64,000 nt of DNA, taken from positions 64,001 through 128,000 of IMG/VR virus record IMGVR_UViG_3300044729_003129. The stretch is one strand, 5' to 3'. The stretch is from a virus. Of the stretch, positions 1 to 64,000 are shown piece after piece (position 1 is the stretch's first letter; the number at the start of each line of letters is the position of its first letter). The notes below the pieces were generated by a model. That model saw only the letters and a list, made by a program, of their open reading frames with translations. It had not been told where the DNA came from and made no database searches. Made by a program: the position numbers and the translations under genes.

Positions 1-281
1 TGCGAGATATATCCTTTTTCAAGATCTTCAGTCCAATCAGTGTGATCTTGAAGACCTTTTTCGTCTTCTACATAGTGTGTGAGACAAGTAAAAAGCAAAT
101 GAGGAATAAGAGCAGTCTTGTCACACCATGTGTTAGGAATAGTTTTTGTCAACCACTTTTGGCGTGGATTAAACCATGCTTTGATTTGGTATTTGATATC
201 ACTCCAATAAAAGCTGTTAAACAGCAGCGAAGGATGTTTAAAAACTCTCCAAGGATTGGGACTGTATGTATCAATAATCAT
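1..281 (-). CDS. hypothetical protein, partial (runs off left edge)
   Basis: ATG at 281, 6 nt after a TATAAT box; reads MIIDTYSPNPWRVFKHP... open to the window edge; not in ORF track. Confidence 0.65.
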   Translation of the reverse strand, partial: MIIDTYSPNPWRVFKHPSLLFNSFYWSDIKYQIKAWFNPRQKWLTKTIPNTWCDKTALIPHLLFTCLTHYVEDEKGLQDHTDWTEDLEKGYIS

Positions 282-287
282 AGCCTA

Positions 288-317
288 ATTATACACTAAA
301 ACTCGAAAAATGTACAC
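288..317 (-). promoter_or_regulatory. early sigma70-type promoter
   Basis: GTGTACA-N17-TATAAT on minus strand. Confidence 0.7.
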
Positions 318-324
318 AAGTTTT

Positions 325-633
325 TTAATTCCATTTGCGGTGTTTCTCAGCAACCCACTCAACTCCATCATATTCAGCAATTTCCCACTCAACATCATCT
401 GGAATTTCGACAATTTTTAACTCAGAGAATTTTCCCCATGACTCATGTTCTAATTCTTCAATAACTGCTACTAAATTTTCGTCATTTCTAGGTATTGCCC
501 AAGCATACAATGGAAAGTCAGATGTCATTTCAACTTTTTCCTTATATAGCGCCAAGCCCATTTCAGAAAGGTCAAATCCTCCGTGGCACACATTAATTGC
601 AATCTTCATATGTTTTAAAATTCTTGTTTCCAA
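325..633 (-). CDS. hypothetical phage protein
   Basis: ORF in gene-dense minus-strand run; KIAINVCHGGFDLS...LKIVEIPDDVEWEIAEYDGVEWVAE resembles a common phage family. Confidence 0.7.
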   Translation of the reverse strand: METRILKHMKIAINVCHGGFDLSEMGLALYKEKVEMTSDFPLYAWAIPRNDENLVAVIEELEHESWGKFSELKIVEIPDDVEWEIAEYDGVEWVAEKHRKWN

Positions 634-899
634 TTATTTTGTTTAAAAGATCGGTATGTAATATTTTCATCTATGCTACAATCGTCGTTATCAGCGTCAT
701 AACACGATTCGTCATAATCTCTATCAAACAATTCTTTTATCGTATCTTCTGCAAATGTCTGATGAATAAGAATAGTCTTGAATGTCTCAATCCATTCTTC
801 TATCGTAGCATGTGGATGCATCGTAAGTTGAAGAGTCTTGTCTGGAGACAGACCACCTTCAACACTAATCTTAATAGGCTCTTGTTTATCGTAGTTCAT
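615..899 (-). CDS. hypothetical protein
   Basis: ORF abutting neighbours on the coding strand. Confidence 0.6.
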   Translation of the reverse strand: MNYDKQEPIKISVEGGLSPDKTLQLTMHPHATIEEWIETFKTILIHQTFAEDTIKELFDRDYDESCYDADNDDCSIDENITYRSFKQNNWKQEF

Positions 900-903
900 A
901 GTA

Positions 904-1161
904 TTATATATTGTTTATAGTTTGATCTGGATTTTGTATAAGAAACAAATAGTCTGCAAGATCTGCAATCTGTTGGTCATTCAAGATGATCATATCAGTG
1001 TATGGTCGTCCACACAGCGTTCGCCAAGCAAGACGTATTCTATTCCACCATGATCGTGAAACACAACGTTCAAACATTGCAAACTCTAAACCCCAATCTG
1101 GATCATACTCCATATAGAGCACACCACAATGGCATTCACATCTAAAATATTTACCTTCCAT
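904..1161 (-). CDS. hypothetical protein (CxCxC motif)
   Basis: ORF with FRCECHCG, tight packing. Confidence 0.6.
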   Translation of the reverse strand: MEGKYFRCECHCGVLYMEYDPDWGLEFAMFERCVSRSWWNRIRLAWRTLCGRPYTDMIILNDQQIADLADYLFLIQNPDQTINNI

Positions 1162-1164
1162 AAT

Positions 1165-1335
1165 TTAAGATTTAAGTGCGATTATAATTGCAGCAATAAT
1201 AAATGCTATCACCCAAATTATAATTTTATTTTGTTTGGCGTCAGCATCCAAATTTTTTAATTTCTGCTCTAAATTTTCTAATTTGTTTAGCGCACGATCT
1301 GATGCCTCTTCAATTTTTTCTAGTTTTATTTTCAT
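1165..1335 (-). CDS. small coiled-coil protein with C-terminal TM helix
   Basis: manually read 56-aa ORF MKIKLEKIEEAS...IIIWVIAFIIAAIIIALKS filling the gap. Confidence 0.6.
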   Translation of the reverse strand: MKIKLEKIEEASDRALNKLENLEQKLKNLDADAKQNKIIIWVIAFIIAAIIIALKS

Positions 1336-1336
1336 A

Positions 1337-1639
1337 TTAATATTCTTCTTTCCAAGTATCGTGTAGATTATGCCTTAGCATACGATGAGATGCAAGCAAA
1401 AAGTTAATTGGGTCTTGAACGCCAATGTCTCCATTGTTACATTCATCAACAATATATGCTGTTACCGCTTCTTCTAGTGCAAAGAGACGATGCGCTTCAT
1501 TAACATAACGAGTAATTTTATCTGGCAATGCTGAATAAGACAGATCTTCACCCGCGATTGGAATACGCTCGTAAATATCAAACAGCAATTGTCGTACTTC
1601 TGCTTCAGTCAACTCAGATACAAATTGAATCTCTTTCAT
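1337..1639 (-). CDS. hypothetical protein
   Basis: ORF, tight packing. Confidence 0.6.
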   Translation of the reverse strand: MKEIQFVSELTEAEVRQLLFDIYERIPIAGEDLSYSALPDKITRYVNEAHRLFALEEAVTAYIVDECNNGDIGVQDPINFLLASHRMLRHNLHDTWKEEY

Positions 1640-1643
1640 AATA

Positions 1644-1934
1644 TCATTTATATTTTGACCAACAAATTAGTACTATAGACTGAAGTATAATACCACTTAT
1701 ACCGTTAATTAACAACCACACTCCGTATGGACCAGTTAGTGTGTATATGAGTCCAGAGACAGCACATAGCAATCCAATACAAATACTATGAGGTGAAAGA
1801 TCTGATGCATGTTTTGTTTTAAACACTTTAAAAATTTGTGGTAAAGCTGCAGTCATACAGCAAATTGACATAATTGCTCCAGAACATTCTCTAACAAATT
1901 CAATTGTAGTTTTCATCTCTAAACAGTCTATCAA
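1644..1934 (-). CDS. PQ-loop / SemiSWEET-like 3-TM membrane protein (start may be 1916)
   Basis: ALPQIFKVFKTKHASDLS PQ-loop motif followed by two more hydrophobic helices. Confidence 0.7.
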   Translation of the reverse strand: MIDCLEMKTTIEFVRECSGAIMSICCMTAALPQIFKVFKTKHASDLSPHSICIGLLCAVSGLIYTLTGPYGVWLLINGISGIILQSIVLICWSKYK

Positions 1935-2094
1935 TCTTTTCTAAGTTATCAACTATAGAATCTTGTGACAGCGTAATATTTCGTGCAATATACATGCGAT
2001 TGCAAATGTCTTTGAGAATCATAAGTTGAGTCAAAGAATCATATTTGTCGATTCTTTTTAAATCTTTTTTATCGGGTACAGTTGTCATAATCAT
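1900..2094 (-). CDS. hypothetical protein
   Basis: ORF overlapping neighbours on the coding strand. Confidence 0.55.
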   Translation of the reverse strand: MIMTTVPDKKDLKRIDKYDSLTQLMILKDICNRMYIARNITLSQDSIVDNLEKIDRLFRDENYN

Positions 2095-2411
2095 ATTTTA
2101 TCAGAGTTCCATTTCTCAATTGTTTTTAGAAATGCTTCGGCGCGTTGACGAGCGGTTGCCATATACATAGAGTTGTTCCCTTTAATTGTTAGATCGCAAA
2201 GCTCGTTAATATATCGACAATACAGTGCGGTATCAAATACCTTCTCCGCTTCGTGCATTGCGTTTAGGCAGTTGCAGTAGTCGGGGAGGTGATAAGCATC
2301 ACGGTCTTCTTGTGGCTGTGTTCCCATCCATTTACCGTGGATAGAATTGTAGCAAATAGAGGTCCACCCACACGCTTCTGCAATTGCTATGTTGATTTGT
2401 TCGTCTGTCAT
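2091..2411 (-). CDS. phage protein (ABA-sandwich/DUF2591-like)
   Basis: MTDEQINIAIAEACGW...PDYCNCLNAMHEAE...ATARQRAEAFL pattern. Confidence 0.55.
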   Translation of the reverse strand: MTDEQINIAIAEACGWTSICYNSIHGKWMGTQPQEDRDAYHLPDYCNCLNAMHEAEKVFDTALYCRYINELCDLTIKGNNSMYMATARQRAEAFLKTIEKWNSDKI

Positions 2412-2420
2412 AATTATATT

Positions 2421-2588
2421 TTATTGTTTTTTCCAAACCCAACGCTTTGGTTTCTTTGATTCCAAATACGCTTCATACGCTTCACGATCTCTGTCAGCTT
2501 GGCAACCTTGTGGTCCTCTGCAAGCACTTCTCAAAGCTCCGTATTTTAAACACGAGCATTCATAAGTGACTTTAGGTTTTTTATTCAT
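2421..2588 (-). CDS. small Cys-rich basic hypothetical protein
   Basis: manually read 55-aa ORF MNKKPKVTYECSCLKYG... Confidence 0.5.
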   Translation of the reverse strand: MNKKPKVTYECSCLKYGALRSACRGPQGCQADRDREAYEAYLESKKPKRWVWKKQ

Positions 2589-2591
2589 ATT

Positions 2592-2846
2592 CTACTTTTG
2601 TTCCTTTTCGCTTAATTGAAATGAAATAATATCACCAATATGATAATCAACCATCTCTCTTCTTTCTTTGCGTGGATGAGATATAAATCCGTCACCAAAA
2701 CACCAGTATTCCACTCCTTCTATACAGGTTCCATCATGCAACTCAATATCATAAAGTTTCTCATCTTGATAATCAATAGGAGTACTACCTGCGTAATGTT
2801 TGTATTTTATATTCATAATTTTACCAGTGTCGTATTGTATTTGCAA
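2592..2846 (-). CDS. hypothetical protein (start probably later, MNIKYK)
   Basis: ORF track. Confidence 0.55.
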   Translation of the reverse strand: MQIQYDTGKIMNIKYKHYAGSTPIDYQDEKLYDIELHDGTCIEGVEYWCFGDGFISHPRKERREMVDYHIGDIISFQLSEKEQK

Positions 2847-2976
2847 TAATAAAAAAGCAAGTGATCAAATTCACAATCCAAAAAATTGTTCTTACTATTG
2901 CAGCGACATCAGACTCACGATCATCGTCGCTAATCTTTGATCCCATTGCTTTAGCCCATATTCTCCAAAGCTTCAT
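2821..2976 (-). CDS. small membrane protein
   Basis: manually read 51-aa ORF MKLWRIWAKAMGSKISDDDRESDVAAIVRTIFWIVNLITCFFIIANTIRHW. Confidence 0.65.
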   Translation of the reverse strand: MKLWRIWAKAMGSKISDDDRESDVAAIVRTIFWIVNLITCFFIIANTIRHW

Positions 2977-2977
2977 A

Positions 2978-3175
2978 TCAGCAAAGATTTCTCAATCCGT
3001 CTTGTTTAATTTGTTTTAATTCTTGCAACAGTTGCTGTGCTTTTTTTTCTAGTGCTTCACGACAATAGTTGTATGTACCATCTGGTCGTTTGCCATTTGA
3101 CACAAGCTCGACAAAACTCCGCAATTTCTCATACTCGATGAGAGAATAAATTTCAGTTGGACTTAGCGGTTGCAT
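2978..3175 (-). CDS. hypothetical protein
   Basis: ORF directly downstream of an early promoter. Confidence 0.65.
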   Translation of the reverse strand: MQPLSPTEIYSLIEYEKLRSFVELVSNGKRPDGTYNYCREALEKKAQQLLQELKQIKQDGLRNLC

Positions 3176-3181
3176 AAGCTC

Positions 3182-3211
3182 ATTATACCACAGTTCCTTC
3201 GGTTTGTAAAC
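3182..3211 (-). promoter_or_regulatory. early promoter, T4-early-like
   Basis: GTTTACA-N17-TATAAT with TGTGG before the -10; ATG 6 nt downstream. Confidence 0.75.
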
Positions 3212-3213
3212 AA

Positions 3214-3882
3214 CTAAATGTATTTTAATTTAAATTTTCCATCAGGATAAATCTCGACATAAGAACAGCGATGCTCGCAAAATGAGCCAGAATTTATATA
3301 GGTGCAAGAATCAATCTTTCTTATTTCTGCATAGTGGGTGTGTCCAGCAAGAAGTACATCATGTTTTTTGCCATGTTTCTCGACAAATTTCTTACAAACA
3401 ATATCTTTTGCTTCAATCCACGATTTACTCAATCGCTTCAAAAATCTTGAAGTTTTATGAGTCCTATCAAACTTTTGTATCCAATAATATAAACCAGTAA
3501 AAAACCAAGTTAAAAATGGTCGGTGCTTTATCCAATGATCATATTTGTCACCGTGCTCAAAGAAAAATCTTTTGTTGTTGATTGTGGTTGTATAGTTTTC
3601 TAGCAATTCCATGCCAGTAATCGCACTTAAAAATTCTGCATTGCTGTCATGATTACCCTTAACTAAAATAACATTATGTGTTTTTGAAAGTTTACGAATC
3701 TTTCCAAGAATTTTCCAGTCACGCTTGTCATAGCGTTTGAAAGAATAGTTATCGAATAGGTCGCCATTGATTAGTAGTGTGTTAAAATCAAGCGAAAGAA
3801 CTTCTAATACCTTTTCTTTTTGGCTTACTGAAGTTCCAAGATGAATATCGCTAACTACTAAAATTTCAATCATAACTCCCAA
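3214..3882 (-). CDS. calcineurin-like metallophosphoesterase (LpxH-like)
   Basis: SDIHLG, NGDLFD, GNHD, EHGD, GHTH, NSGSF motifs. Confidence 0.85.
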   Translation of the reverse strand: MGVMIEILVVSDIHLGTSVSQKEKVLEVLSLDFNTLLINGDLFDNYSFKRYDKRDWKILGKIRKLSKTHNVILVKGNHDSNAEFLSAITGMELLENYTTTINNKRFFFEHGDKYDHWIKHRPFLTWFFTGLYYWIQKFDRTHKTSRFLKRLSKSWIEAKDIVCKKFVEKHGKKHDVLLAGHTHYAEIRKIDSCTYINSGSFCEHRCSYVEIYPDGKFKLKYI

Positions 3883-4253
3883 GTTTGCGTACTTACAGTA
3901 TCACCGCATTGATCGCAGGACTCGTCGTCATAGTGCCAACTGTCAGGTTGAAAGCATTTGATTAAATCGTCGAGTTGTACCGTGCATTGTTTGCGTTCTT
4001 CTTTGAATCGCTCGCAAAGATAATCAATAAGCTCATCAATTTCTTTTTCCGTAAAGTCGTATCGTGGATCTTCTCCACCGACAAATTTACCATTGATTTC
4101 TGTATAGAATGCCGTGCATCCTTCGCTAATTGTAATTTTATATTTCATTTGTTTATCCTGCGTCATATAGTCTATTTCCTTTGTCATCTGATTTTGGTTT
4201 GACAACTGCAGCGTCGATAGAAAAATTAAATTTTGGTCTAAAGTCTCCGTCAC
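3870..4253 (-). CDS. hypothetical protein (true start likely internal)
   Basis: ORF with C-terminal CDQCGD. Confidence 0.55.
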   Translation of the reverse strand: MTETLDQNLIFLSTLQLSNQNQMTKEIDYMTQDKQMKYKITISEGCTAFYTEINGKFVGGEDPRYDFTEKEIDELIDYLCERFKEERKQCTVQLDDLIKCFQPDSWHYDDESCDQCGDTVSTQTWEL

Positions 4254-4392
4254 CGTCTGAATAGATGCCTACCTCTCTGGAACCACCCAAACCTCCAAGT
4301 TGTTCCATATATTTTAGCATACTCATAAAATGTGGAACCCAACGTTCTCTCATTTTACATTCAATTGTAAATGTTATTTCTTCACTGCTCAT
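4153..4392 (-). CDS. hypothetical phage protein
   Basis: ORF; ERWVPHFMSMLKYME...YSDGDGDFRPKF. Confidence 0.6.
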   Translation of the reverse strand: MSSEEITFTIECKMRERWVPHFMSMLKYMEQLGGLGGSREVGIYSDGDGDFRPKFNFSIDAAVVKPKSDDKGNRLYDAG

Positions 4393-4726
4393 TTTTTAAT
4401 AGTTCTGGATTCTCAAAGATATTTCCAACAACTTCAGGATATAATTTATCCGTGTACGTCCATTCTTGTAGGTTTGATCCAAAAGCAGATATTTTGATTT
4501 CACTGACAATTTGCGTTTCTCCTGCAGGTCCAAGGTCGATCCAATGCTTTACAATATCTCCCTCATAAATCTCAACTCCATTTTTATCTTTGAGTCCAGT
4601 GTATTGTTGAACTGGATAGCTATGTTGATACAAATATCTGTCCGAATAATCAAAATTTCCTAATTCAAAATAGGAAAACTTTTCATGATCTGGAATATAA
4701 ACTCTAAATTTAAGCTCTCTACTCAT
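4382..4726 (-). CDS. YopX family protein
   Basis: RELKFRVY, QYTGLKDKNGVEIYEGDIV, EVVGNIFENPELL signatures. Confidence 0.9.
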   Translation of the reverse strand: MSRELKFRVYIPDHEKFSYFELGNFDYSDRYLYQHSYPVQQYTGLKDKNGVEIYEGDIVKHWIDLGPAGETQIVSEIKISAFGSNLQEWTYTDKLYPEVVGNIFENPELLKNEQ

Positions 4727-5247
4727 AGTCTCGCTTCAATCCACTTTTTAATTCCTTCAAAGAAATTATCTTCACTCAAATTGTTGCCATAATATTCTGG
4801 AGTCTGATAATAGTTTTTAGTGACAATACCCATCATGCTCATTTTTGAATCATTATAGCGAGGCGGCAAATTATCAATCAATACATTATCTGCATCAGCG
4901 ATAGGCAATGGAGTTGCACCTTCGCCGCCCCAACCCCATGTCACTCTATGTTGTTGAATGTCTTCACGAGAGAAGATATGATCATTATCCAAACCAAACT
5001 CACCAAGTCGATTTAATTCGTGAGCATAGTCACGAGTGGCGCTTGTAAGAATATAAACGTTTTCTTTGCCTACAATGCTATTGTAATATTCGAAAAGTTC
5101 TTTTGCGCATGGGCGAATGATGCTGCGATAGGTGTGCATATCTTCACTGAGCATAAACTCAACATACTTCTCACCTTCATAGGGCAGTGTGTTTACGAAT
5201 GTATGCAAGATGCATTCGTCTAGGTCTTGGAATATTCTCTTAATCAT
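4723..5247 (-). CDS. HAD-superfamily phosphatase (NIF/FCP1-like)
   Basis: DLDECILHT motif I, RP, LTSATRDYA, FSRED, VLIDN. Confidence 0.75.
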   Translation of the reverse strand: MIKRIFQDLDECILHTFVNTLPYEGEKYVEFMLSEDMHTYRSIIRPCAKELFEYYNSIVGKENVYILTSATRDYAHELNRLGEFGLDNDHIFSREDIQQHRVTWGWGGEGATPLPIADADNVLIDNLPPRYNDSKMSMMGIVTKNYYQTPEYYGNNLSEDNFFEGIKKWIEARL

Positions 5248-5248
5248 T

Positions 5249-5683
5249 TTAACAAATTTCTTTTAATGTGTTTTTAATTTCTTGTACTCCCCATTGATTT
5301 GCACTGTGTATATAAACGTGGGGAATATGAGGTGGTTGTAGTTCTTTATACTTTTGTACAAAATATTCTGCACAGTGTTTTCCAGTTTTTACTTTTAAAT
5401 TACCATACTCAATAACTCCAGTGCTTTCAGTTACTTTATAATAGTGACGTATATGTTCTTCATCCAGATCATGATCAAAACTTACTGCATTAGGAATACC
5501 CTTTTCTTCGATTGTTTGTACAAAATCTTCATAGGTACGAACAACAACCCAGTTGTCGTTAGGCACACCAGACATATTTTCTAAACTATGCGACGTTATA
5601 ACGATGCTATTACCATCGCGCTTAGGATGGATATATGCATGCTCTGGTTTGCGCATGTCATCTAGAAAAAGGTTATAGCTCAT
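5249..5683 (-). CDS. cyclic-phosphate-processing receiver-like domain protein
   Basis: LFLDDMRKP, SFDHDL, KTGKHCAEY, IHSAN motifs. Confidence 0.7.
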   Translation of the reverse strand: MSYNLFLDDMRKPEHAYIHPKRDGNSIVITSHSLENMSGVPNDNWVVVRTYEDFVQTIEEKGIPNAVSFDHDLDEEHIRHYYKVTESTGVIEYGNLKVKTGKHCAEYFVQKYKELQPPHIPHVYIHSANQWGVQEIKNTLKEIC

Positions 5684-5919
5684 TGATCTTGCTTAATGCG
5701 TTTAATAATATCTTCAGTGCCTTGAACTGTTTCTACAACAGTTTTGCCATCAATGACTAACAAGCGAGGCACAGATTTGATGCCGTGATCTTTAAAGAAA
5801 GAGATATCGGTATCTGCATCTTTTACTTCTATTCTATCACTTAAATTTTCTGATTGCAATCGTGCCTTAACTACTTGACACGGACCGCACCAACTTGCAC
5901 TTGCTAAGATTAGTTTCAT
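5680..5919 (-). CDS. thioredoxin/glutaredoxin-like protein
   Basis: ASWCGPC active site, GIKSVP cis-Pro motif. Confidence 0.9.
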   Translation of the reverse strand: MKLILASASWCGPCQVVKARLQSENLSDRIEVKDADTDISFFKDHGIKSVPRLLVIDGKTVVETVQGTEDIIKRIKQDQ

Positions 5920-5922
5920 ATT

Positions 5923-6132
5923 TTATCTATTGTTTCTAAAGTGTGTTCTAAATTCAGAATAGCTGACTGGTGTATGATATTCTTCTCCTTCAGCATCAAT
6001 GATAATGCCTTCATCAAGATACCATTTGTAGAGAGATTTTTTCTTAAATGCAGCATCAAAGTTTTCTCGACCTTGAGCTGAAAGCACTCGTGAAGCAATT
6101 GAGTCTCCAGTAATATCATTTGTTGCTGCCAT
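5923..6132 (-). CDS. hypothetical protein
   Basis: ORF, MAATNDITGDSIASR start. Confidence 0.6.
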   Translation of the reverse strand: MAATNDITGDSIASRVLSAQGRENFDAAFKKKSLYKWYLDEGIIIDAEGEEYHTPVSYSEFRTHFRNNR

Positions 6133-6134
6133 AG

Positions 6135-6371
6135 TTATTCAAAGATTTCTCTTCTTACCATCGCAGAATAGTCATCTTCAGTTGCGCAGTTGAAGACATA
6201 GTCATAGAGCCAGTCATTATCTAGATCTACCTCTTCGATGAGTTTGCTATAGATGATAGCTTCTGCATCTTGAAGTTGCTTGATTGCTGCTCTAGCAGTC
6301 TCAACTTTTTCTTGTTGTGTTTGGTTTAACTTCTTCATAACGTTCTTTTGCTCTGTTGTATGCGAGTGCAA
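6135..6371 (-). CDS. hypothetical protein (start probably MKKLNQ)
   Basis: ORF track. Confidence 0.55.
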   Translation of the reverse strand: MHSHTTEQKNVMKKLNQTQQEKVETARAAIKQLQDAEAIIYSKLIEEVDLDNDWLYDYVFNCATEDDYSAMVRREIFE

Positions 6372-6439
6372 GGTTTAGTTGACGAATGATAGATTCACTA
6401 CATTCAAAAACCTTGCCACGAAACTTATACCATTTACTT

Positions 6440-7159
6440 TCATTGTTCGTACCATTTATCATGTTTTTCTCTATATTCTTTAATAAAAATTCTAATGTTA
6501 GACAACGCATTTGATATGTCTTGCTCATCAAATATTGCGGTTGCTAGTTTGGTTTCACGTTCAATATTATCTATAAGCTGCTGTTCAGCACTAGGATATT
6601 TTTTACGATTCTCTTTAAAAGTTATTTCCCACTTTTCGCGATCTGCGGCCCATTCCTTTTGTCTGGCAGCATACTCTTCATCAGTATATTTTTTAGGCTC
6701 TCTATGCTCTACAAGCGTGATATCTTCAACGAGCTTTCCATTTTTAAACAATGCACAATATTCAATCCAACCAGATTCAAAGCGTCTCCAATCATCACTG
6801 TCATAATCCAACTCGGGAGATTTATATTCTGCATGATTATAGCTTTCATAAAAGTTGATAGCTCCTGTATATGGCTCTTTCTCATACCACTCCGCTTCGA
6901 CTACAAAGTGACCCATTGCGGCTATCTTTTCACTAAACGACGCGTCTTCAGCAACCTCTTCACCCTTTTCCCAACGACCTTCAACCTGCTTAAACCATAA
7001 TTGGCCATGCCCATCAATCCTATAGGTTGACATTGCTTGATTTGGTGTGTCTTTCGTTTGAAAGGCAATATCACTTACTTTATCTCCCCAATGAGAGATA
7101 ATCGCGTCTGGCAACTCTGGTAGAGTTGTTCCTACTCTTACATAATCGAACATTCCCAT
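6440..7159 (-). CDS. hypothetical phage protein
   Basis: 239-aa ORF; MGMFDYV...FQTKD N-terminus typical of a phage family. Confidence 0.7.
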   Translation of the reverse strand: MGMFDYVRVGTTLPELPDAIISHWGDKVSDIAFQTKDTPNQAMSTYRIDGHGQLWFKQVEGRWEKGEEVAEDASFSEKIAAMGHFVVEAEWYEKEPYTGAINFYESYNHAEYKSPELDYDSDDWRRFESGWIEYCALFKNGKLVEDITLVEHREPKKYTDEEYAARQKEWAADREKWEITFKENRKKYPSAEQQLIDNIERETKLATAIFDEQDISNALSNIRIFIKEYREKHDKWYEQ

Positions 7160-7164
7160 AATTT

Positions 7165-7329
7165 TTATTTTGTTAGTGATTGCGCTACAATTAAGCCCAA
7201 GTTAGATACAGCGTACCCTCCCCAGACTACAGCCCACGCATAGTTTTGTTTATATGCATGAGCAATGCATACCATGGCATAGAGCCCGAATGCAATAAAT
7301 ACTACAACGTTTTCAAAATTTACTTGCAT
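7165..7329 (-). CDS. small 2-TM membrane protein
   Basis: manually read 54-aa ORF MQVNFENVVVFIAFGLYAMV...; ATG 5 nt after TATAAT. Confidence 0.65.
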   Translation of the reverse strand: MQVNFENVVVFIAFGLYAMVCIAHAYKQNYAWAVVWGGYAVSNLGLIVAQSLTK

Positions 7330-7334
7330 AGTGT

Positions 7335-7364
7335 ATTATATATTATCTATAAGGGGTTGTACAC
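7335..7364 (-). promoter_or_regulatory. early promoter
   Basis: GTGTACA-N17-TATAAT. Confidence 0.7.
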
Positions 7365-7370
7365 ACTTTT

Positions 7371-7658
7371 TTACATCTTTTTCCAGCCGACCGGCAAGCA
7401 AATATACACTACATCATCAACAGCTACTACATCTCCGCTGGCAAGAATTTCCTGATTGTTGGCGAGATATTCTTCCTGAATCGCAAGTTCGTCATCTTGC
7501 AATTCAAAAGTTGCGGAGTTTATTATTTTATATGCTTCTTCTGCTGCATCCTCTCCAGACAATCGTGACTCATACTCGAACACGAGTCGGTTGTAGTTAG
7601 CAAACCGACCCTCGTAGAGGCTTATGCCACGATTCAAAAAGATTTCAACAGCAGCCAT
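7371..7658 (-). CDS. hypothetical protein
   Basis: ORF track. Confidence 0.6.
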   Translation of the reverse strand: MAAVEIFLNRGISLYEGRFANYNRLVFEYESRLSGEDAAEEAYKIINSATFELQDDELAIQEEYLANNQEILASGDVVAVDDVVYICLPVGWKKM

Positions 7659-7848
7659 AAAACTTATTTTTTAACCGAGTAAAAAAATTTAAACGTTTAG
7701 AATTTTTACAACGTATAGAATTAACTCGATGCTGCAATGCATAGAACAATGAATATTCGTCTTCATTGTCGATGAGTCCCAATTCTACTAATTTGTCTGG
7801 TACCGATAACACCAACACTTCTAATTCATATTGAGCACTATTTGTCAT
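7645..7848 (-). CDS. hypothetical protein
   Basis: ORF track. Confidence 0.55.
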   Translation of the reverse strand: MTNSAQYELEVLVLSVPDKLVELGLIDNEDEYSLFYALQHRVNSIRCKNSKRLNFFTRLKNKFYGCC

Positions 7849-7976
7849 CTAAAAATTTGGTTAAAGTTTTCATACACTGCTTCCTGTTCAAATTCCATAT
7901 CAGCAATTCCTTGTGCATCTGAGGTTGTAAGACCTTCATCTTCAAGTTCTTGAACTCTTTTTTCGTATGTTGACAT
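7845..7976 (-). CDS. small acidic hypothetical protein
   Basis: manually read MSTYEKRVQELEDEGLTTSDAQG...; ATGA overlap with next gene. Confidence 0.6.
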   Translation of the reverse strand: MSTYEKRVQELEDEGLTTSDAQGIADMEFEQEAVYENFNQIFR

Positions 7977-7984
7977 ATCGCTTT

Positions 7985-8104
7985 TTACTTATTTTTCGAT
8001 GATCGCATCAGATATGCAGTGACTGCTGCTCCAACGAGCCAACCTGCAGCAACCCAACTTACAAAGATAAATCCGTTTTGAATATATTCAACTGTAAAAA
8101 TCAT
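7985..8104 (-). CDS. small single-TM protein
   Basis: manually read 39-aa ORF, ATGA-coupled to upstream ORF. Confidence 0.5.
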   Translation of the reverse strand: MIFTVEYIQNGFIFVSWVAAGWLVGAAVTAYLMRSSKNK

Positions 8105-8253
8105 GGTAGTTGTTGCATCTGTTTACGTTGTGCTTCTGTGACGCGTCTTGAAAGATGAACGCTGTCATCAAGGGCAAAGATCGACCAACCATAGAGTGGT
8201 CTCGTATTCTTGCGCTTAGACTTATTGCCGAATAGTTTGGTTAGCAGTGTCAT
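8101..8253 (-). CDS. small basic hypothetical protein
   Basis: manually read 50-aa ORF MTLLTKLFGNKSKRK... Confidence 0.5.
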   Translation of the reverse strand: MTLLTKLFGNKSKRKNTRPLYGWSIFALDDSVHLSRRVTEAQRKQMQQLP

Positions 8254-8265
8254 TGTTTGGTGTTT

Positions 8266-8436
8266 CTATTTTGCTGGTTTAATTGAGACTAGATAGTTTC
8301 CAATTGGCAACATTTGGGTGGTCGTCTCGACTAGTGAATCTAAACTAAGACCTTCACAATTTTCTTGCATCCAGGGAAGCCATAGTGTTTGACGTTCTTT
8401 AACGTCATGCAGTGTTTCAGTTTTGATCTTGTACAT
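8266..8436 (-). CDS. hypothetical protein
   Basis: ORF track, start adjusted to MYKIKTE. Confidence 0.5.
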   Translation of the reverse strand: MYKIKTETLHDVKERQTLWLPWMQENCEGLSLDSLVETTTQMLPIGNYLVSIKPAK

Positions 8437-8438
8437 AT

Positions 8439-8585
8439 TCAATGAGATTTGAGTCTGCACGCAAGCTTAGAACTTGCCTTTTTTCTGTCTGTAAAGAATT
8501 TTGTTGGAGGAGCAATCTTATGACGAGTCAGCGCTCTCAGAGCAATGGGTGAATAGTCAAAAGTTTTTGCTTTGATCTTTTTCAT
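8439..8585 (-). CDS. small basic hypothetical protein
   Basis: manually read 48-aa ORF MKKIKAKTFDYSPIALRALTRHKIAPPTKFF... Confidence 0.5.
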   Translation of the reverse strand: MKKIKAKTFDYSPIALRALTRHKIAPPTKFFTDRKKASSKLACRLKSH

Positions 8586-8788
8586 TAGAGACTAATTGGA
8601 TTGAACGTAGAAGCTTTACGCACTCGAGCAAATTCGTCTTGAACGAGATTATCATAGTCACTTGAAACTTTAGTACTATCTTCAACTTCAAAGGACTTGA
8701 TCAATTTACGGTCAGCAGCATGACGCTGAGCGATGCTAGCGATGAGTGACTTACGGGCTTCGAGTTGTATTTTGGTTTGTGGTGTCAT
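8585..8788 (-). CDS. hypothetical early protein
   Basis: start reassigned to MTPQTKIQ, downstream of the promoter at 8807-8836. Confidence 0.6.
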   Translation of the reverse strand: MTPQTKIQLEARKSLIASIAQRHAADRKLIKSFEVEDSTKVSSDYDNLVQDEFARVRKASTFNPISL

Positions 8789-8806
8789 ATTGTTGCTTAC
8801 ATGGTT

Positions 8807-8860
8807 ATTATAGCATAAAACCCACAGAAAGTACACAACTTTTTTCATAAAAGTGAAAAA
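8807..8860 (-). promoter_or_regulatory. early promoter with A/T-tract UP element
   Basis: GTGTACT-N17-TATAAT preceded by TTTTTTCACTTTTATGAAAAAA. Confidence 0.7.
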
Positions 8861-8933
8861 AGGTCCCGGACAGTGTCCCCGTATAGAGAAACCGATCATC
8901 TAGAGGCCTCCCGGAGGTCAAAAATGTGAGAAT

Positions 8934-9875
8934 TTACAATGTTTGGGAGGCAAATTCTATGGCCCGGGAGGCCTCCAGTTCCATTGGACGGGATTTGTAC
9001 CATCCTCCAGTCTCGAGATCTATTTCTTTGCAAAGGGTTGCAACTTCAACTGGGGTAATAGGATAGCCTCGCTTCATTGCATTAGAAGAGATGTTGATCA
9101 TTATTTTGTACATTTGTGTGTACCACCCAGAATGTTGGATGTTGCGATAATCAGACACCATATTTTTATTTACGAAAGGACAGTCATGATATGACTTCCA
9201 TGTATATGAAGTATTTGTAAGCGATTCACGCCGGTGTTCTATGACTTTTAAACGTATGTGTTCTGGTAGTTTATCAAAAAATGTCGCCGCAGTCTCTTTA
9301 GCAACATAAGGATGTTTTTCCATCAATGCATATGGATCCAACAATGGAGCGTCATGGTGTGAGAATATAAAGCAGTGACTGTTAGGATAGCGAGCAGGCA
9401 CATAATACATACGAGACAGGTCCTTGGTTTGTGGATCTCCCAATGAGTTGTATTCTGTGTTTAGTGCATACCAAAAATGTTTTATGTTTTCTGCTGGCAC
9501 TTCGCATGTGAGTGGAAATACAACTCGAAACTTTGGCTTTTCAGGCGTACTGCTTGCAGAAGAATAACAGATGAAACGTGCGTTTTTAAACCCAACTATA
9601 GCATCTTCAAATGAACCACTATAGTCATCAACATCAAGTGCAGCCCACCCGCCCCATGAAATTACATTCACATTTTTGCGCGTTTCATTTTCAACAAAGC
9701 GAGCAGGACTTATAAGTGGAGAGCCTGTACGAAACTCTCCCTTTTTAGGTTTATACCCTGGTTGTTCACTAAGTTTATACAACAACTTTTCAAAGGCATC
9801 GACACTATCAAACGTCATTCGACGATGTGTCTTGTTGTCAAAGATAGAAGTGAATATCGTAAGACTGTATTGCAT
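8934..9875 (-). CDS. archaeo-eukaryotic primase (PrimPol)-like protein
   Basis: AALDVDD (DxD), YSSASS...KPKFRVVFPL, DPQTKDLSRMYYVP motifs; helical C-terminal domain. Confidence 0.65.
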   Translation of the reverse strand: MQYSLTIFTSIFDNKTHRRMTFDSVDAFEKLLYKLSEQPGYKPKKGEFRTGSPLISPARFVENETRKNVNVISWGGWAALDVDDYSGSFEDAIVGFKNARFICYSSASSTPEKPKFRVVFPLTCEVPAENIKHFWYALNTEYNSLGDPQTKDLSRMYYVPARYPNSHCFIFSHHDAPLLDPYALMEKHPYVAKETAATFFDKLPEHIRLKVIEHRRESLTNTSYTWKSYHDCPFVNKNMVSDYRNIQHSGWYTQMYKIMINISSNAMKRGYPITPVEVATLCKEIDLETGGWYKSRPMELEASRAIEFASQTL

Positions 9876-9884
9876 TCGAAGACT

Positions 9885-9913
9885 ATTCTAATCTATTCTA
9901 AATAGAATGTAAA
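9885..9913 (-). promoter_or_regulatory. early promoter
   Basis: TTTACA-N17-TAGAAT. Confidence 0.6.
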
Positions 9914-9918
9914 TGATT

Positions 9919-10347
9919 TTATAAACTACTTAATTTGCCATGATTGCCTGCATGAGATGGTGGTTTCCAATCGTATCCATGTGTTTCCATTGTCGGTTTT
10001 ATTAAATCTGGCAAGTTTAAAGGATTTGGTCGAGATTCTTTTACTCCAACCTCTTTGTTCATATTTGCTGTATGCACCGCACTCCATGCTGTATAGGCAT
10101 TAACTCCAAATGCGTCTAATGTGCCTATTGCAACGACACACAGATCAATTAGTCCGTCAACAACTTCTTCGGCGTCTATTTGTTCACTGGTTGCTGCAGT
10201 CTTAGTTTCATTAAGCTCTTCTTCAAGAAAACTCAAACGAAACTGTAGAAACTGTCTAAGTTTTTCCGCGTCAAAGTTTTCAATTGCCTTATGCACTCCA
10301 TACTTTGCATGCATATCATATATGTCTTTTACCCAATTTGTACTCAT
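9919..10347 (-). CDS. MazG-like / PRA-PH-type nucleoside triphosphate pyrophosphohydrolase
   Basis: FLEEELNE...EEVVDGLIDLCVVAIG...VHTANMNK...LIKP..W.PP. Confidence 0.8.
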   Translation of the reverse strand: MSTNWVKDIYDMHAKYGVHKAIENFDAEKLRQFLQFRLSFLEEELNETKTAATSEQIDAEEVVDGLIDLCVVAIGTLDAFGVNAYTAWSAVHTANMNKEVGVKESRPNPLNLPDLIKPTMETHGYDWKPPSHAGNHGKLSSL

Positions 10348-10368
10348 AATGTATTGTATATATTTGTT

Positions 10369-12930
10369 TCAATTAAAAAAATCTTCAAGACTTGCAACTG
10401 GAATTGCTTTCCAATGAACTGCATCAAGCACCAGTTGTAGCGGATCAGAAAATGTTTTTTCAAAAAGCAAGTCACGATCGATCCAACGATCCAATTCAAA
10501 CTCGGGAGGCAGAGTGTCTAGAAAGCCTATTACGTTTTCACCAGTAGGATTGCCTTTTTTAAGATAGACGTATTTCATCTTGTCACCGCCTTTGATGAGA
10601 TGATACTTTTGTGTTAACAGCTTTTCTTTTAGCAACGAGTTGTACATAATCGCAGCACGACTATTAATGGGAGTGCCGCTCTTGTACGGAATCTTAGAGC
10701 CGTTCGCACTGACTCGTTGACTCCATTTAGCGATGTCAGACACACCACGAGGAAACGCAATCTTTTCAACTGCTTCATAATCAAACTCTTCTCTGAATCG
10801 AGCCACTTCATGTTGTATGTCAGATTCATTTTTAGTTACAAGAGTTTTAAATATCTTTTTGAAAGCTTCACGACAGATTTTAGGAGTACTGCTCTTGATA
10901 GCTTCGATGCCTTTCATAACAATCTTTGGCTCTGCATATTCAACACCTTCACTGCTAAGAACATTTAGCAGATAGCGTTTCTTAGCTGTAAAGATAGCGA
11001 CACTGCTAATCTTTTCAACCTTCATAACCATTCGATTTTTATAGGCGTTTGTCTTGATTGCTAGAGAATCGTATGCTGCACGAATTACAGGTTCAAGAGC
11101 TTCTTTTCCAAACTTTACAAGAAACGCATGAGGATCTTTGGGTGAACATTGCTTTATGACATCTGAAAGGTTGATGTAGATAGAGTCTGTATCAGAAGCT
11201 GTCACACGATCTTTAGGCTTAACATCTTTTAATGCCTTAGACAGATATTCATTTACTGCACGCTCTGCAGTATGAATAGCGAGTTGACCTGCTAGCGTGA
11301 TGCCTTCAGCTACGTCGATACTAAAATATCTCATATATGGATTTGCGATAGCACCATAGAGACTGTTTAGCAGAATCTTGAGACACATCTGACGATTGTT
11401 TGCAAGATCAATTTTGATTTGAAGATCACGATATTGTTTGCTGTTTTTATCAACAAGCTCTGCTTGCTTTTCATAGTCAAGCATGCTCTTTTTTACATCA
11501 ACACGCTGACCATAGAGTTCTTCGATAATTTCAGGAACGATGCCCTGCTTGTCTCGTCTGAATGCTGCTCCGTTTGCTGCAATAGCAAGATTGTCTTCAG
11601 GAGCCCATTCACGATCGCTGTGTAGTATCTTTTCTACTCCGTCGTGTTGCAACTCTGCAACCTTCATGTGCGGCACAATAGTCTCTGGACTCATGTTGTA
11701 TTGTACGATGAGATTTGGATAGAGACTGTTAAGGTCAAAACTCATAACCCATTCGTGACGACCGACATGAGGATCTTTAACAAATCCTCCAGCATAGTCA
11801 GTCTTAAACGAACGAGAGTTCGGAGGAATTGCTATCTTACGACTCGCTAGCTTTCTAAAGATGATGCTGTCCCAGATTGCAACCGTTCCAAGTGTATCGT
11901 TATAGTTTACACCGCCAAAGTATGCAAGTGTAAAGACAAGACTGATTAGACCGAGTTTGGACTCTAGTCTTTCAATAAGTTCAATGTCAACAATGTTATA
12001 GTCAATAAATTTTTGATAGTCACGTTCATAAAGTTCAGTAAGTGTGCCATATTCACTATAATCAATCTTGTTTTGTCCAAGTACAACTTCAGCAATAAAA
12101 TCAAGACGATAAGACTCTTGAGCGCCATAGGTATTTGCTGCAAACTTTTTAAAGAGGTCAAGATAGTCTAATTGCTGAATTCCATATAGGTTGTATAAGA
12201 AATTCTCTTTACCTTTAATCATTACAGACTTTTGTTCAACAAAATTCCATGGCGACATCTTTTTTGCAGAGTCTTGACCAAGTACACGAGAGATGCGATT
12301 GACGAGATATGGAATATCAAACAAACGAATGTTCCAACCGGTAATTACATCTGGTGTGTTTAGTGTGTCTGACCACCAAGATAAAAAATCTGTCAACAAT
12401 TCAGATTCGCTATCAAATTGTTTAAATTGTTTTTTCAAATGAGGAATACTTGACTGCGAAGGGTCATAGTTCTTTAAGCCCCAAATGATATAATAGTCGA
12501 GCCGACTGCTCTTAAGTCCAATTGCTGTTATTTCTTGATCAGCCACCGATGGCTCTGGGAAACCGTTGTCAGACTTACACTCAATGTCAAGAGAAACGAC
12601 ATCAACTTTTTTAGGGTTATACTTAATTTCATTTGGAAATTCTGCCTGAATAAAAGCAGGTATATGACGATCATTTCCATAAATTTTAAAGTTATCAATT
12701 CCTTCATAGCTCTTAATAAACGCACGGCAATCAGACATGCTCTCAAACCGCATTGGTTCAAGAGGCAACCCGTCGAGAGACCGCCACTTTGCATTGCTAT
12801 CCTTACTTTCGAGATACATTACAGGACGAAACCTGTATGTTGTATAAATCTTTTGTCCGTCTTCGTCATATCCCCTGTATAGGAGAGTATTCATCTTTCG
12901 CTCGATGCAAGTATAGAATCCATTAATCAT
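10369..12930 (-). CDS. 43: family B DNA polymerase (T4 gp43)
   Basis: LDIEC exoI, GWNIRLFDIPY exoII, SFDLNSLYP, KILLNSLYG, SDTDS, KKRY. Confidence 0.98.
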   Translation of the reverse strand: MINGFYTCIERKMNTLLYRGYDEDGQKIYTTYRFRPVMYLESKDSNAKWRSLDGLPLEPMRFESMSDCRAFIKSYEGIDNFKIYGNDRHIPAFIQAEFPNEIKYNPKKVDVVSLDIECKSDNGFPEPSVADQEITAIGLKSSRLDYYIIWGLKNYDPSQSSIPHLKKQFKQFDSESELLTDFLSWWSDTLNTPDVITGWNIRLFDIPYLVNRISRVLGQDSAKKMSPWNFVEQKSVMIKGKENFLYNLYGIQQLDYLDLFKKFAANTYGAQESYRLDFIAEVVLGQNKIDYSEYGTLTELYERDYQKFIDYNIVDIELIERLESKLGLISLVFTLAYFGGVNYNDTLGTVAIWDSIIFRKLASRKIAIPPNSRSFKTDYAGGFVKDPHVGRHEWVMSFDLNSLYPNLIVQYNMSPETIVPHMKVAELQHDGVEKILHSDREWAPEDNLAIAANGAAFRRDKQGIVPEIIEELYGQRVDVKKSMLDYEKQAELVDKNSKQYRDLQIKIDLANNRQMCLKILLNSLYGAIANPYMRYFSIDVAEGITLAGQLAIHTAERAVNEYLSKALKDVKPKDRVTASDTDSIYINLSDVIKQCSPKDPHAFLVKFGKEALEPVIRAAYDSLAIKTNAYKNRMVMKVEKISSVAIFTAKKRYLLNVLSSEGVEYAEPKIVMKGIEAIKSSTPKICREAFKKIFKTLVTKNESDIQHEVARFREEFDYEAVEKIAFPRGVSDIAKWSQRVSANGSKIPYKSGTPINSRAAIMYNSLLKEKLLTQKYHLIKGGDKMKYVYLKKGNPTGENVIGFLDTLPPEFELDRWIDRDLLFEKTFSDPLQLVLDAVHWKAIPVASLEDFFN

Positions 12931-12938
12931 GTAAGAGC

Positions 12939-12987
12939 ATTATAACATAAACCGGCAAAGATGTAAACAACAATCTTTGCCGGTTTA
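12939..12987 (-). promoter_or_regulatory. early promoter for gene 43 overlapped by a 15-bp inverted repeat
   Basis: GTTTACA-N17-TATAAT (12939-12968); arms TAAACCGGCAAAGAT 12948-12962 and ATCTTTGCCGGTTTA 12973-12987. Confidence 0.7.
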
Positions 12988-13008
12988 ATTTTATGTATTA
13001 ATTTTTAT

Positions 13009-13416
13009 TTATTTGTTTATTACAATTTTGCGAGGTTTCTTCTCTTCTGGAACCTGTTTCTCAAGCGAGATTGATAGGATTCCATTTTGTAGAGAAGCCC
13101 CACTCACGACGACATGCTCTGCCAACGTGAAGCGCCGAGTAAATTTACGTGCGCTAATACCCTTGTGGGCATACTCTCTTTCGTCTTTTTCAGACTTTTC
13201 ACCAGTGATCACTAGCGAATTTTCTACAGTTTCGATATCGAGTTCCGACTCAGCGAATCCAGCGACTGCCAACTCAATGACAAACCTATCTTCGTCGAGT
13301 TTAACCACGTTGTGGGGCGGATAAACATTCGAATTTTCTTTGTTAATCGAATCAAACTCTTGAAAGAGTTGATCAAACCCAATGCCAAATGGCCTATACG
13401 TTGTACTTATTTTCAT
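13009..13416 (-). CDS. hsp20: small heat-shock protein Hsp20
   Basis: YPPHNVVK, IELAVAGF, HKGISARKFTRRFTLAE, ASLQNGILSISL. Confidence 0.95.
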   Translation of the reverse strand: MKISTTYRPFGIGFDQLFQEFDSINKENSNVYPPHNVVKLDEDRFVIELAVAGFAESELDIETVENSLVITGEKSEKDEREYAHKGISARKFTRRFTLAEHVVVSGASLQNGILSISLEKQVPEEKKPRKIVINK

Positions 13417-13424
13417 TTTCGTTT

Positions 13425-13480
13425 CTCCTTTTTAAGCGAGTTTTATATATGTTCAGCAGACCCATTTCTGGCATCTACTG
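13425..13480 (-). promoter_or_regulatory. ROSE-like RNA thermometer in hsp20 5' UTR
   Basis: upstream GAAA-capped hairpin, then CUCGCUU pairing with SD AAGGAG with a bulged G. Confidence 0.6.
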
Positions 13481-13505
13481 GTACAACCACCATGGTTATA
13501 CAACT

Positions 13506-14420
13506 TTATTTATATTCAGGAAGTACAAATTCTTTGAAAGAAAGTAATTTTCTACTAGAAATTATTTCAAAGAATGTCTTTGCCTCTTCAGAGTTTAACT
13601 TTTTATAGTCAAACTCTACGGCAGAATATATAGGACGATAGTGAAGAGTACGTTCTTTAGCAACAAGTAAGAGCTGACCAGTAGTGACCATCTCAGCTTT
13701 TTTGATGTCTCCAGTTCGTATTGGATTCATGAATTTATCATCATTTGGTTTTTGGGACATTGCCTCGAGAAACTCATGAGGATCATTAATCGTGTTGTCG
13801 CGAAGATAATTATTTACAATTTCCCAGCGAGTCTCAGAACTCTTACGAGCTGCCTGAAGATGCGGGTCAGTTGCCTTTGCGCTATAGCCAAGCATCGTTA
13901 GATCGATGCCATGATTTGTACGAACACAATGATCTTCTTCTCGTGTTATCTCTTTAAGATTATAGACATACTTACGAGGATTTTCCTTTGTTGCATCTTC
14001 TTTTTTAACTGTAAATCCACCTTCGAGAAGATAACATTTTTCAGGGTTAAAAATAAATGTCGCTCCAGCAAGTTCTTTTTCAATTAGAAATTTTGCTGCA
14101 TCTTTAGGCTCCTGCAAACGAAGTGCATTGCGAATTGCGAGTCCGTCAGGAGAGACAATTGGAGTCTTCTTTTTATTTTTTGAAAGAACCTTTTCTCCTT
14201 CTTTCTCATCACTCTTTACGCTAAATGATGCAGAAATAATTGACAGACCATATTCGTTTACACCTTCGGTCCATCGTGTAGTTTGATCATCAATAAAGAG
14301 GCGTTGAATGCCACCACGGTTAGAGTTAACAACTTTGATTGACGTTGAGTAATTGCGGTCTCTATTTTTAGCACCGACCCAACCATATTTCTTAATGTAT
14401 TTTACTGCTACGACACACAT
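13506..14420 (-). CDS. Ntn-hydrolase-like protein (N-terminal Cys nucleophile)
   Basis: MCVVAVK start, GAKNRDR, EGVNEYGL, RTNHG, SETRW; late promoter at 14441-14448. Confidence 0.65.
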   Translation of the reverse strand: MCVVAVKYIKKYGWVGAKNRDRNYSTSIKVVNSNRGGIQRLFIDDQTTRWTEGVNEYGLSIISASFSVKSDEKEGEKVLSKNKKKTPIVSPDGLAIRNALRLQEPKDAAKFLIEKELAGATFIFNPEKCYLLEGGFTVKKEDATKENPRKYVYNLKEITREEDHCVRTNHGIDLTMLGYSAKATDPHLQAARKSSETRWEIVNNYLRDNTINDPHEFLEAMSQKPNDDKFMNPIRTGDIKKAEMVTTGQLLLVAKERTLHYRPIYSAVEFDYKKLNSEEAKTFFEIISSRKLLSFKEFVLPEYK

Positions 14421-14459
14421 ATGAGATAATTGCTATATACTATTTATAACGTGGTGTTT

Positions 14460-15146
14460 TTACCGCGATTTAACCAGCTTTCTCAAACCGTTTAACACTG
14501 ACAACGCTAATTTTCCGCTTGTAGGTCCTGGCCATGGAAAGCTTAAACCAATTACTCCGGTAACAAATAGCAATAGCATTCGTGTACCCTCTGTGCCTGC
14601 AAAAAGTGTTGATAGCGCAAAATTTCCTGAAAGCGCAGCTAGTATATCAGAAGAGTCAAAGTCATATGACAAATCACCAGTAAATGACATATTCAACCAA
14701 ATATAGAGTAGCATTCCTGCAACAGCAAAGCCTCCTATTCTTTTTATGACAGGATGTTTTTGTAGCCAGCTGTCTAGATCACGAAGTGCCTCCTCTGTCC
14801 ATCTGCCAATTTTAGTTTTTGAAACATATTCTGCGATTGCCCGCTGTATTTGGGCGTATGCTGCAAAACCAGCCTTTATTGATTTCCAAAGATTAGCTAA
14901 GTTAAAACGTAGCGCACTAAAAAACTTAAAAACCCGACTGTCTTTAAAGAGTGTTAGAGTGTCTTGCAAATTTGCTCCAGCAGTTGATGCAAGAGTCTTT
15001 ATAAAGTCTAGTTTGGCTCGTACTCCAGAGGTCAAGCCATTTAAAACGTTTTCAGTCAGCTCGGCAGTTTCAAGAAGTGACAAAGCTTCGTAGTAGTCAT
15101 GCTTTTCTTGAATTGAACAGGCGTTATACTCAACGAAGCTTTTCAT
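14460..15146 (-). CDS. membrane-associated hypothetical protein with T4 internal-protein-like N-terminus
   Basis: MKSFVEY start; hydrophobic segments IGGFAVAGMLLYIWL and MLLLFVTGVIGLSFPW. Confidence 0.6.
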   Translation of the reverse strand: MKSFVEYNACSIQEKHDYYEALSLLETAELTENVLNGLTSGVRAKLDFIKTLASTAGANLQDTLTLFKDSRVFKFFSALRFNLANLWKSIKAGFAAYAQIQRAIAEYVSKTKIGRWTEEALRDLDSWLQKHPVIKRIGGFAVAGMLLYIWLNMSFTGDLSYDFDSSDILAALSGNFALSTLFAGTEGTRMLLLFVTGVIGLSFPWPGPTSGKLALSVLNGLRKLVKSR

Positions 15147-15580
15147 ACCTTTTTCTTAACGTTGCCAATGCTATATTTTGAACGCAGGTCCCAGTTGAAT
15201 TTGTCTCTATGAGAGATAATTTTAATTTGTTTTAGACTAGTGGTATCTTTCACTTGATCTCTATTGACAATTTCAAGCAAACCCCAATCAGAAAGAAGAA
15301 TTGTAATTGTATTTCGGCGACACATGTCATCATACATAAATGTAGATGGCTTGCCGTCAAGCATAAAGAGTTCCTTAAAGTGCACAATAAAGTAGCGCCC
15401 TTGTTTATGCAAGATATGACAACTTTGAAAGAGTACATTCTCTTCTCGCTTAGAAGATACACCAATGCGAGAAAGAGTTTCTTTAATCTTTAAAAAGTCA
15501 TCAGGGTCATTCAAATATACCTCAAGCATCTGAGGCGGTGACCAATCAACGATATCTGTGGGGGAAAGTGGTACTGTCAT
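15143..15580 (-). CDS. regA: translational repressor RegA
   Basis: DDFLKIKETLSRIGV, QSCHILHKQGRYFIVHFKELF.LDG, RRNTI..LL.DWGL. Confidence 0.96.
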   Translation of the reverse strand: MTVPLSPTDIVDWSPPQMLEVYLNDPDDFLKIKETLSRIGVSSKREENVLFQSCHILHKQGRYFIVHFKELFMLDGKPSTFMYDDMCRRNTITILLSDWGLLEIVNRDQVKDTTSLKQIKIISHRDKFNWDLRSKYSIGNVKKKV

Positions 15581-15581
15581 A

Positions 15582-15609
15582 ACGATATACTATATTTATA
15601 ATATATCGT
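15582..15609 (-). promoter_or_regulatory. late promoter TATAAATA embedded in a 12-bp hairpin abutting the regA start
   Basis: minus strand ACGATATATTATAAATATAGTATATCGT then T-ATG. Confidence 0.65.
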
Positions 15610-15618
15610 GTTTACAAT

Positions 15619-15828
15619 TTACCGCCCTCTACTTTTTCTAGCAGCCTTATTTTTCTTGCGACGTTTTTCTACTCTCCCTGGAGATAAATTCTTTTTGCTA
15701 GAAGATGTTCTCCAGCCTCCTGCCATCATACGTTTAATAAACTTAGACGGATCAATCTGAAGTTTTTCAACTGGGGCGTTTGACAATACTTCTGCTTCAA
15801 TTACTTTTTCGTGTGCTTCCTCCGACAT
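15619..15828 (-). CDS. small protein with basic C-terminal tail
   Basis: ORF between gp62 and regA; KRRKKNKAARKSR. Confidence 0.55.
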   Translation of the reverse strand: MSEEAHEKVIEAEVLSNAPVEKLQIDPSKFIKRMMAGGWRTSSSKKNLSPGRVEKRRKKNKAARKSRGR

Positions 15829-16249
15829 CTCTTTTGTTTTTTAGTTGTGTTAGTTGATTTTGAGTAAACAGGCTGAATACTGCTCGCGCCTTTTCGGCGC
15901 TATAAGAGTATTCATCCATAATACATTTTATATATTCAGAGTCATCTGACTTTTTTGCCCATTTGCTAAATCGCTTACGAGGACGTATACAATGTTTTAA
16001 AAAATCATACTGCATCTTGTGCGGCAAGAATGCTCGTCTATTCATTTCATTTGCAAGTAGTATAGTATCATTAAAGTATGACAGCCCGCGATTGATTATA
16101 AACGGCACATACTGTTTATCTAGACTATCATGATCAAGGCTTTCGCTGTTATCTGCTCGCGAAGCTTCTAGTAAATTTTTACCACTTTGTCCTTCATTAA
16201 TGCTATTAATAAAGTCAAATGGCGAGAGTTTTTTATTTTCTACACCCAT
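15797..16249 (-). CDS. 62: clamp loader small subunit (T4 gp62)
   Basis: SPFDFINSIN, YVPFIINRGLSYF.DT..ANEMN, QYDFL, RKRFSKWAK. Confidence 0.93.
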   Translation of the reverse strand: MGVENKKLSPFDFINSINEGQSGKNLLEASRADNSESLDHDSLDKQYVPFIINRGLSYFNDTILLANEMNRRAFLPHKMQYDFLKHCIRPRKRFSKWAKKSDDSEYIKCIMDEYSYSAEKARAVFSLFTQNQLTQLKNKRDVGGSTRKSN

Positions 16250-17181
16250 TCAATATTCACTAGTAATTCGGTCATACATGCAACCATGTTTAGTTCTTTG
16301 TCAGCCATAAATCCTGCTTTGTAAGAATAGTCGGCAAGAATAAGAACTGCAGACGGAATAGAAGATGGAGCGACAACATCATAGAGTGAATCATAGAGTT
16401 TACGAAAAACAACTGCACTATCGAGTGTGCTATTATTTACAACCCATGATCTCATCGACTTGAAGTCTTTGCTTTTAAGGTAACGAGCCAATTCAGCAAT
16501 ACTCTGATCTGACATACCAACCAAAATAGCAGTTGGAATCTCACCACTCGTGCTGTATCGTTGACACTCATTGAGCACTCTTCTCCAGTCTGGGGCATAA
16601 CGAATGATAAGTTCAGCAAGAGTCTGCTCATGATACTTGATTCCTTCAGTCTTAAGAATAAAGATCAACCGTTTCATAAAGTCACCAGCAAGAGAAGCCA
16701 ACGACTTTTTAGTAGTATTAAATTCAATTACTGAACAGCGGCTGTGTAGTGGTTCGATAATCTTATTCTTAAAATTGCAAGTGAGGATAAAGCGACAATT
16801 GTTGCTAAACTCTTCGATAAACCCGCGAAGTGCAGGCATTGTACTCTGGGGGTTAAGATAGTCAGCCTCATCAAGAATAACTACTTTGTATCCACCAGAC
16901 AACGACACAGTAGATGCAAACTGTTTAATCTTGTTGCGAAGCACATCAATACCACTTTCTTCAGAACCATTGATCAACATATAATCAAGGTTCAAGACAT
17001 TACACAGCGCACGTGCAACAGTAGTTTTTCCAAGGCCTGCAGAGCCAGCCAATAATAGATTGGGGAGTTGACGTCCTTGCACTATTTCATTGAATGTTTT
17101 CTTTAACTCTGCGGGAAGTACACAATCATCAATCGTCTGGGGACGATACTTTTCTACCCAAAGAAATTCATCAGTTTTCAT
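16240..17181 (-). CDS. 44: clamp loader large subunit (T4 gp44)
   Basis: LWVEKYRP, GSAGLGKTT, ILDEAD, LHSRC. Confidence 0.96.
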   Translation of the reverse strand: MKTDEFLWVEKYRPQTIDDCVLPAELKKTFNEIVQGRQLPNLLLAGSAGLGKTTVARALCNVLNLDYMLINGSEESGIDVLRNKIKQFASTVSLSGGYKVVILDEADYLNPQSTMPALRGFIEEFSNNCRFILTCNFKNKIIEPLHSRCSVIEFNTTKKSLASLAGDFMKRLIFILKTEGIKYHEQTLAELIIRYAPDWRRVLNECQRYSTSGEIPTAILVGMSDQSIAELARYLKSKDFKSMRSWVVNNSTLDSAVVFRKLYDSLYDVVAPSSIPSAVLILADYSYKAGFMADKELNMVACMTELLVNIEWV

Positions 17182-17192
17182 ATGTGACTATA

Positions 17193-17447
17193 TTATACCA
17201 AAGTGATTTGTTTGTACACACTTTTAATTTCTTCTGCTTCAGTTTCAAACTGTGCTGCAGTTTTCTTATGGTATAATTTAGCAACCTTACGAATCAGCGG
17301 CTTAGGCAAATCAAAGGCATCTGCGGTTGCAGAGATAATTTCTTTGATAGCATCTCGGCTCTCGTCTATTTTAGCGAGTTCGAGAGTAATTTCGCGAATC
17401 GCTCCAAGCAATTCCTGTTTTGTTTTATCGTCTTCAATTTCAATCAT
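17193..17447 (-). CDS. dsDNA-binding protein (T4 DsbA-like)
   Basis: helical 84 aa; IKEII...FDLPKPLIRKVAKLYHK pattern. Confidence 0.55.
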   Translation of the reverse strand: MIEIEDDKTKQELLGAIREITLELAKIDESRDAIKEIISATADAFDLPKPLIRKVAKLYHKKTAAQFETEAEEIKSVYKQITLV

Positions 17448-17453
17448 AATATA

Positions 17454-17687
17454 TTATTTTTCTCCAAAGTAATGCATATATGCAATAAATCCTGCTAATG
17501 CCCAAAAACCCAACGCATAGATGAAGGTCATGATGGGACTATTGGCACGGCGCTTAGACGCCGCTACTCCTGCCATTCCTCCCTTAGGATTCATATATTG
17601 CAACCATAACAGCACGCGTCCAGGAAATGCAAATATCTCGTATAGCATTCCGCCGCCACTAGTCCCATCAAGCCTATCTTTTGACAT
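17454..17687 (-). CDS. small membrane protein
   Basis: C-terminal hydrophobic helix. Confidence 0.55.
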   Translation of the reverse strand: MSKDRLDGTSGGGMLYEIFAFPGRVLLWLQYMNPKGGMAGVAASKRRANSPIMTFIYALGFWALAGFIAYMHYFGEK

Positions 17688-17688
17688 A

Positions 17689-17955
17689 TTATTGTGTTAC
17701 AGTTTCTCCTTTAGCAAAATCAAAATTCAATTGATTGTCTGGTTGCTCATCAGAGGTATTAGAGGTTTCTGCATTGCCTTCTTCTTTTGCTGGAATATAT
17801 CCTTTAAGTTTTTCAAAAAGTGTTCCAACAATTTGGAATTCACTCGCTTCAAAACCGCCACGTCGAGATACTGTAGCAATAATGTTATGCATCAAAATAA
17901 GATCACCAAGAGTGATTTCATTTCCAGTTGTTTGTTCAGTTGTTTGTTCTTCCAT
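17689..17955 (-). CDS. hypothetical protein
   Basis: ITLGDL...IIATVSRRGGFEASE..VG.LFEKL. Confidence 0.65.
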   Translation of the reverse strand: MEEQTTEQTTGNEITLGDLILMHNIIATVSRRGGFEASEFQIVGTLFEKLKGYIPAKEEGNAETSNTSDEQPDNQLNFDFAKGETVTQ

Positions 17956-17966
17956 AGTAATATATA

Positions 17967-18641
17967 TTAGTTATTAAACGTTGAAGTTTTTTCCAGAGCA
18001 ATATAGTATTGCACTGGAGTATTTTCATTTTTCCAGTGGCTAATAAGTTTTGACGAGATATTCACCACATAGTCACCAGGAAGCACTTTAAGATTATTAA
18101 TCAAAAATTGCAGGTCAAATGAACCATGTTGTGAGTTGTTCTCATCTAATACCACTGAAAATGTATTTGCTGAAGAGTTTTTAGGATCAACAACAGAAAG
18201 TGTAACAGTTCCGTCTTCGCCTTTCAACGAAACAATTGAATGACCAAGTACTCCAGCTGCTTTACGAACTTGAGAGAGTAGTTCAGAAGTAATGTTTACA
18301 GTTAAATCAGACTGCGGCATATTGATCTTATTCTTAGGACTTGTAAGAATACTTTGATCTGCAAATCGGTAAGAGGCACGAGTACGTCCAGACTTAAACT
18401 GTACACTATCATTTGTAAACTCAAGATCTGGATCCTGAAGTAGCGAAAACATTGAGATAAATTCATTTAGGTCATAGATACCAAAATCAGCAGAGAATTG
18501 TTCAGTAATATCTGCAATTGCCATAATATTTTTGGCTTCAGAAATTGTAGAGAGTGGTTCTCCTGCTTTTACAACAAGATTAGAGTTGATGCCTGAGAAA
18601 TTCTTTAGAATATCAATTGTTTGAGAGGATAGTTTAGTCAT
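17967..18641 (-). CDS. 45: sliding clamp (T4 gp45)
   Basis: LSSQTIDILKNFSGIN, FGIYDLNEF, YYIALE. Confidence 0.96.
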   Translation of the reverse strand: MTKLSSQTIDILKNFSGINSNLVVKAGEPLSTISEAKNIMAIADITEQFSADFGIYDLNEFISMFSLLQDPDLEFTNDSVQFKSGRTRASYRFADQSILTSPKNKINMPQSDLTVNITSELLSQVRKAAGVLGHSIVSLKGEDGTVTLSVVDPKNSSANTFSVVLDENNSQHGSFDLQFLINNLKVLPGDYVVNISSKLISHWKNENTPVQYYIALEKTSTFNN

Positions 18642-18652
18642 AATGTAAGTGT

Positions 18653-18681
18653 ATTATATATCAAAAAAGAGCGAGTGTAAA
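18653..18681 (-). promoter_or_regulatory. early promoter for gene 45
   Basis: TTTACA-N17-TATAAT. Confidence 0.65.
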
Positions 18682-18686
18682 TGCAA

Positions 18687-18986
18687 TTATTTTTGCATTT
18701 GTAATTCATAGTAAAAAAGTATGCATGCCATTGCGTGTGCAGCATGATGCAATCCAGACTCGCGGTCATAGGGCTCTCCTTTGCGGAGAGCCCATAGGTG
18801 TCGTTGAGCGGCGGCGAAATAGCGATTTTCGGCGTCGTCGAGTAGTTTCCAATTATCCCTAGAATATTTGTTTTTGCCGTATGTGAGCGCCTTTACTGTT
18901 TCATCAAGAGCATGCGGAGGAATTAAACTATAGTCGGGTTTTTCCGAATCATATTTAACTCCAACTTCGGCATTTGTTTTTTTCAT
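18687..18986 (-). CDS. dATP/dGTP diphosphohydrolase N-terminal domain (DUF5664-like)
   Basis: GVKYDSEKPDYSLIP, LTYG..KY..DNW, RYFAAAQRHL, D.ESGLHHAAHA. Confidence 0.85.
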   Translation of the reverse strand: MKKTNAEVGVKYDSEKPDYSLIPPHALDETVKALTYGKNKYSRDNWKLLDDAENRYFAAAQRHLWALRKGEPYDRESGLHHAAHAMACILFYYELQMQK

Positions 18987-18989
18987 AGG

Positions 18990-19027
18990 GAAGAAATGCG
19001 GCAACAGCTTTTACACTGTTGCCGCAT
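18990..19027 (-). terminator. probable intrinsic terminator after the HTH gene
   Basis: 12-bp stem ATGCGGCAACAG/CTGTTGCCGCAT followed by TTCTT on minus strand. Confidence 0.6.
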
Positions 19028-19041
19028 ATTTAACTTAGCAA

Positions 19042-19299
19042 TTAGCCGTTCTTACGTGGGGTACCAAGGCGATAGCGATTGATGCGCTCGCCAGTACGGG
19101 TCTTGCGTGGGTTAAGGTAGATTGCAAGACCGTGGTCGTTGCGAAGCGAGCTGATGACGCGACTTGGGTCAGCAATACCAGCCTTACGTGCTTCGGCAGC
19201 GGAGAATTCATGACCTGCTTCAAGGAAAGCAAAGAGAGCTTCCTTTTGAGTCATGTTCTTAACGAGACGTGCCAACTTAGTTGTTTCAATTTTAGTCAT
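19042..19299 (-). CDS. small basic winged-HTH nucleic-acid-binding protein
   Basis: TQKEALFAFLEAG..FSAAEARK.GIADPSRVISSLRNDHGLAIY...RYRLG. Confidence 0.7.
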   Translation of the reverse strand: MTKIETTKLARLVKNMTQKEALFAFLEAGHEFSAAEARKAGIADPSRVISSLRNDHGLAIYLNPRKTRTGERINRYRLGTPRKNG

Positions 19300-19336
19300 A
19301 TTATATGTTTTCTGTTTCAATTATGTTTATTCAGTT

Positions 19337-19378
19337 TTGGTCTATAGATTCATAGTTTAGCGTAGACCAACCGCTAAA
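19337..19378 (-). promoter_or_regulatory. H-type RNA pseudoknot in the leader of the HTH gene
   Basis: S1 TTTAGCG/CGCTAAA, L1=G, S2 TTGGTCTA/TAGACCAA, L3=11 nt. Confidence 0.65.
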
Positions 19379-19382
19379 GTGT

Positions 19383-20558
19383 TTAAAATGGTGGTTCTTC
19401 TGGTGTTTGAGTTTCAGTTGCAGTTGCAGAGGTTGCTTCGGCCTGAATTTGGTTGCTGTCAATCTTGGTATAAAGATCGAGAAATGCTTCACGAGTTTCA
19501 GTTTCAAATCGAGCAATACACATTCCAATTGCAGTCAAACGATCGTGGAAGATGCTATAAGCCTTGACAATATGACACAAGCGACGAGTTGAGATGAGTT
19601 CATCGACCCCTTCCGCATCATATGTTTTGCGGATAACGCTACTCCATGCAACAAGCTTATCAACAAATTCATTGTCATCAACTTTGAAATACTCCATATG
19701 TTTGCTAATGATATTGCGTTCAACCTTGTAAGGAGGATATGGTTGATCAATTGTAGCCACAAATCGTTCAATAAAGGCTTCATCAATAATGTTTGCCGCG
19801 CTGTAGCGGCCATCATCTGACCCCCGGCCCTTGGTGTTTGCAGTAGCAATCACATTGAACCCTTGGGCCGGGGTGACGACTTCACCAACCTTTTTGATTA
19901 GAATTGGCTTACCTTCAAGCACCCCCTGAAGACACATAATCTTATTGCTGCCACGATCAAGCTCATCAATGAGCAAGATACAACCTCGCTCCATGGCTTT
20001 TACCACAGGACCTTTTTGGAATACAGTCTCGCCATTTATCAAGCGAAAACCACCAATTAGATCATCTTCATCAGTCTCAGGGGAGATTTGTACTCGAATA
20101 TACTCGCGTTTGAGTTTGGCGCAAGCTTGTTCAACCATCATAGTTTTGCCATTGCCTGACATACCAGAGATATAGAGCGGAAAAAACATTCGTGATTCAA
20201 TAATTTTTTGAATGGTTTTATATTCACCCCATTTAACAAAGGTATGGTCATTTTCAGGGATAAAGATTTCATCATTCGAGACCGAAGCCACTGCACAAGC
20301 AAGTTTCATTGCATGCTGAGGAACTTGCTGCACTGAGACTGGTGCGGTTGGAATGCTTGACTCTGTATCGAGCAGTCCAGAGATGTCAAATTTACCACGA
20401 CCAACTTTTCGCGCACGCTTGATAAAGACTTCATCAATTTCCCTAAACTTTAGGGAATGGGTCCGGCCAGCGTCAAAAATTGTCTTGCTAGAGACAGATT
20501 TTGGATCATTGTTAGCAAACAATTCTTTGAGGACAGATGCTTTTTGTTCGTTTGTCAT
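19383..20558 (-). CDS. MoxR/CobS-like AAA+ ATPase
   Basis: GMSGNGKT Walker A, LLIDELD Walker B, ETDEDDLIGG, ATANTKG, ISTRRL. Confidence 0.92.
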   Translation of the reverse strand: MTNEQKASVLKELFANNDPKSVSSKTIFDAGRTHSLKFREIDEVFIKRARKVGRGKFDISGLLDTESSIPTAPVSVQQVPQHAMKLACAVASVSNDEIFIPENDHTFVKWGEYKTIQKIIESRMFFPLYISGMSGNGKTMMVEQACAKLKREYIRVQISPETDEDDLIGGFRLINGETVFQKGPVVKAMERGCILLIDELDRGSNKIMCLQGVLEGKPILIKKVGEVVTPAQGFNVIATANTKGRGSDDGRYSAANIIDEAFIERFVATIDQPYPPYKVERNIISKHMEYFKVDDNEFVDKLVAWSSVIRKTYDAEGVDELISTRRLCHIVKAYSIFHDRLTAIGMCIARFETETREAFLDLYTKIDSNQIQAEATSATATETQTPEEPPF

Positions 20559-20595
20559 ATTTTTGTATGTTGTGGTTGCTTTTGCTTACAGGATG

Positions 20596-20660
20596 ATTAT
20601 ACACTAAAATTCACGATTTGTACATAAGAAAATGATAAAAAACTCACTTTTTTCACTTTT
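20596..20660 (-). promoter_or_regulatory. early promoter with A/T-tract UP element
   Basis: TGTACA-N17-TATAAT preceded by AAAAGTGAAAAAAGTGAG. Confidence 0.7.
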
Positions 20661-22938
20661 ATGCAATAAACTCAGCAAATTTATTCAAAAACACTCTAGA
20701 AACACGTTTTTCAGTATTGAATTTAGCAAAATCCTTGGCAATCTTATTTTGTGACGAGTTGTCAGTCACGTCCTTTGAGAAGCCTTCACTCACAAACTCT
20801 TCACCATCTTCGGTAATATCGAGTCCATTTTTAGAGTCAAAGACGAAATATGCATCATAGCCAAATCCATTTTGAATAGCAAGACACTTTTCTTTCCTAG
20901 CAATCTTTTGTAGTGCATTAAACTCGATCACAGCATCTGACCATGAAAGATCACGTTTGCGGCTACGAAGAGCAGTGATGCAGTTATTTTTATAGTCTGA
21001 CTTGTAGTTTGCTACAAAGAAACCAATTACTGTGGTATCACATGTCCTCTTGAGGCTCATGATGAGATCGCGGTAGAGGCTTCGGATAGAGTGATTAGTA
21101 GACATCTCGATATTCTTACCATAGAGTGGCAACACTTTGGTCGCGTTCCAGGGACGAGGGTTTGTGTGTTCATACTCTTCACCTACGTTATTTTTACGAT
21201 AGCGCGGAGGGCATGAATCGCCGTCAGTTAAAAAGATTGTGTTCATCTTTTGAACCTTGTAGTTGTCACGAAAGCGGCGAACAATCTCATGAGCAATAAT
21301 AATAGTTTCATTGAGAGGTGTACCATTCATAACTTCATATTTGCTGTTGAATGCAAGTTCGCCACGACCATAAGAATCACGATAGATAGTCTGAGCTTTG
21401 AGTTCGCGACACGCAGTTTCAAACTCAGAGCGAGCCATGCGTGAGTGCAATAGTTGAAATATGATGGTATCAGAAAAGTCAAGATTGTAGCCAGGCAATG
21501 GACACTGTGATTCACTAGGATTGTGATAGCGACTTGTGAATCCATAGACTTCAAAGGGGATGCCGACCGCTTTACAAAATGTCACAAGTTGAAGAGCCTG
21601 AACGATCACTCGACCTATTGTATCACGCATCGAACCAGAATAGTCGATAAAAAATACCATGCCGTGGTTTTTAGCGTCTGCGAGTCGTGTGACACTCTTA
21701 AAGATCTGATCTTCAAAGCGATAGGAATGCAAGCGATTAACGTCTAGCGCTCCAGTAGTAGACCGAGTTGCCCGGCTATATTGGTATGCTGCCTTGCGAC
21801 GTTCAAACTCTTTGACGAGAATCGCAACATGTTTTTTAGTAGATGCAGCAAACTCTGTCCAGTCTTGAACAACTTGTTCATTTGTCATAATGGCCGAGTA
21901 GCGATATTCATCATGACGACGAGCAGCCATAATCTCTTTTACTGGAATGATAGCTGACATCATGTCCTGGACATAAGGCTTGTTGCACATTATATGAGTT
22001 GTTTCACGAACCTGCATGTCTTGCAGATTTTTTTCAACCTCACGCATGGTTTTAGATTGTAGTTCTTGAACAACTGATGAATGACCTCCCTCATTTCCAG
22101 AGCCTTGTGAATCAGAAGAGTTGTCGTTATCAAGCGGCTTTGAACTCGACATTGGATTTTGGCCCTCTTGATCAGTTTGTTGAGAAGACTGTTCGTCACC
22201 ATTATCTGAAGATTCATTTGAAGATTCGTCTGAAGATGTGTCGCTGTCTCGTTCATTGCCTCGCGAATCTGAATTTGAAGAATCTTGACCTTGTGTAGGA
22301 TCAATCTCGGTGTCATCATCAGTTTTAAAATCTTCAGAGTCTTGGGATTCATGAGACTGCTGTGTCTGTGGTTTTTCTCCTTTGACCATTTCAGCAATGT
22401 CTGCACAAATTTGCAAAACTTCATCGTAAGTATTTGCAGAGAGGCATCGTTTGTAAATATCTGTCTCTTTTTCGTTGAGAGGCACATCTACTAGTTGGCC
22501 GATTTTGGCACGCAAATTGAGGCGATCAGCAAATCCAAGAGTTGATAAGTCAACACCAGAGATTTTAAAAAAGTCTTTTTCGATAAAGTGACGATAACCA
22601 TTTTTAAAAGAGAGAACAAGACCTGGATATGTGTCTCTCACAAGTCGTTCAATACGAACATCTTCAACAATGTTTCCAATATCAAATGGCAGAGTAGGAA
22701 ACTTCTCTTTGAAACGAGTCACTGCATCTGATGGAGTATATAGAGCATGTCCAACTTCATGACCAATAAGTAAGTCAGACACATTCTTATTGTCTGTATT
22801 CCAAGTTGGAAGACCAAGCACACGATTCTTGACATCAAAAAATGCTGTCTTATAGTTGCCAATTGCAACTTGAATGTTCTCTTTAGCCAAGAGTTTGGCT
22901 AGGACTGTTTGACTCTCACGATTTGCTACTGCAACCAT
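20659..22938 (-). CDS. CobT-like protein: HEXXH metallopeptidase-like domain, acidic linker, vWA domain
   Basis: GHEVGHALYT and NIVEDVRIE; IDYSGSM MIDAS, GTPLNE, FLTDG. Confidence 0.88.
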   Translation of the reverse strand: MVAVANRESQTVLAKLLAKENIQVAIGNYKTAFFDVKNRVLGLPTWNTDNKNVSDLLIGHEVGHALYTPSDAVTRFKEKFPTLPFDIGNIVEDVRIERLVRDTYPGLVLSFKNGYRHFIEKDFFKISGVDLSTLGFADRLNLRAKIGQLVDVPLNEKETDIYKRCLSANTYDEVLQICADIAEMVKGEKPQTQQSHESQDSEDFKTDDDTEIDPTQGQDSSNSDSRGNERDSDTSSDESSNESSDNGDEQSSQQTDQEGQNPMSSSKPLDNDNSSDSQGSGNEGGHSSVVQELQSKTMREVEKNLQDMQVRETTHIMCNKPYVQDMMSAIIPVKEIMAARRHDEYRYSAIMTNEQVVQDWTEFAASTKKHVAILVKEFERRKAAYQYSRATRSTTGALDVNRLHSYRFEDQIFKSVTRLADAKNHGMVFFIDYSGSMRDTIGRVIVQALQLVTFCKAVGIPFEVYGFTSRYHNPSESQCPLPGYNLDFSDTIIFQLLHSRMARSEFETACRELKAQTIYRDSYGRGELAFNSKYEVMNGTPLNETIIIAHEIVRRFRDNYKVQKMNTIFLTDGDSCPPRYRKNNVGEEYEHTNPRPWNATKVLPLYGKNIEMSTNHSIRSLYRDLIMSLKRTCDTTVIGFFVANYKSDYKNNCITALRSRKRDLSWSDAVIEFNALQKIARKEKCLAIQNGFGYDAYFVFDSKNGLDITEDGEEFVSEGFSKDVTDNSSQNKIAKDFAKFNTEKRVSRVFLNKFAEFIA

Positions 22939-22947
22939 TGTGAGACT

Positions 22948-23005
22948 ATTCTAGCATAAAAATCGGCACTTGTAAATAAAAAAGTGAAAATTTATGAAAA
23001 AAGTG
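22948..23005 (-). promoter_or_regulatory. early promoter with A/T-tract UP element
   Basis: TTTACA-N17-TAGAAT preceded by CACTTTTTTCATAAATTTTCACTTTTTT. Confidence 0.7.
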
Positions 23006-23042
23006 CGGAAGTTAAGCTACCAAAGACTTCGGGGGCCTTCAA

Positions 23043-24764
23043 TTAGGCCATTTCCTTGATTTTTGTGAAGTTTTTAACCTTTTGGAACTCGATTTTTTGC
23101 TCAAATTTGCCTTCTAATAGATCTTGCTTATGACTAATCACGAATATGCGAGTGTCTGCATCTAATGTACCCATAATTTTAAGTAGGTTGTCAATACCAT
23201 CAGAATCAAGACTTGCGTCAAATACTTCGTCGAGAATGAGTAGATTTGTATTGCTACTATTTTTCATCTTTGCGACTTGTCTCCATGCAAAGAGCAGACT
23301 CAAATCTATTCGTTGTTTTTCTCCTTCACTAAATGAACTATATGAAAAGTCATCGCGATGACGTGAGCGTATCGTCTCTGTAAAATTTTCATCAAGGTTA
23401 AATGAAACAAAAAAGTCAAGAGTTTGCAGATAATGATTGATAAGCTTGTTCATGACAGGAAGATATTGACGAATAATTTTTGTTTTTATTCCAGTGTCCT
23501 TTAAGAGTTCAGCAATAACTTCATTGTACATTCTCTCTTCGAGTTGAGTAGACTTGAGTTCTTGGAGTGTGTCTCTTTCAGAATAGAGAGAATCTAATAC
23601 ATGTTGAGCATCAGCTGTCTCGGACGTCTCATGATGTGTGTTCATAAGTGTGGTCAGGTCAGAGATACGTTTTTCAAATCCAGCGATTAAATTTTGATTG
23701 CTATGTATCTTATTGTGTAATTTATTCAAACGCGCTAACTCAAGTGTTGCTTCTTGAACAGCATCACCAGTTTGCGTCAATGATTCCTTGAGCTTCTCAT
23801 AGCCAGAATTTAATTCTTGCGCGCTATGCCTGCATTGAGAGATTTTATTTTCACGAATGTCATCACTAATGCTTTGATTGCATGTTGGACATTCAGTATG
23901 ATTTTCATAAAACTGCGAGTCAGACACTATCTTTTTGATGTTATCTTTAATTTGTCTCTCGTATGACAGCAACGAAGCTTTTGTTTTTTCATGTCGTTGC
24001 AACTGACTCTGTGTCTTGCCATAGGCATCGCTATACTCTGCGCCTAGCGTCAAATTTTCTGCATTCATAGCAGACACATTGGCTTTAAGACCATCTATCT
24101 CATCAAGATATTTTGCAGCATTGCTCTCATTTAGTTGTTGCAAATGCAGCATATGTTTCTTTTGCAACTCTATCTTTTCCTTTGTAGTAAATAGTTGGTT
24201 TTCTGTGTCCTTTAAATTATCCTTAAGCTTTGCAGTGTTCTCCTTTAACACTGCGTTCATTTTACTAAACACCCCAATATCAAGTAGGTCTTCAATAACC
24301 TCACGACGGTGATGACTGCTAAGTTGCATAAATGGAATAAAGTTGCTGCTACCAAGCACAACAACCTGGTGAAAACTCTTGTGATTCAACTTTAAGATAT
24401 TTGTCTCAAGTAACTTTTGATAGTCACGCGAATGTGACTCTTGATTTATGAGTATTCCGTTTTGCCAAATTTCAAAAATGTTTGGCTTTAGACCACGAAT
24501 AATCTTATATTGTGATGGCCCTAATTTAAACTCAACAGTCACAAGACAATTTTTGCCATTGATGCTATTGATAAGTTGTGGCTTGTTGATGTTACGATGA
24601 GGTTTACCAAAAAGTACAAATGACAGTGCATCAAGCATGAGTGACTTGCCTGAACCATTGTGCCCAACAATAAGCGTTGAACGAGTGCTGTTTAGGTTCA
24701 TCGTAATTTCATTGTCGCCAACGCTTAAAAAATTACGATAACTCAAAGATGTAAAGATAATCAT
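23043..24764 (-). CDS. 46: recombination endonuclease subunit, Rad50/SbcC-like (T4 gp46)
   Basis: GHNGSGKS, CPTC zinc hook, FSEGEKQRID, LILDEVFD, ISHK. Confidence 0.96.
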   Translation of the reverse strand: MIIFTSLSYRNFLSVGDNEITMNLNSTRSTLIVGHNGSGKSLMLDALSFVLFGKPHRNINKPQLINSINGKNCLVTVEFKLGPSQYKIIRGLKPNIFEIWQNGILINQESHSRDYQKLLETNILKLNHKSFHQVVVLGSSNFIPFMQLSSHHRREVIEDLLDIGVFSKMNAVLKENTAKLKDNLKDTENQLFTTKEKIELQKKHMLHLQQLNESNAAKYLDEIDGLKANVSAMNAENLTLGAEYSDAYGKTQSQLQRHEKTKASLLSYERQIKDNIKKIVSDSQFYENHTECPTCNQSISDDIRENKISQCRHSAQELNSGYEKLKESLTQTGDAVQEATLELARLNKLHNKIHSNQNLIAGFEKRISDLTTLMNTHHETSETADAQHVLDSLYSERDTLQELKSTQLEERMYNEVIAELLKDTGIKTKIIRQYLPVMNKLINHYLQTLDFFVSFNLDENFTETIRSRHRDDFSYSSFSEGEKQRIDLSLLFAWRQVAKMKNSSNTNLLILDEVFDASLDSDGIDNLLKIMGTLDADTRIFVISHKQDLLEGKFEQKIEFQKVKNFTKIKEMA

Positions 24765-25825
24765 ATGCCGTCAATTAATTGAGATTCAAGATAGAGTTCT
24801 TGTAGTTTAGATTTTATGCGGGTCTTATCAAGGTCTGTTTCAATAGCATCAACATAACTGTTTAATAAAGAAGAGGTGTCAGATATTTCAATAGATTCAT
24901 CATCGATACTATCAGCAGAATATTCTACAAATGACTCAACTATTTTTAAGTCAAATGGTTCTGCAGTGTTTATTGAGTCAATATACTTATCAAAAGCATA
25001 TGGATCTTTTTTAGATGTGACAACTACCTTTATATATGTTCCAGAGACTTCACTTGGTTCAACTAGGGTGACAGGACCAAGGGTGTCGTCATAGGTCAAT
25101 CTTTTAAAGAGTGAAAGCGGGTTGCGAATCTCTGAAAGTTCACGGGTGTTTGTGTCTAATATATGAAAATATTTGGGGTCATTGCAGTCTGCCCAAGTAA
25201 TCTCATATGGCACACCAAGATAATGAATGTTGCCACGGCTGCTCTTTGTGTGATAGTGACCAGAGAGAACCATTTCATACCGAGAGAACAAATCTGCTGA
25301 CATGCCATGACTGACTGCTGGAGCGCCCTTCATCATCTCAAATCCAGCAAGTTCCAAGTGAGCTCCAATTATTGGTGCGTGCGCTTTTTCAATAAAGGCA
25401 CATGACTCTGCATAATTTTCAGGCGTAATCCATGGCAGCAACGCAACTGAGAGGCCATCATAGTCTCGCACCGTAGGGGACATAATCACATTTACATTCT
25501 TACTATGATATTGCAATAACTCAGTAAGGCTACAAAGTGAATTTGTATTTCTAAAAAATGTGTCATGATTGCCAGGAATAATATCCATGGTCATGCCATA
25601 CTCTTCAAGTTTGTCAAGAAACATGGCTCGGTTACGTGCCAATACTTTGTAGTTAAGATATTTACGATGATCAAAGTAATCACCGAGATGAAGTATCTGA
25701 GTTATGCCCTGAGCCTGACAGGCCGGAAAAAAGACCTCAGAATAGAACCGCTCAGTGTAATCTATAAAGACGTCGCTACCATTTTTAACACCGGTATGGG
25801 TATCAGTAAGTATTGCTATTTTCAT
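24761..25825 (-). CDS. 47: recombination nuclease subunit, Mre11/SbcD-like (T4 gp47)
   Basis: TDTHTG, HLGDYFD, GNHD, SGHYH. Confidence 0.96.
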   Translation of the reverse strand: MKIAILTDTHTGVKNGSDVFIDYTERFYSEVFFPACQAQGITQILHLGDYFDHRKYLNYKVLARNRAMFLDKLEEYGMTMDIIPGNHDTFFRNTNSLCSLTELLQYHSKNVNVIMSPTVRDYDGLSVALLPWITPENYAESCAFIEKAHAPIIGAHLELAGFEMMKGAPAVSHGMSADLFSRYEMVLSGHYHTKSSRGNIHYLGVPYEITWADCNDPKYFHILDTNTRELSEIRNPLSLFKRLTYDDTLGPVTLVEPSEVSGTYIKVVVTSKKDPYAFDKYIDSINTAEPFDLKIVESFVEYSADSIDDESIEISDTSSLLNSYVDAIETDLDKTRIKSKLQELYLESQLIDGI

Positions 25826-26424
25826 GAGATAAAACTGTCAAGAGCACCAATCTTCTGTGATTCTTCTTTGACTTTTTTCTGTGCGCGTGGCTTTTCACTT
25901 GTCTCAGCAACTTCGTTACTTTCTTTGTAAAAAGCGTCATTACGCTGGCGCATCTTTTCAACAAGTGATTCACCATAGTCTGAATCGTCTTCAAACTCAG
26001 CAAAGTTTCCAATGCCACCTTTTTCGATTAGTAGTTGCTTGATATCAGCCTGCTTCTTTTCTTTTGCAATACGACGTAAAAACGCATACCATGAAATTTG
26101 TGTAAAATATGAAAATGCATTTGGATTGCCAGTGCGCGTTGGCTTATTGATGTCATAATTCATAATGGCCTTGATACAATTTTCTACTGCATCCATAACC
26201 ATGTCTTCACGATAACTATAATTCATAAAGTTTGGGCTGCGTGACAGTCCGTTTGCAATCTTCATAAAGCATTCACCAATATAGTTGGTAATTTGTCGAG
26301 GTTCTCGACCACTTGCTTTATCCTCTGTAACTGCACTTACATACTCAACAACAGCAGTAGAGAAATCTTTATTGTTGACATAGTCATCACCGCGTGATTT
26401 TCGTTTTGTCTTTTCAGTTTTCAT
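25822..26424 (-). CDS. 55: late-transcription sigma factor (T4 gp55)
   Basis: YVNNKDF, YIGECFMKIA.GLS..PNFMNYSYREDM, NAFSYFTQI, AFLRRIAKEKKQ; start set at MKTEKT. Confidence 0.95.
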   Translation of the reverse strand: MKTEKTKRKSRGDDYVNNKDFSTAVVEYVSAVTEDKASGREPRQITNYIGECFMKIANGLSRSPNFMNYSYREDMVMDAVENCIKAIMNYDINKPTRTGNPNAFSYFTQISWYAFLRRIAKEKKQADIKQLLIEKGGIGNFAEFEDDSDYGESLVEKMRQRNDAFYKESNEVAETSEKPRAQKKVKEESQKIGALDSFIS

Positions 26425-26430
26425 AGCTTC

Positions 26431-26458
26431 ATTATATACTATATTTTGCAAATGTAAA
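26431..26458 (-). promoter_or_regulatory. early promoter for gene 55
   Basis: TTTACA-N16-TATAAT, ATG 6 nt downstream. Confidence 0.6.
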
Positions 26459-26488
26459 TACTTTTTTACATCTATGTGAATTTTGTTA

Positions 26489-26517
26489 TTTACATAGATT
26501 ATAAAAGAGTGTATAAT
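26489..26517 (+). promoter_or_regulatory. plus-strand (divergent/antisense) early-type promoter
   Basis: TTTACA-N17-TATAAT on + strand; only a 3-codon ORF follows. Confidence 0.5.
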
Positions 26518-26540
26518 AATCTATGATTGTTTGATAGTCA

Positions 26541-27002
26541 TCATACATTCTTCCAACGATCTAAGAAAATATTCCATAATTCTTCGTCAGACTGTGATTC
26601 TTCTGGTGGATCAATTTCAGGAATGGGATAATTTAAATCTTCTGATTCATCCAATTCATTCTCATCTGTTTCTTTAGAAGAATTGGACATCAAGTGAAGT
26701 AGTCTCTGATATATAAGTGCTTCTGTATATTTACGTTTAACCTCATCAGATGTATCAGATTCTGTTTCAATACTACGATCATAGACAATACAATTTTCAC
26801 TGTCATTCCCAGCTACAAGTGGTAGCATTACTTGGGTATAGACTCCAGACTTTACAAGTGCTTTTCTTATTTCTAGTGGATAATTTAACTGTATGCCATC
26901 TTCATAGGCATGCACAACTTCTCCTATAAGAACTTTACCACTCGACAATGTAAAGACCCGTATGTCAAGATCTTTTACTTTTGAATATAAGCCATCAATC
27001 AT
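26541..27002 (-). CDS. hypothetical protein between uvsW and gene 55
   Basis: ORF; beta-rich N-terminus (IRVFTLSSGKVLIGEV), acidic tail. Confidence 0.65.
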   Translation of the reverse strand: MIDGLYSKVKDLDIRVFTLSSGKVLIGEVVHAYEDGIQLNYPLEIRKALVKSGVYTQVMLPLVAGNDSENCIVYDRSIETESDTSDEVKRKYTEALIYQRLLHLMSNSSKETDENELDESEDLNYPIPEIDPPEESQSDEELWNIFLDRWKNV

Positions 27003-27910
27003 TGCAGTGGTATTTCATATAGTTTATAGTTAAACCCTTCCTTTGCATACATTTTGGTACGCTCTATTGCGTGTTGCAGTGTGTAATTCTTTTTCTTTTT
27101 CCATGAGAAGTTGTCTGATATGTCATAGACTGTTGTTGGTCGACCATCATCAGATTTTCGTAGTCCTCGACCAATGCTTTGCAATACACGTATTTGACTC
27201 TTTGTTGGCGCAGCAAATATAATCTGGTGCAGATTTTTGATATTGATTCCTGTACTAAACGTACCAACACTCGCCACAATAATTGCATTGTTTTGTGTTT
27301 CAGTTAATTCACGTATGTGTTCTCTGTTTGTTGCGTCTACTTCTCCAGACACATAGAATATATGTCTATCAGAATCACCATTAATACTACTTATAAGTTC
27401 AAAAAGAGGTTTGCCATGTTTCTGAACGAGATTAAAGAGTATGAGTGTATTGCCCTTTTGGTCAAGAGCAAGGTTTGCTATAAAAGAGTTTCGACCAACA
27501 TGAGTCACAATTGCATCTATCTCAGTTTGATAGTCGGCTTTAGAGATTACCTTTTTAAGTTCATCACTGTGGTTGCATACAATACATTTAATTTTTAATG
27601 CAGCAAGAGTATCGTTATCAATAAGCTCTTTTGTTGTAATTACTCGATGAGTTGGACCAAAATTGCCAACAAGTACTCGTTCATTGCAAAGACTGCCATC
27701 AAGGGTGCCAGTAGTGCCTATGCGATAACATGCATTAACACATGCAGACATAATCGTATTTAAACTTTTTGCTTTGAAGAGATGTGCTTCATCTCCTATG
27801 ACCATGCCATAGCTTTTAAACCAGGATTTTTGTAATGTAATTGCGCTCTGCCATGTAGTAATAATAACAGGCGATGGAGTTTCAATGATATCAATTTTAG
27901 ATATTTTCAT
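26999..27910 (-). CDS. uvsW: UvsW helicase, C-terminal fragment
   Basis: VIITTWQS, GDEAH (motif II), GTTGT, FSTGINIKNLH, QSIGRGLR; extra N-terminal MKISKIDIIE. Confidence 0.92.
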   Translation of the reverse strand: MKISKIDIIETPSPVIITTWQSAITLQKSWFKSYGMVIGDEAHLFKAKSLNTIMSACVNACYRIGTTGTLDGSLCNERVLVGNFGPTHRVITTKELIDNDTLAALKIKCIVCNHSDELKKVISKADYQTEIDAIVTHVGRNSFIANLALDQKGNTLILFNLVQKHGKPLFELISSINGDSDRHIFYVSGEVDATNREHIRELTETQNNAIIVASVGTFSTGINIKNLHQIIFAAPTKSQIRVLQSIGRGLRKSDDGRPTTVYDISDNFSWKKKKNYTLQHAIERTKMYAKEGFNYKLYEIPLQ

Positions 27911-28727
27911 ATTTTTTTCTGCCTAACACCCATTCATTATTATCTATAATAGGAAACATCAACTTTGAAATTCGTAATTCATCATTATGATACCATTTCA
28001 TTCCTGTAGTAGTAGAATGTTTGGCTTTACGTTCTTCAGCGCTTAATAAGGAATTATTTTTTATTTTAGTTTTCGACATTTTGCGAACACGATCTGAATT
28101 TTCCTTTGTTTGACCAGTTCGTTCTAAACTAAACTTTTTTCTAACTTCATCAGACCATTCATGTCCAAATTTCTGTTTCCGCTCTTCTTTTGTCATCTTA
28201 GCAATAGTTTCATTGAATTTATTTCGCGAATCTCGTAGCCATTGTGAATTCTCAGCAGTATATTGTGATTTTTTTATATTAGCGATTCTAATATAATCAT
28301 GAGTTTCTTTAGTTCTCCCACTTAAAGCCTTACTAATTTTCTGTTTGGTATTATCATCAAATAATGGATTATTTTTCTGCATATGATCTATCCAAATCAA
28401 TTTATAATCAAGATATTGTCTTGAAGATTTAGATTTATTTCTGCGATTTAGAAAGAACATCGCTCTAACCATTTTTAACCTATTTTCTCCAAAAAACATC
28501 TTTGTTAAAAGTAAATGACAAATAAAATGTTCCCGAATCGTAAGAACTACTTTGTTATCATTTTTATTTTTCCAATCACGATTAAACGAAACTGGAAATA
28601 TATGGTGGTTTTCAATAGGATTATCTAATATATTCCTAGATATAGCGCGATTGATTAAGGCATTATACCATTTTGTATATTTATTGCTTATCGCAAGATT
28701 ATTAAGTTCATTTAAAAAGTAATTCAT
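27897..28727 (-). CDS. HNH homing endonuclease inserted in uvsW
   Basis: ENHHIFP...NKVVLTIREHFICHLLL; NUMOD-like basic repeats; KWYHN...WVLGR tail; AT-rich. Confidence 0.85.
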   Translation of the reverse strand: MNYFLNELNNLAISNKYTKWYNALINRAISRNILDNPIENHHIFPVSFNRDWKNKNDNKVVLTIREHFICHLLLTKMFFGENRLKMVRAMFFLNRRNKSKSSRQYLDYKLIWIDHMQKNNPLFDDNTKQKISKALSGRTKETHDYIRIANIKKSQYTAENSQWLRDSRNKFNETIAKMTKEERKQKFGHEWSDEVRKKFSLERTGQTKENSDRVRKMSKTKIKNNSLLSAEERKAKHSTTTGMKWYHNDELRISKLMFPIIDNNEWVLGRKKYENI

Positions 28728-28758
28728 ACCTACAAAGGTTGTTATAGGTATATTTATA
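28725..28758 (-). promoter_or_regulatory. late promoter plus start-codon-sequestering hairpin of the HNH gene
   Basis: TATAAATA (28751-28758) overlapping the 5' arm of ATACCTATAA-CAACCT-TTGTAGGTAT(G). Confidence 0.65.
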
Positions 28759-29506
28759 CTATGTCATCTTTTAAAGTTAAATCACCAGCTTTAATTTTAC
28801 CTCTATTACTAGTATTTACTATATCATTTGGAAAATACGACTGTATTGATCCATCTTCCATAGTCAATTTAATTTTATTTTTTTGGGGATTTTTATCATA
28901 TCCGCTCATTATCATAGATACACTATCTTCAACATTAAATGTATCATCAGATTTAGAATACTCTTCAAAATCTTTTGTCATTTGGTGAACGAGTGATGTT
29001 GTAGGCACTACAATCAATATCTTTTGATCATAATGTTCTAAAAACCAACGAACACATAAGTAGATAATTAAACTTTTTCCAGAACCCGTAGGAGATATTA
29101 CGAGACTGCGTCCTTCAGTGCATGCATGCACGTATGCTTCAAGTTGATAGTCTCGTGGTGTTATCTGCGTTCCACCACTCGTTATATGTAAACTATTTGC
29201 ATAATCTAACAGCGATTGTGATGTTGGTACATCTCGTTCAGTTATGCTAGGATGCAATTCATAACTATAGCCATGAGAGTCAGCAAACTTTAACACTTCA
29301 AACAACAGACCATATGGTAGTGTTGATGTTTTAGTATTATATAATCTAATGCGTCCATCCCATAATTTATTTCTATACGATGGAACAAACTTATATCCTT
29401 CAGCAAAAAAAGTAAAATGTTCTGAAAGCTCCATAAGAATTCCAGAATCATTAGAGACTATTCTCAATGAAGTTTCGTCAATCTTATGTATCTTTAGATG
29501 AGACAT
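28754..29506 (-). CDS. uvsW: UvsW helicase, N-terminal fragment with intein-like C-terminal tail
   Basis: WDGRIRLY, PRDYQ (Q motif), SPTGSGKS (Walker A), IVVPTTSLV; start set at MSHLKI. Confidence 0.92.
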   Translation of the reverse strand: MSHLKIHKIDETSLRIVSNDSGILMELSEHFTFFAEGYKFVPSYRNKLWDGRIRLYNTKTSTLPYGLLFEVLKFADSHGYSYELHPSITERDVPTSQSLLDYANSLHITSGGTQITPRDYQLEAYVHACTEGRSLVISPTGSGKSLIIYLCVRWFLEHYDQKILIVVPTTSLVHQMTKDFEEYSKSDDTFNVEDSVSMIMSGYDKNPQKNKIKLTMEDGSIQSYFPNDIVNTSNRGKIKAGDLTLKDDIV

Positions 29507-30317
29507 TATCTTTATATTTGCAGTTATCAAAATGCCATCGTTTCATAGTATTTATTCCTCCATTTTTATTACAATGTGGACATATGATAATATTAGATTT
29601 TTTTCCAGTTAATGCTTTACTTATTTTTTCTCTAGTTTCTGGAGAATTAGTTAATCCTATTCTAGTTCCAATTTTACCAATATTAGCTAATCTAAGTTTT
29701 TCTTTAGTTTCTTCAGAGTGAACTTTTAATTTGAGTTTTAATGACCTTTCATTCCATATATGAGCTTTAATACTTTCAATATCTGAAAAATTACTAATAT
29801 CATTATTTCTTATAAATGTTATAACTGAAAAACTAATATTTAATTGTTTCATTGCGGATGTTATTGAATCATACGTTTCTCCAAGTATAGTTATTTGTTT
29901 TGATTTTTTAGATTTTCTACCAGACATTTTTATAGAATGCGCAAAGGCAGATGCTTTTTGTTTAGGTGATCGCAAATCTCCCTTTAAAGTTACTAGTGTA
30001 TTAGACATAATTTCACTAGTAATAATTGGGGGTGCAGGTCTATCTGTTTTATTTAAAAAATCTAAACGATTAACTGCATTTAATCTTTTTAATACTTTAG
30101 ATTCCCATTTACATGCTGCATCTTTATTTTTAAATGTTTTACGTATTTGAATAATATCAGGATTGCCATAGATATCAATATATGATTTTACGACTGATGA
30201 TGAAGTAAAATATGTGACAAATAAATCAGATGGATGACAATTGAAGGAATATCTAACTCCATAATAATATTTGTTTAAATTTTTCCAACCAATTAAATAC
30301 GTATATGGTATATTCAT
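29484..30317 (-). CDS. GIY-YIG (Seg-like) homing endonuclease with NUMOD3 repeats
   Basis: YTYLIGW...YYYGVRY, YFTSS, WESKVL, FLNK; HSEETKEKLR, SPETREKISKALTG; CPHC; late promoter 30323-30330. Confidence 0.85.
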   Translation of the reverse strand: MNIPYTYLIGWKNLNKYYYGVRYSFNCHPSDLFVTYFTSSSVVKSYIDIYGNPDIIQIRKTFKNKDAACKWESKVLKRLNAVNRLDFLNKTDRPAPPIITSEIMSNTLVTLKGDLRSPKQKASAFAHSIKMSGRKSKKSKQITILGETYDSITSAMKQLNISFSVITFIRNNDISNFSDIESIKAHIWNERSLKLKLKVHSEETKEKLRLANIGKIGTRIGLTNSPETREKISKALTGKKSNIIICPHCNKNGGINTMKRWHFDNCKYKDNVSSKDT

Positions 30318-30361
30318 ATTAGTATTTATAATAATACATTTTTAATGTACTGGTATCGCCA

Positions 30362-30811
30362 TTAAGCTCCTGATACAAATCGTCTATGATCTATAATATT
30401 TTTAATTGTGGTATGTCTCCACTTTATATTGTCCATAATATCTTTAAGAGCTTCAACAATTGTAGATTGATATTCTATTTGTCCTTGAAGTTTCATAATA
30501 TCAGAGTCAGTAGAGTAAAACAATTCCATGTCACTTTTAAGCGGTTTCGTCATACCAGAAAATGGATCATACTGCCATCCTTTGGCATCCATTTCGTTTT
30601 TAGTCATCTTACCATTATAGTAGAGCCATTTGTCTTTGCGCAAATGAGCCATAGAGAGTTCTTTCTTTTTGAGATTTAACTTTGCGATGCTATAGAGTTC
30701 TAGATATTTTGAATGTAGACTAGCACTTTTGACGCTCGTTTCATCTAAATTAATCTCATCAATAACGCTGTCAGTTTCCCATAATTTAAGTATATCTTCA
30801 AGTTGCATCAT
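30362..30811 (-). CDS. uvsY: recombination mediator UvsY
   Basis: W..DSVID, LHSKYL, KWLYYNGK, IKNIID.RRF..G; position before uvsW. Confidence 0.92.
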   Translation of the reverse strand: MMQLEDILKLWETDSVIDEINLDETSVKSASLHSKYLELYSIAKLNLKKKELSMAHLRKDKWLYYNGKMTKNEMDAKGWQYDPFSGMTKPLKSDMELFYSTDSDIMKLQGQIEYQSTIVEALKDIMDNIKWRHTTIKNIIDHRRFVSGA

Positions 30812-30827
30812 AATATATTATATATCA

Positions 30828-31280
30828 TTATAAAAATTCAAAATAATCATAACGAAAAGTAACATCTACATAGGCATATTCTGATTCGGTTTGTTGTACA
30901 TTAAACTCTAGCCCTCCTATATTTGTAGGAAATGCATTTGCAAAACGTACACTGCGAGATATATTGTTATGATTTGTTAAAAAGTGTAACGTCATGTCAT
31001 GGTTAATTAGTGTGTTGGATGATGTATTAGCATAGATCCAATTAAAAATCTCTCGATATGATTCTAAACTTTCATCTATTGCAATGCGCACGGTTAATGG
31101 ATCATATGCTAATTTATCGCCTGGAACAAACCCTTGTAAGTTTCGAAATCCAGTTGTAACCTCTGGCAATGACACAGCAGGAAAACTTGCACTTACAGCA
31201 AAATATTGAGTGTGCTTAAAGTCTTCAGCATGTATGTATAGTTTGAACCCAGTTAATGCTAATAAATTTGAATCTATCAT
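30828..31280 (-). CDS. 3: tail completion / sheath stabilizer (T4 gp3-like)
   Basis: PGDKLAYDPLTVR..IDE....Y.EIFNW, F.NAFPTNIGGLEF; position between 23 and uvsY. Confidence 0.8.
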   Translation of the reverse strand: MIDSNLLALTGFKLYIHAEDFKHTQYFAVSASFPAVSLPEVTTGFRNLQGFVPGDKLAYDPLTVRIAIDESLESYREIFNWIYANTSSNTLINHDMTLHFLTNHNNISRSVRFANAFPTNIGGLEFNVQQTESEYAYVDVTFRYDYFEFL

Positions 31281-31294
31281 ACTATTATTTATGC

Positions 31295-31325
31295 AAAAAA
31301 GAGGCTACCCGAAAGGGTAGCCTCT
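31295..31325 (-). terminator. intrinsic terminator after gene 23
   Basis: AGAGGCTACCC-TTTC-GGGTAGCCTCT followed by T-run. Confidence 0.9.
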
Positions 31326-31355
31326 AATTTTAAGGTTATTACCTATTGCAACAAA

Positions 31356-32657
31356 TTATGCTGCGTTAGTGTAAGTAGAACCACCAATACCAGTTACTGT
31401 GAACTTACGGAAGTATGGGTTAGCTGCGTTAGCACCTGTACCGCCGTTAGCTGTTGGGTTACCAGCAAATGGGTTAGCAACGAGACCATAACGTGTCTTG
31501 AAGCCAATCTTTGGTTGGAATGTGTCTGGATCAACTGCACGAACCATTGTGAGTGGAACGTATGGGCAATAGAACATACCAGCGTCGTATGCGTTTGTAC
31601 CGCGATAACCAACAGTTACATAATCTTCGGATGCGAATGGGTCGATGAACACCTTGAGACGGCCATTTACCATACCAGCAAATACATTGCCAGTGTCGTC
31701 AACATTGAGGTTGGTTGCAAGAGCTGGAGCATAGTCAAGCACACCAGCTGCAGCAAGAGCACTTGCAACATTGCTGCTGCAAAGTACAAAGTTTGCCTTA
31801 CCACGACGTGTTGCCTTAGCAACTGCGTTAGCTTCAACTTCAATTTGGAAGAGAAGTGACTTGAACTTTTCAACAGCCCAACGACCGTCAGCATCTTGGT
31901 CAAGATCGAAAGTACCATTGATGCCAGCAACTTGTGCTTTTGTATTAACAGTGTCGATAACTTCACGGTTGATTTCTGCAAGAATCTCAGTGCTGAGGAT
32001 GTTTGCAAGTTCTGCTTCTGCATCGAGGCCATGAACAGCCTTAAGGTCTTGAGCAAGTTCCATTGAATATTCAGCCTTAAGAGCGCGTGTCTTAGCAGTA
32101 ACGGTTGTCTTGTCAACAGTGAATCCCATTTGACCAAAGCCAGTGCCAGTTGCACCAGTAGTACGACCAATTTGAACTGTGCCTACGGATGGATCTGGAT
32201 CAACATAGTTACCATCTACACCATTGCCAGTGAGAGCTTCACCTTGTGCAGTAGTAACTGGTTGACCACTGAATGCGGTGTCTGGCTTGTTGAAGAGAGC
32301 TTCAGCAGTATTTGCACCGGCTGCATTTTGATATTGACTGCGCATAGCGAAGATCAAGCCAGTTGGCATGGTCATTGGCTGAACACCAGCAATATCATAA
32401 GCAACGATGTTTGGCATCGCACGACGAACAAGGCTGATAAGAACTGGATCCCAGGTCTTAACTGCGCCGGTGCCGTCACCGATTGAGTTGCCTTCAGCAA
32501 GATATGCAGATTGTGCATTTTCTTCTCTGAGTGCTTTTTCTTGGTTTTCGAGAAGAACTGCAGTAATTGACTTACGATAGTTGTCCTTGAACTTAGGGGC
32601 GTCTTGAGCCTCAAGAATTGGGGCCCACTTTTTTTCTAGTGTTTCTGAATTAAACAT
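31356..32657 (-). CDS. 23: major capsid protein (T4 gp23)
   Basis: KWAPIL, LISLVRRAMP, GVQPM..PTGLIFAMR, ELAQDLKAVHGLDAEAEL, YCPYVPL, QPKIGFKTRYG. Confidence 0.98.
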   Translation of the reverse strand: MFNSETLEKKWAPILEAQDAPKFKDNYRKSITAVLLENQEKALREENAQSAYLAEGNSIGDGTGAVKTWDPVLISLVRRAMPNIVAYDIAGVQPMTMPTGLIFAMRSQYQNAAGANTAEALFNKPDTAFSGQPVTTAQGEALTGNGVDGNYVDPDPSVGTVQIGRTTGATGTGFGQMGFTVDKTTVTAKTRALKAEYSMELAQDLKAVHGLDAEAELANILSTEILAEINREVIDTVNTKAQVAGINGTFDLDQDADGRWAVEKFKSLLFQIEVEANAVAKATRRGKANFVLCSSNVASALAAAGVLDYAPALATNLNVDDTGNVFAGMVNGRLKVFIDPFASEDYVTVGYRGTNAYDAGMFYCPYVPLTMVRAVDPDTFQPKIGFKTRYGLVANPFAGNPTANGGTGANAANPYFRKFTVTGIGGSTYTNAA

Positions 32658-32713
32658 AATAGTATTTTTTCTTTATTGTTTGTTGTTGTTGTTGTTTGGG
32701 GTTGGAACCTTTA

Positions 32714-34249
32714 TCAACGTACTGGAATAGTGGCTTCATTTGCCTTGTTCAGACGTGATAATGCGGTCAAGTATTTTTGCATTGCAGGCGAAACTGTTTC
32801 TTCTGCAATTGTTTCATTTTCTATAACTGTTTCGGTTGTTATATAGGAAGATTCATTGGCATTTTCTTCAACCAATGTTTCTGTTTCTTCGACTGCAGCG
32901 CCATTAAGGTAAAATTCCTTGATGGTAGCTACCTTCTTGCGAAATGATGTTTCTGATGTGCATTCGATATCTTCAAGTAATGACTTGAGTTTTTCAACTT
33001 GGGTGTCAGCAAGATCTGTTGTAGACTCAGAGATTACCTTTTCACGAGTAAGGCTATTAACCTTTTCGTTGAGGGCAAGCACTGTGTTTTCCAATTCTGA
33101 AGACTCAGTTTGAAGTTGAGCGATTGAAGTTTCCATCTCAGCGACCAAATCCTGCTTGGACTCAGGCACTTCAATATAGTTTTCAACAAATACTGTCTTG
33201 AGTGATTGAATGAAGTTTTCAGCAATTTGTGTACGGAGTCCGCCTTCGATTGCAACCTTGTTATCTTCTACCCAGCTTTCAACTGCATAGGTAAGATAGT
33301 TGTCAATCTTTTCAACGAGTTCTTCTTTGATTGTTTCTACTTCTTCAATAAGAGCGACTGCATAGCTTTCTTTAAGAGTTTCTTCAGTTTCTTTGAGTTT
33401 GCTCTTAACAGCAGCTTCAAAAATTGTAGTAGCTTTTTCTTTAAACTCTTCAGTCAATCCTGTTTCACTTTCAACGAGACGAGTAATGTCAGATGTATCA
33501 ATTGAGATTGTGTTTTCTTCGATAACTTCTTCAGTTTCTTCTTTCATGTCCTTTTTCTTGATTTCTGGATGATATTTTTCAGCTTCAGCTGCATTGTCGT
33601 AATGTGCAATAACTGCACTACGAACTTTGTTAAACGGACCAGATAAAGTAATTGCGCCTGCAGGATTTGCAGCTTTAACACCTTCTTTTGCTCTGGCTTT
33701 AACATAGTCTGCAAAATCATCAGGATCGACATCATCTAATGGATCAACTTTAATTCGAACGGTTAAGTTCTTTTGAGTTTCTTCTGCTTCTTTCATCTCA
33801 ACTTCTTTTTCGTCTTCCATTTCTTCTTCGCCAAGCCCACTGGTGATCATACCAATTGCTGAACCATAATCGCCGTCAGCCTTTTTAAGGATGCCTTCGA
33901 TTGCGGCCATTGCCTTGGCTTCATCATAGTTGTCTCCGTGAGCAGCCTTAAGAATACCCTTAGCGTATGCAGTAAACTCTTCATCAGAGCTTACTTCAGC
34001 TTCTTCAGATACCTTTTTAGCTTCAGTCATTTCTTCTTCGTCATCTTCACACTCTTCTTCATCCTCTTTTTCGTCTTCATCAGACTCTTCTTCATCTTCC
34101 ATGTCTTCTCCCTCTTTCTTACACTTGCCTTCTGCAATCTCAGTTTGTTCCTGATCAAGCTCTAAGGTTTCGTCAAGAGAAAGTAATGTTTCTTCGTTGA
34201 TGTCTTCAATGACGACATCTTCTGTGTTTTCAATTTGTGTATTTTCCAT
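32714..34249 (-). CDS. 22: prohead core scaffold (T4 gp22) with two inserted domains
   Basis: LTEEFKEKATTIFEAAV, IDNYLTY.VE.W..DN, F.ENYIEVPE, M..YLTAL; position between 21 and 23. Confidence 0.9.
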   Translation of the reverse strand: MENTQIENTEDVVIEDINEETLLSLDETLELDQEQTEIAEGKCKKEGEDMEDEEESDEDEKEDEEECEDDEEEMTEAKKVSEEAEVSSDEEFTAYAKGILKAAHGDNYDEAKAMAAIEGILKKADGDYGSAIGMITSGLGEEEMEDEKEVEMKEAEETQKNLTVRIKVDPLDDVDPDDFADYVKARAKEGVKAANPAGAITLSGPFNKVRSAVIAHYDNAAEAEKYHPEIKKKDMKEETEEVIEENTISIDTSDITRLVESETGLTEEFKEKATTIFEAAVKSKLKETEETLKESYAVALIEEVETIKEELVEKIDNYLTYAVESWVEDNKVAIEGGLRTQIAENFIQSLKTVFVENYIEVPESKQDLVAEMETSIAQLQTESSELENTVLALNEKVNSLTREKVISESTTDLADTQVEKLKSLLEDIECTSETSFRKKVATIKEFYLNGAAVEETETLVEENANESSYITTETVIENETIAEETVSPAMQKYLTALSRLNKANEATIPVR

Positions 34250-34269
34250 ATATTACTTTTTTCTATTGT

Positions 34270-34914
34270 TTAGAGTTTGGAGAGGAAATCAGTCCAGATT
34301 TTTGTTTGTGCTTCGGCAAGATTTGCAGAAGAGGCCTTTTTGATTTCTGTCTCATACTTTTCAAGCTGTTGCGCCTTTAACAAGCCATTGTCCCAGATCC
34401 ATTCTACAGATTCCATTATTCCATTTACAAAAGCAGATGGAGCACTTGGGTCTTGAACAATATCAACTGTTGACAACACAAAGTCGTCATTGACAAATGT
34501 TTGGCCGTTTTTACTCGCAACGGTTCCCATACCACGACTAGAGACGCCTAGTTGACAACCACCTTCTAAAAGTCCTTTCACAATTTTACCCATCGGTGTG
34601 TCAAGTATAAGCGCCTTTCCAACAACATCATTGCCGTTCCATTGCAGTTCGGTAATGCGATGTGAAACTTTATCAAGGTTAATAGTAGGACCTTCTGGGT
34701 GATTAAGTTCACCTACAGCTCGTCCTTTATTAACATATTCCGAGACGTATTTACGTACGGCTTTTTCTAAAACTGTTTTCGGATATATGCGGCGATTACG
34801 ATTCACCTGCTCAGCTTGCATAAAAATACCGTCAATGATGAATTTCTTTTCACCATTGTCAGCAGCTTCTGAGATATATCTTAAATCTTCTGAATGTTCA
34901 ATGATTAACTTCAT
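34270..34914 (-). CDS. 21: prohead protease (T4 gp21)
   Basis: GIFMQAE..NRNRRIYP, GELNHP, GVSSRGMG, DIVQDPSAP.AFV. Confidence 0.97.
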   Translation of the reverse strand: MKLIIEHSEDLRYISEAADNGEKKFIIDGIFMQAEQVNRNRRIYPKTVLEKAVRKYVSEYVNKGRAVGELNHPEGPTINLDKVSHRITELQWNGNDVVGKALILDTPMGKIVKGLLEGGCQLGVSSRGMGTVASKNGQTFVNDDFVLSTVDIVQDPSAPSAFVNGIMESVEWIWDNGLLKAQQLEKYETEIKKASSANLAEAQTKIWTDFLSKL

Positions 34915-34949
34915 TAGACTGTTGTGTATTTATTTATAAAAATTAACGT

Positions 34950-35120
34950 TTATACTTCACTTTGTGGCTGTGAAGCGTTATAGATATTTGCTGATAGTTC
35001 AACCTTTTTGATATCTAATACTGTACGAACTTTATCATGTATCATGCCAGAGAATAATGAATCTGAGGTCTCTTTTTGACCATTCATTAAGCTGTCAATA
35101 AATTCTTTTGTTTTTTCCAT
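34950..35120 (-). CDS. small prohead core protein (gp67-like)
   Basis: manually read 56-aa ORF MEKTKEFIDSLMNG...KVRTVLDIKKVELSANIY between 20 and 21, with own TATAAATA (35129-35136). Confidence 0.7.
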   Translation of the reverse strand: MEKTKEFIDSLMNGQKETSDSLFSGMIHDKVRTVLDIKKVELSANIYNASQPQSEV

Positions 35121-35141
35121 ACTTTAACTATTTATATATTT

Positions 35142-36686
35142 TCACATTTCAACTTCGCCAAACTGATCGTCTGACGCTTCACCTTCAGGCGGCGTTTCAG
35201 CATCTGTTGGCTCTTCTTCAGGTTTTTCTTCAGAGATCTCGGTGTTCATGCGCTCAATATCAGCTTCAGACTGGTTAAGTACATTGCTGCGCACCCACTT
35301 GTCACTATAGTATTTGCCAATATGAGAGCTTATGGTATCAAGCATGTTTATACGTTCCCGCATAATCTCAAAGTCTTTTAATTCCGAAAAATAGTTGTCT
35401 TCAATATAGTCAACCGAAATGCCTTCGCGTATGGTTTCCCAGTCGTCTGCTGTACACACTCCTTTTAATAACAACTGCACTCGCAGTGCTTCAATAAAGA
35501 GCATTGAAAACTTTTTACGTAACCGGTTGATGAACTTTTGAAACTTGACCTCTTCACGTGATATCTCGCTTGCGCGACCAATATTAAATCCAGTTTCACT
35601 TTCAAGTCGATTAACTGGCACATTTAATGAACGATATAGTTTCTTTTGAAAGAAAATTACGTCTTCAATCTGGCTGAGATTGTCTCCGCCCGGGAGTGTA
35701 GTAATTTCTGTACCACGACCACCTTCACGACGAGGCAACCAAAAATCTTCAAGCATACTCATACTCTTGCGATCATCACGAATCTCGCCAGTATTTGCAT
35801 CATAAACAAGTTTGTTACGATACTTTGCCATAATGCCTTGAACATACTCTTCAGCCTTACCCTTTGGCAAGTTACCAATATCGATATAGAAGATACGACG
35901 TTCTGGTGCACGAGATATACGATAGATTACGAGGGCATCTTCCATCATACGCAACTGGTTTACCAATTTTACACTCTTGTGTAAATAAGAAACTGCAAAC
36001 TTATTGCTTTCGTCAAGCAATCCAGACGGCGCATAAACTATGCTGTTTGGATCAATCTTAAAACCACTGTTGCTATTAAAGTCATCTGAATACAAGAAGT
36101 ATTCTGCCGTGACATCTGAAGTTTTTACTCCAGTATTCTTATCTATCTTATTTGTTATTTCTTTAACCTTTTTGATCTTTAGCGGATCAATTGCTCTCAA
36201 CTCCTTTATGCCTTCTTTTGGCTTTTTTGGGTCAATCATCATGTGGTAATATAACTTACCGTCAATATACCACTTTCTAAAAATATCCTGACCGTTATAA
36301 TTAAACGACAACAACTTTGTTATTGTGTCAAACTCTTCAAGTATTTTTTTCTTTATACTTTCTGGTTGCTCTAGTTTATCAAGTACTAGATTGATTGGAG
36401 CGCCGTCAGAGTCAGAAACAATAGATGCATTTATAATGTCAGATATTGCGGAGTCGCACTCTGGTTGAGTAGCTGCTGCACGACATTTTAAGATTAAATC
36501 TTTTTCGTTTGTCAGCGCAGTGCCATCAATGTCAAGTACCTGTCCATAATAACCGGCAGTAGCCGATGACGTTATAACAGAAGTACCATCGTTTTCAATT
36601 GGAGCTGAAAACGATGGTACTGTATTAAGTTCTGAGGTATCTTTTTTATTGATTACCTTTGATATTTCATAGCCAAATAGCTTCAT
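35142..36686 (-). CDS. 20: portal protein (T4 gp20)
   Basis: WYIDG, NQLRMMEDALVIYRISRAPERRIFYID.GNLP, EDFWLPRREGGRGTEI. Confidence 0.98.
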   Translation of the reverse strand: MKLFGYEISKVINKKDTSELNTVPSFSAPIENDGTSVITSSATAGYYGQVLDIDGTALTNEKDLILKCRAAATQPECDSAISDIINASIVSDSDGAPINLVLDKLEQPESIKKKILEEFDTITKLLSFNYNGQDIFRKWYIDGKLYYHMMIDPKKPKEGIKELRAIDPLKIKKVKEITNKIDKNTGVKTSDVTAEYFLYSDDFNSNSGFKIDPNSIVYAPSGLLDESNKFAVSYLHKSVKLVNQLRMMEDALVIYRISRAPERRIFYIDIGNLPKGKAEEYVQGIMAKYRNKLVYDANTGEIRDDRKSMSMLEDFWLPRREGGRGTEITTLPGGDNLSQIEDVIFFQKKLYRSLNVPVNRLESETGFNIGRASEISREEVKFQKFINRLRKKFSMLFIEALRVQLLLKGVCTADDWETIREGISVDYIEDNYFSELKDFEIMRERINMLDTISSHIGKYYSDKWVRSNVLNQSEADIERMNTEISEEKPEEEPTDAETPPEGEASDDQFGEVEM

Positions 36687-36713
36687 AATATATATTTATA
36701 GTGCAAAAACTAA

Positions 36714-37253
36714 TTACCCAATAGTACTATCAGAAGTCCAATACTGATAGTTTAATTCAACTGTAAATTCTTCTACAGTATCATTAGTTTCGTAATTAAG
36801 CTCAATTGCACCTATATTTGTTGGAAATGCGCCCACGAATGTATATTTTTTCGTAGGGTTTGCATTTTCACGCGTTAATTGTTTGATGTGTAGGTCTTTA
36901 TAGTAAGCAAGTGGAGCAGCAGTGTATGCACTTGTGTTTGAAGCATGACGATTAATCAGATTCATCCAGTTTTCAAACGCATTGCGAATTTCCATTTTAT
37001 TGTCATTAATTACCGTGATTGTCCATGGTTCAAATGTACGATCTCCAGCAACTTTTAATTTGCGTCCACGATATGGTACTTCAATAGGAGCAATGACGCT
37101 ACTTGGAAGTTGTGCAGCCTTAACTAAGAAACGTGACTTTAATGATGCCGTAGCACCACTGGCAACATTGCTTGGAAAATAAATTTCTGCTTCAAATAGA
37201 TTTGGACGAGCTCCACCTAAAAATTGATTTTTAAATTGTGATAAATTACTCAT
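36714..37253 (-). CDS. 19: tail tube protein (T4 gp19)
   Basis: GGARPNLF, RGRKLKVAGDRTFEPWTIT, EEFTVEL.YQYW. Confidence 0.96.
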   Translation of the reverse strand: MSNLSQFKNQFLGGARPNLFEAEIYFPSNVASGATASLKSRFLVKAAQLPSSVIAPIEVPYRGRKLKVAGDRTFEPWTITVINDNKMEIRNAFENWMNLINRHASNTSAYTAAPLAYYKDLHIKQLTRENANPTKKYTFVGAFPTNIGAIELNYETNDTVEEFTVELNYQYWTSDSTIG

Positions 37254-37289
37254 TGTATTTTTCTATATATTTAGTATTTATACGTTTTA

Positions 37290-39005
37290 TTATGCTCCAA
37301 TTTCAGTGAATGATATACCAGTGCGTGTTGCAATAAAATTAAGTGAAATATAATTAATTGAACGAGCAGGTTTGATATAGATGTCAGCCACGAAACGATT
37401 GGTATCAATTACTTGTGGTGTATTATTTGTTTCATTACATACAACCTTATAGTCAGTAATACCACGACGTCCTTGAACGTCTCGTAAGTATGGATCAATC
37501 GTATTAATAAATGCATTACGAGTAAATTCATCGTTTAATTCAAACAACTGGAATTTAGCAGCTTGTGCACACACACGTTGTATTGTGATGAAAAGACGAC
37601 GCACGTTTATACGATCAAATGCACTTGGACGCGTTTGGCCGGTTTTGTCTCCATAGAGAATAATCCCTTGGCCAGTAACGTTCACAATTGGATTGATGTT
37701 AGAGTTGTATAAATCATCACGATCAATACTTTTTGGATTGTATGCCAACTTAGTGACTCCACGCAATTGACCACGATTAAATCCTGCTGGTGAGAACCAT
37801 GGATCAGAGATTTCATCAGTGTATGCACAGAGACCTGCCATATGACCGCATGCTGGAACCCACTCATAACGATCAGCATACTTATTGTACACATATACAG
37901 GAGTACTGTCAAATACTGTGTAACTTAAAACTGTATTACTTGTAGATGAAAATGAGTCCTTTGCAGTTTTAAGTGCAGTTAATTTTGCATCATCTGTTGA
38001 TAGTGTGTATAAGTTAAGTGGAGCTGATAAAAATGCAATAGAATCTTTGCGATTCTCAACAACAGAAATTAATGCTGCATTAATTTCATTTGCATTATCA
38101 CCAATAAATGCTTCAGCAAATATCAAATTAACATCAATATTATCAGTGTCTTCTAGTATGCTTAAAGAATTAACTACATTATCAATGTCTCTTGTTCCAT
38201 TAGCACCACCAACAAAGGAATAAAATCCAATTCCAGACAAAGAATATGTATCAGTTGATAATGATGCGACGTCAAGTGGAGCTGTTACATAGATAAATTC
38301 TGAACCGAGGTTAATTACATCAGCCCAATAGTTATTAGAACCATTTGAATTGCGCGCATCTGGATGCAATGAAAGACCTTGCCAGGTTTCAAGTACTGTA
38401 CCCTTTGTTCCGCTAATTAATCCTTTTTCATCATAAACTGCAATATGAATTTCGTCTGAAGCTAGTTGCGTTTCGGCAACTTCCTCTGCCCAAAGAGTAG
38501 TATCAGCTAAATTAGTGAAGAACTTTTTAGATTCTACTGAAGTAGTCCCTTGGTTGTCTTTATGAAAAATTTGTACACTTAATGAATTACCAAGTTCACC
38601 AGGGTAACGTGAGTACAATGGAGCTTGTAATTCATTTGTTGATAAATTATCAAATTGTGTTTTGTTTTTAATTAATGTGGCAAATTCAGATGTGCCTTCA
38701 TAACCAACAACGGCAGCAGCATTTTTTGCTGTAGCGCTATCAACTGTACGAATTGCTCTCAATGAATTTCCATATTTAAGAAAACTTTCTGCAGTTAGGA
38801 ATGACGCTGCATTGACATCATCACTTTTACTTGGTGTGCCAAAGAGTTTTCCTAATGCCGTTTCAGAACCAACATTAGTAACTTCGTCTGCTGGGCCCCA
38901 ATTAAAGTGGCCGACATACGCTCCGACTGATGCTGATACTGGTTGTGTTACTGGTGTCAAGTCTGTTTCTGTGACTTGCACTCCTACGCTTTGTAAGGTT
39001 GCCAT
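37290..39005 (-). CDS. 18: tail sheath protein (T4 gp18)
   Basis: GV.V.E.DLT, F.WGP, PWFSPAGFNRG, FDRINVRRLF, IKPARSINYI.LNF.A. Confidence 0.97.
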   Translation of the reverse strand: MATLQSVGVQVTETDLTPVTQPVSASVGAYVGHFNWGPADEVTNVGSETALGKLFGTPSKSDDVNAASFLTAESFLKYGNSLRAIRTVDSATAKNAAAVVGYEGTSEFATLIKNKTQFDNLSTNELQAPLYSRYPGELGNSLSVQIFHKDNQGTTSVESKKFFTNLADTTLWAEEVAETQLASDEIHIAVYDEKGLISGTKGTVLETWQGLSLHPDARNSNGSNNYWADVINLGSEFIYVTAPLDVASLSTDTYSLSGIGFYSFVGGANGTRDIDNVVNSLSILEDTDNIDVNLIFAEAFIGDNANEINAALISVVENRKDSIAFLSAPLNLYTLSTDDAKLTALKTAKDSFSSTSNTVLSYTVFDSTPVYVYNKYADRYEWVPACGHMAGLCAYTDEISDPWFSPAGFNRGQLRGVTKLAYNPKSIDRDDLYNSNINPIVNVTGQGIILYGDKTGQTRPSAFDRINVRRLFITIQRVCAQAAKFQLFELNDEFTRNAFINTIDPYLRDVQGRRGITDYKVVCNETNNTPQVIDTNRFVADIYIKPARSINYISLNFIATRTGISFTEIGA

Positions 39006-39096
39006 ATATTTTTATCTTTCTTTCAGTGTTGTAATTATAAGTTTAAGTTGCATAATAAGAAAATTTCAATCTATCGATATTTATAAAAAGTCACTT

Positions 39097-40713
39097 TTAC
39101 AGCGCATTCCACTCCTGAAGTGACGATATTTGACGTTCATAGTCAACCATGCTTGGAGTTTGTGATGTTTGCGGAGTATCAAATATACCAAACGGTGGCA
39201 GGTCTTCTTCCATTTCTCGTATTTTTTCACTATAGAGTAAAGATTTTAATTCAATGTTACTCAGTCCACCAAACGCATCTGTACTTACAAACCATGCAAA
39301 TAGCACAAGATTCATAACCATATCGTCATGGGTGTTTCCACGAGCGGCATAGCTGTCTCCCTTTGGTTCAAAACTGCTGAGTTCAACTATTGTGTCGGCA
39401 TCACAAAGTTGAAGTTTGCCACTTTCAAGTAGGTCTTTTAAGTTGCTACAACCAATACGTTTTACGCGTTTTGTCATAGTCACCCCAATGCCACTGCTCT
39501 TTACTGAGCTTTGCACAAAAGTATTGTCATATTCATAGTCATAATAGATTGCATTACAAACAACTTGTCCCGCATCGTTGTTTTCAACTATTACAAGTGC
39601 ATCATTGTATGTTTTTGCAGCACGAACAATAAACTCTGGAAACATAAGCGGAGACACGAGATTGTCTCTATAGGTACAAACCTGTTTAAAAGCACCATCA
39701 ACACCTGATATATCAAACACAGTAAATGTGCTATAGTCTTGGCCTCGTCCTTTACTGACGTCTGCAGTTATTATATAGTCATGGCCTTCGACTGGTTCAA
39801 CGTAATAACGTATGCCATATTGCATTTGAAGTGGTTCATGCGACTGCAAACCAAGTAATGTGTCAGAGCCTATGAGAGTTTGACTACTGCCAATAAAGTT
39901 TACTTCAAACTCTTGAGCAAATTGAAGTTCACTGCTGTTTGCTATGGTCTGACGTTTCCATTCTTCATCGCGTCCAGGCACATCATTCCACTTAATTGTA
40001 AACGGCTTAAATTCATTTGCACTCTGTATTGCACCTTCCCATAGTTTATAGAACATATTGCCTATTCCATTAGGCGTGCTTGTAATTATAACCTTTGTGT
40101 CCTTACCAGAAGAAATAACAGGATATACGCCAGTGTAGAATTCACTAGCATTATCAACAAACGCAAATTCATCAAGAAACAAAAGTGATATACTCATACC
40201 ACGAATACTTGAGCTTGAAGTTGCTGCACAAATAATTCGTGAGTTGTTTGAAAAGTCGATATTTCCTTTATTTAATGCTTTACACCCCGGTTGCAACCAA
40301 AATGGAAGATTTTCAAGCATTAGACATATGCGAGACAACATTTCACGCGCAGTTGCTCCCTTGTTAGCCAAGATCGCAATTGTTTTTTCGCTATGAAAAA
40401 GTGCATACCAAAGCAAATAACCACATGTTGAAATTGATTTGCCACTTTGGCGGCAAGCTAATATTATATTAAACCTATGTGAATTGTAATGTTGAAATAT
40501 TTCCCTTTGATATCCATATAACTTAAATGGTACCAAGCCACGATCTAAATGAATAACTTTCAAATAGGTTTCACAAAAGTGTATAGGATCTTTACTGCAC
40601 TTGATATATTCATCAATTTGCTCTTTTGTAAAGTTAATGTTAACACCATCACGCTTTACATTGGGATTTCCAAGATATCCGTTTTCTTTGGTCTTTTGAT
40701 GATCAACAATCAT
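39097..40713 (-). CDS. 17: terminase large subunit (T4 gp17)
   Basis: YLGNPN, CRQSGKS, LFLDEFAF, STPNG, DVSKGRGQDYS, HDDMVM. Confidence 0.97.
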   Translation of the reverse strand: MIVDHQKTKENGYLGNPNVKRDGVNINFTKEQIDEYIKCSKDPIHFCETYLKVIHLDRGLVPFKLYGYQREIFQHYNSHRFNIILACRQSGKSISTCGYLLWYALFHSEKTIAILANKGATAREMLSRICLMLENLPFWLQPGCKALNKGNIDFSNNSRIICAATSSSSIRGMSISLLFLDEFAFVDNASEFYTGVYPVISSGKDTKVIITSTPNGIGNMFYKLWEGAIQSANEFKPFTIKWNDVPGRDEEWKRQTIANSSELQFAQEFEVNFIGSSQTLIGSDTLLGLQSHEPLQMQYGIRYYVEPVEGHDYIITADVSKGRGQDYSTFTVFDISGVDGAFKQVCTYRDNLVSPLMFPEFIVRAAKTYNDALVIVENNDAGQVVCNAIYYDYEYDNTFVQSSVKSSGIGVTMTKRVKRIGCSNLKDLLESGKLQLCDADTIVELSSFEPKGDSYAARGNTHDDMVMNLVLFAWFVSTDAFGGLSNIELKSLLYSEKIREMEEDLPPFGIFDTPQTSQTPSMVDYERQISSLQEWNAL

Positions 40714-40766
40714 ATTGTTGTTTTAATTCAATTAATTTATTATATAAAAATATGGAATTGTAGTCA

Positions 40767-41222
40767 TTAAACATCAATTGAATCATCTCTATCAGCATCA
40801 CCACGCAATAACTTTTGTAGTTCTGTAGTGGTACCAACAAATATAGCATTATTTGTAGTACTTTGAGCAGCAGGTTGTCCACGATTATCTTCAACCTGTA
40901 TAATTTTTTTACGCTCTTTTTGTAATCCTAGCAATTGTCCATTTATATCAGCTGCAGTTTTTATCATGCCAGCAAGCACTTCAAATGCGCGAGGATGCTC
41001 AGCATCACTCGCAAGAGCATGCATTGTGCTTATAGCCTCATCACTTGTATCAATAAGTTTTTTAATACGCTCTCGTGCAAATTTATAATCTTCTTCGGCG
41101 TGCAATACAATTTCATCATGTGATGGCCCAACTGGAGATCCAGTTGAGACTGCAATTTCATGTTTTACCGGTAAGACGTTTTTTTCAAGAGATGCCAGTA
41201 TGGTATCTTTGTCTTTTTTCAT
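40767..41222 (-). CDS. 16: terminase small subunit (T4 gp16)
   Basis: EDYKFARE, EHPRAFEV, NNAIFVGTTTELQKLL. Confidence 0.92.
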   Translation of the reverse strand: MKKDKDTILASLEKNVLPVKHEIAVSTGSPVGPSHDEIVLHAEEDYKFARERIKKLIDTSDEAISTMHALASDAEHPRAFEVLAGMIKTAADINGQLLGLQKERKKIIQVEDNRGQPAAQSTTNNAIFVGTTTELQKLLRGDADRDDSIDV

Positions 41223-41224
41223 AA

Positions 41225-42001
41225 TTATGGGTCCTCATCAAATCCGTAGGTTGTAACTACTGTATAGTTTTCTGGAGTGTCAGTCTCTGGATTGCCTAGT
41301 TCAACACGCACACCATCAACTGGTAATGCGTCTGGTGTTATAGGCGTGTCATAGAGGTCAACGTCAACAACTTTAATAATTTTCGCTGGGCCAGACTGTA
41401 TGCCCATAAACTTAAACTTGATATCAAAATCAAGGGTATAAATGATTGTACGACGACTGTTTCCAAAGTCACCTTCATAGTCGTCCTGTAAATTTGTAGC
41501 TGTTAGCAGTATAGGCACATCTGTAACTGAACCAGGTCCTTCAAGATCTTTTACTGCTACAGTATAGTCAGGCGTAAAGTAAGGAACGATCTGTTCAAAC
41601 ACTTGGAGTGCATCATCTTGATGATGAGCAAGTATACTTAATTGAATGCTAACTTTATATGGAATACTTTGATATATTTTTGTTTTGCTATCAGAGTCTC
41701 CCTCAACAAGATACAATTTATTATTAAGTTTATTTAATTTACTTGTCGAGTCGTATGTTATTGAAGTAATTTCAAAACTCATACGGGGCAACTTAATCGC
41801 GACATCACCATACTTTTCATTTTGTTGGCTTGATAGACGCGCTAAAAACTTTTGGTGTGGGCCATATGATATAGGCACACGTTGTATACCAGTCATTTTA
41901 CCATTTACTTTTTTAGCAATAGAAATATCGTTGAAAATTGTACCAAAAACTGCTACAATTTTCTTTAGGTTTCCATTATAATAGTATGATGAATTTAACA
42001 T
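41225..42001 (-). CDS. 15: tail sheath stabilizer / tail terminator (T4 gp15)
   Basis: FGTIFNDI, VPISYGP..KFLARL, LPRMSFEI, EQIVPYF.P. Confidence 0.94.
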   Translation of the reverse strand: MLNSSYYYNGNLKKIVAVFGTIFNDISIAKKVNGKMTGIQRVPISYGPHQKFLARLSSQQNEKYGDVAIKLPRMSFEITSITYDSTSKLNKLNNKLYLVEGDSDSKTKIYQSIPYKVSIQLSILAHHQDDALQVFEQIVPYFTPDYTVAVKDLEGPGSVTDVPILLTATNLQDDYEGDFGNSRRTIIYTLDFDIKFKFMGIQSGPAKIIKVVDVDLYDTPITPDALPVDGVRVELGNPETDTPENYTVVTTYGFDEDP

Positions 42002-42004
42002 GTC

Positions 42005-42931
42005 TTATGACGGGTCTCCAAATGGGTTACTTTCACTAAAGTCAATATAGTCATTTCCTATTACTTCAAATGAACTATTTTGAGTCAAGGCATCATTGTT
42101 ATAGAGTGCGGCGTCTCCATCCTCTAATCCTATAAGAGATGTTATCGTTGAAGTTGTGCCGGTAGTTTGTCCTTCTATAGTAGTGTCAACTGTTAATGAG
42201 TGGAACTCACCATCATTAAATGTCAGCGTACCAAAGTTTGCGATTGTTCCATCTTCTGTATGTTCATATTGAAGCAATTCTGCCTCACCTGTAATTCCAG
42301 AAGGTAATGTAAAGACTAATGTTTCACCAAGATCATGCACATCTCCATCAAAGTCTAGTAGGGCGCGTGCACTTTGGGTCTGTCCAACTTGTATAAGATC
42401 GACTTCAGGCACTCCAGTATCAATTTCCTGACCGCTGTATTCGAAGAGTTCACATGTAAGTTTAAACGTAGGTATAGCCCCCTTTGTATCGCCACTGCCT
42501 CCAAGTTGGAAAAATGGACTCTTGTCTTCAACAAATTTAATTTCGAAGAGTCCACAGCTGAATGGTACATAGATCAGATCACCTTCACGCGGCCGAACGC
42601 TATCATTTGTATAACCATGACGACCTATAAGCGAGTTCCATCGACGACGACTGCACACAAGTGTCAATTGATCTCGTGTTTCAAGACCAAATTTTGTCAT
42701 GAGGTCGCCGTCACCTTCAAAGCCGTCGACACTTTCAACAAACATTTCAATAAGAAATGAAGCATCAAAACTTGAAATTACATCTTCGTTTAAGATAAAG
42801 TCCTGCTTTACAATCTTACGAGGAATATAAAAGACATCATGCCCCATAATTTTCATAGACTCGATAAGCAAATCTTCAAGAAGATTTTGCTCAGGTCTGT
42901 AACGTTCACTAAAATATACACTGCGTGGCAT
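42005..42931 (-). CDS. 14: neck protein (T4 gp14)
   Basis: EQNLLEDL..ES, YIPR, RPREGDLIY.P, CELFEYS, DFSESNPFG. Confidence 0.94.
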   Translation of the reverse strand: MPRSVYFSERYRPEQNLLEDLLIESMKIMGHDVFYIPRKIVKQDFILNEDVISSFDASFLIEMFVESVDGFEGDGDLMTKFGLETRDQLTLVCSRRRWNSLIGRHGYTNDSVRPREGDLIYVPFSCGLFEIKFVEDKSPFFQLGGSGDTKGAIPTFKLTCELFEYSGQEIDTGVPEVDLIQVGQTQSARALLDFDGDVHDLGETLVFTLPSGITGEAELLQYEHTEDGTIANFGTLTFNDGEFHSLTVDTTIEGQTTGTTSTITSLIGLEDGDAALYNNDALTQNSSFEVIGNDYIDFSESNPFGDPS

Positions 42932-42939
42932 AATTATAT

Positions 42940-43551
42940 TTATAGAATTAGTTTATACCCATTATATTCAATACCAACTCTAATCTTATAATATGGTAAA
43001 TTATTATCACGACAATATTGTTTTAAATTAACAATTTCAAATTGGACATCGTCTTTAGACATAGTATATTTTACTAATTTAGTTGCTTTACCCATTCTAG
43101 CTTCGCTTAATGCTTTTTTATGTTCTTCAGATTTTGGTTTTCCTTTAAGTGCAGCAGATACTTTTTTAGCAAATTCCGGTCGTTTTTTACCATAAAATGG
43201 ATGATTTTCTCCGCTATTAATTTTTGATATAAACTCACGTGTTTCTTTAGAATGCTTTTTACCAAAAAATGGATTTTTATCGCCTACTCTTTTTTTATTT
43301 AATTCACTAATAACGCGACTAAGTTCTTTGGGATCATTAGTCATTCTTTTTGCGATTAAATGACATGCACCATAATCACCCTGTTCATAATGTATACGAT
43401 AATGTTCATCAATATTAATACACATTAAATTTTCTATGTCATTATTTGTATGATTGCCATCAATATGATGAATTTCATAACTACGACCATTTTCATCTTT
43501 GGGTATGGGGCCATAATGACTTTCCCATATTTTTCTATAATCATTTTTCAT
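42940..43551 (-). CDS. HNH homing endonuclease with NUMOD3 repeats
   Basis: EIHHIDGNHTNNDIENL..I...EH..IH; NPFFGKKHSKET, HPFYGKK, KSEEHKKALS. Confidence 0.88.
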   Translation of the reverse strand: MKNDYRKIWESHYGPIPKDENGRSYEIHHIDGNHTNNDIENLMCINIDEHYRIHYEQGDYGACHLIAKRMTNDPKELSRVISELNKKRVGDKNPFFGKKHSKETREFISKINSGENHPFYGKKRPEFAKKVSAALKGKPKSEEHKKALSEARMGKATKLVKYTMSKDDVQFEIVNLKQYCRDNNLPYYKIRVGIEYNGYKLIL

Positions 43552-43581
43552 GATTATATTTATAATTTTAGGAGATTTATA

Positions 43582-44328
43582 TTAACCAAGAAAAAAGTCT
43601 GGGGGCATTTGATACTTAAGATCAAAATCTGTTTCAATCTTTTCAATATCATTAAGAGCATCTTCATACATAGCTCTACCATTGATTGTAACGCCACCTG
43701 GAAGTTGCATGCCATCAAATTTTAATAAATTTATTGACCATTGACGTTTCAACAATGCTGTAAGATATTTTTTAAGAAGCATATCATTGTATACGTCAGT
43801 AAAATCATTTGGGTTGATGGTTTGATAGCCCTCAATTATAATATACTGACCAATATTTACATAAGTTTTCCAGTCGTCTTGAATGCTCAGGCGATTCATG
43901 TGACGAGTAAATATAATCTGCTGAGTTGAGCCCGTAAGTATAAGCTCAATCGAGTTCATATACTGTTTTGTCATCTCATAGTTGATGAGTGAGTCGGGTT
44001 TGCGTAGTCCATAAAGATCATTTAAAAACATCTGATATTTAACACTAAACATATCAGCAGCATCACCGCTGCTCAAGTTTAGGACGCGAAGCACACTAAT
44101 AAGTTGATCAGGCAGAGTAATATAGTTGTTGTCATAGTCTGCTTGTGTGACCTGATGTTTTACGAAAGTGCGTACGACCGCGTCACTATGATATTCTTGA
44201 TAAAACTGAATCGCTTCATCAATACGATCTTCAATCTGATCTTCGTCAATATTAATTTCAAGCACTGGCGCACCAAGTGCTCTTAAACAATAGTCTGCTA
44301 ATTCTTGACGTGATGCTGGTTTTGCCAT
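43582..44328 (-). CDS. 13: neck protein (T4 gp13)
   Basis: YCLRALGAPVLEINI, LKKYLTAL.KRQW..NL.KF.G.QLPGGVT.NG. Confidence 0.95.
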   Translation of the reverse strand: MAKPASRQELADYCLRALGAPVLEINIDEDQIEDRIDEAIQFYQEYHSDAVVRTFVKHQVTQADYDNNYITLPDQLISVLRVLNLSSGDAADMFSVKYQMFLNDLYGLRKPDSLINYEMTKQYMNSIELILTGSTQQIIFTRHMNRLSIQDDWKTYVNIGQYIIIEGYQTINPNDFTDVYNDMLLKKYLTALLKRQWSINLLKFDGMQLPGGVTINGRAMYEDALNDIEKIETDFDLKYQMPPDFFLG

Positions 44329-44349
44329 AATATATTATTTATAAGACTA

Positions 44350-46062
44350 TTATGGAACTGCTGGATAATTAGTTGTCTTCACATATGAGGAAGTAATCTT
44401 TGCGGCAGAGAAACCATTATTCCATGTTGTTACCAACCAAGGACGGCCTTCATAGCTATAAGCTCTGGCTATTTCTCCAAGAGTAGAATTTAAATAGAGC
44501 CAAACGCCAGTTTCATATCTTACAACTTCATCTCCATAAACATACGTTTCGTTACCATATGGTGCATATCCAATTGGAGCCATTTTGCGCCAACTTTGAC
44601 CGCCAATAAACCCAGAACTTGGATCTCCTGGAGTGTTGTACCATGGTCCGTCCATCAGCACCCATGCTGTAGCATCTGGTTCAGCAGCATTTGCTGGATT
44701 GTCACTGCCAAGAGTAACATTGCTAATTAATGGTATATTAATTCCTCCAAGCAAACCAATAAATCTTTCAAGGTGATTGCGATCAACCTCTGACATAACA
44801 TCAGTTTCTCCTGTATTTGATGCTAAGATGATTGCGGTTATATCTCCGTTAAAATTAATAGATGAACTTGTGGTTGCGCCAATATAAGAAGCAACTGAAC
44901 CACTATCGCTTAATGTAGAGCCAAAATCATCCCGAAATGCATCTTCACTACCATTGATTCTTAACGCCATTCTACCATCGGACCACAAACACTCGTTAAC
45001 TAAAACATTATAGTTGCTATTATTATTTGATCCATTAACCACTAAGTCACTAACAAAAAGTGTATTAGGTCTGGTTAGAGCTGTAAAAAGATTTGAAGTG
45101 TTTGATCTTGTTCTTAATCCTATTTTAGTAGTTGTTGAAGTTCTATTGATTGAAACTATTGAGTGAGATGCGTCTCCTCCAGTTGGATTGGAGTCTTTAG
45201 CACCAGCAAAAATATAACCCCATCTTTTGGCATTATATATGTTTCTTGCGGAGATTGGTACTGTATAAAAATCTGTAAAATCTGTACTATCAAATTTGAG
45301 AGATGGTGTTCCCAAGTCAGTATCTTCTTTGAGTGCAATATTTGCTGAAGAGGCAGTGGCTCTTTGATTTGAAATTATATCGTCCCAAGCTGGCACTGTT
45401 TGACCATCTGTTGCTAATGTATTAAGTGTTGTTGCTGTACCTGTTACAGTACCATCTGCCCAAGTCGCTTGCCACGGGTAAGTTGTATCTCCAATAGCAT
45501 ATTTTTCCACACTATCCCAATTATATCCTGAATCATCACTTTCCGCTTGATAATAAAGAGTCCATCTTGAATTTGTGCTATCCCAAAAAACTTCAATGGA
45601 ATATCTACCCTCATTTATAAAGCCAAATATATAAAAATTCTTTCCATTTCGTAAATCTTGGCGAACGAGTGTTTGATTTGGATTTATACCACTATAACCA
45701 GCCTCAAAAGCGGGAAACCCAGAAAGCTCGATAGTTCTATTCGCATCAGTAAAATCATTACCAATCAAGTTATAAGCATTTCTAGCAGCCCACCAAAAAG
45801 CTTTTACACTTGGTATGTCTCGTGGATGCCAAACTGTGGTTGTGTATGTTGTAGTACCACCAACTAAACAGGTGACAACTTCCCCAATATCATTGACAGT
45901 CGGGACAAAGGTTTGGGTTGTGCCTCTCGATGTGCCATTTACTGTCCATAAATAAGATGAACCAGATGGCGCGGTTAATGTTTCATTTGGATAAGCAAAA
46001 CCGACAATATCTAATTCAACACTTCCTCTAAAATAAGACAGGCTTAAACCTAGACCTAACAT
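44350..46062 (-). CDS. putative virion structural / lectin-like protein
   Basis: MLGLGLSL start, Ig-like and beta-sandwich segments (V..WDD, F.GDI..II). Confidence 0.6.
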   Translation of the reverse strand: MLGLGLSLSYFRGSVELDIVGFAYPNETLTAPSGSSYLWTVNGTSRGTTQTFVPTVNDIGEVVTCLVGGTTTYTTTVWHPRDIPSVKAFWWAARNAYNLIGNDFTDANRTIELSGFPAFEAGYSGINPNQTLVRQDLRNGKNFYIFGFINEGRYSIEVFWDSTNSRWTLYYQAESDDSGYNWDSVEKYAIGDTTYPWQATWADGTVTGTATTLNTLATDGQTVPAWDDIISNQRATASSANIALKEDTDLGTPSLKFDSTDFTDFYTVPISARNIYNAKRWGYIFAGAKDSNPTGGDASHSIVSINRTSTTTKIGLRTRSNTSNLFTALTRPNTLFVSDLVVNGSNNNSNYNVLVNECLWSDGRMALRINGSEDAFRDDFGSTLSDSGSVASYIGATTSSSINFNGDITAIILASNTGETDVMSEVDRNHLERFIGLLGGINIPLISNVTLGSDNPANAAEPDATAWVLMDGPWYNTPGDPSSGFIGGQSWRKMAPIGYAPYGNETYVYGDEVVRYETGVWLYLNSTLGEIARAYSYEGRPWLVTTWNNGFSAAKITSSYVKTTNYPAVP

Positions 46063-46066
46063 AAAA

Positions 46067-46351
46067 TTAGAATAATACTGTTACTGCAGCTGCAGATATA
46101 GCGGTTCCGCTTTGGACTATACGCTGACCACCAAGAGGCCATACTCCTGGACTCAATGTAAGTACACGTGTCTGGCCATTTACTCCTTCAATTTCAATGG
46201 TTCCATTAGCAGTACCAGGCGCAATATATAAACCAGCAAATACTTTGCCAACAGTTGGTGTGTAAAAGCCATCTGTAAAAGTCAGTGCTTCATATGCAAC
46301 AGCAGATGTGTTTTGGTGTATTAAACCCTTTTCGTAGACGTTAGTACTCAT
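46067..46351 (-). CDS. small virion protein
   Basis: ORF with late promoter 5 nt upstream (46357-46364). Confidence 0.65.
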   Translation of the reverse strand: MSTNVYEKGLIHQNTSAVAYEALTFTDGFYTPTVGKVFAGLYIAPGTANGTIEIEGVNGQTRVLTLSPGVWPLGGQRIVQSGTAISAAAVTVLF

Positions 46352-46364
46352 AGTCTTATTTATA

Positions 46365-46520
46365 TTATTCTCTTATAGAGATTCCGGTGTATAATGAAAG
46401 ACCAAGCGCAATCAATACAACATAGTGAGAAATTACTTCATTTGGATTAATGACAGCATTAAATGATATTATTTGTATAATAGCAATAAGTGCTAGTGCT
46501 AACCATATTACAGTTTTCAT
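46365..46520 (-). CDS. small 2-TM membrane protein (lysis accessory candidate)
   Basis: manually read 51-aa ORF MKTVIWLALALIAIIQII..., ATGA-coupled to the holin-like gene. Confidence 0.55.
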   Translation of the reverse strand: MKTVIWLALALIAIIQIISFNAVINPNEVISHYVVLIALGLSLYTGISIRE

Positions 46521-46837
46521 GGTTTTTTAATATATTTTTCTGGTGAGCGCTCAAAGTGTTTTGCCAGTTTAATAATTCCATTAATAATTTCTGGAGAGAC
46601 AACACCTATGATGCCATAGGTAATCGCCTTGTACAGACTAGGAATATCAGTCTGTTCCAATATAAACCATGCTATTGCTGCAGCAAGGGCGGCAGATACA
46701 ATATTTTTAAGTTGCTCGAGAATTGTATATTGTTTTTGTGCTGTCATGAGTCGGGCAAGCATCCCCGCCGCTCCAACGAGAGGGATTATCCAACCACCCT
46801 CTAGAAACTCTTTTAGCATCGATCTTTCTGGTTCCAT
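46517..46837 (-). CDS. holin-like 3-TM protein
   Basis: three hydrophobic helices, basic C-terminus; late promoter 46893-46900. Confidence 0.6.
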   Translation of the reverse strand: MEPERSMLKEFLEGGWIIPLVGAAGMLARLMTAQKQYTILEQLKNIVSAALAAAIAWFILEQTDIPSLYKAITYGIIGVVSPEIINGIIKLAKHFERSPEKYIKKP

Positions 46838-46912
46838 TTATAACTATACTTTTAAAGTGTGAAACATCACAATATGACTATCAATCTAAATGTATTTATA
46901 AAAAACATTGTT

Positions 46913-47590
46913 TTAACGGGTCAAGGCATGATCAACTGCATATTTATAAAAGAGTTCTTCCTGGAGGGCTCTTACCTTATATTTTTTAACAATATCATCT
47001 AAAGAATAATGAAACGCTGAAGTTATGTCATACATACTTTTTATGTCTCCTGCATAGTAGTTATCTATGCCCTTAAATTGTCTATAATATTGAGGATATT
47101 TTAAACTCAATCCATTTCCGGCTGTTGTCATTTTCAAGAGATTTTTAGTTGGTGTATAGCACACTTGCGTAGTAAATTTATCGTAACGTGTATTAACTAC
47201 AAGATCATAATCATAGGTATGATTATGATACAGGTGAGACACCAGTTTAAACTTTCCGGCCCACATACGTTTCCATGCCAATATTGGACAAGGACTGCCA
47301 GGAATGACACCTTCTAAGTTGCCGTGTAATTTTAAATGTGAGTCATCTTCAATACACACACGTTTTATAGTTTGATTATAGAAATAATCGGATAGATGAG
47401 TTTTTTCTACTGTAAAAATACTGCTATAGTCTAGTTTTCGGTATGAGCTTTTTGCCTCTGACTCACTCCATGTATGAAGAAAAAGATCAACCGTGTGACC
47501 GTTTTGTTTTAACAGATTTATATAGTCATTTAAGCGCGTGTCTTGTAACCCGCCTCTTAGGTGTCCACGAATACAAAATGCTAGTTTCAT
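46913..47590 (-). CDS. putative glycosyltransferase (paralog B)
   Basis: KLAFCIRGHLR, DLFLHTW, YDLVVNTRYD, IDNYY. Confidence 0.55.
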   Translation of the reverse strand: MKLAFCIRGHLRGGLQDTRLNDYINLLKQNGHTVDLFLHTWSESEAKSSYRKLDYSSIFTVEKTHLSDYFYNQTIKRVCIEDDSHLKLHGNLEGVIPGSPCPILAWKRMWAGKFKLVSHLYHNHTYDYDLVVNTRYDKFTTQVCYTPTKNLLKMTTAGNGLSLKYPQYYRQFKGIDNYYAGDIKSMYDITSAFHYSLDDIVKKYKVRALQEELFYKYAVDHALTR

Positions 47591-48258
47591 AATAGGTTGT
47601 TGTCCACTGCATAACGATATACTATTTCTTCTTGGTGTTTAATCATTGGATATGCCTTTAAAATATCATCTAAAGAAACATAAAAGTCAGAGACTAATTT
47701 ATACATCGTTTCAATTTTTCCAATATAAAAATTATCAACACCAACTACATTTTTAGTGTATGTTGGATATTTAAATGCTATATTGTCTTTTTGTAAAATT
47801 AAACTATTCAGGGTTGAAGGAGGTGTATAGCATACTGGTGTAGTAAACATATCAAAGCGAGTATTAATGACTACATCATACTTTTCCTGACATTCATAGA
47901 CATGTGATAGTATTTTATGCTGACCAACCCACATACGTTTCCATGCTAATAATGGACATGTGCTCGCACTTACATGCCCTGTTTTTTTCCCGTATATTTT
48001 TATTTTTGAGTCATCATCAATGATTATTTTTTGAACAGTATAGTCCTTAAAATAATTCTGCAACAACTCTTCACTTACCTTAAACACATATTTTCGATCG
48101 AGTACTCGATAACTAGATTTTGCCTCTGACTCCTTCCATGTATGCAAATATAGCTGAACGTCATGACCCTTAGCAGTTAACTGGTCTATATATTGAGTTA
48201 AACCTCGGGTAAACAGTCCATCCCGAACGTGCCCACGTATGCATAATGCTAGTTTCAT
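47587..48258 (-). CDS. putative glycosyltransferase (paralog A)
   Basis: KLALCIRGHVR, YLHTW, YDVVINTRFD, VDNFY; clearly homologous to the neighbour. Confidence 0.55.
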   Translation of the reverse strand: MKLALCIRGHVRDGLFTRGLTQYIDQLTAKGHDVQLYLHTWKESEAKSSYRVLDRKYVFKVSEELLQNYFKDYTVQKIIIDDDSKIKIYGKKTGHVSASTCPLLAWKRMWVGQHKILSHVYECQEKYDVVINTRFDMFTTPVCYTPPSTLNSLILQKDNIAFKYPTYTKNVVGVDNFYIGKIETMYKLVSDFYVSLDDILKAYPMIKHQEEIVYRYAVDNNLL

Positions 48259-49253
48259 AGATCCTTTAACTTTAACATGACGTGTTTAATTGCCATCCAC
48301 ATGTCTAGGTATTTATAGGTTGCAAGTCGACCAACAAAAATCACTCCCTTTTCTGCCTTTGCTAGTGATTCATAGAGTCGATATGTTTCCTGTCCTTCAC
48401 CCCAAGGAATAGGATAAAACGGAATGTCCCCCGGCCCACATTCTTTCGGGTGTTCAGTGGTGACTACTGTTGGACCGACATGATCTGGCATAAAATAACT
48501 GTGATCATAGATTCGCGTATAGTCGGTTGTGCTATTGTTTTGGTTTACAATAAATGTGTCTTGCTTTTCACACAACACATGATGTTTAAACTCAAGTGAA
48601 CGATATGGCAGACGTCCATATATCGTGCCAAAATAACTGTCAATCTTGCCGGTATAGACAATCAAATCACCTGCCTCCCGCTTGTACGCCCAATCATCTT
48701 CTCCGCAATTTAAATGCACAATAATGCCTTCTAACATCTTTGTAAACATTGCAGAGTAACCATCTTTTGGAATGCATTGATACTTTTGACCTTCAAACCA
48801 GGTTGGATCTTCGCATTCTGCAGTCTTTGGAATACGATTTGTAATAGTCTTAGGAATCTCGTCGAATGGCACTCCCCATTGCTTTTCGCTATACTCCTTA
48901 AAGATATATTCTACAATCTCTTCTTGAGACAGCTCACGACCAAGTTCAGATACTGTTTTCTTGCTGTACGGCAAACTTATGCGGCCAAGTCGGGTGTCTC
49001 CCTTTGGGCGCAGCGCAAACGGAGTCCATTCGGTATAACGACTAAGAAACTCATAGACCTCTTCATCGTCGGTATGAAAAATATGAGGGCCATACTGATG
49101 TACAAGCGTATTGCAAATATAGGCATCAGCGCAATTGCCACCGATATGAGGTCGAGTCTCAAAAATCTCTACGGCGTATCCTTTTTCTTTTAGGAGCACC
49201 GCAGCAGTAATTCCAGATAACCCGCATCCAATTATTTTAGCACTTTTTTTCAT
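48255..49253 (-). CDS. glf: UDP-galactopyranose mutase
   Basis: IIGCGLSG FAD motif, HIGGNC.D, HQYGPHIFHT, YSEKQWG, LPYRSL.F, PFYP, GRLATYKYLDM. Confidence 0.95.
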   Translation of the reverse strand: MKKSAKIIGCGLSGITAAVLLKEKGYAVEIFETRPHIGGNCADAYICNTLVHQYGPHIFHTDDEEVYEFLSRYTEWTPFALRPKGDTRLGRISLPYSKKTVSELGRELSQEEIVEYIFKEYSEKQWGVPFDEIPKTITNRIPKTAECEDPTWFEGQKYQCIPKDGYSAMFTKMLEGIIVHLNCGEDDWAYKREAGDLIVYTGKIDSYFGTIYGRLPYRSLEFKHHVLCEKQDTFIVNQNNSTTDYTRIYDHSYFMPDHVGPTVVTTEHPKECGPGDIPFYPIPWGEGQETYRLYESLAKAEKGVIFVGRLATYKYLDMWMAIKHVMLKLKDL

Positions 49254-49261
49254 ATTTTAAC

Positions 49262-49291
49262 ATTTTATCATAGTTTACGTCACCTGTAAAC
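49262..49291 (-). promoter_or_regulatory. early-type promoter of the glf cassette
   Basis: GTTTACA-N17-TAAAAT. Confidence 0.55.
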
Positions 49292-49307
49292 ATAAATATA
49301 TATCTAT

Positions 49308-49490
49308 ATGAAATTAAATGAAAAAGTCTATATTAAAAGTGAATTTAAGGATCTACTCCGCAGCATGAATGTCGGAATTGTCGACTATATTGTGGTCTAT
49401 CGAACCGAAGGTGACAAGGTGTTTTTTAAAGCAAACTCTGCAAAACTACATCTCTCAAAAGAAGAGTTTGAAGAGGTCAAGTTACAATAG
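49308..49490 (+). CDS. small hypothetical protein, the only credible plus-strand gene
   Basis: fills the gap between glf and the next gene; CATAAATA at 49291-49298. Confidence 0.55.
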   Translation: MKLNEKVYIKSEFKDLLRSMNVGIVDYIVVYRTEGDKVFFKANSAKLHLSKEEFEEVKLQ

Positions 49491-49659
49491 AATAATATTC
49501 AGTTGCCTCCTCTTCACTATCAAACCAATACCATCCATCTACTGGATAGTCATATTGATCTTTATTTTGTGCTACTAATGAAATATCTAAGCCTTCAACC
49601 CAATTTGGGGCATACAATATTTGTTCGTCTTCTTGTTTTTTATAGAATCCTGCTGTCAT
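49477..49659 (-). CDS. small fibre-associated protein
   Basis: GFYK...LYAPNWV...YPVDGWYWFDSEEEA, directly after the LRR gene. Confidence 0.6.
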   Translation of the reverse strand: MTAGFYKKQEDEQILYAPNWVEGLDISLVAQNKDQYDYPVDGWYWFDSEEEATEYYSIVT

Positions 49660-49663
49660 AAAA

Positions 49664-52171
49664 TTATCCTGTTACAAGCCACCCTTTGAGGAAGGCTGTG
49701 CCTGTTCTTAATTGTCTAAATGTTAAACTATTTGCACCCCCCGCAGCCATTTGTCGTGATACTGTGATGCTTACGTTGGGGTTAATTGATACAACCTGTG
49801 TACGATAGCGTAAGGTTCCAGAACCGTTTGTCGTTAATGCTAGTGCTGGACCACCTAGAGTTGCCGCTACTTGAAATGTTCCAGCTGTAGCATTGACTAC
49901 ATAGTAGATTCTGTTAATAATAATACCAGTCGTTGTTACTCTAGTTGCAAAAGAAACTTCATCTCCATTACTTAATCCATGACTTGCAAGGTTGACTAAA
50001 TCACCTGCATCGGTAAATGTCACAGCTCTTGCTGTTGTAAGTGGTGATCCTGTTCCTGTAATTTGCATACCCACAGCAATACCAGTGGTGTCTGCCATTG
50101 TTATTGTTGTGCTTCCAGCTGTTGTAGTTCCTGTAAGAGTTACAGGTGTCGGCGCTCCCCAATTGTTTGTTACAGTTATTGTTTGAGAAGCAGCACCTAT
50201 TGTGTCTAGATAATTGAATATAGATTCTAATTCTTCTTTTGATAATTTACAACCACTATAACTTATTGAAAATTCTGAGCCATTTAATGCTGCTCTTGTA
50301 AGGTTTAGACAGGCACTAAATATACCATTAAATTTAAAAACGTCTGTACCTGCTCCTGAAATTAATAACGGTACAGTTACAAGAGAAGTACAATTATTAA
50401 ACATACTATTCATAGTAGTAACAGCCCCTGTATTGAATAGTGGTACACTTGTAAGAGAAGTACAACCATTAAACATACCACTCATGATTTGTACAGCCCC
50501 TGTATTGAATAGTGGTACAGTTGTAAGAGTAGTACAGCCACTAAACATATTACCCATAGTAGTAACAGCCCCCGTATTGAATAGTGGTACACTTGTAAGA
50601 GAAGAGCAACCAGCAAACATACTATTCATGAATTGTACAGCGCCTGTATTGAATAGTGGTACACTTGTAAGAGATCTGCAACCATTAAACATACCACTCA
50701 TATCAGTAACAGCCCCCGTATTGAATAGTGGTACAGTTGTAAGAGCAGTACAACCAAAAAACATACCACTCATATCAATAACAGCCCCTGTATTGAATAG
50801 TGGTACACTTGTAAGAGAAGTACAACCATTAAACATACTAGTCATATCAATAACAGCCCCTGTATTGAATAGTGGTACACTTGTAAGAGAAGAGCAACTA
50901 GCAAACATATTATCCATAGTAGTAACAGCCCCTGTATTGAATAGTGGTACACTTGTAAGAGTAGTACAGCCACTAAACATACTACCCATAGTAGTAACAG
51001 CCCCCGTATTGAATAGTGGTACAGTTGTAAGAGCAGTACAACCAAAAAACATACCACTCATATCAATAACAGCCCCCGTATTGAATAGTGGTACAGTTGT
51101 AAGAGAAGAGCAATTAACAAACATATTATTCATGAATTGTACAGCCCCTGTATTGAATAGTGGTACACTTGTAAGAGATCTGCAACCATTAAACATACCA
51201 CTCATAGTAATAACAGCCCCCGTATTGAATAGTGGTACAGTTGTAAGAGAAGAGCAACTAGCAAACATACCACTCATAGTAGTAACAGCCCCCGTATTGA
51301 ATAGTGGTACACTTGTAAGAGAAGTACAATTATTAAACATACTATTCATAGTAGTAACAGCTGATGTATTAAACAGCGGTACAGTTACAAGAGAAGTACA
51401 ACCATTAAACATACCACTCATACTAGTAACATTTTCAGTATTAAATAACGGTACAGTTGTAAGAGAAGAGCAACTCTGAAACATATTACTCATATTAGTA
51501 ATATTAGTAAGATCATTAAAAGATACATTTTTTAATGAAACTAAATTTGCAAATGAACTAGATAAGTTAGTTAATAATCCTATATTGACTCCAGTGAAAC
51601 TAACTAAATTTTTACAAAAAGCCAAAGAAGCGGTTGCATTATTAAGAGTTAAACCTGTTAAACTTGGGCAAGATAAAGCTATTTCTAATATAGGAGAAGA
51701 ATCAGGAAATGTAGATCCTGCTTGTGCATACTTTTGGTTAAAGTTTACACTTGTTATATTTTGACCAGCTTGAGGAGTAATGACTACAACTGCCATTTTA
51801 TAACCATCACTTGTAACGGTGGCATTTAAATCTGGGTCGGTATATGAATATTCATGTTGAGCTTTAACTCCAGATGCAACATTTTCTGTTACACCATCAC
51901 CCCAATCAACTGTATATGCTCCAGATATTGTAAAAGCAAGAAAGTTAGATCCTTGAGGATATACAGGCATCAACAAAGCTATTTTTTGCTCTGAAGATAT
52001 TATAGTCGGCATTGTTAGCCAATCAGCTGGACGAACCCATGGAGACGGTGTGGCTGGAGTTGCTGCTGCTGTTGGTCGTTTAATTCTAAGGCGATCAAAT
52101 CTATCCTTTTTAAAAAAAGAGGGTTTGCGTGAGACTAACGGTCCAACTTTATTTCCGTAACGAATACTCAT
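49664..52171 (-). CDS. BspA/DUF285-like leucine-rich-repeat virion protein
   Basis: WVRPADWL N-terminus, VDWGDG, about 16 x 24-aa repeats, fibre-like C-terminus. Confidence 0.8.
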   Translation of the reverse strand: MSIRYGNKVGPLVSRKPSFFKKDRFDRLRIKRPTAAATPATPSPWVRPADWLTMPTIISSEQKIALLMPVYPQGSNFLAFTISGAYTVDWGDGVTENVASGVKAQHEYSYTDPDLNATVTSDGYKMAVVVITPQAGQNITSVNFNQKYAQAGSTFPDSSPILEIALSCPSLTGLTLNNATASLAFCKNLVSFTGVNIGLLTNLSSSFANLVSLKNVSFNDLTNITNMSNMFQSCSSLTTVPLFNTENVTSMSGMFNGCTSLVTVPLFNTSAVTTMNSMFNNCTSLTSVPLFNTGAVTTMSGMFASCSSLTTVPLFNTGAVITMSGMFNGCRSLTSVPLFNTGAVQFMNNMFVNCSSLTTVPLFNTGAVIDMSGMFFGCTALTTVPLFNTGAVTTMGSMFSGCTTLTSVPLFNTGAVTTMDNMFASCSSLTSVPLFNTGAVIDMTSMFNGCTSLTSVPLFNTGAVIDMSGMFFGCTALTTVPLFNTGAVTDMSGMFNGCRSLTSVPLFNTGAVQFMNSMFAGCSSLTSVPLFNTGAVTTMGNMFSGCTTLTTVPLFNTGAVQIMSGMFNGCTSLTSVPLFNTGAVTTMNSMFNNCTSLVTVPLLISGAGTDVFKFNGIFSACLNLTRAALNGSEFSISYSGCKLSKEELESIFNYLDTIGAASQTITVTNNWGAPTPVTLTGTTTAGSTTITMADTTGIAVGMQITGTGSPLTTARAVTFTDAGDLVNLASHGLSNGDEVSFATRVTTTGIIINRIYYVVNATAGTFQVAATLGGPALALTTNGSGTLRYRTQVVSINPNVSITVSRQMAAGGANSLTFRQLRTGTAFLKGWLVTG
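50368..51495 (-). repeat. in-frame 72-bp tandem repeat array (about 16 units)
   Basis: constant ACAGCCCCYGTATTGAATAGTGGTACASTTGTAAGAG at 72-nt period (e.g. TATTGAAT at 50431 and 50503); 15 PLFNT copies. Confidence 0.95.
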
Positions 52172-52172
52172 A

Positions 52173-52538
52173 TTAACTTATTCTATTCACATATCCAAAA
52201 ATATTAATCCCACTTGCAACACTAGCATTGCCATAAATTGAAGATCCTGCAGTTCCGTTTCCCTTTAATATCAAACCGGGACAGATTAATGTATTTCCAG
52301 CATAAGCCTCAATAACACCTTCAAATAAAATATCAGTTGAAAAATCAGTTCCTCCATACAATACATTTAATGTAACATCTGCTGCTGTAGAATTTGTAGC
52401 ATACAACCATACCTCGTCCATTATATCTGATGATGCTTGTGTTGTGTGTATTGTTGTAGTGTTAGCACCAGTGGCAGTTATAACAATAGACTTGCCATTT
52501 GTGCTTTGCGATAATAATTGCTTTGTATATGTTGCCAT
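52173..52538 (-). CDS. small virion structural protein
   Basis: TTIHT...DEVWLYATN...INIFGYVNRI. Confidence 0.65.
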   Translation of the reverse strand: MATYTKQLLSQSTNGKSIVITATGANTTTIHTTQASSDIMDEVWLYATNSTAADVTLNVLYGGTDFSTDILFEGVIEAYAGNTLICPGLILKGNGTAGSSIYGNASVASGINIFGYVNRIS

Positions 52539-52553
52539 AATTTTATTTATTTT

Positions 52554-52826
52554 TTATAAAAAGATTGAAAGACCTATAATTGTGCTTGAGTCATCGAGAG
52601 ATACTGCATTTGGATTTAGTGTAAGTACTCCAGCCGAATTTATAGATGCATCTCCAGATAATGTGCGTGCAACAAATTCGTTTGTGTCATATATCAATAG
52701 CGAACCATTGGTTACGCCTTGCAAGTCAATGTCTGTAAGTTCTGAAAGTGTACGTCCGCCTTCAGATAAAGTAGAAACACCAATTCTAGATGATGCTGAT
52801 ATTGTAGCAATTATGTTTTCGCTCAT
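52554..52826 (-). CDS. small fibre-like protein
   Basis: LSELTDID...NGSLLIYD, LSGDASINSAGVLT motifs. Confidence 0.6.
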   Translation of the reverse strand: MSENIIATISASSRIGVSTLSEGGRTLSELTDIDLQGVTNGSLLIYDTNEFVARTLSGDASINSAGVLTLNPNAVSLDDSSTIIGLSIFL

Positions 52827-52827
52827 A

Positions 52828-53166
52828 TTAACTTGGTCGTGTTGAGGCTGGTGATATTTCTACCTGTCCTTCAGCTATACGTATGACATGTCCGCCCGAA
52901 TTGTATATTTCAACATCATATACATATCGACCAGGTTTCATGCCGCGTGTTTGAGTTGCCGTTAATGATACACCAACTTTACCTTCTAATGGAAGGTTTA
53001 TAGATGTTGCAAAAGATATTGCGGTGTTTGAAGAATAGCTCTTACGTATCTGTCCACGAGAAAGATAGCCTGTAAGGTTAAACGGTAAGCCATTAGAGTC
53101 TTTTACGTCTATAACAGACGCGTAGGTGCTGCCCTGATCGATATAAATGTTACTATACGTCGCCAT
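52828..53166 (-). CDS. virion adaptor-type protein (BppU-N-like)
   Basis: NIYIDQGS, NLTGY...QIRKSY, SLTATQT....GRYVYDVEI, EGQV; late promoter 53173-53180. Confidence 0.7.
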   Translation of the reverse strand: MATYSNIYIDQGSTYASVIDVKDSNGLPFNLTGYLSRGQIRKSYSSNTAISFATSINLPLEGKVGVSLTATQTRGMKPGRYVYDVEIYNSGGHVIRIAEGQVEISPASTRPS

Positions 53167-53187
53167 ATAGTCTATTTATAAAACAAA

Positions 53188-54402
53188 TTAATTACTAAAT
53201 GCGCCTTTAGATTTAGATCGTACAAATGTTCTAGTACCAAGTTGATCTGTTATATAAAAGGTATAATTTGTCATTTTACTATAATCAAAAGAATCCATAA
53301 ATAAGAAGAGTGAATAGTTTGGTTGCATATCACCTCTACGTTTATTTGGAATATTTAGTGGCACTTGTTTTCTTACTGTTCGGATTCTAAAATTACGATT
53401 CTCAAAATATGATTCAATAATGTCAAGTTCTAATTTTATAACATTTGTAGTTGTGTATATAATATCAATAAGCGTAGTGCGACCGGATTGATATGAATAA
53501 ATTTCTCCTTGAATAGTTCCACGTACAAGAGGTGTTGTTGAAGTATCGGCTATAGAAACTGCTGTGCTCGTCACAAGTATTCCACCACCTATACTTCCAG
53601 TACGTAAACTTGCGGTAAAGCTTGTAGGCCCTTCAGTTGTACTATCTAAGTTTGCAGTTACTGCAAAAGAATTACTGCCGCTAGAAACAACAAAACTCCC
53701 GTTATTAGGTGTCAAATCTGTTCTAGACGTAGTCCAATATAGTGTAGTTCCAGGGTTAACATTTGTAGTAGAGACATTAAATGTTACCGAACCTCCTTCA
53801 TTAATAGCAGATAATGAAGGCGCAATAGAATATGTAGGAATTGGAATCGAAGAATCAATTAACCCAATTGCATTGCTACGACCAACTTCTATTCCAGTCT
53901 GCGAGTCTTTACGTAAAATTGCTTGAAATGTAACATATCCTTCGGCAGTTGCATCAGTAGATGCAGTCGCACTAAAACTTGCTGTGCTAGAGTTTACTGT
54001 AATTGTACTTGCGCTTAATGTTAAGTCAGTTCTAGACAGTGACACATACAGGACTGTTCCATTAGGCACATCAGTCGTGGTTAATGTAAAGGTGACAGTT
54101 CGGTCAGTCGTTTCATTGATTGAAGTTTTATTCGCAACAATTGTGTATGTAGGAATAATTTCAAAGCCACCATTCATAAACAAATCGCGCAAGTCAACGC
54201 CAGCAGAATTTTTAAGTCCTGTAAGTTCAAATATTCGATCCCCTGCTCCTCGACTAGGCTCGTATCGGCTCGCTAAATCTTGAGTCGTATATGGGTTTGT
54301 AGAGGTCACTACATTATAACCACACGCTGCCCCAGCAGTTCCTACACGTAGTTTAAATAGATTATCAAAGTCAATGCCATTTACTGTATAACCTGATGAC
54401 AT
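53188..54402 (-). CDS. virion protein with two Calx-beta/Ig-like repeats
   Basis: PTY.I.....INE....VTF...TT.V..GT.LY....RTDLT occurs twice. Confidence 0.65.
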   Translation of the reverse strand: MSSGYTVNGIDFDNLFKLRVGTAGAACGYNVVTSTNPYTTQDLASRYEPSRGAGDRIFELTGLKNSAGVDLRDLFMNGGFEIIPTYTIVANKTSINETTDRTVTFTLTTTDVPNGTVLYVSLSRTDLTLSASTITVNSSTASFSATASTDATAEGYVTFQAILRKDSQTGIEVGRSNAIGLIDSSIPIPTYSIAPSLSAINEGGSVTFNVSTTNVNPGTTLYWTTSRTDLTPNNGSFVVSSGSNSFAVTANLDSTTEGPTSFTASLRTGSIGGGILVTSTAVSIADTSTTPLVRGTIQGEIYSYQSGRTTLIDIIYTTTNVIKLELDIIESYFENRNFRIRTVRKQVPLNIPNKRRGDMQPNYSLFLFMDSFDYSKMTNYTFYITDQLGTRTFVRSKSKGAFSN

Positions 54403-54405
54403 AGT

Positions 54406-55980
54406 TTATCGTTGTTCTAATTGTTTTTCGAGTGTCTGCACACGACCAGTCAACTCTTTTACTGCTTCAATGAGTACTGCAGTCAATTTTCCATAATCTA
54501 TGCCCTCAACTTCGTCAGTCTCTGTCTTATGCACAAGTTCTGGATAAACCTCATACACTTCTTCTGCTATTAATCCAAGATCAGCCTTTTTAGTTTCTTT
54601 CCAAACATATGAAACTCCGTTTAACGAGTTTACTTTAGCCAGCGAATCTTGTAGTGGGCGTATGTCTTTCTTATAACGAATCGAAGAACGAGATGTAAAT
54701 GAAGCAGCATTTACATCTGCACCAAAGGTCGCATTATTGGTCTCTAAGTTAATGTCTAATGGCCAACGACCATTAAGATCCTGCATCGTTGTAGAATTAT
54801 TGCCAGACGAGCGACGTATAGAAAATATATTGTTGTCTACATATATCATCGAACCACGATGATTTGTGTCTTGAAGATATATTGTTGGAGTTTCGTAGTT
54901 TAAATAGAGCGCATTATTACCTGTAAATGTTGAAGCCTTCAGCGGAGCAAAGGCGGTGTCTCCCGCGTCACGTATTTCTAATCCTGATCCACCACGAACA
55001 TGTTTTAATAGAGTTGCAGTTGAACCAACTGCATGTAATGCTAGCAATGTATTTCCAGATGTGCTGCGTGTTTCAAGTCCAGCGGTAGCCCACCCAACTT
55101 GTCCGTTTGTTACTGAACGACACGGCCCATATGTTTCAAGTGTTTTTGTGTCACCAAAAAACTTTGCAGAAACTTCATGCTTGCCATTGAATATTGTAGT
55201 GTTTAAAAAGTTTGTAACTGTGCTATCACTATTTTCATAGTTAAGCGCAATTTCTGCATTATTTGCAAAAGTCGTATTAATTTGATTTCCAATAATTTCT
55301 ATGGCTCCAATTATTTGACGCGATGATGTCACAGTATTGTCTGGCGCTACTGACAGCCCTCGAATATTTATTGCTCCATTTCCAGCATTAAGTATGCTTA
55401 ATGCTCCATCTACCCCAGGGCTGCGTATAATGCGGGCGTCATAATCGATGATTGGTGACGATGAATGAAAATCAATAATAGATTCGCTGTTGGACGTAAT
55501 TCCTGTGCCTAATTCAATTGCTTGATGAAAAATACCTATTGAACCAGTACCACTCCAGTTAGGTGCTCTAGCTGTTAATTTTGCTGGGGTAATTTCACCA
55601 TCTTTTATTTTTATAGCAACTACAGCGTCTGTTGCAAGTTTAGATTCAGTAATTGCACCAGCATTAATGCTTATTGGTATATTAATATTTTCGGTGCCAT
55701 CAAAAAGAGGAATTGGAGAAGATGTAGTAACTTCTCCAGTGACATTTATGGCACGAGCAAAACGTAAGCGATCCGCCACTGCAGATCCAAAAAGAGTCTT
55801 ATCAAGAATAATACTACGCGTAGAGTTGGTGGGGTCAGTAAATTTTAATCTATTGATGTCCAAAAATTCCCCCTGTAGGAGTGATGCAGATCCAAGATCT
55901 AAACTATCACGTATATGCCCCTTTTCAACTTCTGTGGGAGCATTTAGTAAATATGGACCTAAATTAATTGGTGTTGACAT
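54406..55980 (-). CDS. tail fibre with C-terminal intramolecular chaperone (peptidase S74)
   Basis: SSIRYKKDI, GLIAEEV..VYPELV, IDYGKLTAVLIEAVKEL; DYDARIIR. Confidence 0.88.
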   Translation of the reverse strand: MSTPINLGPYLLNAPTEVEKGHIRDSLDLGSASLLQGEFLDINRLKFTDPTNSTRSIILDKTLFGSAVADRLRFARAINVTGEVTTSSPIPLFDGTENINIPISINAGAITESKLATDAVVAIKIKDGEITPAKLTARAPNWSGTGSIGIFHQAIELGTGITSNSESIIDFHSSSPIIDYDARIIRSPGVDGALSILNAGNGAINIRGLSVAPDNTVTSSRQIIGAIEIIGNQINTTFANNAEIALNYENSDSTVTNFLNTTIFNGKHEVSAKFFGDTKTLETYGPCRSVTNGQVGWATAGLETRSTSGNTLLALHAVGSTATLLKHVRGGSGLEIRDAGDTAFAPLKASTFTGNNALYLNYETPTIYLQDTNHRGSMIYVDNNIFSIRRSSGNNSTTMQDLNGRWPLDINLETNNATFGADVNAASFTSRSSIRYKKDIRPLQDSLAKVNSLNGVSYVWKETKKADLGLIAEEVYEVYPELVHKTETDEVEGIDYGKLTAVLIEAVKELTGRVQTLEKQLEQR

Positions 55981-55999
55981 ATAAGCTTATTTATAAAAT

Positions 56000-56239
56000 T
56001 TAATTAGACTCTGGTGTCTGTAATACAACCTCATCACTTATATGATATACAAGATTGTTGTCTACTATATATTCTTCGCACTCTTCTTTTGTGCCGACAA
56101 ATAGATTTACTGATGTAGATGTCGTCGTCGTCGACTCAAAAAATTCAATTACAACTTTGTCGTCGTCGAAGAGCAGATGCCATAATCCGATATGAACTTC
56201 GTCGCTGTATGACCAACCATTATTTTTAGGACGTAACAT
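56000..56239 (-). CDS. small hypothetical protein
   Basis: ORF track. Confidence 0.55.
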   Translation of the reverse strand: MLRPKNNGWSYSDEVHIGLWHLLFDDDKVVIEFFESTTTTSTSVNLFVGTKEECEEYIVDNNLVYHISDEVVLQTPESN

Positions 56240-56240
56240 A

Positions 56241-59200
56241 TTATGAGTTTATTGTTAGTGTTGAATTTGTAGAGTTGTATGTCGCGGTACGCGTGCCAGC
56301 ACCAGTTAGAATAATACTCGTATAGCTTTGTGCTGTCGATCCTGGGAAAAATCTGTATGTACTTCCAACGGTTGGTACAGACGAGAAGGAAACGCTCAAT
56401 GAAGTGTCTCTAAATGTCGCGGTAGCGATTGATTGAGCTACTACTAGCGCACCGTCCTGTATGTCTGTGACGCCGCTGTATGTATTAGTGCCAGACAGTG
56501 TAGCGGTGCCGGTTCCAGTTTTCGTTAGTGCTAGATTACCAGTTAAACTGTTACTTGCCGTAAAATTGTTGCTATTGTTAATCGTCAGCGTAGCAAGTGT
56601 GGCACTGCGGTTTGTAATGATGTTTTGAGTTGGATCAGATCCGGTCGCAATCAGACTTGTCGCAGTTTGATTATAACCGTTTAGATCTACTCGACCATAA
56701 GCGGTGCCGGTTCCAGATCCTAATGAGAGTCCAACCGAGGACCAAACGTTTGCGCGATTTGTAATTAAGTAGGCAGTTCCGCCTCCAAGTATATTAAATG
56801 TTGTGGTGCCTACACTTGTGATGTTGCAGTCAAGACGTATATCTCCTCCACTATGATTGAATAGGTTAGAATAAGCAGTTGCTGTAACCAGATTGATGCC
56901 ACCAGTAATGGAAAGAGTAGCACCAGTCGATACGCTGATACGAGTCACTGAATCAGCAATTGTAATAGCACCAGCATAGATGTTGTTACCCATATTGCTT
57001 TGCAATGCACCTCCATAACCATTGTATCCTTGACCTGCAAGTGTTATATTATTTGATACAGTTATGTTGTTTTGCAGAAGCAGAGCACCTCCCCAACCGC
57101 CTTCGGTACTTGCAGCGAGTGTAGATGAAGGTGCTCCGCCTCGCATCATCGTAACAGGACCAGAACCAAGGGCTCCTGAGGCGGTTATGATAACTCGTCC
57201 ATTTATTATAACTGTGCCGCCAGAATAGCTATTCGCGCCATTTGACAGTGTTAAACCTAGGACAGCCGAGTTTGTTTGCTGACCAACAACTAGTTTACAG
57301 GTGTTGCTTGGACTGTTGTTTGACAGCACACCAGATATTGTAAAGTTATTGTTTGCTGGAATGACTACAAGTTCGCTGTTTGACCCATTAGTTATATTAC
57401 CGGACAATGTTACTGTTCCGGTTCCCACATTTAGCAAGCCATTTGCCTTTAGCGCTCCTGCTATTGTGCCACTTCCGCCATTAAATCGCAGTGTGTTAAC
57501 TGATGCATTTGCAGCAAAGGTTGAACTGTTTGTTGTGATGCTATAATTAGACGTGCCTGTTGTATCAACTACTCCTGAACCGTTTGTTATGGTTGTGCCA
57601 TCAAGTCCGTAAACATTATGGACAGTATTGACAGCAGCATATCGGGTTGAAGTTCCAACGCCATAGAGTGCCCATGGACCTAATATTCCATTATTACTAA
57701 GCGTTGTAGGATAGTCTAACCCAGACAATGTAGATGAAATGGTTCCTCTTAAATTTAAAATAGCAGAATCATTTCGTGTAAACGTTCCGCTGGTGCCGAG
57801 GGGATCGATTAGCGCGATGCCAAGTATCAATCGATTCGCCTGATCACCATTAATTATTTGCAGGTGATTGATAGTAATATTTGAATTTATTGTTCCGTCA
57901 CCACTTAATATCGACACTACATTCATAGTGATTGGAGCGGTTAGCGGAGTAGTTGAAGTATAGACTAGTTTTGATAAGTATGTCCCGCCTACTAGTCCTC
58001 CCATTATAATCCCACTTGTAGAATTTATAGAGGCGCTAGGACGCAATTGCAGTGTGCCATTAGTTATTGTCGTAGATCCAGTATAACTATTTGTGTTTGA
58101 CAACCACCAAGTTCCAGCATTAGTTTTAGACAACGATGTACGTTTACCGCTTGCAGCATCCTCATCTCCAATAATACCAGAAAATTCACCGATTCCAGTT
58201 CCTCTAAGTGATAAATCACGAGTGGTGCTGTTTAGACTGTTTGCAAAACCCAAATTTGATGTGAAATTTAATATGGTTCCGGCTGTTCCATTTGCATTGA
58301 TTGCCGCCCCACCACCAGACCGCCCATATAAACATATTTGACGATCGGTGCTGGCTTCTCCTCCAGTATATGTCAGTGTTCCAATTGAGCTTCCTGTAGG
58401 ATTGCCAAGTCCTATAATTCCATTTGCTGTGATGCTTGCTGTGCCTAGTGAACTCGCGCCGTTGCCAGAACCAACATTATTGATAGAAGAGATTGTTAGA
58501 GATCCTTCTTGAATTTCAGTACGAGCATCATATGTATTAGAGGAGCCAAGCGTGAGGTTGCCAAATCCTCTTTTAACTATTGGTCCTCCGTTGTATACAC
58601 CTGAAAAATTAATATTGCTAGAAGAGAGACTACTAGTAACAATACAACCATTGCTGAGTGTTGCTATATTTCCAGACAGCGTAAAGGTAGACAGCTCCGC
58701 GGCATTTCTAATTGTGACTGGAAAAAGATTTGTTCCTGTTGCAGTAACGGTTCCGGACCACGTGTTGTCTCTTGCAATGCTTTCGAATATTGCGGAGGAT
58801 GGACCACTAGTGTCAATAGTTAACGGTTTATTTGCAACACTAAAACCACCAGAAAGAGACAAAGTTGAAGCGCCAGAAAGTGAAAAACTTGATGATGACG
58901 TGATTGCTGTACTTGATGCAGCAATCAGGCGCCCATTGTTTATGACTGTAGAACCAGAATATGAATTGTTTCCTGAAAGAGTGAATGTTCCAGTTCCAGT
59001 CTTAGTCAAAGAACCTGTTCCAGACAAGTTTCCAGAAAACGTACTCGTCACGCCGTTAGAACCGACAATTATGCTATTGCCTCCAATATTTAGCGGGGCA
59101 CTTCCAGACAAACCTCCAATAGCATACGCGTTGGTTCCACTTACTCCAAACGATAGCGTTCCGGAGTTTAGCGTCAGTGTAGAATTTTGAAGTGAATTTA

Positions 59201-60083
59201 TGTTGTTTAGTGCCAACCCACCAGAATTTAGTGCAAGTGTACCTGTGTATGCAGTAGCGGTTGAAAGTGTAAGCGTTCCAGAGCCAGTTTTATTTAAAAT
59301 CATGCTGCTAGCATCATTTGTTATATTAGACAGCATTATATTTCCTGGACTACAGTTTATAACTTTTTCATAACCGATTGGAAAATCAATTGTAGCTGAA
59401 ATTGTTTGAGTATTGCTTGAATAGTTATGTATGCCATTATATGTTAAAGAAAGCGAGTTTCCAGACAACGTGTATGATCCAGATGTGTTGTTGAAAGTTA
59501 ACCCATTGATATAGGCGATTGATGTATCGTTTGTCATCGCTAATCCCGTCGTTCCGCTAAAGTATAGCGCGTCATATGGCAGCGGCGCAAGAGTATTGCT
59601 CCAGTTGCTAGCATTACTAAACAGACCGTTTAATCCAAGACCTGACCATATTTGTTCAGTCTCGCCATTTACACTATAAGAGACATTAAAATTAAACCCG
59701 TCCAAAGCTGCAACATGGGCATTAACTTTAGACACACGCGTTGTGCGATTTGGTGTACCCATAGACGTGCCGGACAGCGATATATCTATTGTCTTATCTA
59801 AACTAGAAGTTATAAAACCACGATTTCTATCAATGTCTGTTATTATGGTTTCTATATCTGCCGCTGATGATATATTATTGTCCTCAAGACGTATCTTTTG
59901 TAGCAGCGGGTTTCTTCGCAGTGAAGAAACTGAAGTAACTCCGTTATTTGCTCCTGTTACTCCTACAAGGTTTGGAAAATTTGAAATGTCTAGCGTCCCG
60001 CCTAAAGAAGGAGACGAAGATCCAAAATTTATAGACGTAACATAACCAAGTCTGTTATCTGGAGACAGTGAAATTGATGGCAT
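56241..60083 (-). CDS. large adhesin-like protein with autotransporter-associated beta-strand repeats (PATR) and N-terminal LRR
   Basis: LTKTGTGTFTLSGNNSYSGSTVINNGRL and about 5 similar repeats; no signal peptide or beta-barrel. Confidence 0.8.
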   Translation of the reverse strand: MPSISLSPDNRLGYVTSINFGSSSPSLGGTLDISNFPNLVGVTGANNGVTSVSSLRRNPLLQKIRLEDNNISSAADIETIITDIDRNRGFITSSLDKTIDISLSGTSMGTPNRTTRVSKVNAHVAALDGFNFNVSYSVNGETEQIWSGLGLNGLFSNASNWSNTLAPLPYDALYFSGTTGLAMTNDTSIAYINGLTFNNTSGSYTLSGNSLSLTYNGIHNYSSNTQTISATIDFPIGYEKVINCSPGNIMLSNITNDASSMILNKTGSGTLTLSTATAYTGTLALNSGGLALNNINSLQNSTLTLNSGTLSFGVSGTNAYAIGGLSGSAPLNIGGNSIIVGSNGVTSTFSGNLSGTGSLTKTGTGTFTLSGNNSYSGSTVINNGRLIAASSTAITSSSSFSLSGASTLSLSGGFSVANKPLTIDTSGPSSAIFESIARDNTWSGTVTATGTNLFPVTIRNAAELSTFTLSGNIATLSNGCIVTSSLSSSNINFSGVYNGGPIVKRGFGNLTLGSSNTYDARTEIQEGSLTISSINNVGSGNGASSLGTASITANGIIGLGNPTGSSIGTLTYTGGEASTDRQICLYGRSGGGAAINANGTAGTILNFTSNLGFANSLNSTTRDLSLRGTGIGEFSGIIGDEDAASGKRTSLSKTNAGTWWLSNTNSYTGSTTITNGTLQLRPSASINSTSGIIMGGLVGGTYLSKLVYTSTTPLTAPITMNVVSILSGDGTINSNITINHLQIINGDQANRLILGIALIDPLGTSGTFTRNDSAILNLRGTISSTLSGLDYPTTLSNNGILGPWALYGVGTSTRYAAVNTVHNVYGLDGTTITNGSGVVDTTGTSNYSITTNSSTFAANASVNTLRFNGGSGTIAGALKANGLLNVGTGTVTLSGNITNGSNSELVVIPANNNFTISGVLSNNSPSNTCKLVVGQQTNSAVLGLTLSNGANSYSGGTVIINGRVIITASGALGSGPVTMMRGGAPSSTLAASTEGGWGGALLLQNNITVSNNITLAGQGYNGYGGALQSNMGNNIYAGAITIADSVTRISVSTGATLSITGGINLVTATAYSNLFNHSGGDIRLDCNITSVGTTTFNILGGGTAYLITNRANVWSSVGLSLGSGTGTAYGRVDLNGYNQTATSLIATGSDPTQNIITNRSATLATLTINNSNNFTASNSLTGNLALTKTGTGTATLSGTNTYSGVTDIQDGALVVAQSIATATFRDTSLSVSFSSVPTVGSTYRFFPGSTAQSYTSIILTGAGTRTATYNSTNSTLTINS

Positions 60084-60095
60084 AATGTATATTTA

Positions 60096-61001
60096 TTAAG
60101 CAATGTATGTATGAGATTTAACTTGACCTGAACTTATAGTTTCACTGCTGCCGTCACCCCAATCTACAGTGATGTTGTCTATTGTGGTGTCTGCCGAAAA
60201 ACTGCTATAGGTGAGTCCGTTACCTTCATTATACAGGTCAACAATTTCAATTTCAGTTAGTGGGCGCAGCCACAATCCCGTAGAGTCGACTGATCCAGTA
60301 TATCCAAATTCACCACCATTATCAATTGATCCAAGTTTGAAAGTTGCAGAACCGTCTAGGGGGATGTTTGCCGGCACTCCAGTAGAGGTACTGCGTAAAA
60401 CTCCATTGATATACAGTCGTGCAGACGCTGTTACTGGATCATAGACGCCAACAACATGATTCCAACCTCCAGTATTTGGAAATTGAGTGAGCCAATAGTT
60501 TGGGTCGTTGCCTAAAACAAATATAATATCATTTCCCGTACCGCTGCCGCCGGCAGCATTAACAAATGGTGCTGTACTGATGCCTATCAAAAATCCTTTA
60601 CCGGTTTGCCATTGCGAAACTGCAGGTCCTATGTTTGCTGGTGATCCATTTAACCACGTTGACACTGTAAAGCCATTAGGCGCTAAACTATAGGTAAAAT
60701 TATTCGTTAACCATCCGCCGGCGCCGGTGAAGAGTACTGCGGTGCCGAGTTGGATCGGCAATGCACCCGAGCCGAAAAACGCAATATTGCGATTGGCGTG
60801 AGAGTCACTACCTGCGGCCGCGGAATCTAGTTCCCAGAAACCAGTTAGACCCGTCAACAGACTATTTTTATTGCCAAACTTCAAAGAGAAGTTGTTTAAA
60901 ACTGTAGTTGTACTATAGCTAAATGACCAGATTCTATTAATTTTTTGAATGACTTGCAAAACTTGAGCAAGTGTCGCACGCTTAAAGTCTTGAATATTCA
61001 T
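60096..61001 (-). CDS. LamG/concanavalin-A-like domain protein
   Basis: FTVSTW, WNHVVGVYD...LYING, GSVD...W.R.LT..EI..LYN; C-terminal VDWGDG...HTY. Confidence 0.8.
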   Translation of the reverse strand: MNIQDFKRATLAQVLQVIQKINRIWSFSYSTTTVLNNFSLKFGNKNSLLTGLTGFWELDSAAAGSDSHANRNIAFFGSGALPIQLGTAVLFTGAGGWLTNNFTYSLAPNGFTVSTWLNGSPANIGPAVSQWQTGKGFLIGISTAPFVNAAGGSGTGNDIIFVLGNDPNYWLTQFPNTGGWNHVVGVYDPVTASARLYINGVLRSTSTGVPANIPLDGSATFKLGSIDNGGEFGYTGSVDSTGLWLRPLTEIEIVDLYNEGNGLTYSSFSADTTIDNITVDWGDGSSETISSGQVKSHTYIA

Positions 61002-61003
61002 AA

Positions 61004-62872
61004 TTAATTTAACACGCCAATTGCAATAAATTTATTAGCTATATCTGATTTATAGATATAAACTGATGACCATTTAACTGTATTATTAAATGTAATGTTG
61101 TCGTTAACTGTGTTTCCAGATCCGCTCGCGATGTTAACTGTAAGTATAGCTCCTCCAACATTTACGATACCCACGCTCCATCCAGAGTTTGCCGAAGCAT
61201 ATGTTGGGAGTGTTAAGGTATTTGCTCCTGTGACATGAAATATTTTACCATCATCAGCGTTTGTAAAAGTTTTACCACTTCCAGTTATGCTTGAATCAAA
61301 TGTAGTATTTGTGCCAGAAGTAACACGACCGTATGCATCGACAGTTACATTTTCATATGTGCCGGCTGACACTCCAGTCGTAGCAAGATCAATTGAATCT
61401 GCATTCGCAACTATGCGGCCACTTGTACCTCCAACGTTCAAGATTAATCCATCAGCAGACAAACCAGCACCGGCTACAGGCGTGCCTGCTCCAGAAAATT
61501 GAATAAAGTTTACAGGTGAAACCCCAACTGATGCTACAGCTTCACCGAGCACCCAACCAGTATTTGCGTATGTTGAACCATGAGTAACAAATACGAAATC
61601 TCCGCCAGCCATTTCAACCGGAGTATCAAAATCAGTAGCACGATCTAAACGTGTCGTCGATGCGATAACATAGATACCGTTGCGTAGCGCCTGACTTTGA
61701 CCATTTACTATAATACGCGCGCCAGCCCCAAGATCAAGATCACCTTCGAGTCCAGTAGTAAAATTAATTGGGTTGCTGAGTGTTAAGTATGCTCCAACAC
61801 CATCAGTTCCATTATTATACTCAACACTGCCGCCTGTAATAGTTTCAAGCGATGTGTTTAGTATAACATGCACTGAGGCATGAACATGCAGTCCTTCAGC
61901 AAGTGTGTCGACGTAACCTTTAGTCGCGAGTATCTGATTGTTCGCATAGACATTTCCACCAGCATAGATGTCTCCACTTACGCCAACTCCACCAGTCACT
62001 ACAAGTGAACCAGTCGTCGATGAAGATGAAGCGATGCTATCAGTTAGCAACACTCCTGCAGTCCCCTTTGTTGCGCTTGATGTCGAACGCAGTGTCAGTG
62101 TACCACTCGCTGCGGTTGATCCGTTGATCGTGCCTATAGTTGGTGTTGTTAATGACGGACTAGACGCAAACACCAAAGAACCGCTGCCAGTTTCGTCACT
62201 TATAACTCCAGCAAGTTGCGCAGAAGTTGTAGATGCAAATTGACTAAGATCATCAGTAGTTGCAAGTGTGCCTGAACGATCTGGTAGTGTCCAATTGCGA
62301 TCAGCAGCTATATTTGCGGTTTGCAATCGACCTTTAAATGTGTTATAGAACCACACAAATGCACCACGAATTCTTTCAATTGCAGATGAATTGTTTGTAG
62401 CACTATTTCCAAATTCTGCATGATATGTGGAACTATTGCTGCTTATAACTGCAGCTGTAGAACTACCGCTGCTTATAATTGCGCCAATACCAGAAGTACT
62501 GTTTATATTTGCACCTATGCCACTCACTGCAGATGCATTTATTGCGGTTTGAGTGTTTAGAGCAGACACCCGAGCAGTAGTAGACGCGCTAGAAGAAATA
62601 TCTAATGCATACAGGTCTGGATCAGATACATTACTAATGACTCCATTAAAAACACCAGAGCCATCACCATTTCTCTTTACTACAGAATTTTGACTGCCTT
62701 CGTCGTCAAGATACGGAGTCTCATGTACAACAATTCCTCCGTCAAGTTCTTTGTAATACAATTTTTTATCAGCATAATTAAGTGCTAATTCGCCAAAATC
62801 CAAGAAATCTTCTAGTGGAACTGCACCAGGAACTGGACTATTTTTTAAAATTATTTTTTTATAATCTGACAT
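61004..62872 (-). CDS. tail fibre protein
   Basis: IILKNS.VPGAVP....FGELALNYADKKLYYK N-terminus; SDETGSGSLVFA, ATKGYVD, VTVDAYGRVT motifs. Confidence 0.8.
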   Translation of the reverse strand: MSDYKKIILKNSPVPGAVPLEDFLDFGELALNYADKKLYYKELDGGIVVHETPYLDDEGSQNSVVKRNGDGSGVFNGVISNVSDPDLYALDISSSASTTARVSALNTQTAINASAVSGIGANINSTSGIGAIISSGSSTAAVISSNSSTYHAEFGNSATNNSSAIERIRGAFVWFYNTFKGRLQTANIAADRNWTLPDRSGTLATTDDLSQFASTTSAQLAGVISDETGSGSLVFASSPSLTTPTIGTINGSTAASGTLTLRSTSSATKGTAGVLLTDSIASSSSTTGSLVVTGGVGVSGDIYAGGNVYANNQILATKGYVDTLAEGLHVHASVHVILNTSLETITGGSVEYNNGTDGVGAYLTLSNPINFTTGLEGDLDLGAGARIIVNGQSQALRNGIYVIASTTRLDRATDFDTPVEMAGGDFVFVTHGSTYANTGWVLGEAVASVGVSPVNFIQFSGAGTPVAGAGLSADGLILNVGGTSGRIVANADSIDLATTGVSAGTYENVTVDAYGRVTSGTNTTFDSSITGSGKTFTNADDGKIFHVTGANTLTLPTYASANSGWSVGIVNVGGAILTVNIASGSGNTVNDNITFNNTVKWSSVYIYKSDIANKFIAIGVLN

Positions 62873-62873
62873 A

Positions 62874-64000
62874 TTATTTAATGCGTGTAAAGTCTGTTCT
62901 CAATGCGTTATTTGGTAAATTTGGATCAATCATATAGGCATTATATCCAGAAAAATATAGTGAACCATCATCTAATAACAAGACTGTATAGTCTTCAGAG
63001 TCATAAGGTGATACACATTGTATATCAACTATTTTTTCTACAATTTCTGAACTTAAATTAAGACGGGTCCAACTATTTAATTGAAGTGCACTTCCATTTC
63101 CAGCTTGATAATGGCCATTTTTTCCGACAGCAAACAAGTAATATTTATTGTCAGACGCTCTGTATGCTTTTGCAAAATTTACGTTGTCTGAATAATAACC
63201 ATTTCCACACCAAAAGTCTTCGAGGCTATATCCAGACGGAAGTGGTCCAGACAGTCTCCATTGAGTACTTTCACCAGTTATACCAAATTTATTTCCAGTA
63301 TTTGTGCCTGAACACCAAATTTCATTAACTAATGTTGGGGCAGAAGCAAATCCAAGCGCTCGAACTAAACCTCTATTAGTATTGTATGTTGGTGCTCCTC
63401 CAATTACAATATTTCCATTTGCACTTAGTGCTGCGGTTGATCCAAATTTTTCAGTTGCATTGGTTCCAGCAATATTACCTGTTAATAGCTGCCAATTGCT
63501 TCCAACTAGTCGATATATTCTAATATATCCATTATCTGTTTTGCCAAGAGTATCGGTGTTTGGTGCACCTATAGCAAGAGTTTGGCCGTCGCGCGATAGC
63601 ACGACAGCACTTCCACTTGCGCCTTCTGCTGTAAGTCCAGTAATATCACTCCCCAATTGTTCCCAAACTGTAGTAGTTGAATTATACTGAAAGACTCGAG
63701 TTTGACCGCTATTTGATCCGTTGGCATCATTTCCAGGTGCACCTACTGCAAGTCGTGTTCCAGACCCACTAAGTGATATAATTGTACTATTATCTGAAGC
63801 AAGTTTTCCAGCAATGTCTCCTCCAAGTTGTGTCCACTCATTAAATCTTAATTGATAAATTTTAACTATTCCAGCTCCACCGGTCCCATTTGAAGAAACT
63901 GCAATTATAGTGCCATCGGTATTAATTGCAACCGATGAACCAAAATTTTGATTAACTGATATTCCATCTATAACTGATCCAATTTGAGAGATAGTTGTGC
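62874..64000 (-). CDS. beta-propeller (FG-GAP-like/RCC1-like) virion protein, partial at right edge
   Basis: frame stays open upstream of 63656; repeats W.QLG.DI.G...LS..G..LA.GAP. Confidence 0.75.
   Translation of the reverse strand, partial: TTISQIGSVIDGISVNQNFGSSVAINTDGTIIAVSSNGTGGAGIVKIYQLRFNEWTQLGGDIAGKLASDNSTIISLSGSGTRLAVGAPGNDANGSNSGQTRVFQYNSTTTVWEQLGSDITGLTAEGASGSAVVLSRDGQTLAIGAPNTDTLGKTDNGYIRIYRLVGSNWQLLTGNIAGTNATEKFGSTAALSANGNIVIGGAPTYNTNRGLVRALGFASAPTLVNEIWCSGTNTGNKFGITGESTQWRLSGPLPSGYSLEDFWCGNGYYSDNVNFAKAYRASDNKYYLFAVGKNGHYQAGNGSALQLNSWTRLNLSSEIVEKIVDIQCVSPYDSEDYTVLLLDDGSLYFSGYNAYMIDPNLPNNALRTDFTRIK

Follow-up and report, generated by a model that had tools for sequence, protein, structure and literature searches.

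Remnants of a split intein on the two halves of a divided phage uvsW: a candidate non-covalent clasp

The uvsW gene in the 64,000-nucleotide stretch of viral DNA analysed here (referred to as the window) is cut inside the active-site domain of the encoded helicase by an endonuclease gene, which raises the question of how two separately encoded halves could still act as one enzyme. The gene consists of two ORFs, encoding a 250-aa N half (28754-29506) and a 303-aa C half (26999-27910) respectively (Table 1). Read from its first TTG, the N-half ORF spans 28754-29530, and the ATG at 29506 gives a 250-aa protein that agrees with 250-aa relatives. Pfam assigned UvsW_N (1.1e-17), DEAD, and positions 2-105 of 164 of the ResIII profile to the N half, and positions 100-162 of 164 of ResIII together with Helicase_C to the C half. 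The division of the ResIII profile between the two places the cut inside RecA domain 1, where it leaves Walker A with the N half and TWQS/DEAH with the C half, as the initial annotation of this locus had proposed. The helicase part of the C half is 92-95% identical to the C parts of relatives, and no megablast match to the uvsW region was found among cultured phages.

Table 1. Features of the divided uvsW locus, with positions in the window.
Feature	Position	Strand	Assignment	Basis
uvsW N half, helicase part	28877..29506	-	UvsW N-terminal domain; start of RecA domain 1, including Walker A and motif Ia	Pfam
40-codon C-terminal tail and stop codon	28754..28876	-	split N-intein remnant, C-terminal (block-B) lobe	hhalign
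RNA hairpin (predicted) between N-half stop and endonuclease gene	28725..28752	-		folding energy vs shuffles
Free-standing Mob-like HNH homing-endonuclease gene	27897..28727	-	276 aa	PHROG, tblastn
10-codon N-terminal head of C half	27881..27910	-	split C-intein remnant, first beta-strand	likeness to true C-inteins, P0242
uvsW C half, helicase part	26999..27880	-	RecA domain 1 motifs TWQS, DEAH (Walker B) and III; whole RecA domain 2	Pfam

The gene separating the halves is recognised by PHROG 655 “homing endonuclease” (2.6e-30) and by an HNH PHROG (9.9e-07), and MobD/Mob-like genes of T4-like phages match it at 27-35% identity in tblastn; the original description of an 831-nt HNH gene thus stands on PHROG and tblastn, while a Pfam search of the gene returned no HNH match. 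Its stop overlaps the C half by 14 nt, and its start codon sits in the 3' arm of the predicted hairpin (-12.5 kcal/mol, z -3.0 against shuffles). Hairpins 5' of endonuclease genes have been reported for fractured genes and for mobE.

Both halves carry residues at the cut that are foreign to the helicase. The closest unbroken relatives (L002 and ~70 other IMG/VR loci, 484-518 aa) have neither the 40-aa tail that ends the N half nor the 10-aa head that opens the C half. Among 120 listed homologues, in contrast, about 50 are N halves of 240-270 aa that keep the tail down to 39% identity, and a head of the MKIxKI type opens every C half recovered, so that the two extensions cannot be chance read-through. 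Removal of tail and head largely restores a normal junction, as had been suggested, except that the loop is still ~3 residues longer than in unbroken relatives. The tails fall into two sequence types, short and long, and in the long type the end of the tail overlaps the endonuclease start. One candidate tail carrier, a tblastn match in S-CREM1, was rejected, as the gene is an ordinary unbroken uvsW.

What the tail is was indicated by profile-profile comparison. It aligns without gaps to positions 53-93 of 100 of true UvsW N-inteins (hhalign 97.7%, E 1.9e-12, 39% identity); these inteins sit at other uvsW sites, and the aligned segment is their last 40 residues. (A first MAFFT alignment, which laid the second half of the tail on intein block A, was rejected in favor of this ungapped block-B alignment, and two further alignments were set aside because of a wrong coordinate in one row and because MAFFT placed tails over helicase columns.) A profile of the tail had 1096 matches in a library of 1.84 billion proteins, many of them bona fide inteins with TxxH present and block A ~55 residues upstream, and those sampled were confirmed by Pfam Intein_splicing. 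Its best PDB sequence match was to residues 73-105 of the split intein NrdJ-1 (E 0.0023). Searched singly, the tails gave nothing significant in Pfam, with Intein_splicing appearing in 2 of 41 tails (E 0.093). The head, for its part, resembles the MKIxKI-type starts of true C-inteins (e.g., P0374 and L086).

The fold was obtained through a natural single-chain relative, P0242, known from one 2.3-kb contig, in which tail and head are fused at the same uvsW site. AlphaFold2 predicted its insert (residues 214-273) as all-beta with a pLDDT of 83.8, the head forming a long last strand; in a 220-residue model that includes RecA domain 1 the insert is equally confident (whole model: pLDDT 87.5, pTM 0.81). 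In a Foldseek search with this insert, inteins made up almost all of the top rows, and each of the top 50 VIA matches in PDB was an intein or a Hint domain (Z as high as 9.0; rmsd 2.2 A over 57 of 60 residues), a structural match that belongs to P0242 rather than to the window's own two chains. The insert covers residues 41-103 of gp41-1 and 50-114 of NpuDnaE. Profile-profile comparison, library search, and structure are thus three independent lines that support an intein origin of tail and head, and they bear out the initial annotation, which had assigned the tail to the block-B lobe of a Hint domain, assigned the head to the first strand of an IntC piece, and called for a structure search for Hint similarity.

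This remnant has lost the parts with which an intein splices. The tail starts at N-intein position 53 with helicase sequence directly adjoining it; block A and the N-terminal nucleophile are absent, and no conserved Cys/Ser/Thr was found at the junction among relatives. In the window, F-P-N-D occupies the TxxH positions of block B, which differ from one relative to another. Blocks F/G, the terminal His-Asn, and the +1 nucleophile are absent, as the 10-residue head passes straight into the TWQS strand, where true uvsW C-inteins have ~25 more residues ending in HN|C or AN|C. The losses first read from the sequence (block A with Cys1, TxxH, His-Asn) are therefore real, and without them the remnant cannot splice. 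Compared with the intein class as a whole, the pair has Hint homology in sequence and fold over the central ~60 residues, the fold being that of P0242, and lacks all three catalytic features.

The retained piece can be placed within a known arrangement. In fractured genes, including gp41-1 and NrdJ-1, split-intein halves flank a free-standing endonuclease gene (Dassa et al., 2009, PMC2677866). The uvsW locus likewise comprises an N gene, an endonuclease gene, and a C gene, all lying on the same strand of T4-like or cyanophage-like DNA, and its tail shows homology to the closing part of N-inteins of this type. Unlike the fractured-gene inteins, which keep Cys1, TxxH, His-Asn, and the following nucleophile and trans-splice, the window's halves are not complete splicing halves: the remnant is short of ~50 N-terminal and ~25 C-terminal intein residues. 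Its insertion point is a variable loop, whereas the fractured-gene inteins sit in catalytic motifs. True inteins of this kind do exist in uvsW; the nearest occupy the DE|CH box, 27 residues downstream, and a position following motif III. Within the best 150 library matches, the search for other alleles recommended at the outset yielded the fused mini-insert of P0242 but no complete split intein at this exact site.

We propose that tail and head are the non-splicing core of a split intein and serve to hold the two uvsW halves together, a reading that we consider fairly probable. They would represent the central piece of a phage-type split intein spanning its natural split site, namely the second N-intein lobe and the first C-intein strand, after loss of the ~50 leading residues, block A and residue 1 among them, of TxxH, of blocks F/G with His-Asn, and of the +1 nucleophile. 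The halves would be made as separate polypeptides, and on their meeting the head strand may complete the small beta-structure of the tail, similar to the first step of split-intein assembly. Walker A of the N half would thereby come to lie beside TWQS/DEAH of the C half, and RecA domain 1 and its ATPase site would be rebuilt without a peptide bond. In the “capture” step that opens their assembly, natural split inteins engage through IntC and the second, disordered half of IntN (Shah et al., 2013, reviewed in PMC11766414), and the retained piece corresponds to just these parts, the second half of IntN and the start of IntC, which are the first to recognise each other. It differs in that it lacks the first lobe, which in split inteins is already folded and receives the collapsing complex, and in that the window's tail and head are not markedly oppositely charged.

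We infer this binding role, and a need of the helicase for it, from purifying selection, from persistence of the extensions after endonuclease loss, and from in silico docking. Prediction of the complex of the halves, another step recommended at the outset, was run with three chains (N core, C half, and the tail as partner). The tail passed with an ipSAE of 0.34 against 0.01 for the best control, but the pass was weak, with contacts not given and a verdict of “weak support”: 58 of 80 solved complexes score at or above the mark, as do 2 of 110 mismatched pairs, and at scores of up to 0.60 only 7 of the 80 solved complexes passed, in company with both passing mismatches. The docking runs agree in at least 95% of contacts, and the pLDDT of the tail is 86, falling to 45 with the C half replaced.

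The extensions may instead be intein leftovers without a present role, the halves associating simply as complementary parts of one RecA domain. The weak docking result would fit this view, as would the precedent of Aeh1 NrdA, whose halves still bind without their tails. Selection, however, speaks largely against it. Tail identity follows core identity across relatives down to ~40%; between the window and L087 tails, pN is 0.12 and pS 0.75, and most other tail pairs have a dN/dS of 0.14-0.39. Two pairs near 1 (L001/L065 at 0.77 and L105/L109 at 0.93, ~50 codons each) lean the other way. Taken from these sequence comparisons, the tail appears for the most part conserved like the helicase core, and at the amino-acid level. 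Tail and head are also intact at three loci that have no working endonuclease gene, the set from which their persistence is judged: in L105 the gene is reduced to relics, in L009 it is gone and a 149-nt spacer remains, and in L087 it is broken. (L104, L109, and L118 were rejected as endonuclease-free loci after tblastn found an intact, open 253-aa HNH frame.) As both extensions are also kept in the fused P0242, and as the module turns up again at another uvsW site and on further enzymes, we regard a mere relic as unlikely.

Somewhat less likely still is that the tail and head codons serve the mobile element, through expression signals, translational coupling, or target-site protection, and are conserved for that purpose. 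Several features would suit such a role: the 14-nt overlap of the head codons with the endonuclease stop, the overlap of the long-type tail end with the endonuclease start, the hairpin over the endonuclease start codon, and a synonymous divergence that is lower in long tails than in the core. Against it, conservation acts on amino acids, tails and heads outlast the endonuclease gene in L105 and L009, and the same type of tail accompanies both HNH and GIY-YIG endonuclease genes.

Rejoining of the gene, by RNA splicing of a group I intron with an endonuclease ORF or by an unusual protein-splicing chemistry, is very improbable. T4-like phages do carry group I introns with endonuclease genes. A cmscan of 26500-30800, however, gave no Rfam intron match, group I included, at E up to 5, its two matches (a microRNA and a lncRNA family) being due to chance; relatives at 40% identity retain both the stop codon that ends the tail and an ATG of its own for the C half; and neither a conserved Cys/Ser/Thr at the junction nor His-Asn is present. 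An assembly chimera or a dying pseudogene, for which we found no supporting evidence, is next to inconceivable given that the arrangement occurs in many independent assemblies (JGI, ENA, Logan), including a near-identical second contig (L099), and that both uvsW halves are under purifying selection.

The candidate clasp is not confined to one site, and the cassette is mobile. The same tail type is found at a second uvsW site, before motif V, and in three loci uvsW is in three pieces (L088, P0121, and P0288). Tail-only ends also occur on a piece of the RNR large subunit, on a PolA-exo-like protein, and on another SF2 helicase, and a block-A HMM found no match upstream of the tail in such tail-only proteins. 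Tail, endonuclease gene, and head move as one cassette, whose insertion the clasp would render harmless. More tentatively, this may amount to a self-contained mobile cassette that derives its own non-covalent clasp from the capture region of a split intein; since the clasp needs no junction nucleophile, the cassette could settle in ordinary loops of essential enzymes, possibly with a reach of at least two uvsW sites and the RNR, PolA-like, and other helicase genes.

The initial annotation knew of no described case, which was too strong, as rescuing tails supplied by endonuclease elements are known in Aeh1 NrdA (PMC3045599) and T4 39/60 (bioRxiv 10.1101/2022.08.31.505936). The closest parallel is the Aeh1 nrdA-a/mobE/nrdA-b “genes in pieces” (Friedrich, 2007; Crona et al., 2011, PMC3045599), whose layout, a split by a Mob-type endonuclease gene with extensions missing from unbroken homologues, the uvsW locus shares. 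In both, an essential enzyme gene is cut inside the active-site domain by a Mob-type HNH endonuclease gene, which overlaps the downstream half and has its start in a hairpin, and the halves bear C-terminal and N-terminal tails respectively. The Aeh1 NrdA tails, the only such precedent tested, are essential for activity and not for association of the halves (PMC3045599); by analogy, the role of the uvsW extensions could be positioning or activity instead of binding. Tail function in Aeh1 was tested experimentally, whereas the uvsW clasp is proposed from sequences and models. On the other hand, the Aeh1 authors speculated that their tails were a degenerate split intein, with intein homology not demonstrated (PMC3045599), and the Aeh1 NrdA-a tail had no similarity to our tail HMM even at E 1000; the intein origin of the uvsW tail is, by contrast, demonstrable by sequence and fold, and its family is large, with several sites and a fused form.

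A second parallel is the split topoisomerase of T4, gene 39/mobA/gene 60, with its CTE/NTE tails (bioRxiv 10.1101/2022.08.31.505936). There too the endonuclease cassette brings conserved extensions, C-terminal and N-terminal, which are invariably retained; the endonuclease gene has in many cases decayed, disappeared, or been swapped for another family, and secondary fusions occur. The uvsW locus differs in having no translational bypass element, and an intein origin has not been reported for the T4 tails.

In a literature search we found no paper showing intein-derived non-splicing tails, and only speculation as to the known endonuclease-supplied ones. The uvsW locus joins two phenomena known separately, the split inteins of fractured phage genes and the assembly tails, hitherto unexplained, of enzymes split by endonuclease genes. 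It gives direct sequence and fold evidence for an intein origin, which for the Aeh1 tails had been no more than a speculation of Crona et al. (2011). It shows a fate of an intein after the loss of splicing, and suggests how a selfish nuclease colonises essential genes where splicing is impossible. If true, the clasp would give homing endonucleases a further general means of making their own insertions innocuous, the third after RNA splicing and protein splicing, and would link split inteins in evolution to the CTE/NTE tails of MobA/MobE elements. The non-splicing module of ~40 and ~10 residues, in its short and long types, would also be a candidate set of small heterodimerisation tags, an idea that the many natural variants and the fused form make easy to try. 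As to other inteins in the same phage, a PF14890 search found no canonical intein in the genome, and an atypically split intein is visible by eye in its gp41-like gene.

The minus strand of the window carries, in this order, uvsY, a Seg-like gene, the N half of uvsW, a 276-aa endonuclease gene and the C half of uvsW (see table), in a phage record of 173,760 bp that is 97% complete and for which no near relative was found among cultured phages. The observation of a split uvsW whose N half closes with about 40 extra residues (the tail) and whose C half opens with about 10 (the head) is confirmed. As the initial annotation had it, the ranges of the Pfam ResIII matches on the two halves place the cut inside RecA domain 1, with Walker A upstream and TWQS and DEAH downstream, and an HNH gene parts the halves. 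By its PHROG assignments and its tblastn matches to Mob-like genes of T4-like phages, this gene encodes a homing endonuclease; its stop overlaps the start of the C half by 14 nt. RNA families, including the group I intron, gave no match around the split at E up to 5.

Features of the uvsW locus in the window and of the gp41-like locus of the same phage
Feature	Coordinates	Strand	Assignment or remark
uvsY	30362-30811	minus	PHROG 231
Seg-like endonuclease gene	29484-30317	minus	277 aa; PHROG 314, NUMOD3, I-TevI-type DNA-binding domain
uvsW N half	28754-29506	minus	Pfam UvsW_N; ResIII profile positions 2-105
Hairpin	28725-28752	minus	-12.5 kcal/mol, z -3.0
Endonuclease gene in uvsW split	27897-28727	minus	276 aa; PHROG 655 (2.6e-30), HNH PHROG
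uvsW C half	26999-27910	minus	Pfam ResIII 100-162; Helicase_C
gp41-like locus (L122)	G000:C1:51963-55049		outside the window
L122, ORF	2522-3034	minus	
L122, ORF	1777-2592	plus	
L122, ORF	556-1725	minus	

The HNH endonuclease gene has its start codon in the 3' arm of the hairpin, a structure that resembles both those reported upstream of the endonuclease genes of fractured genes and the one limiting mobE expression. The Seg-like gene is free-standing and overlaps the start of uvsW. Its position, just upstream of uvsW, is like that of T4 segE, whose product cuts uvsW; in the relative L001, which lacks the gene, uvsY abuts uvsW.

Neither tail nor head is present in the roughly 70 unbroken uvsW genes of IMG/VR, including that of the close relative L002, and the spacing from QMxxDF to TWQS is 32-47 residues in all proteins but one. 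A length-restricted search returned many N halves of 240-270 aa (97% query coverage, identity down to 39%) whose tails align along their whole length and fall into two types, a short one ending as in the window and a long one with an extra acidic-Trp-Leu extension, and every matching C half opens with an MKIxKI-type head, 10-13 residues long, that precedes the TWQS strand. Both extra peptides are genuine and conserved, the tail as much as the helicase core (in the homolog P0028, 46, 40 and 44% identity over three core segments and 57% over the tail). In tail DNA, nonsynonymous differences are much less frequent than synonymous ones (pN 0.12 and pS 0.75 between the window and the relative locus L087), with dN/dS of 0.14-0.39 in seven further pairs, near 1 in two, and saturated or intermediate values in the remainder. 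In the long tails (L102, L103, L107, L110, L113, L115, and L119), the final codons, which encode the acidic-Trp-Leu extension, share their sequence in another frame with the beginning of the HNH gene, and synonymous divergence is lower than in the helicase core.

The same search found UvsW N parts that are broken elsewhere and close with complete N-inteins; these breaks lie behind the DE of DEAH, behind motif III, and within Walker A. When a profile of 41 tails was compared with one of seven true UvsW N-inteins, tail positions 2-42 gave an ungapped match to N-intein positions 53-93 of 100 (97.7% probability, E 1.9e-12, 39% identity). Against PDB sequences, the best match of the tail profile was to residues 73-105 of the NrdJ-1 split intein (E 0.0023), followed more weakly by the DnaX and gp41-1 inteins. 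Among 1.84 billion representative proteins it matched 1096 at E up to 0.001, many of which contain TxxH and also match block A some 55 residues upstream; those sampled are inteins by Pfam. For the head, contigs L082, L084, and L086 yielded true uvsW C-intein partners, in which a head-like first strand is followed by about 25 residues leading via block F to HN/C or AN/C. The C-intein of P0374 has 9 of its first 14 residues in common with the window head and the next four residues, and goes on into blocks F and G, whereas the window head passes directly into the helicase. An origin of the tail from part of a split intein, as its earlier reading as a Hint block-B lobe proposed, and of the head from the beginning of a C-intein is thus well supported. 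With F-P-N-D at the aligned position of TxxH, and with the block F and G stretch missing, it is likewise well supported that the remnant is catalytically dead.

Of the alleles that the initial annotation suggested looking for, a fused mini-insert does occur at this site, while the complete N-inteins lie at other uvsW sites. In P0242, which comes from one 2.3-kb contig, UvsW is unbroken at this site and has in exactly the same loop a 58-residue insert, in which a linker of four residues joins a tail to a head-like strand. AlphaFold2 folded the insert alone into five to six strands (mean pLDDT 83.8), the head forming the long last one, and gave the same strands with equal confidence within RecA domain 1 (220-residue model, pLDDT 87.5, pTM 0.81). 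The Hint similarity expected of the insert was recovered: almost all of the best Foldseek rows are inteins (TM 0.70-0.77 normalised by query), although the shortness of the query keeps the E-values at 0.018 and above, and each of the 50 VIA-align rows shown is an intein or a Hint domain (Z up to 9.0, rmsd 2.2 A for 57 of 60 residues). The alignments cover residues 41-103 of gp41-1, 58-127 of NrdJ-1, and 50-114 of NpuDnaE. NpuDnaE is split after residue 102, and the piece therefore spans the natural split site. What was retained is the second lobe of IntN and the first strand of IntC. According to reviews, these regions are the first to recognise one another when a split intein assembles (PMC11766414).

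We modeled a three-chain complex in which the tail was supplied separately from the N core and the C half, so that trivial complementation of the helicase halves was kept out of the score. The ipSAE was 0.33-0.35 in three runs and 0.00-0.01 in three controls, graded as weak support. Of 80 solved complexes, 58 attain the mark, as do 2 of 110 mismatches; those passing at 0.60 or below comprise only 7 of the 80 solved complexes but both of the two mismatches. At least 95% of contacts agree between the three-chain runs, and the tail has a pLDDT of 86, against 45 with the C half swapped out. The prediction is compatible with a clasp, a non-covalent joining of the halves by tail and head, without establishing it; such a function is probably the best reading of the two peptides.

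The cassette of tail, endonuclease gene, and head is mobile. Compared with the window, P0003 is 72-78% identical over the first 180 residues and 100% over the last 78, while P0006, with the other tail type, is 83-96% identical upstream but drops to 47 and 26% in the last two segments. These jumps show that the cassette and about 36 flanking codons are exchanged between phages, as would be expected for homing with co-conversion. At the same site, the close relative L001, with the same neighbors, combines a long tail with a GIY-YIG endonuclease gene, and its head differs. The endonuclease gene decays while the split stays: it is broken into two ORFs in L087, reduced to relics of 39 and 16 residues in a 260-nt spacer in L105, and absent from the 149-nt spacer at a second uvsW site in L009.

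The arrangement is not categorically new. Fractured genes combine trans-splicing split inteins with a free-standing endonuclease gene (PMC2677866); the window uvsW has the same layout and ancestry, but their defining splicing features, when tested for, were not found. In Aeh1 NrdA, tails rescue an endonuclease-split gene: activity depends on them, whereas the halves associate without them, and the authors only speculated on an intein origin (PMC3045599), and CTE/NTE tails do likewise for a gene split by the T4 MobA element (bioRxiv 10.1101/2022.08.31.505936). The Aeh1 NrdA tail shows no similarity to this tail family. The initial annotation knew of no described case; our literature searches likewise turned up no paper showing intein-derived, non-splicing tails, but tail-rescued split enzymes are known.

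Similar elements occur elsewhere. A further break of uvsW lies ahead of motif V and is closed by the same tail type (P0013, P0015, P0036, and others), and in L088 (3501-6731), P0121, and P0288 the gene is in three pieces, broken at both sites, where each break comes with a tail and an endonuclease gene of its own. P0309 starts with a true C-intein and ends with a dead tail. Given the Walker A, DE/CH, and motif III sites, uvsW is a hotspot for such elements. True intein sites lie inside Walker A in P0066 and P0057; there, one UvsW protein ends SPTG/C followed by intein block A, and another resumes HHN/SGKS. Tail-only ends, without TxxH and without block A upstream, are also found on an RNR large-subunit piece (P0265, 619 aa), a PolA-exonuclease-like protein (P0281, 1013 aa), and a non-UvsW SF2 helicase (P0292, 365 aa), and the tail module is therefore not confined to uvsW. 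In the phage of the window, an apparently intact, atypically split intein breaks a gp41-like replicative helicase gene (L122) within the P-loop; the Pfam intein model misses this intein. Its N-intein has about 18 residues, Cys first, and its C-intein about 120, ending HN/T, with an HNH endonuclease gene between them on the opposite strand.
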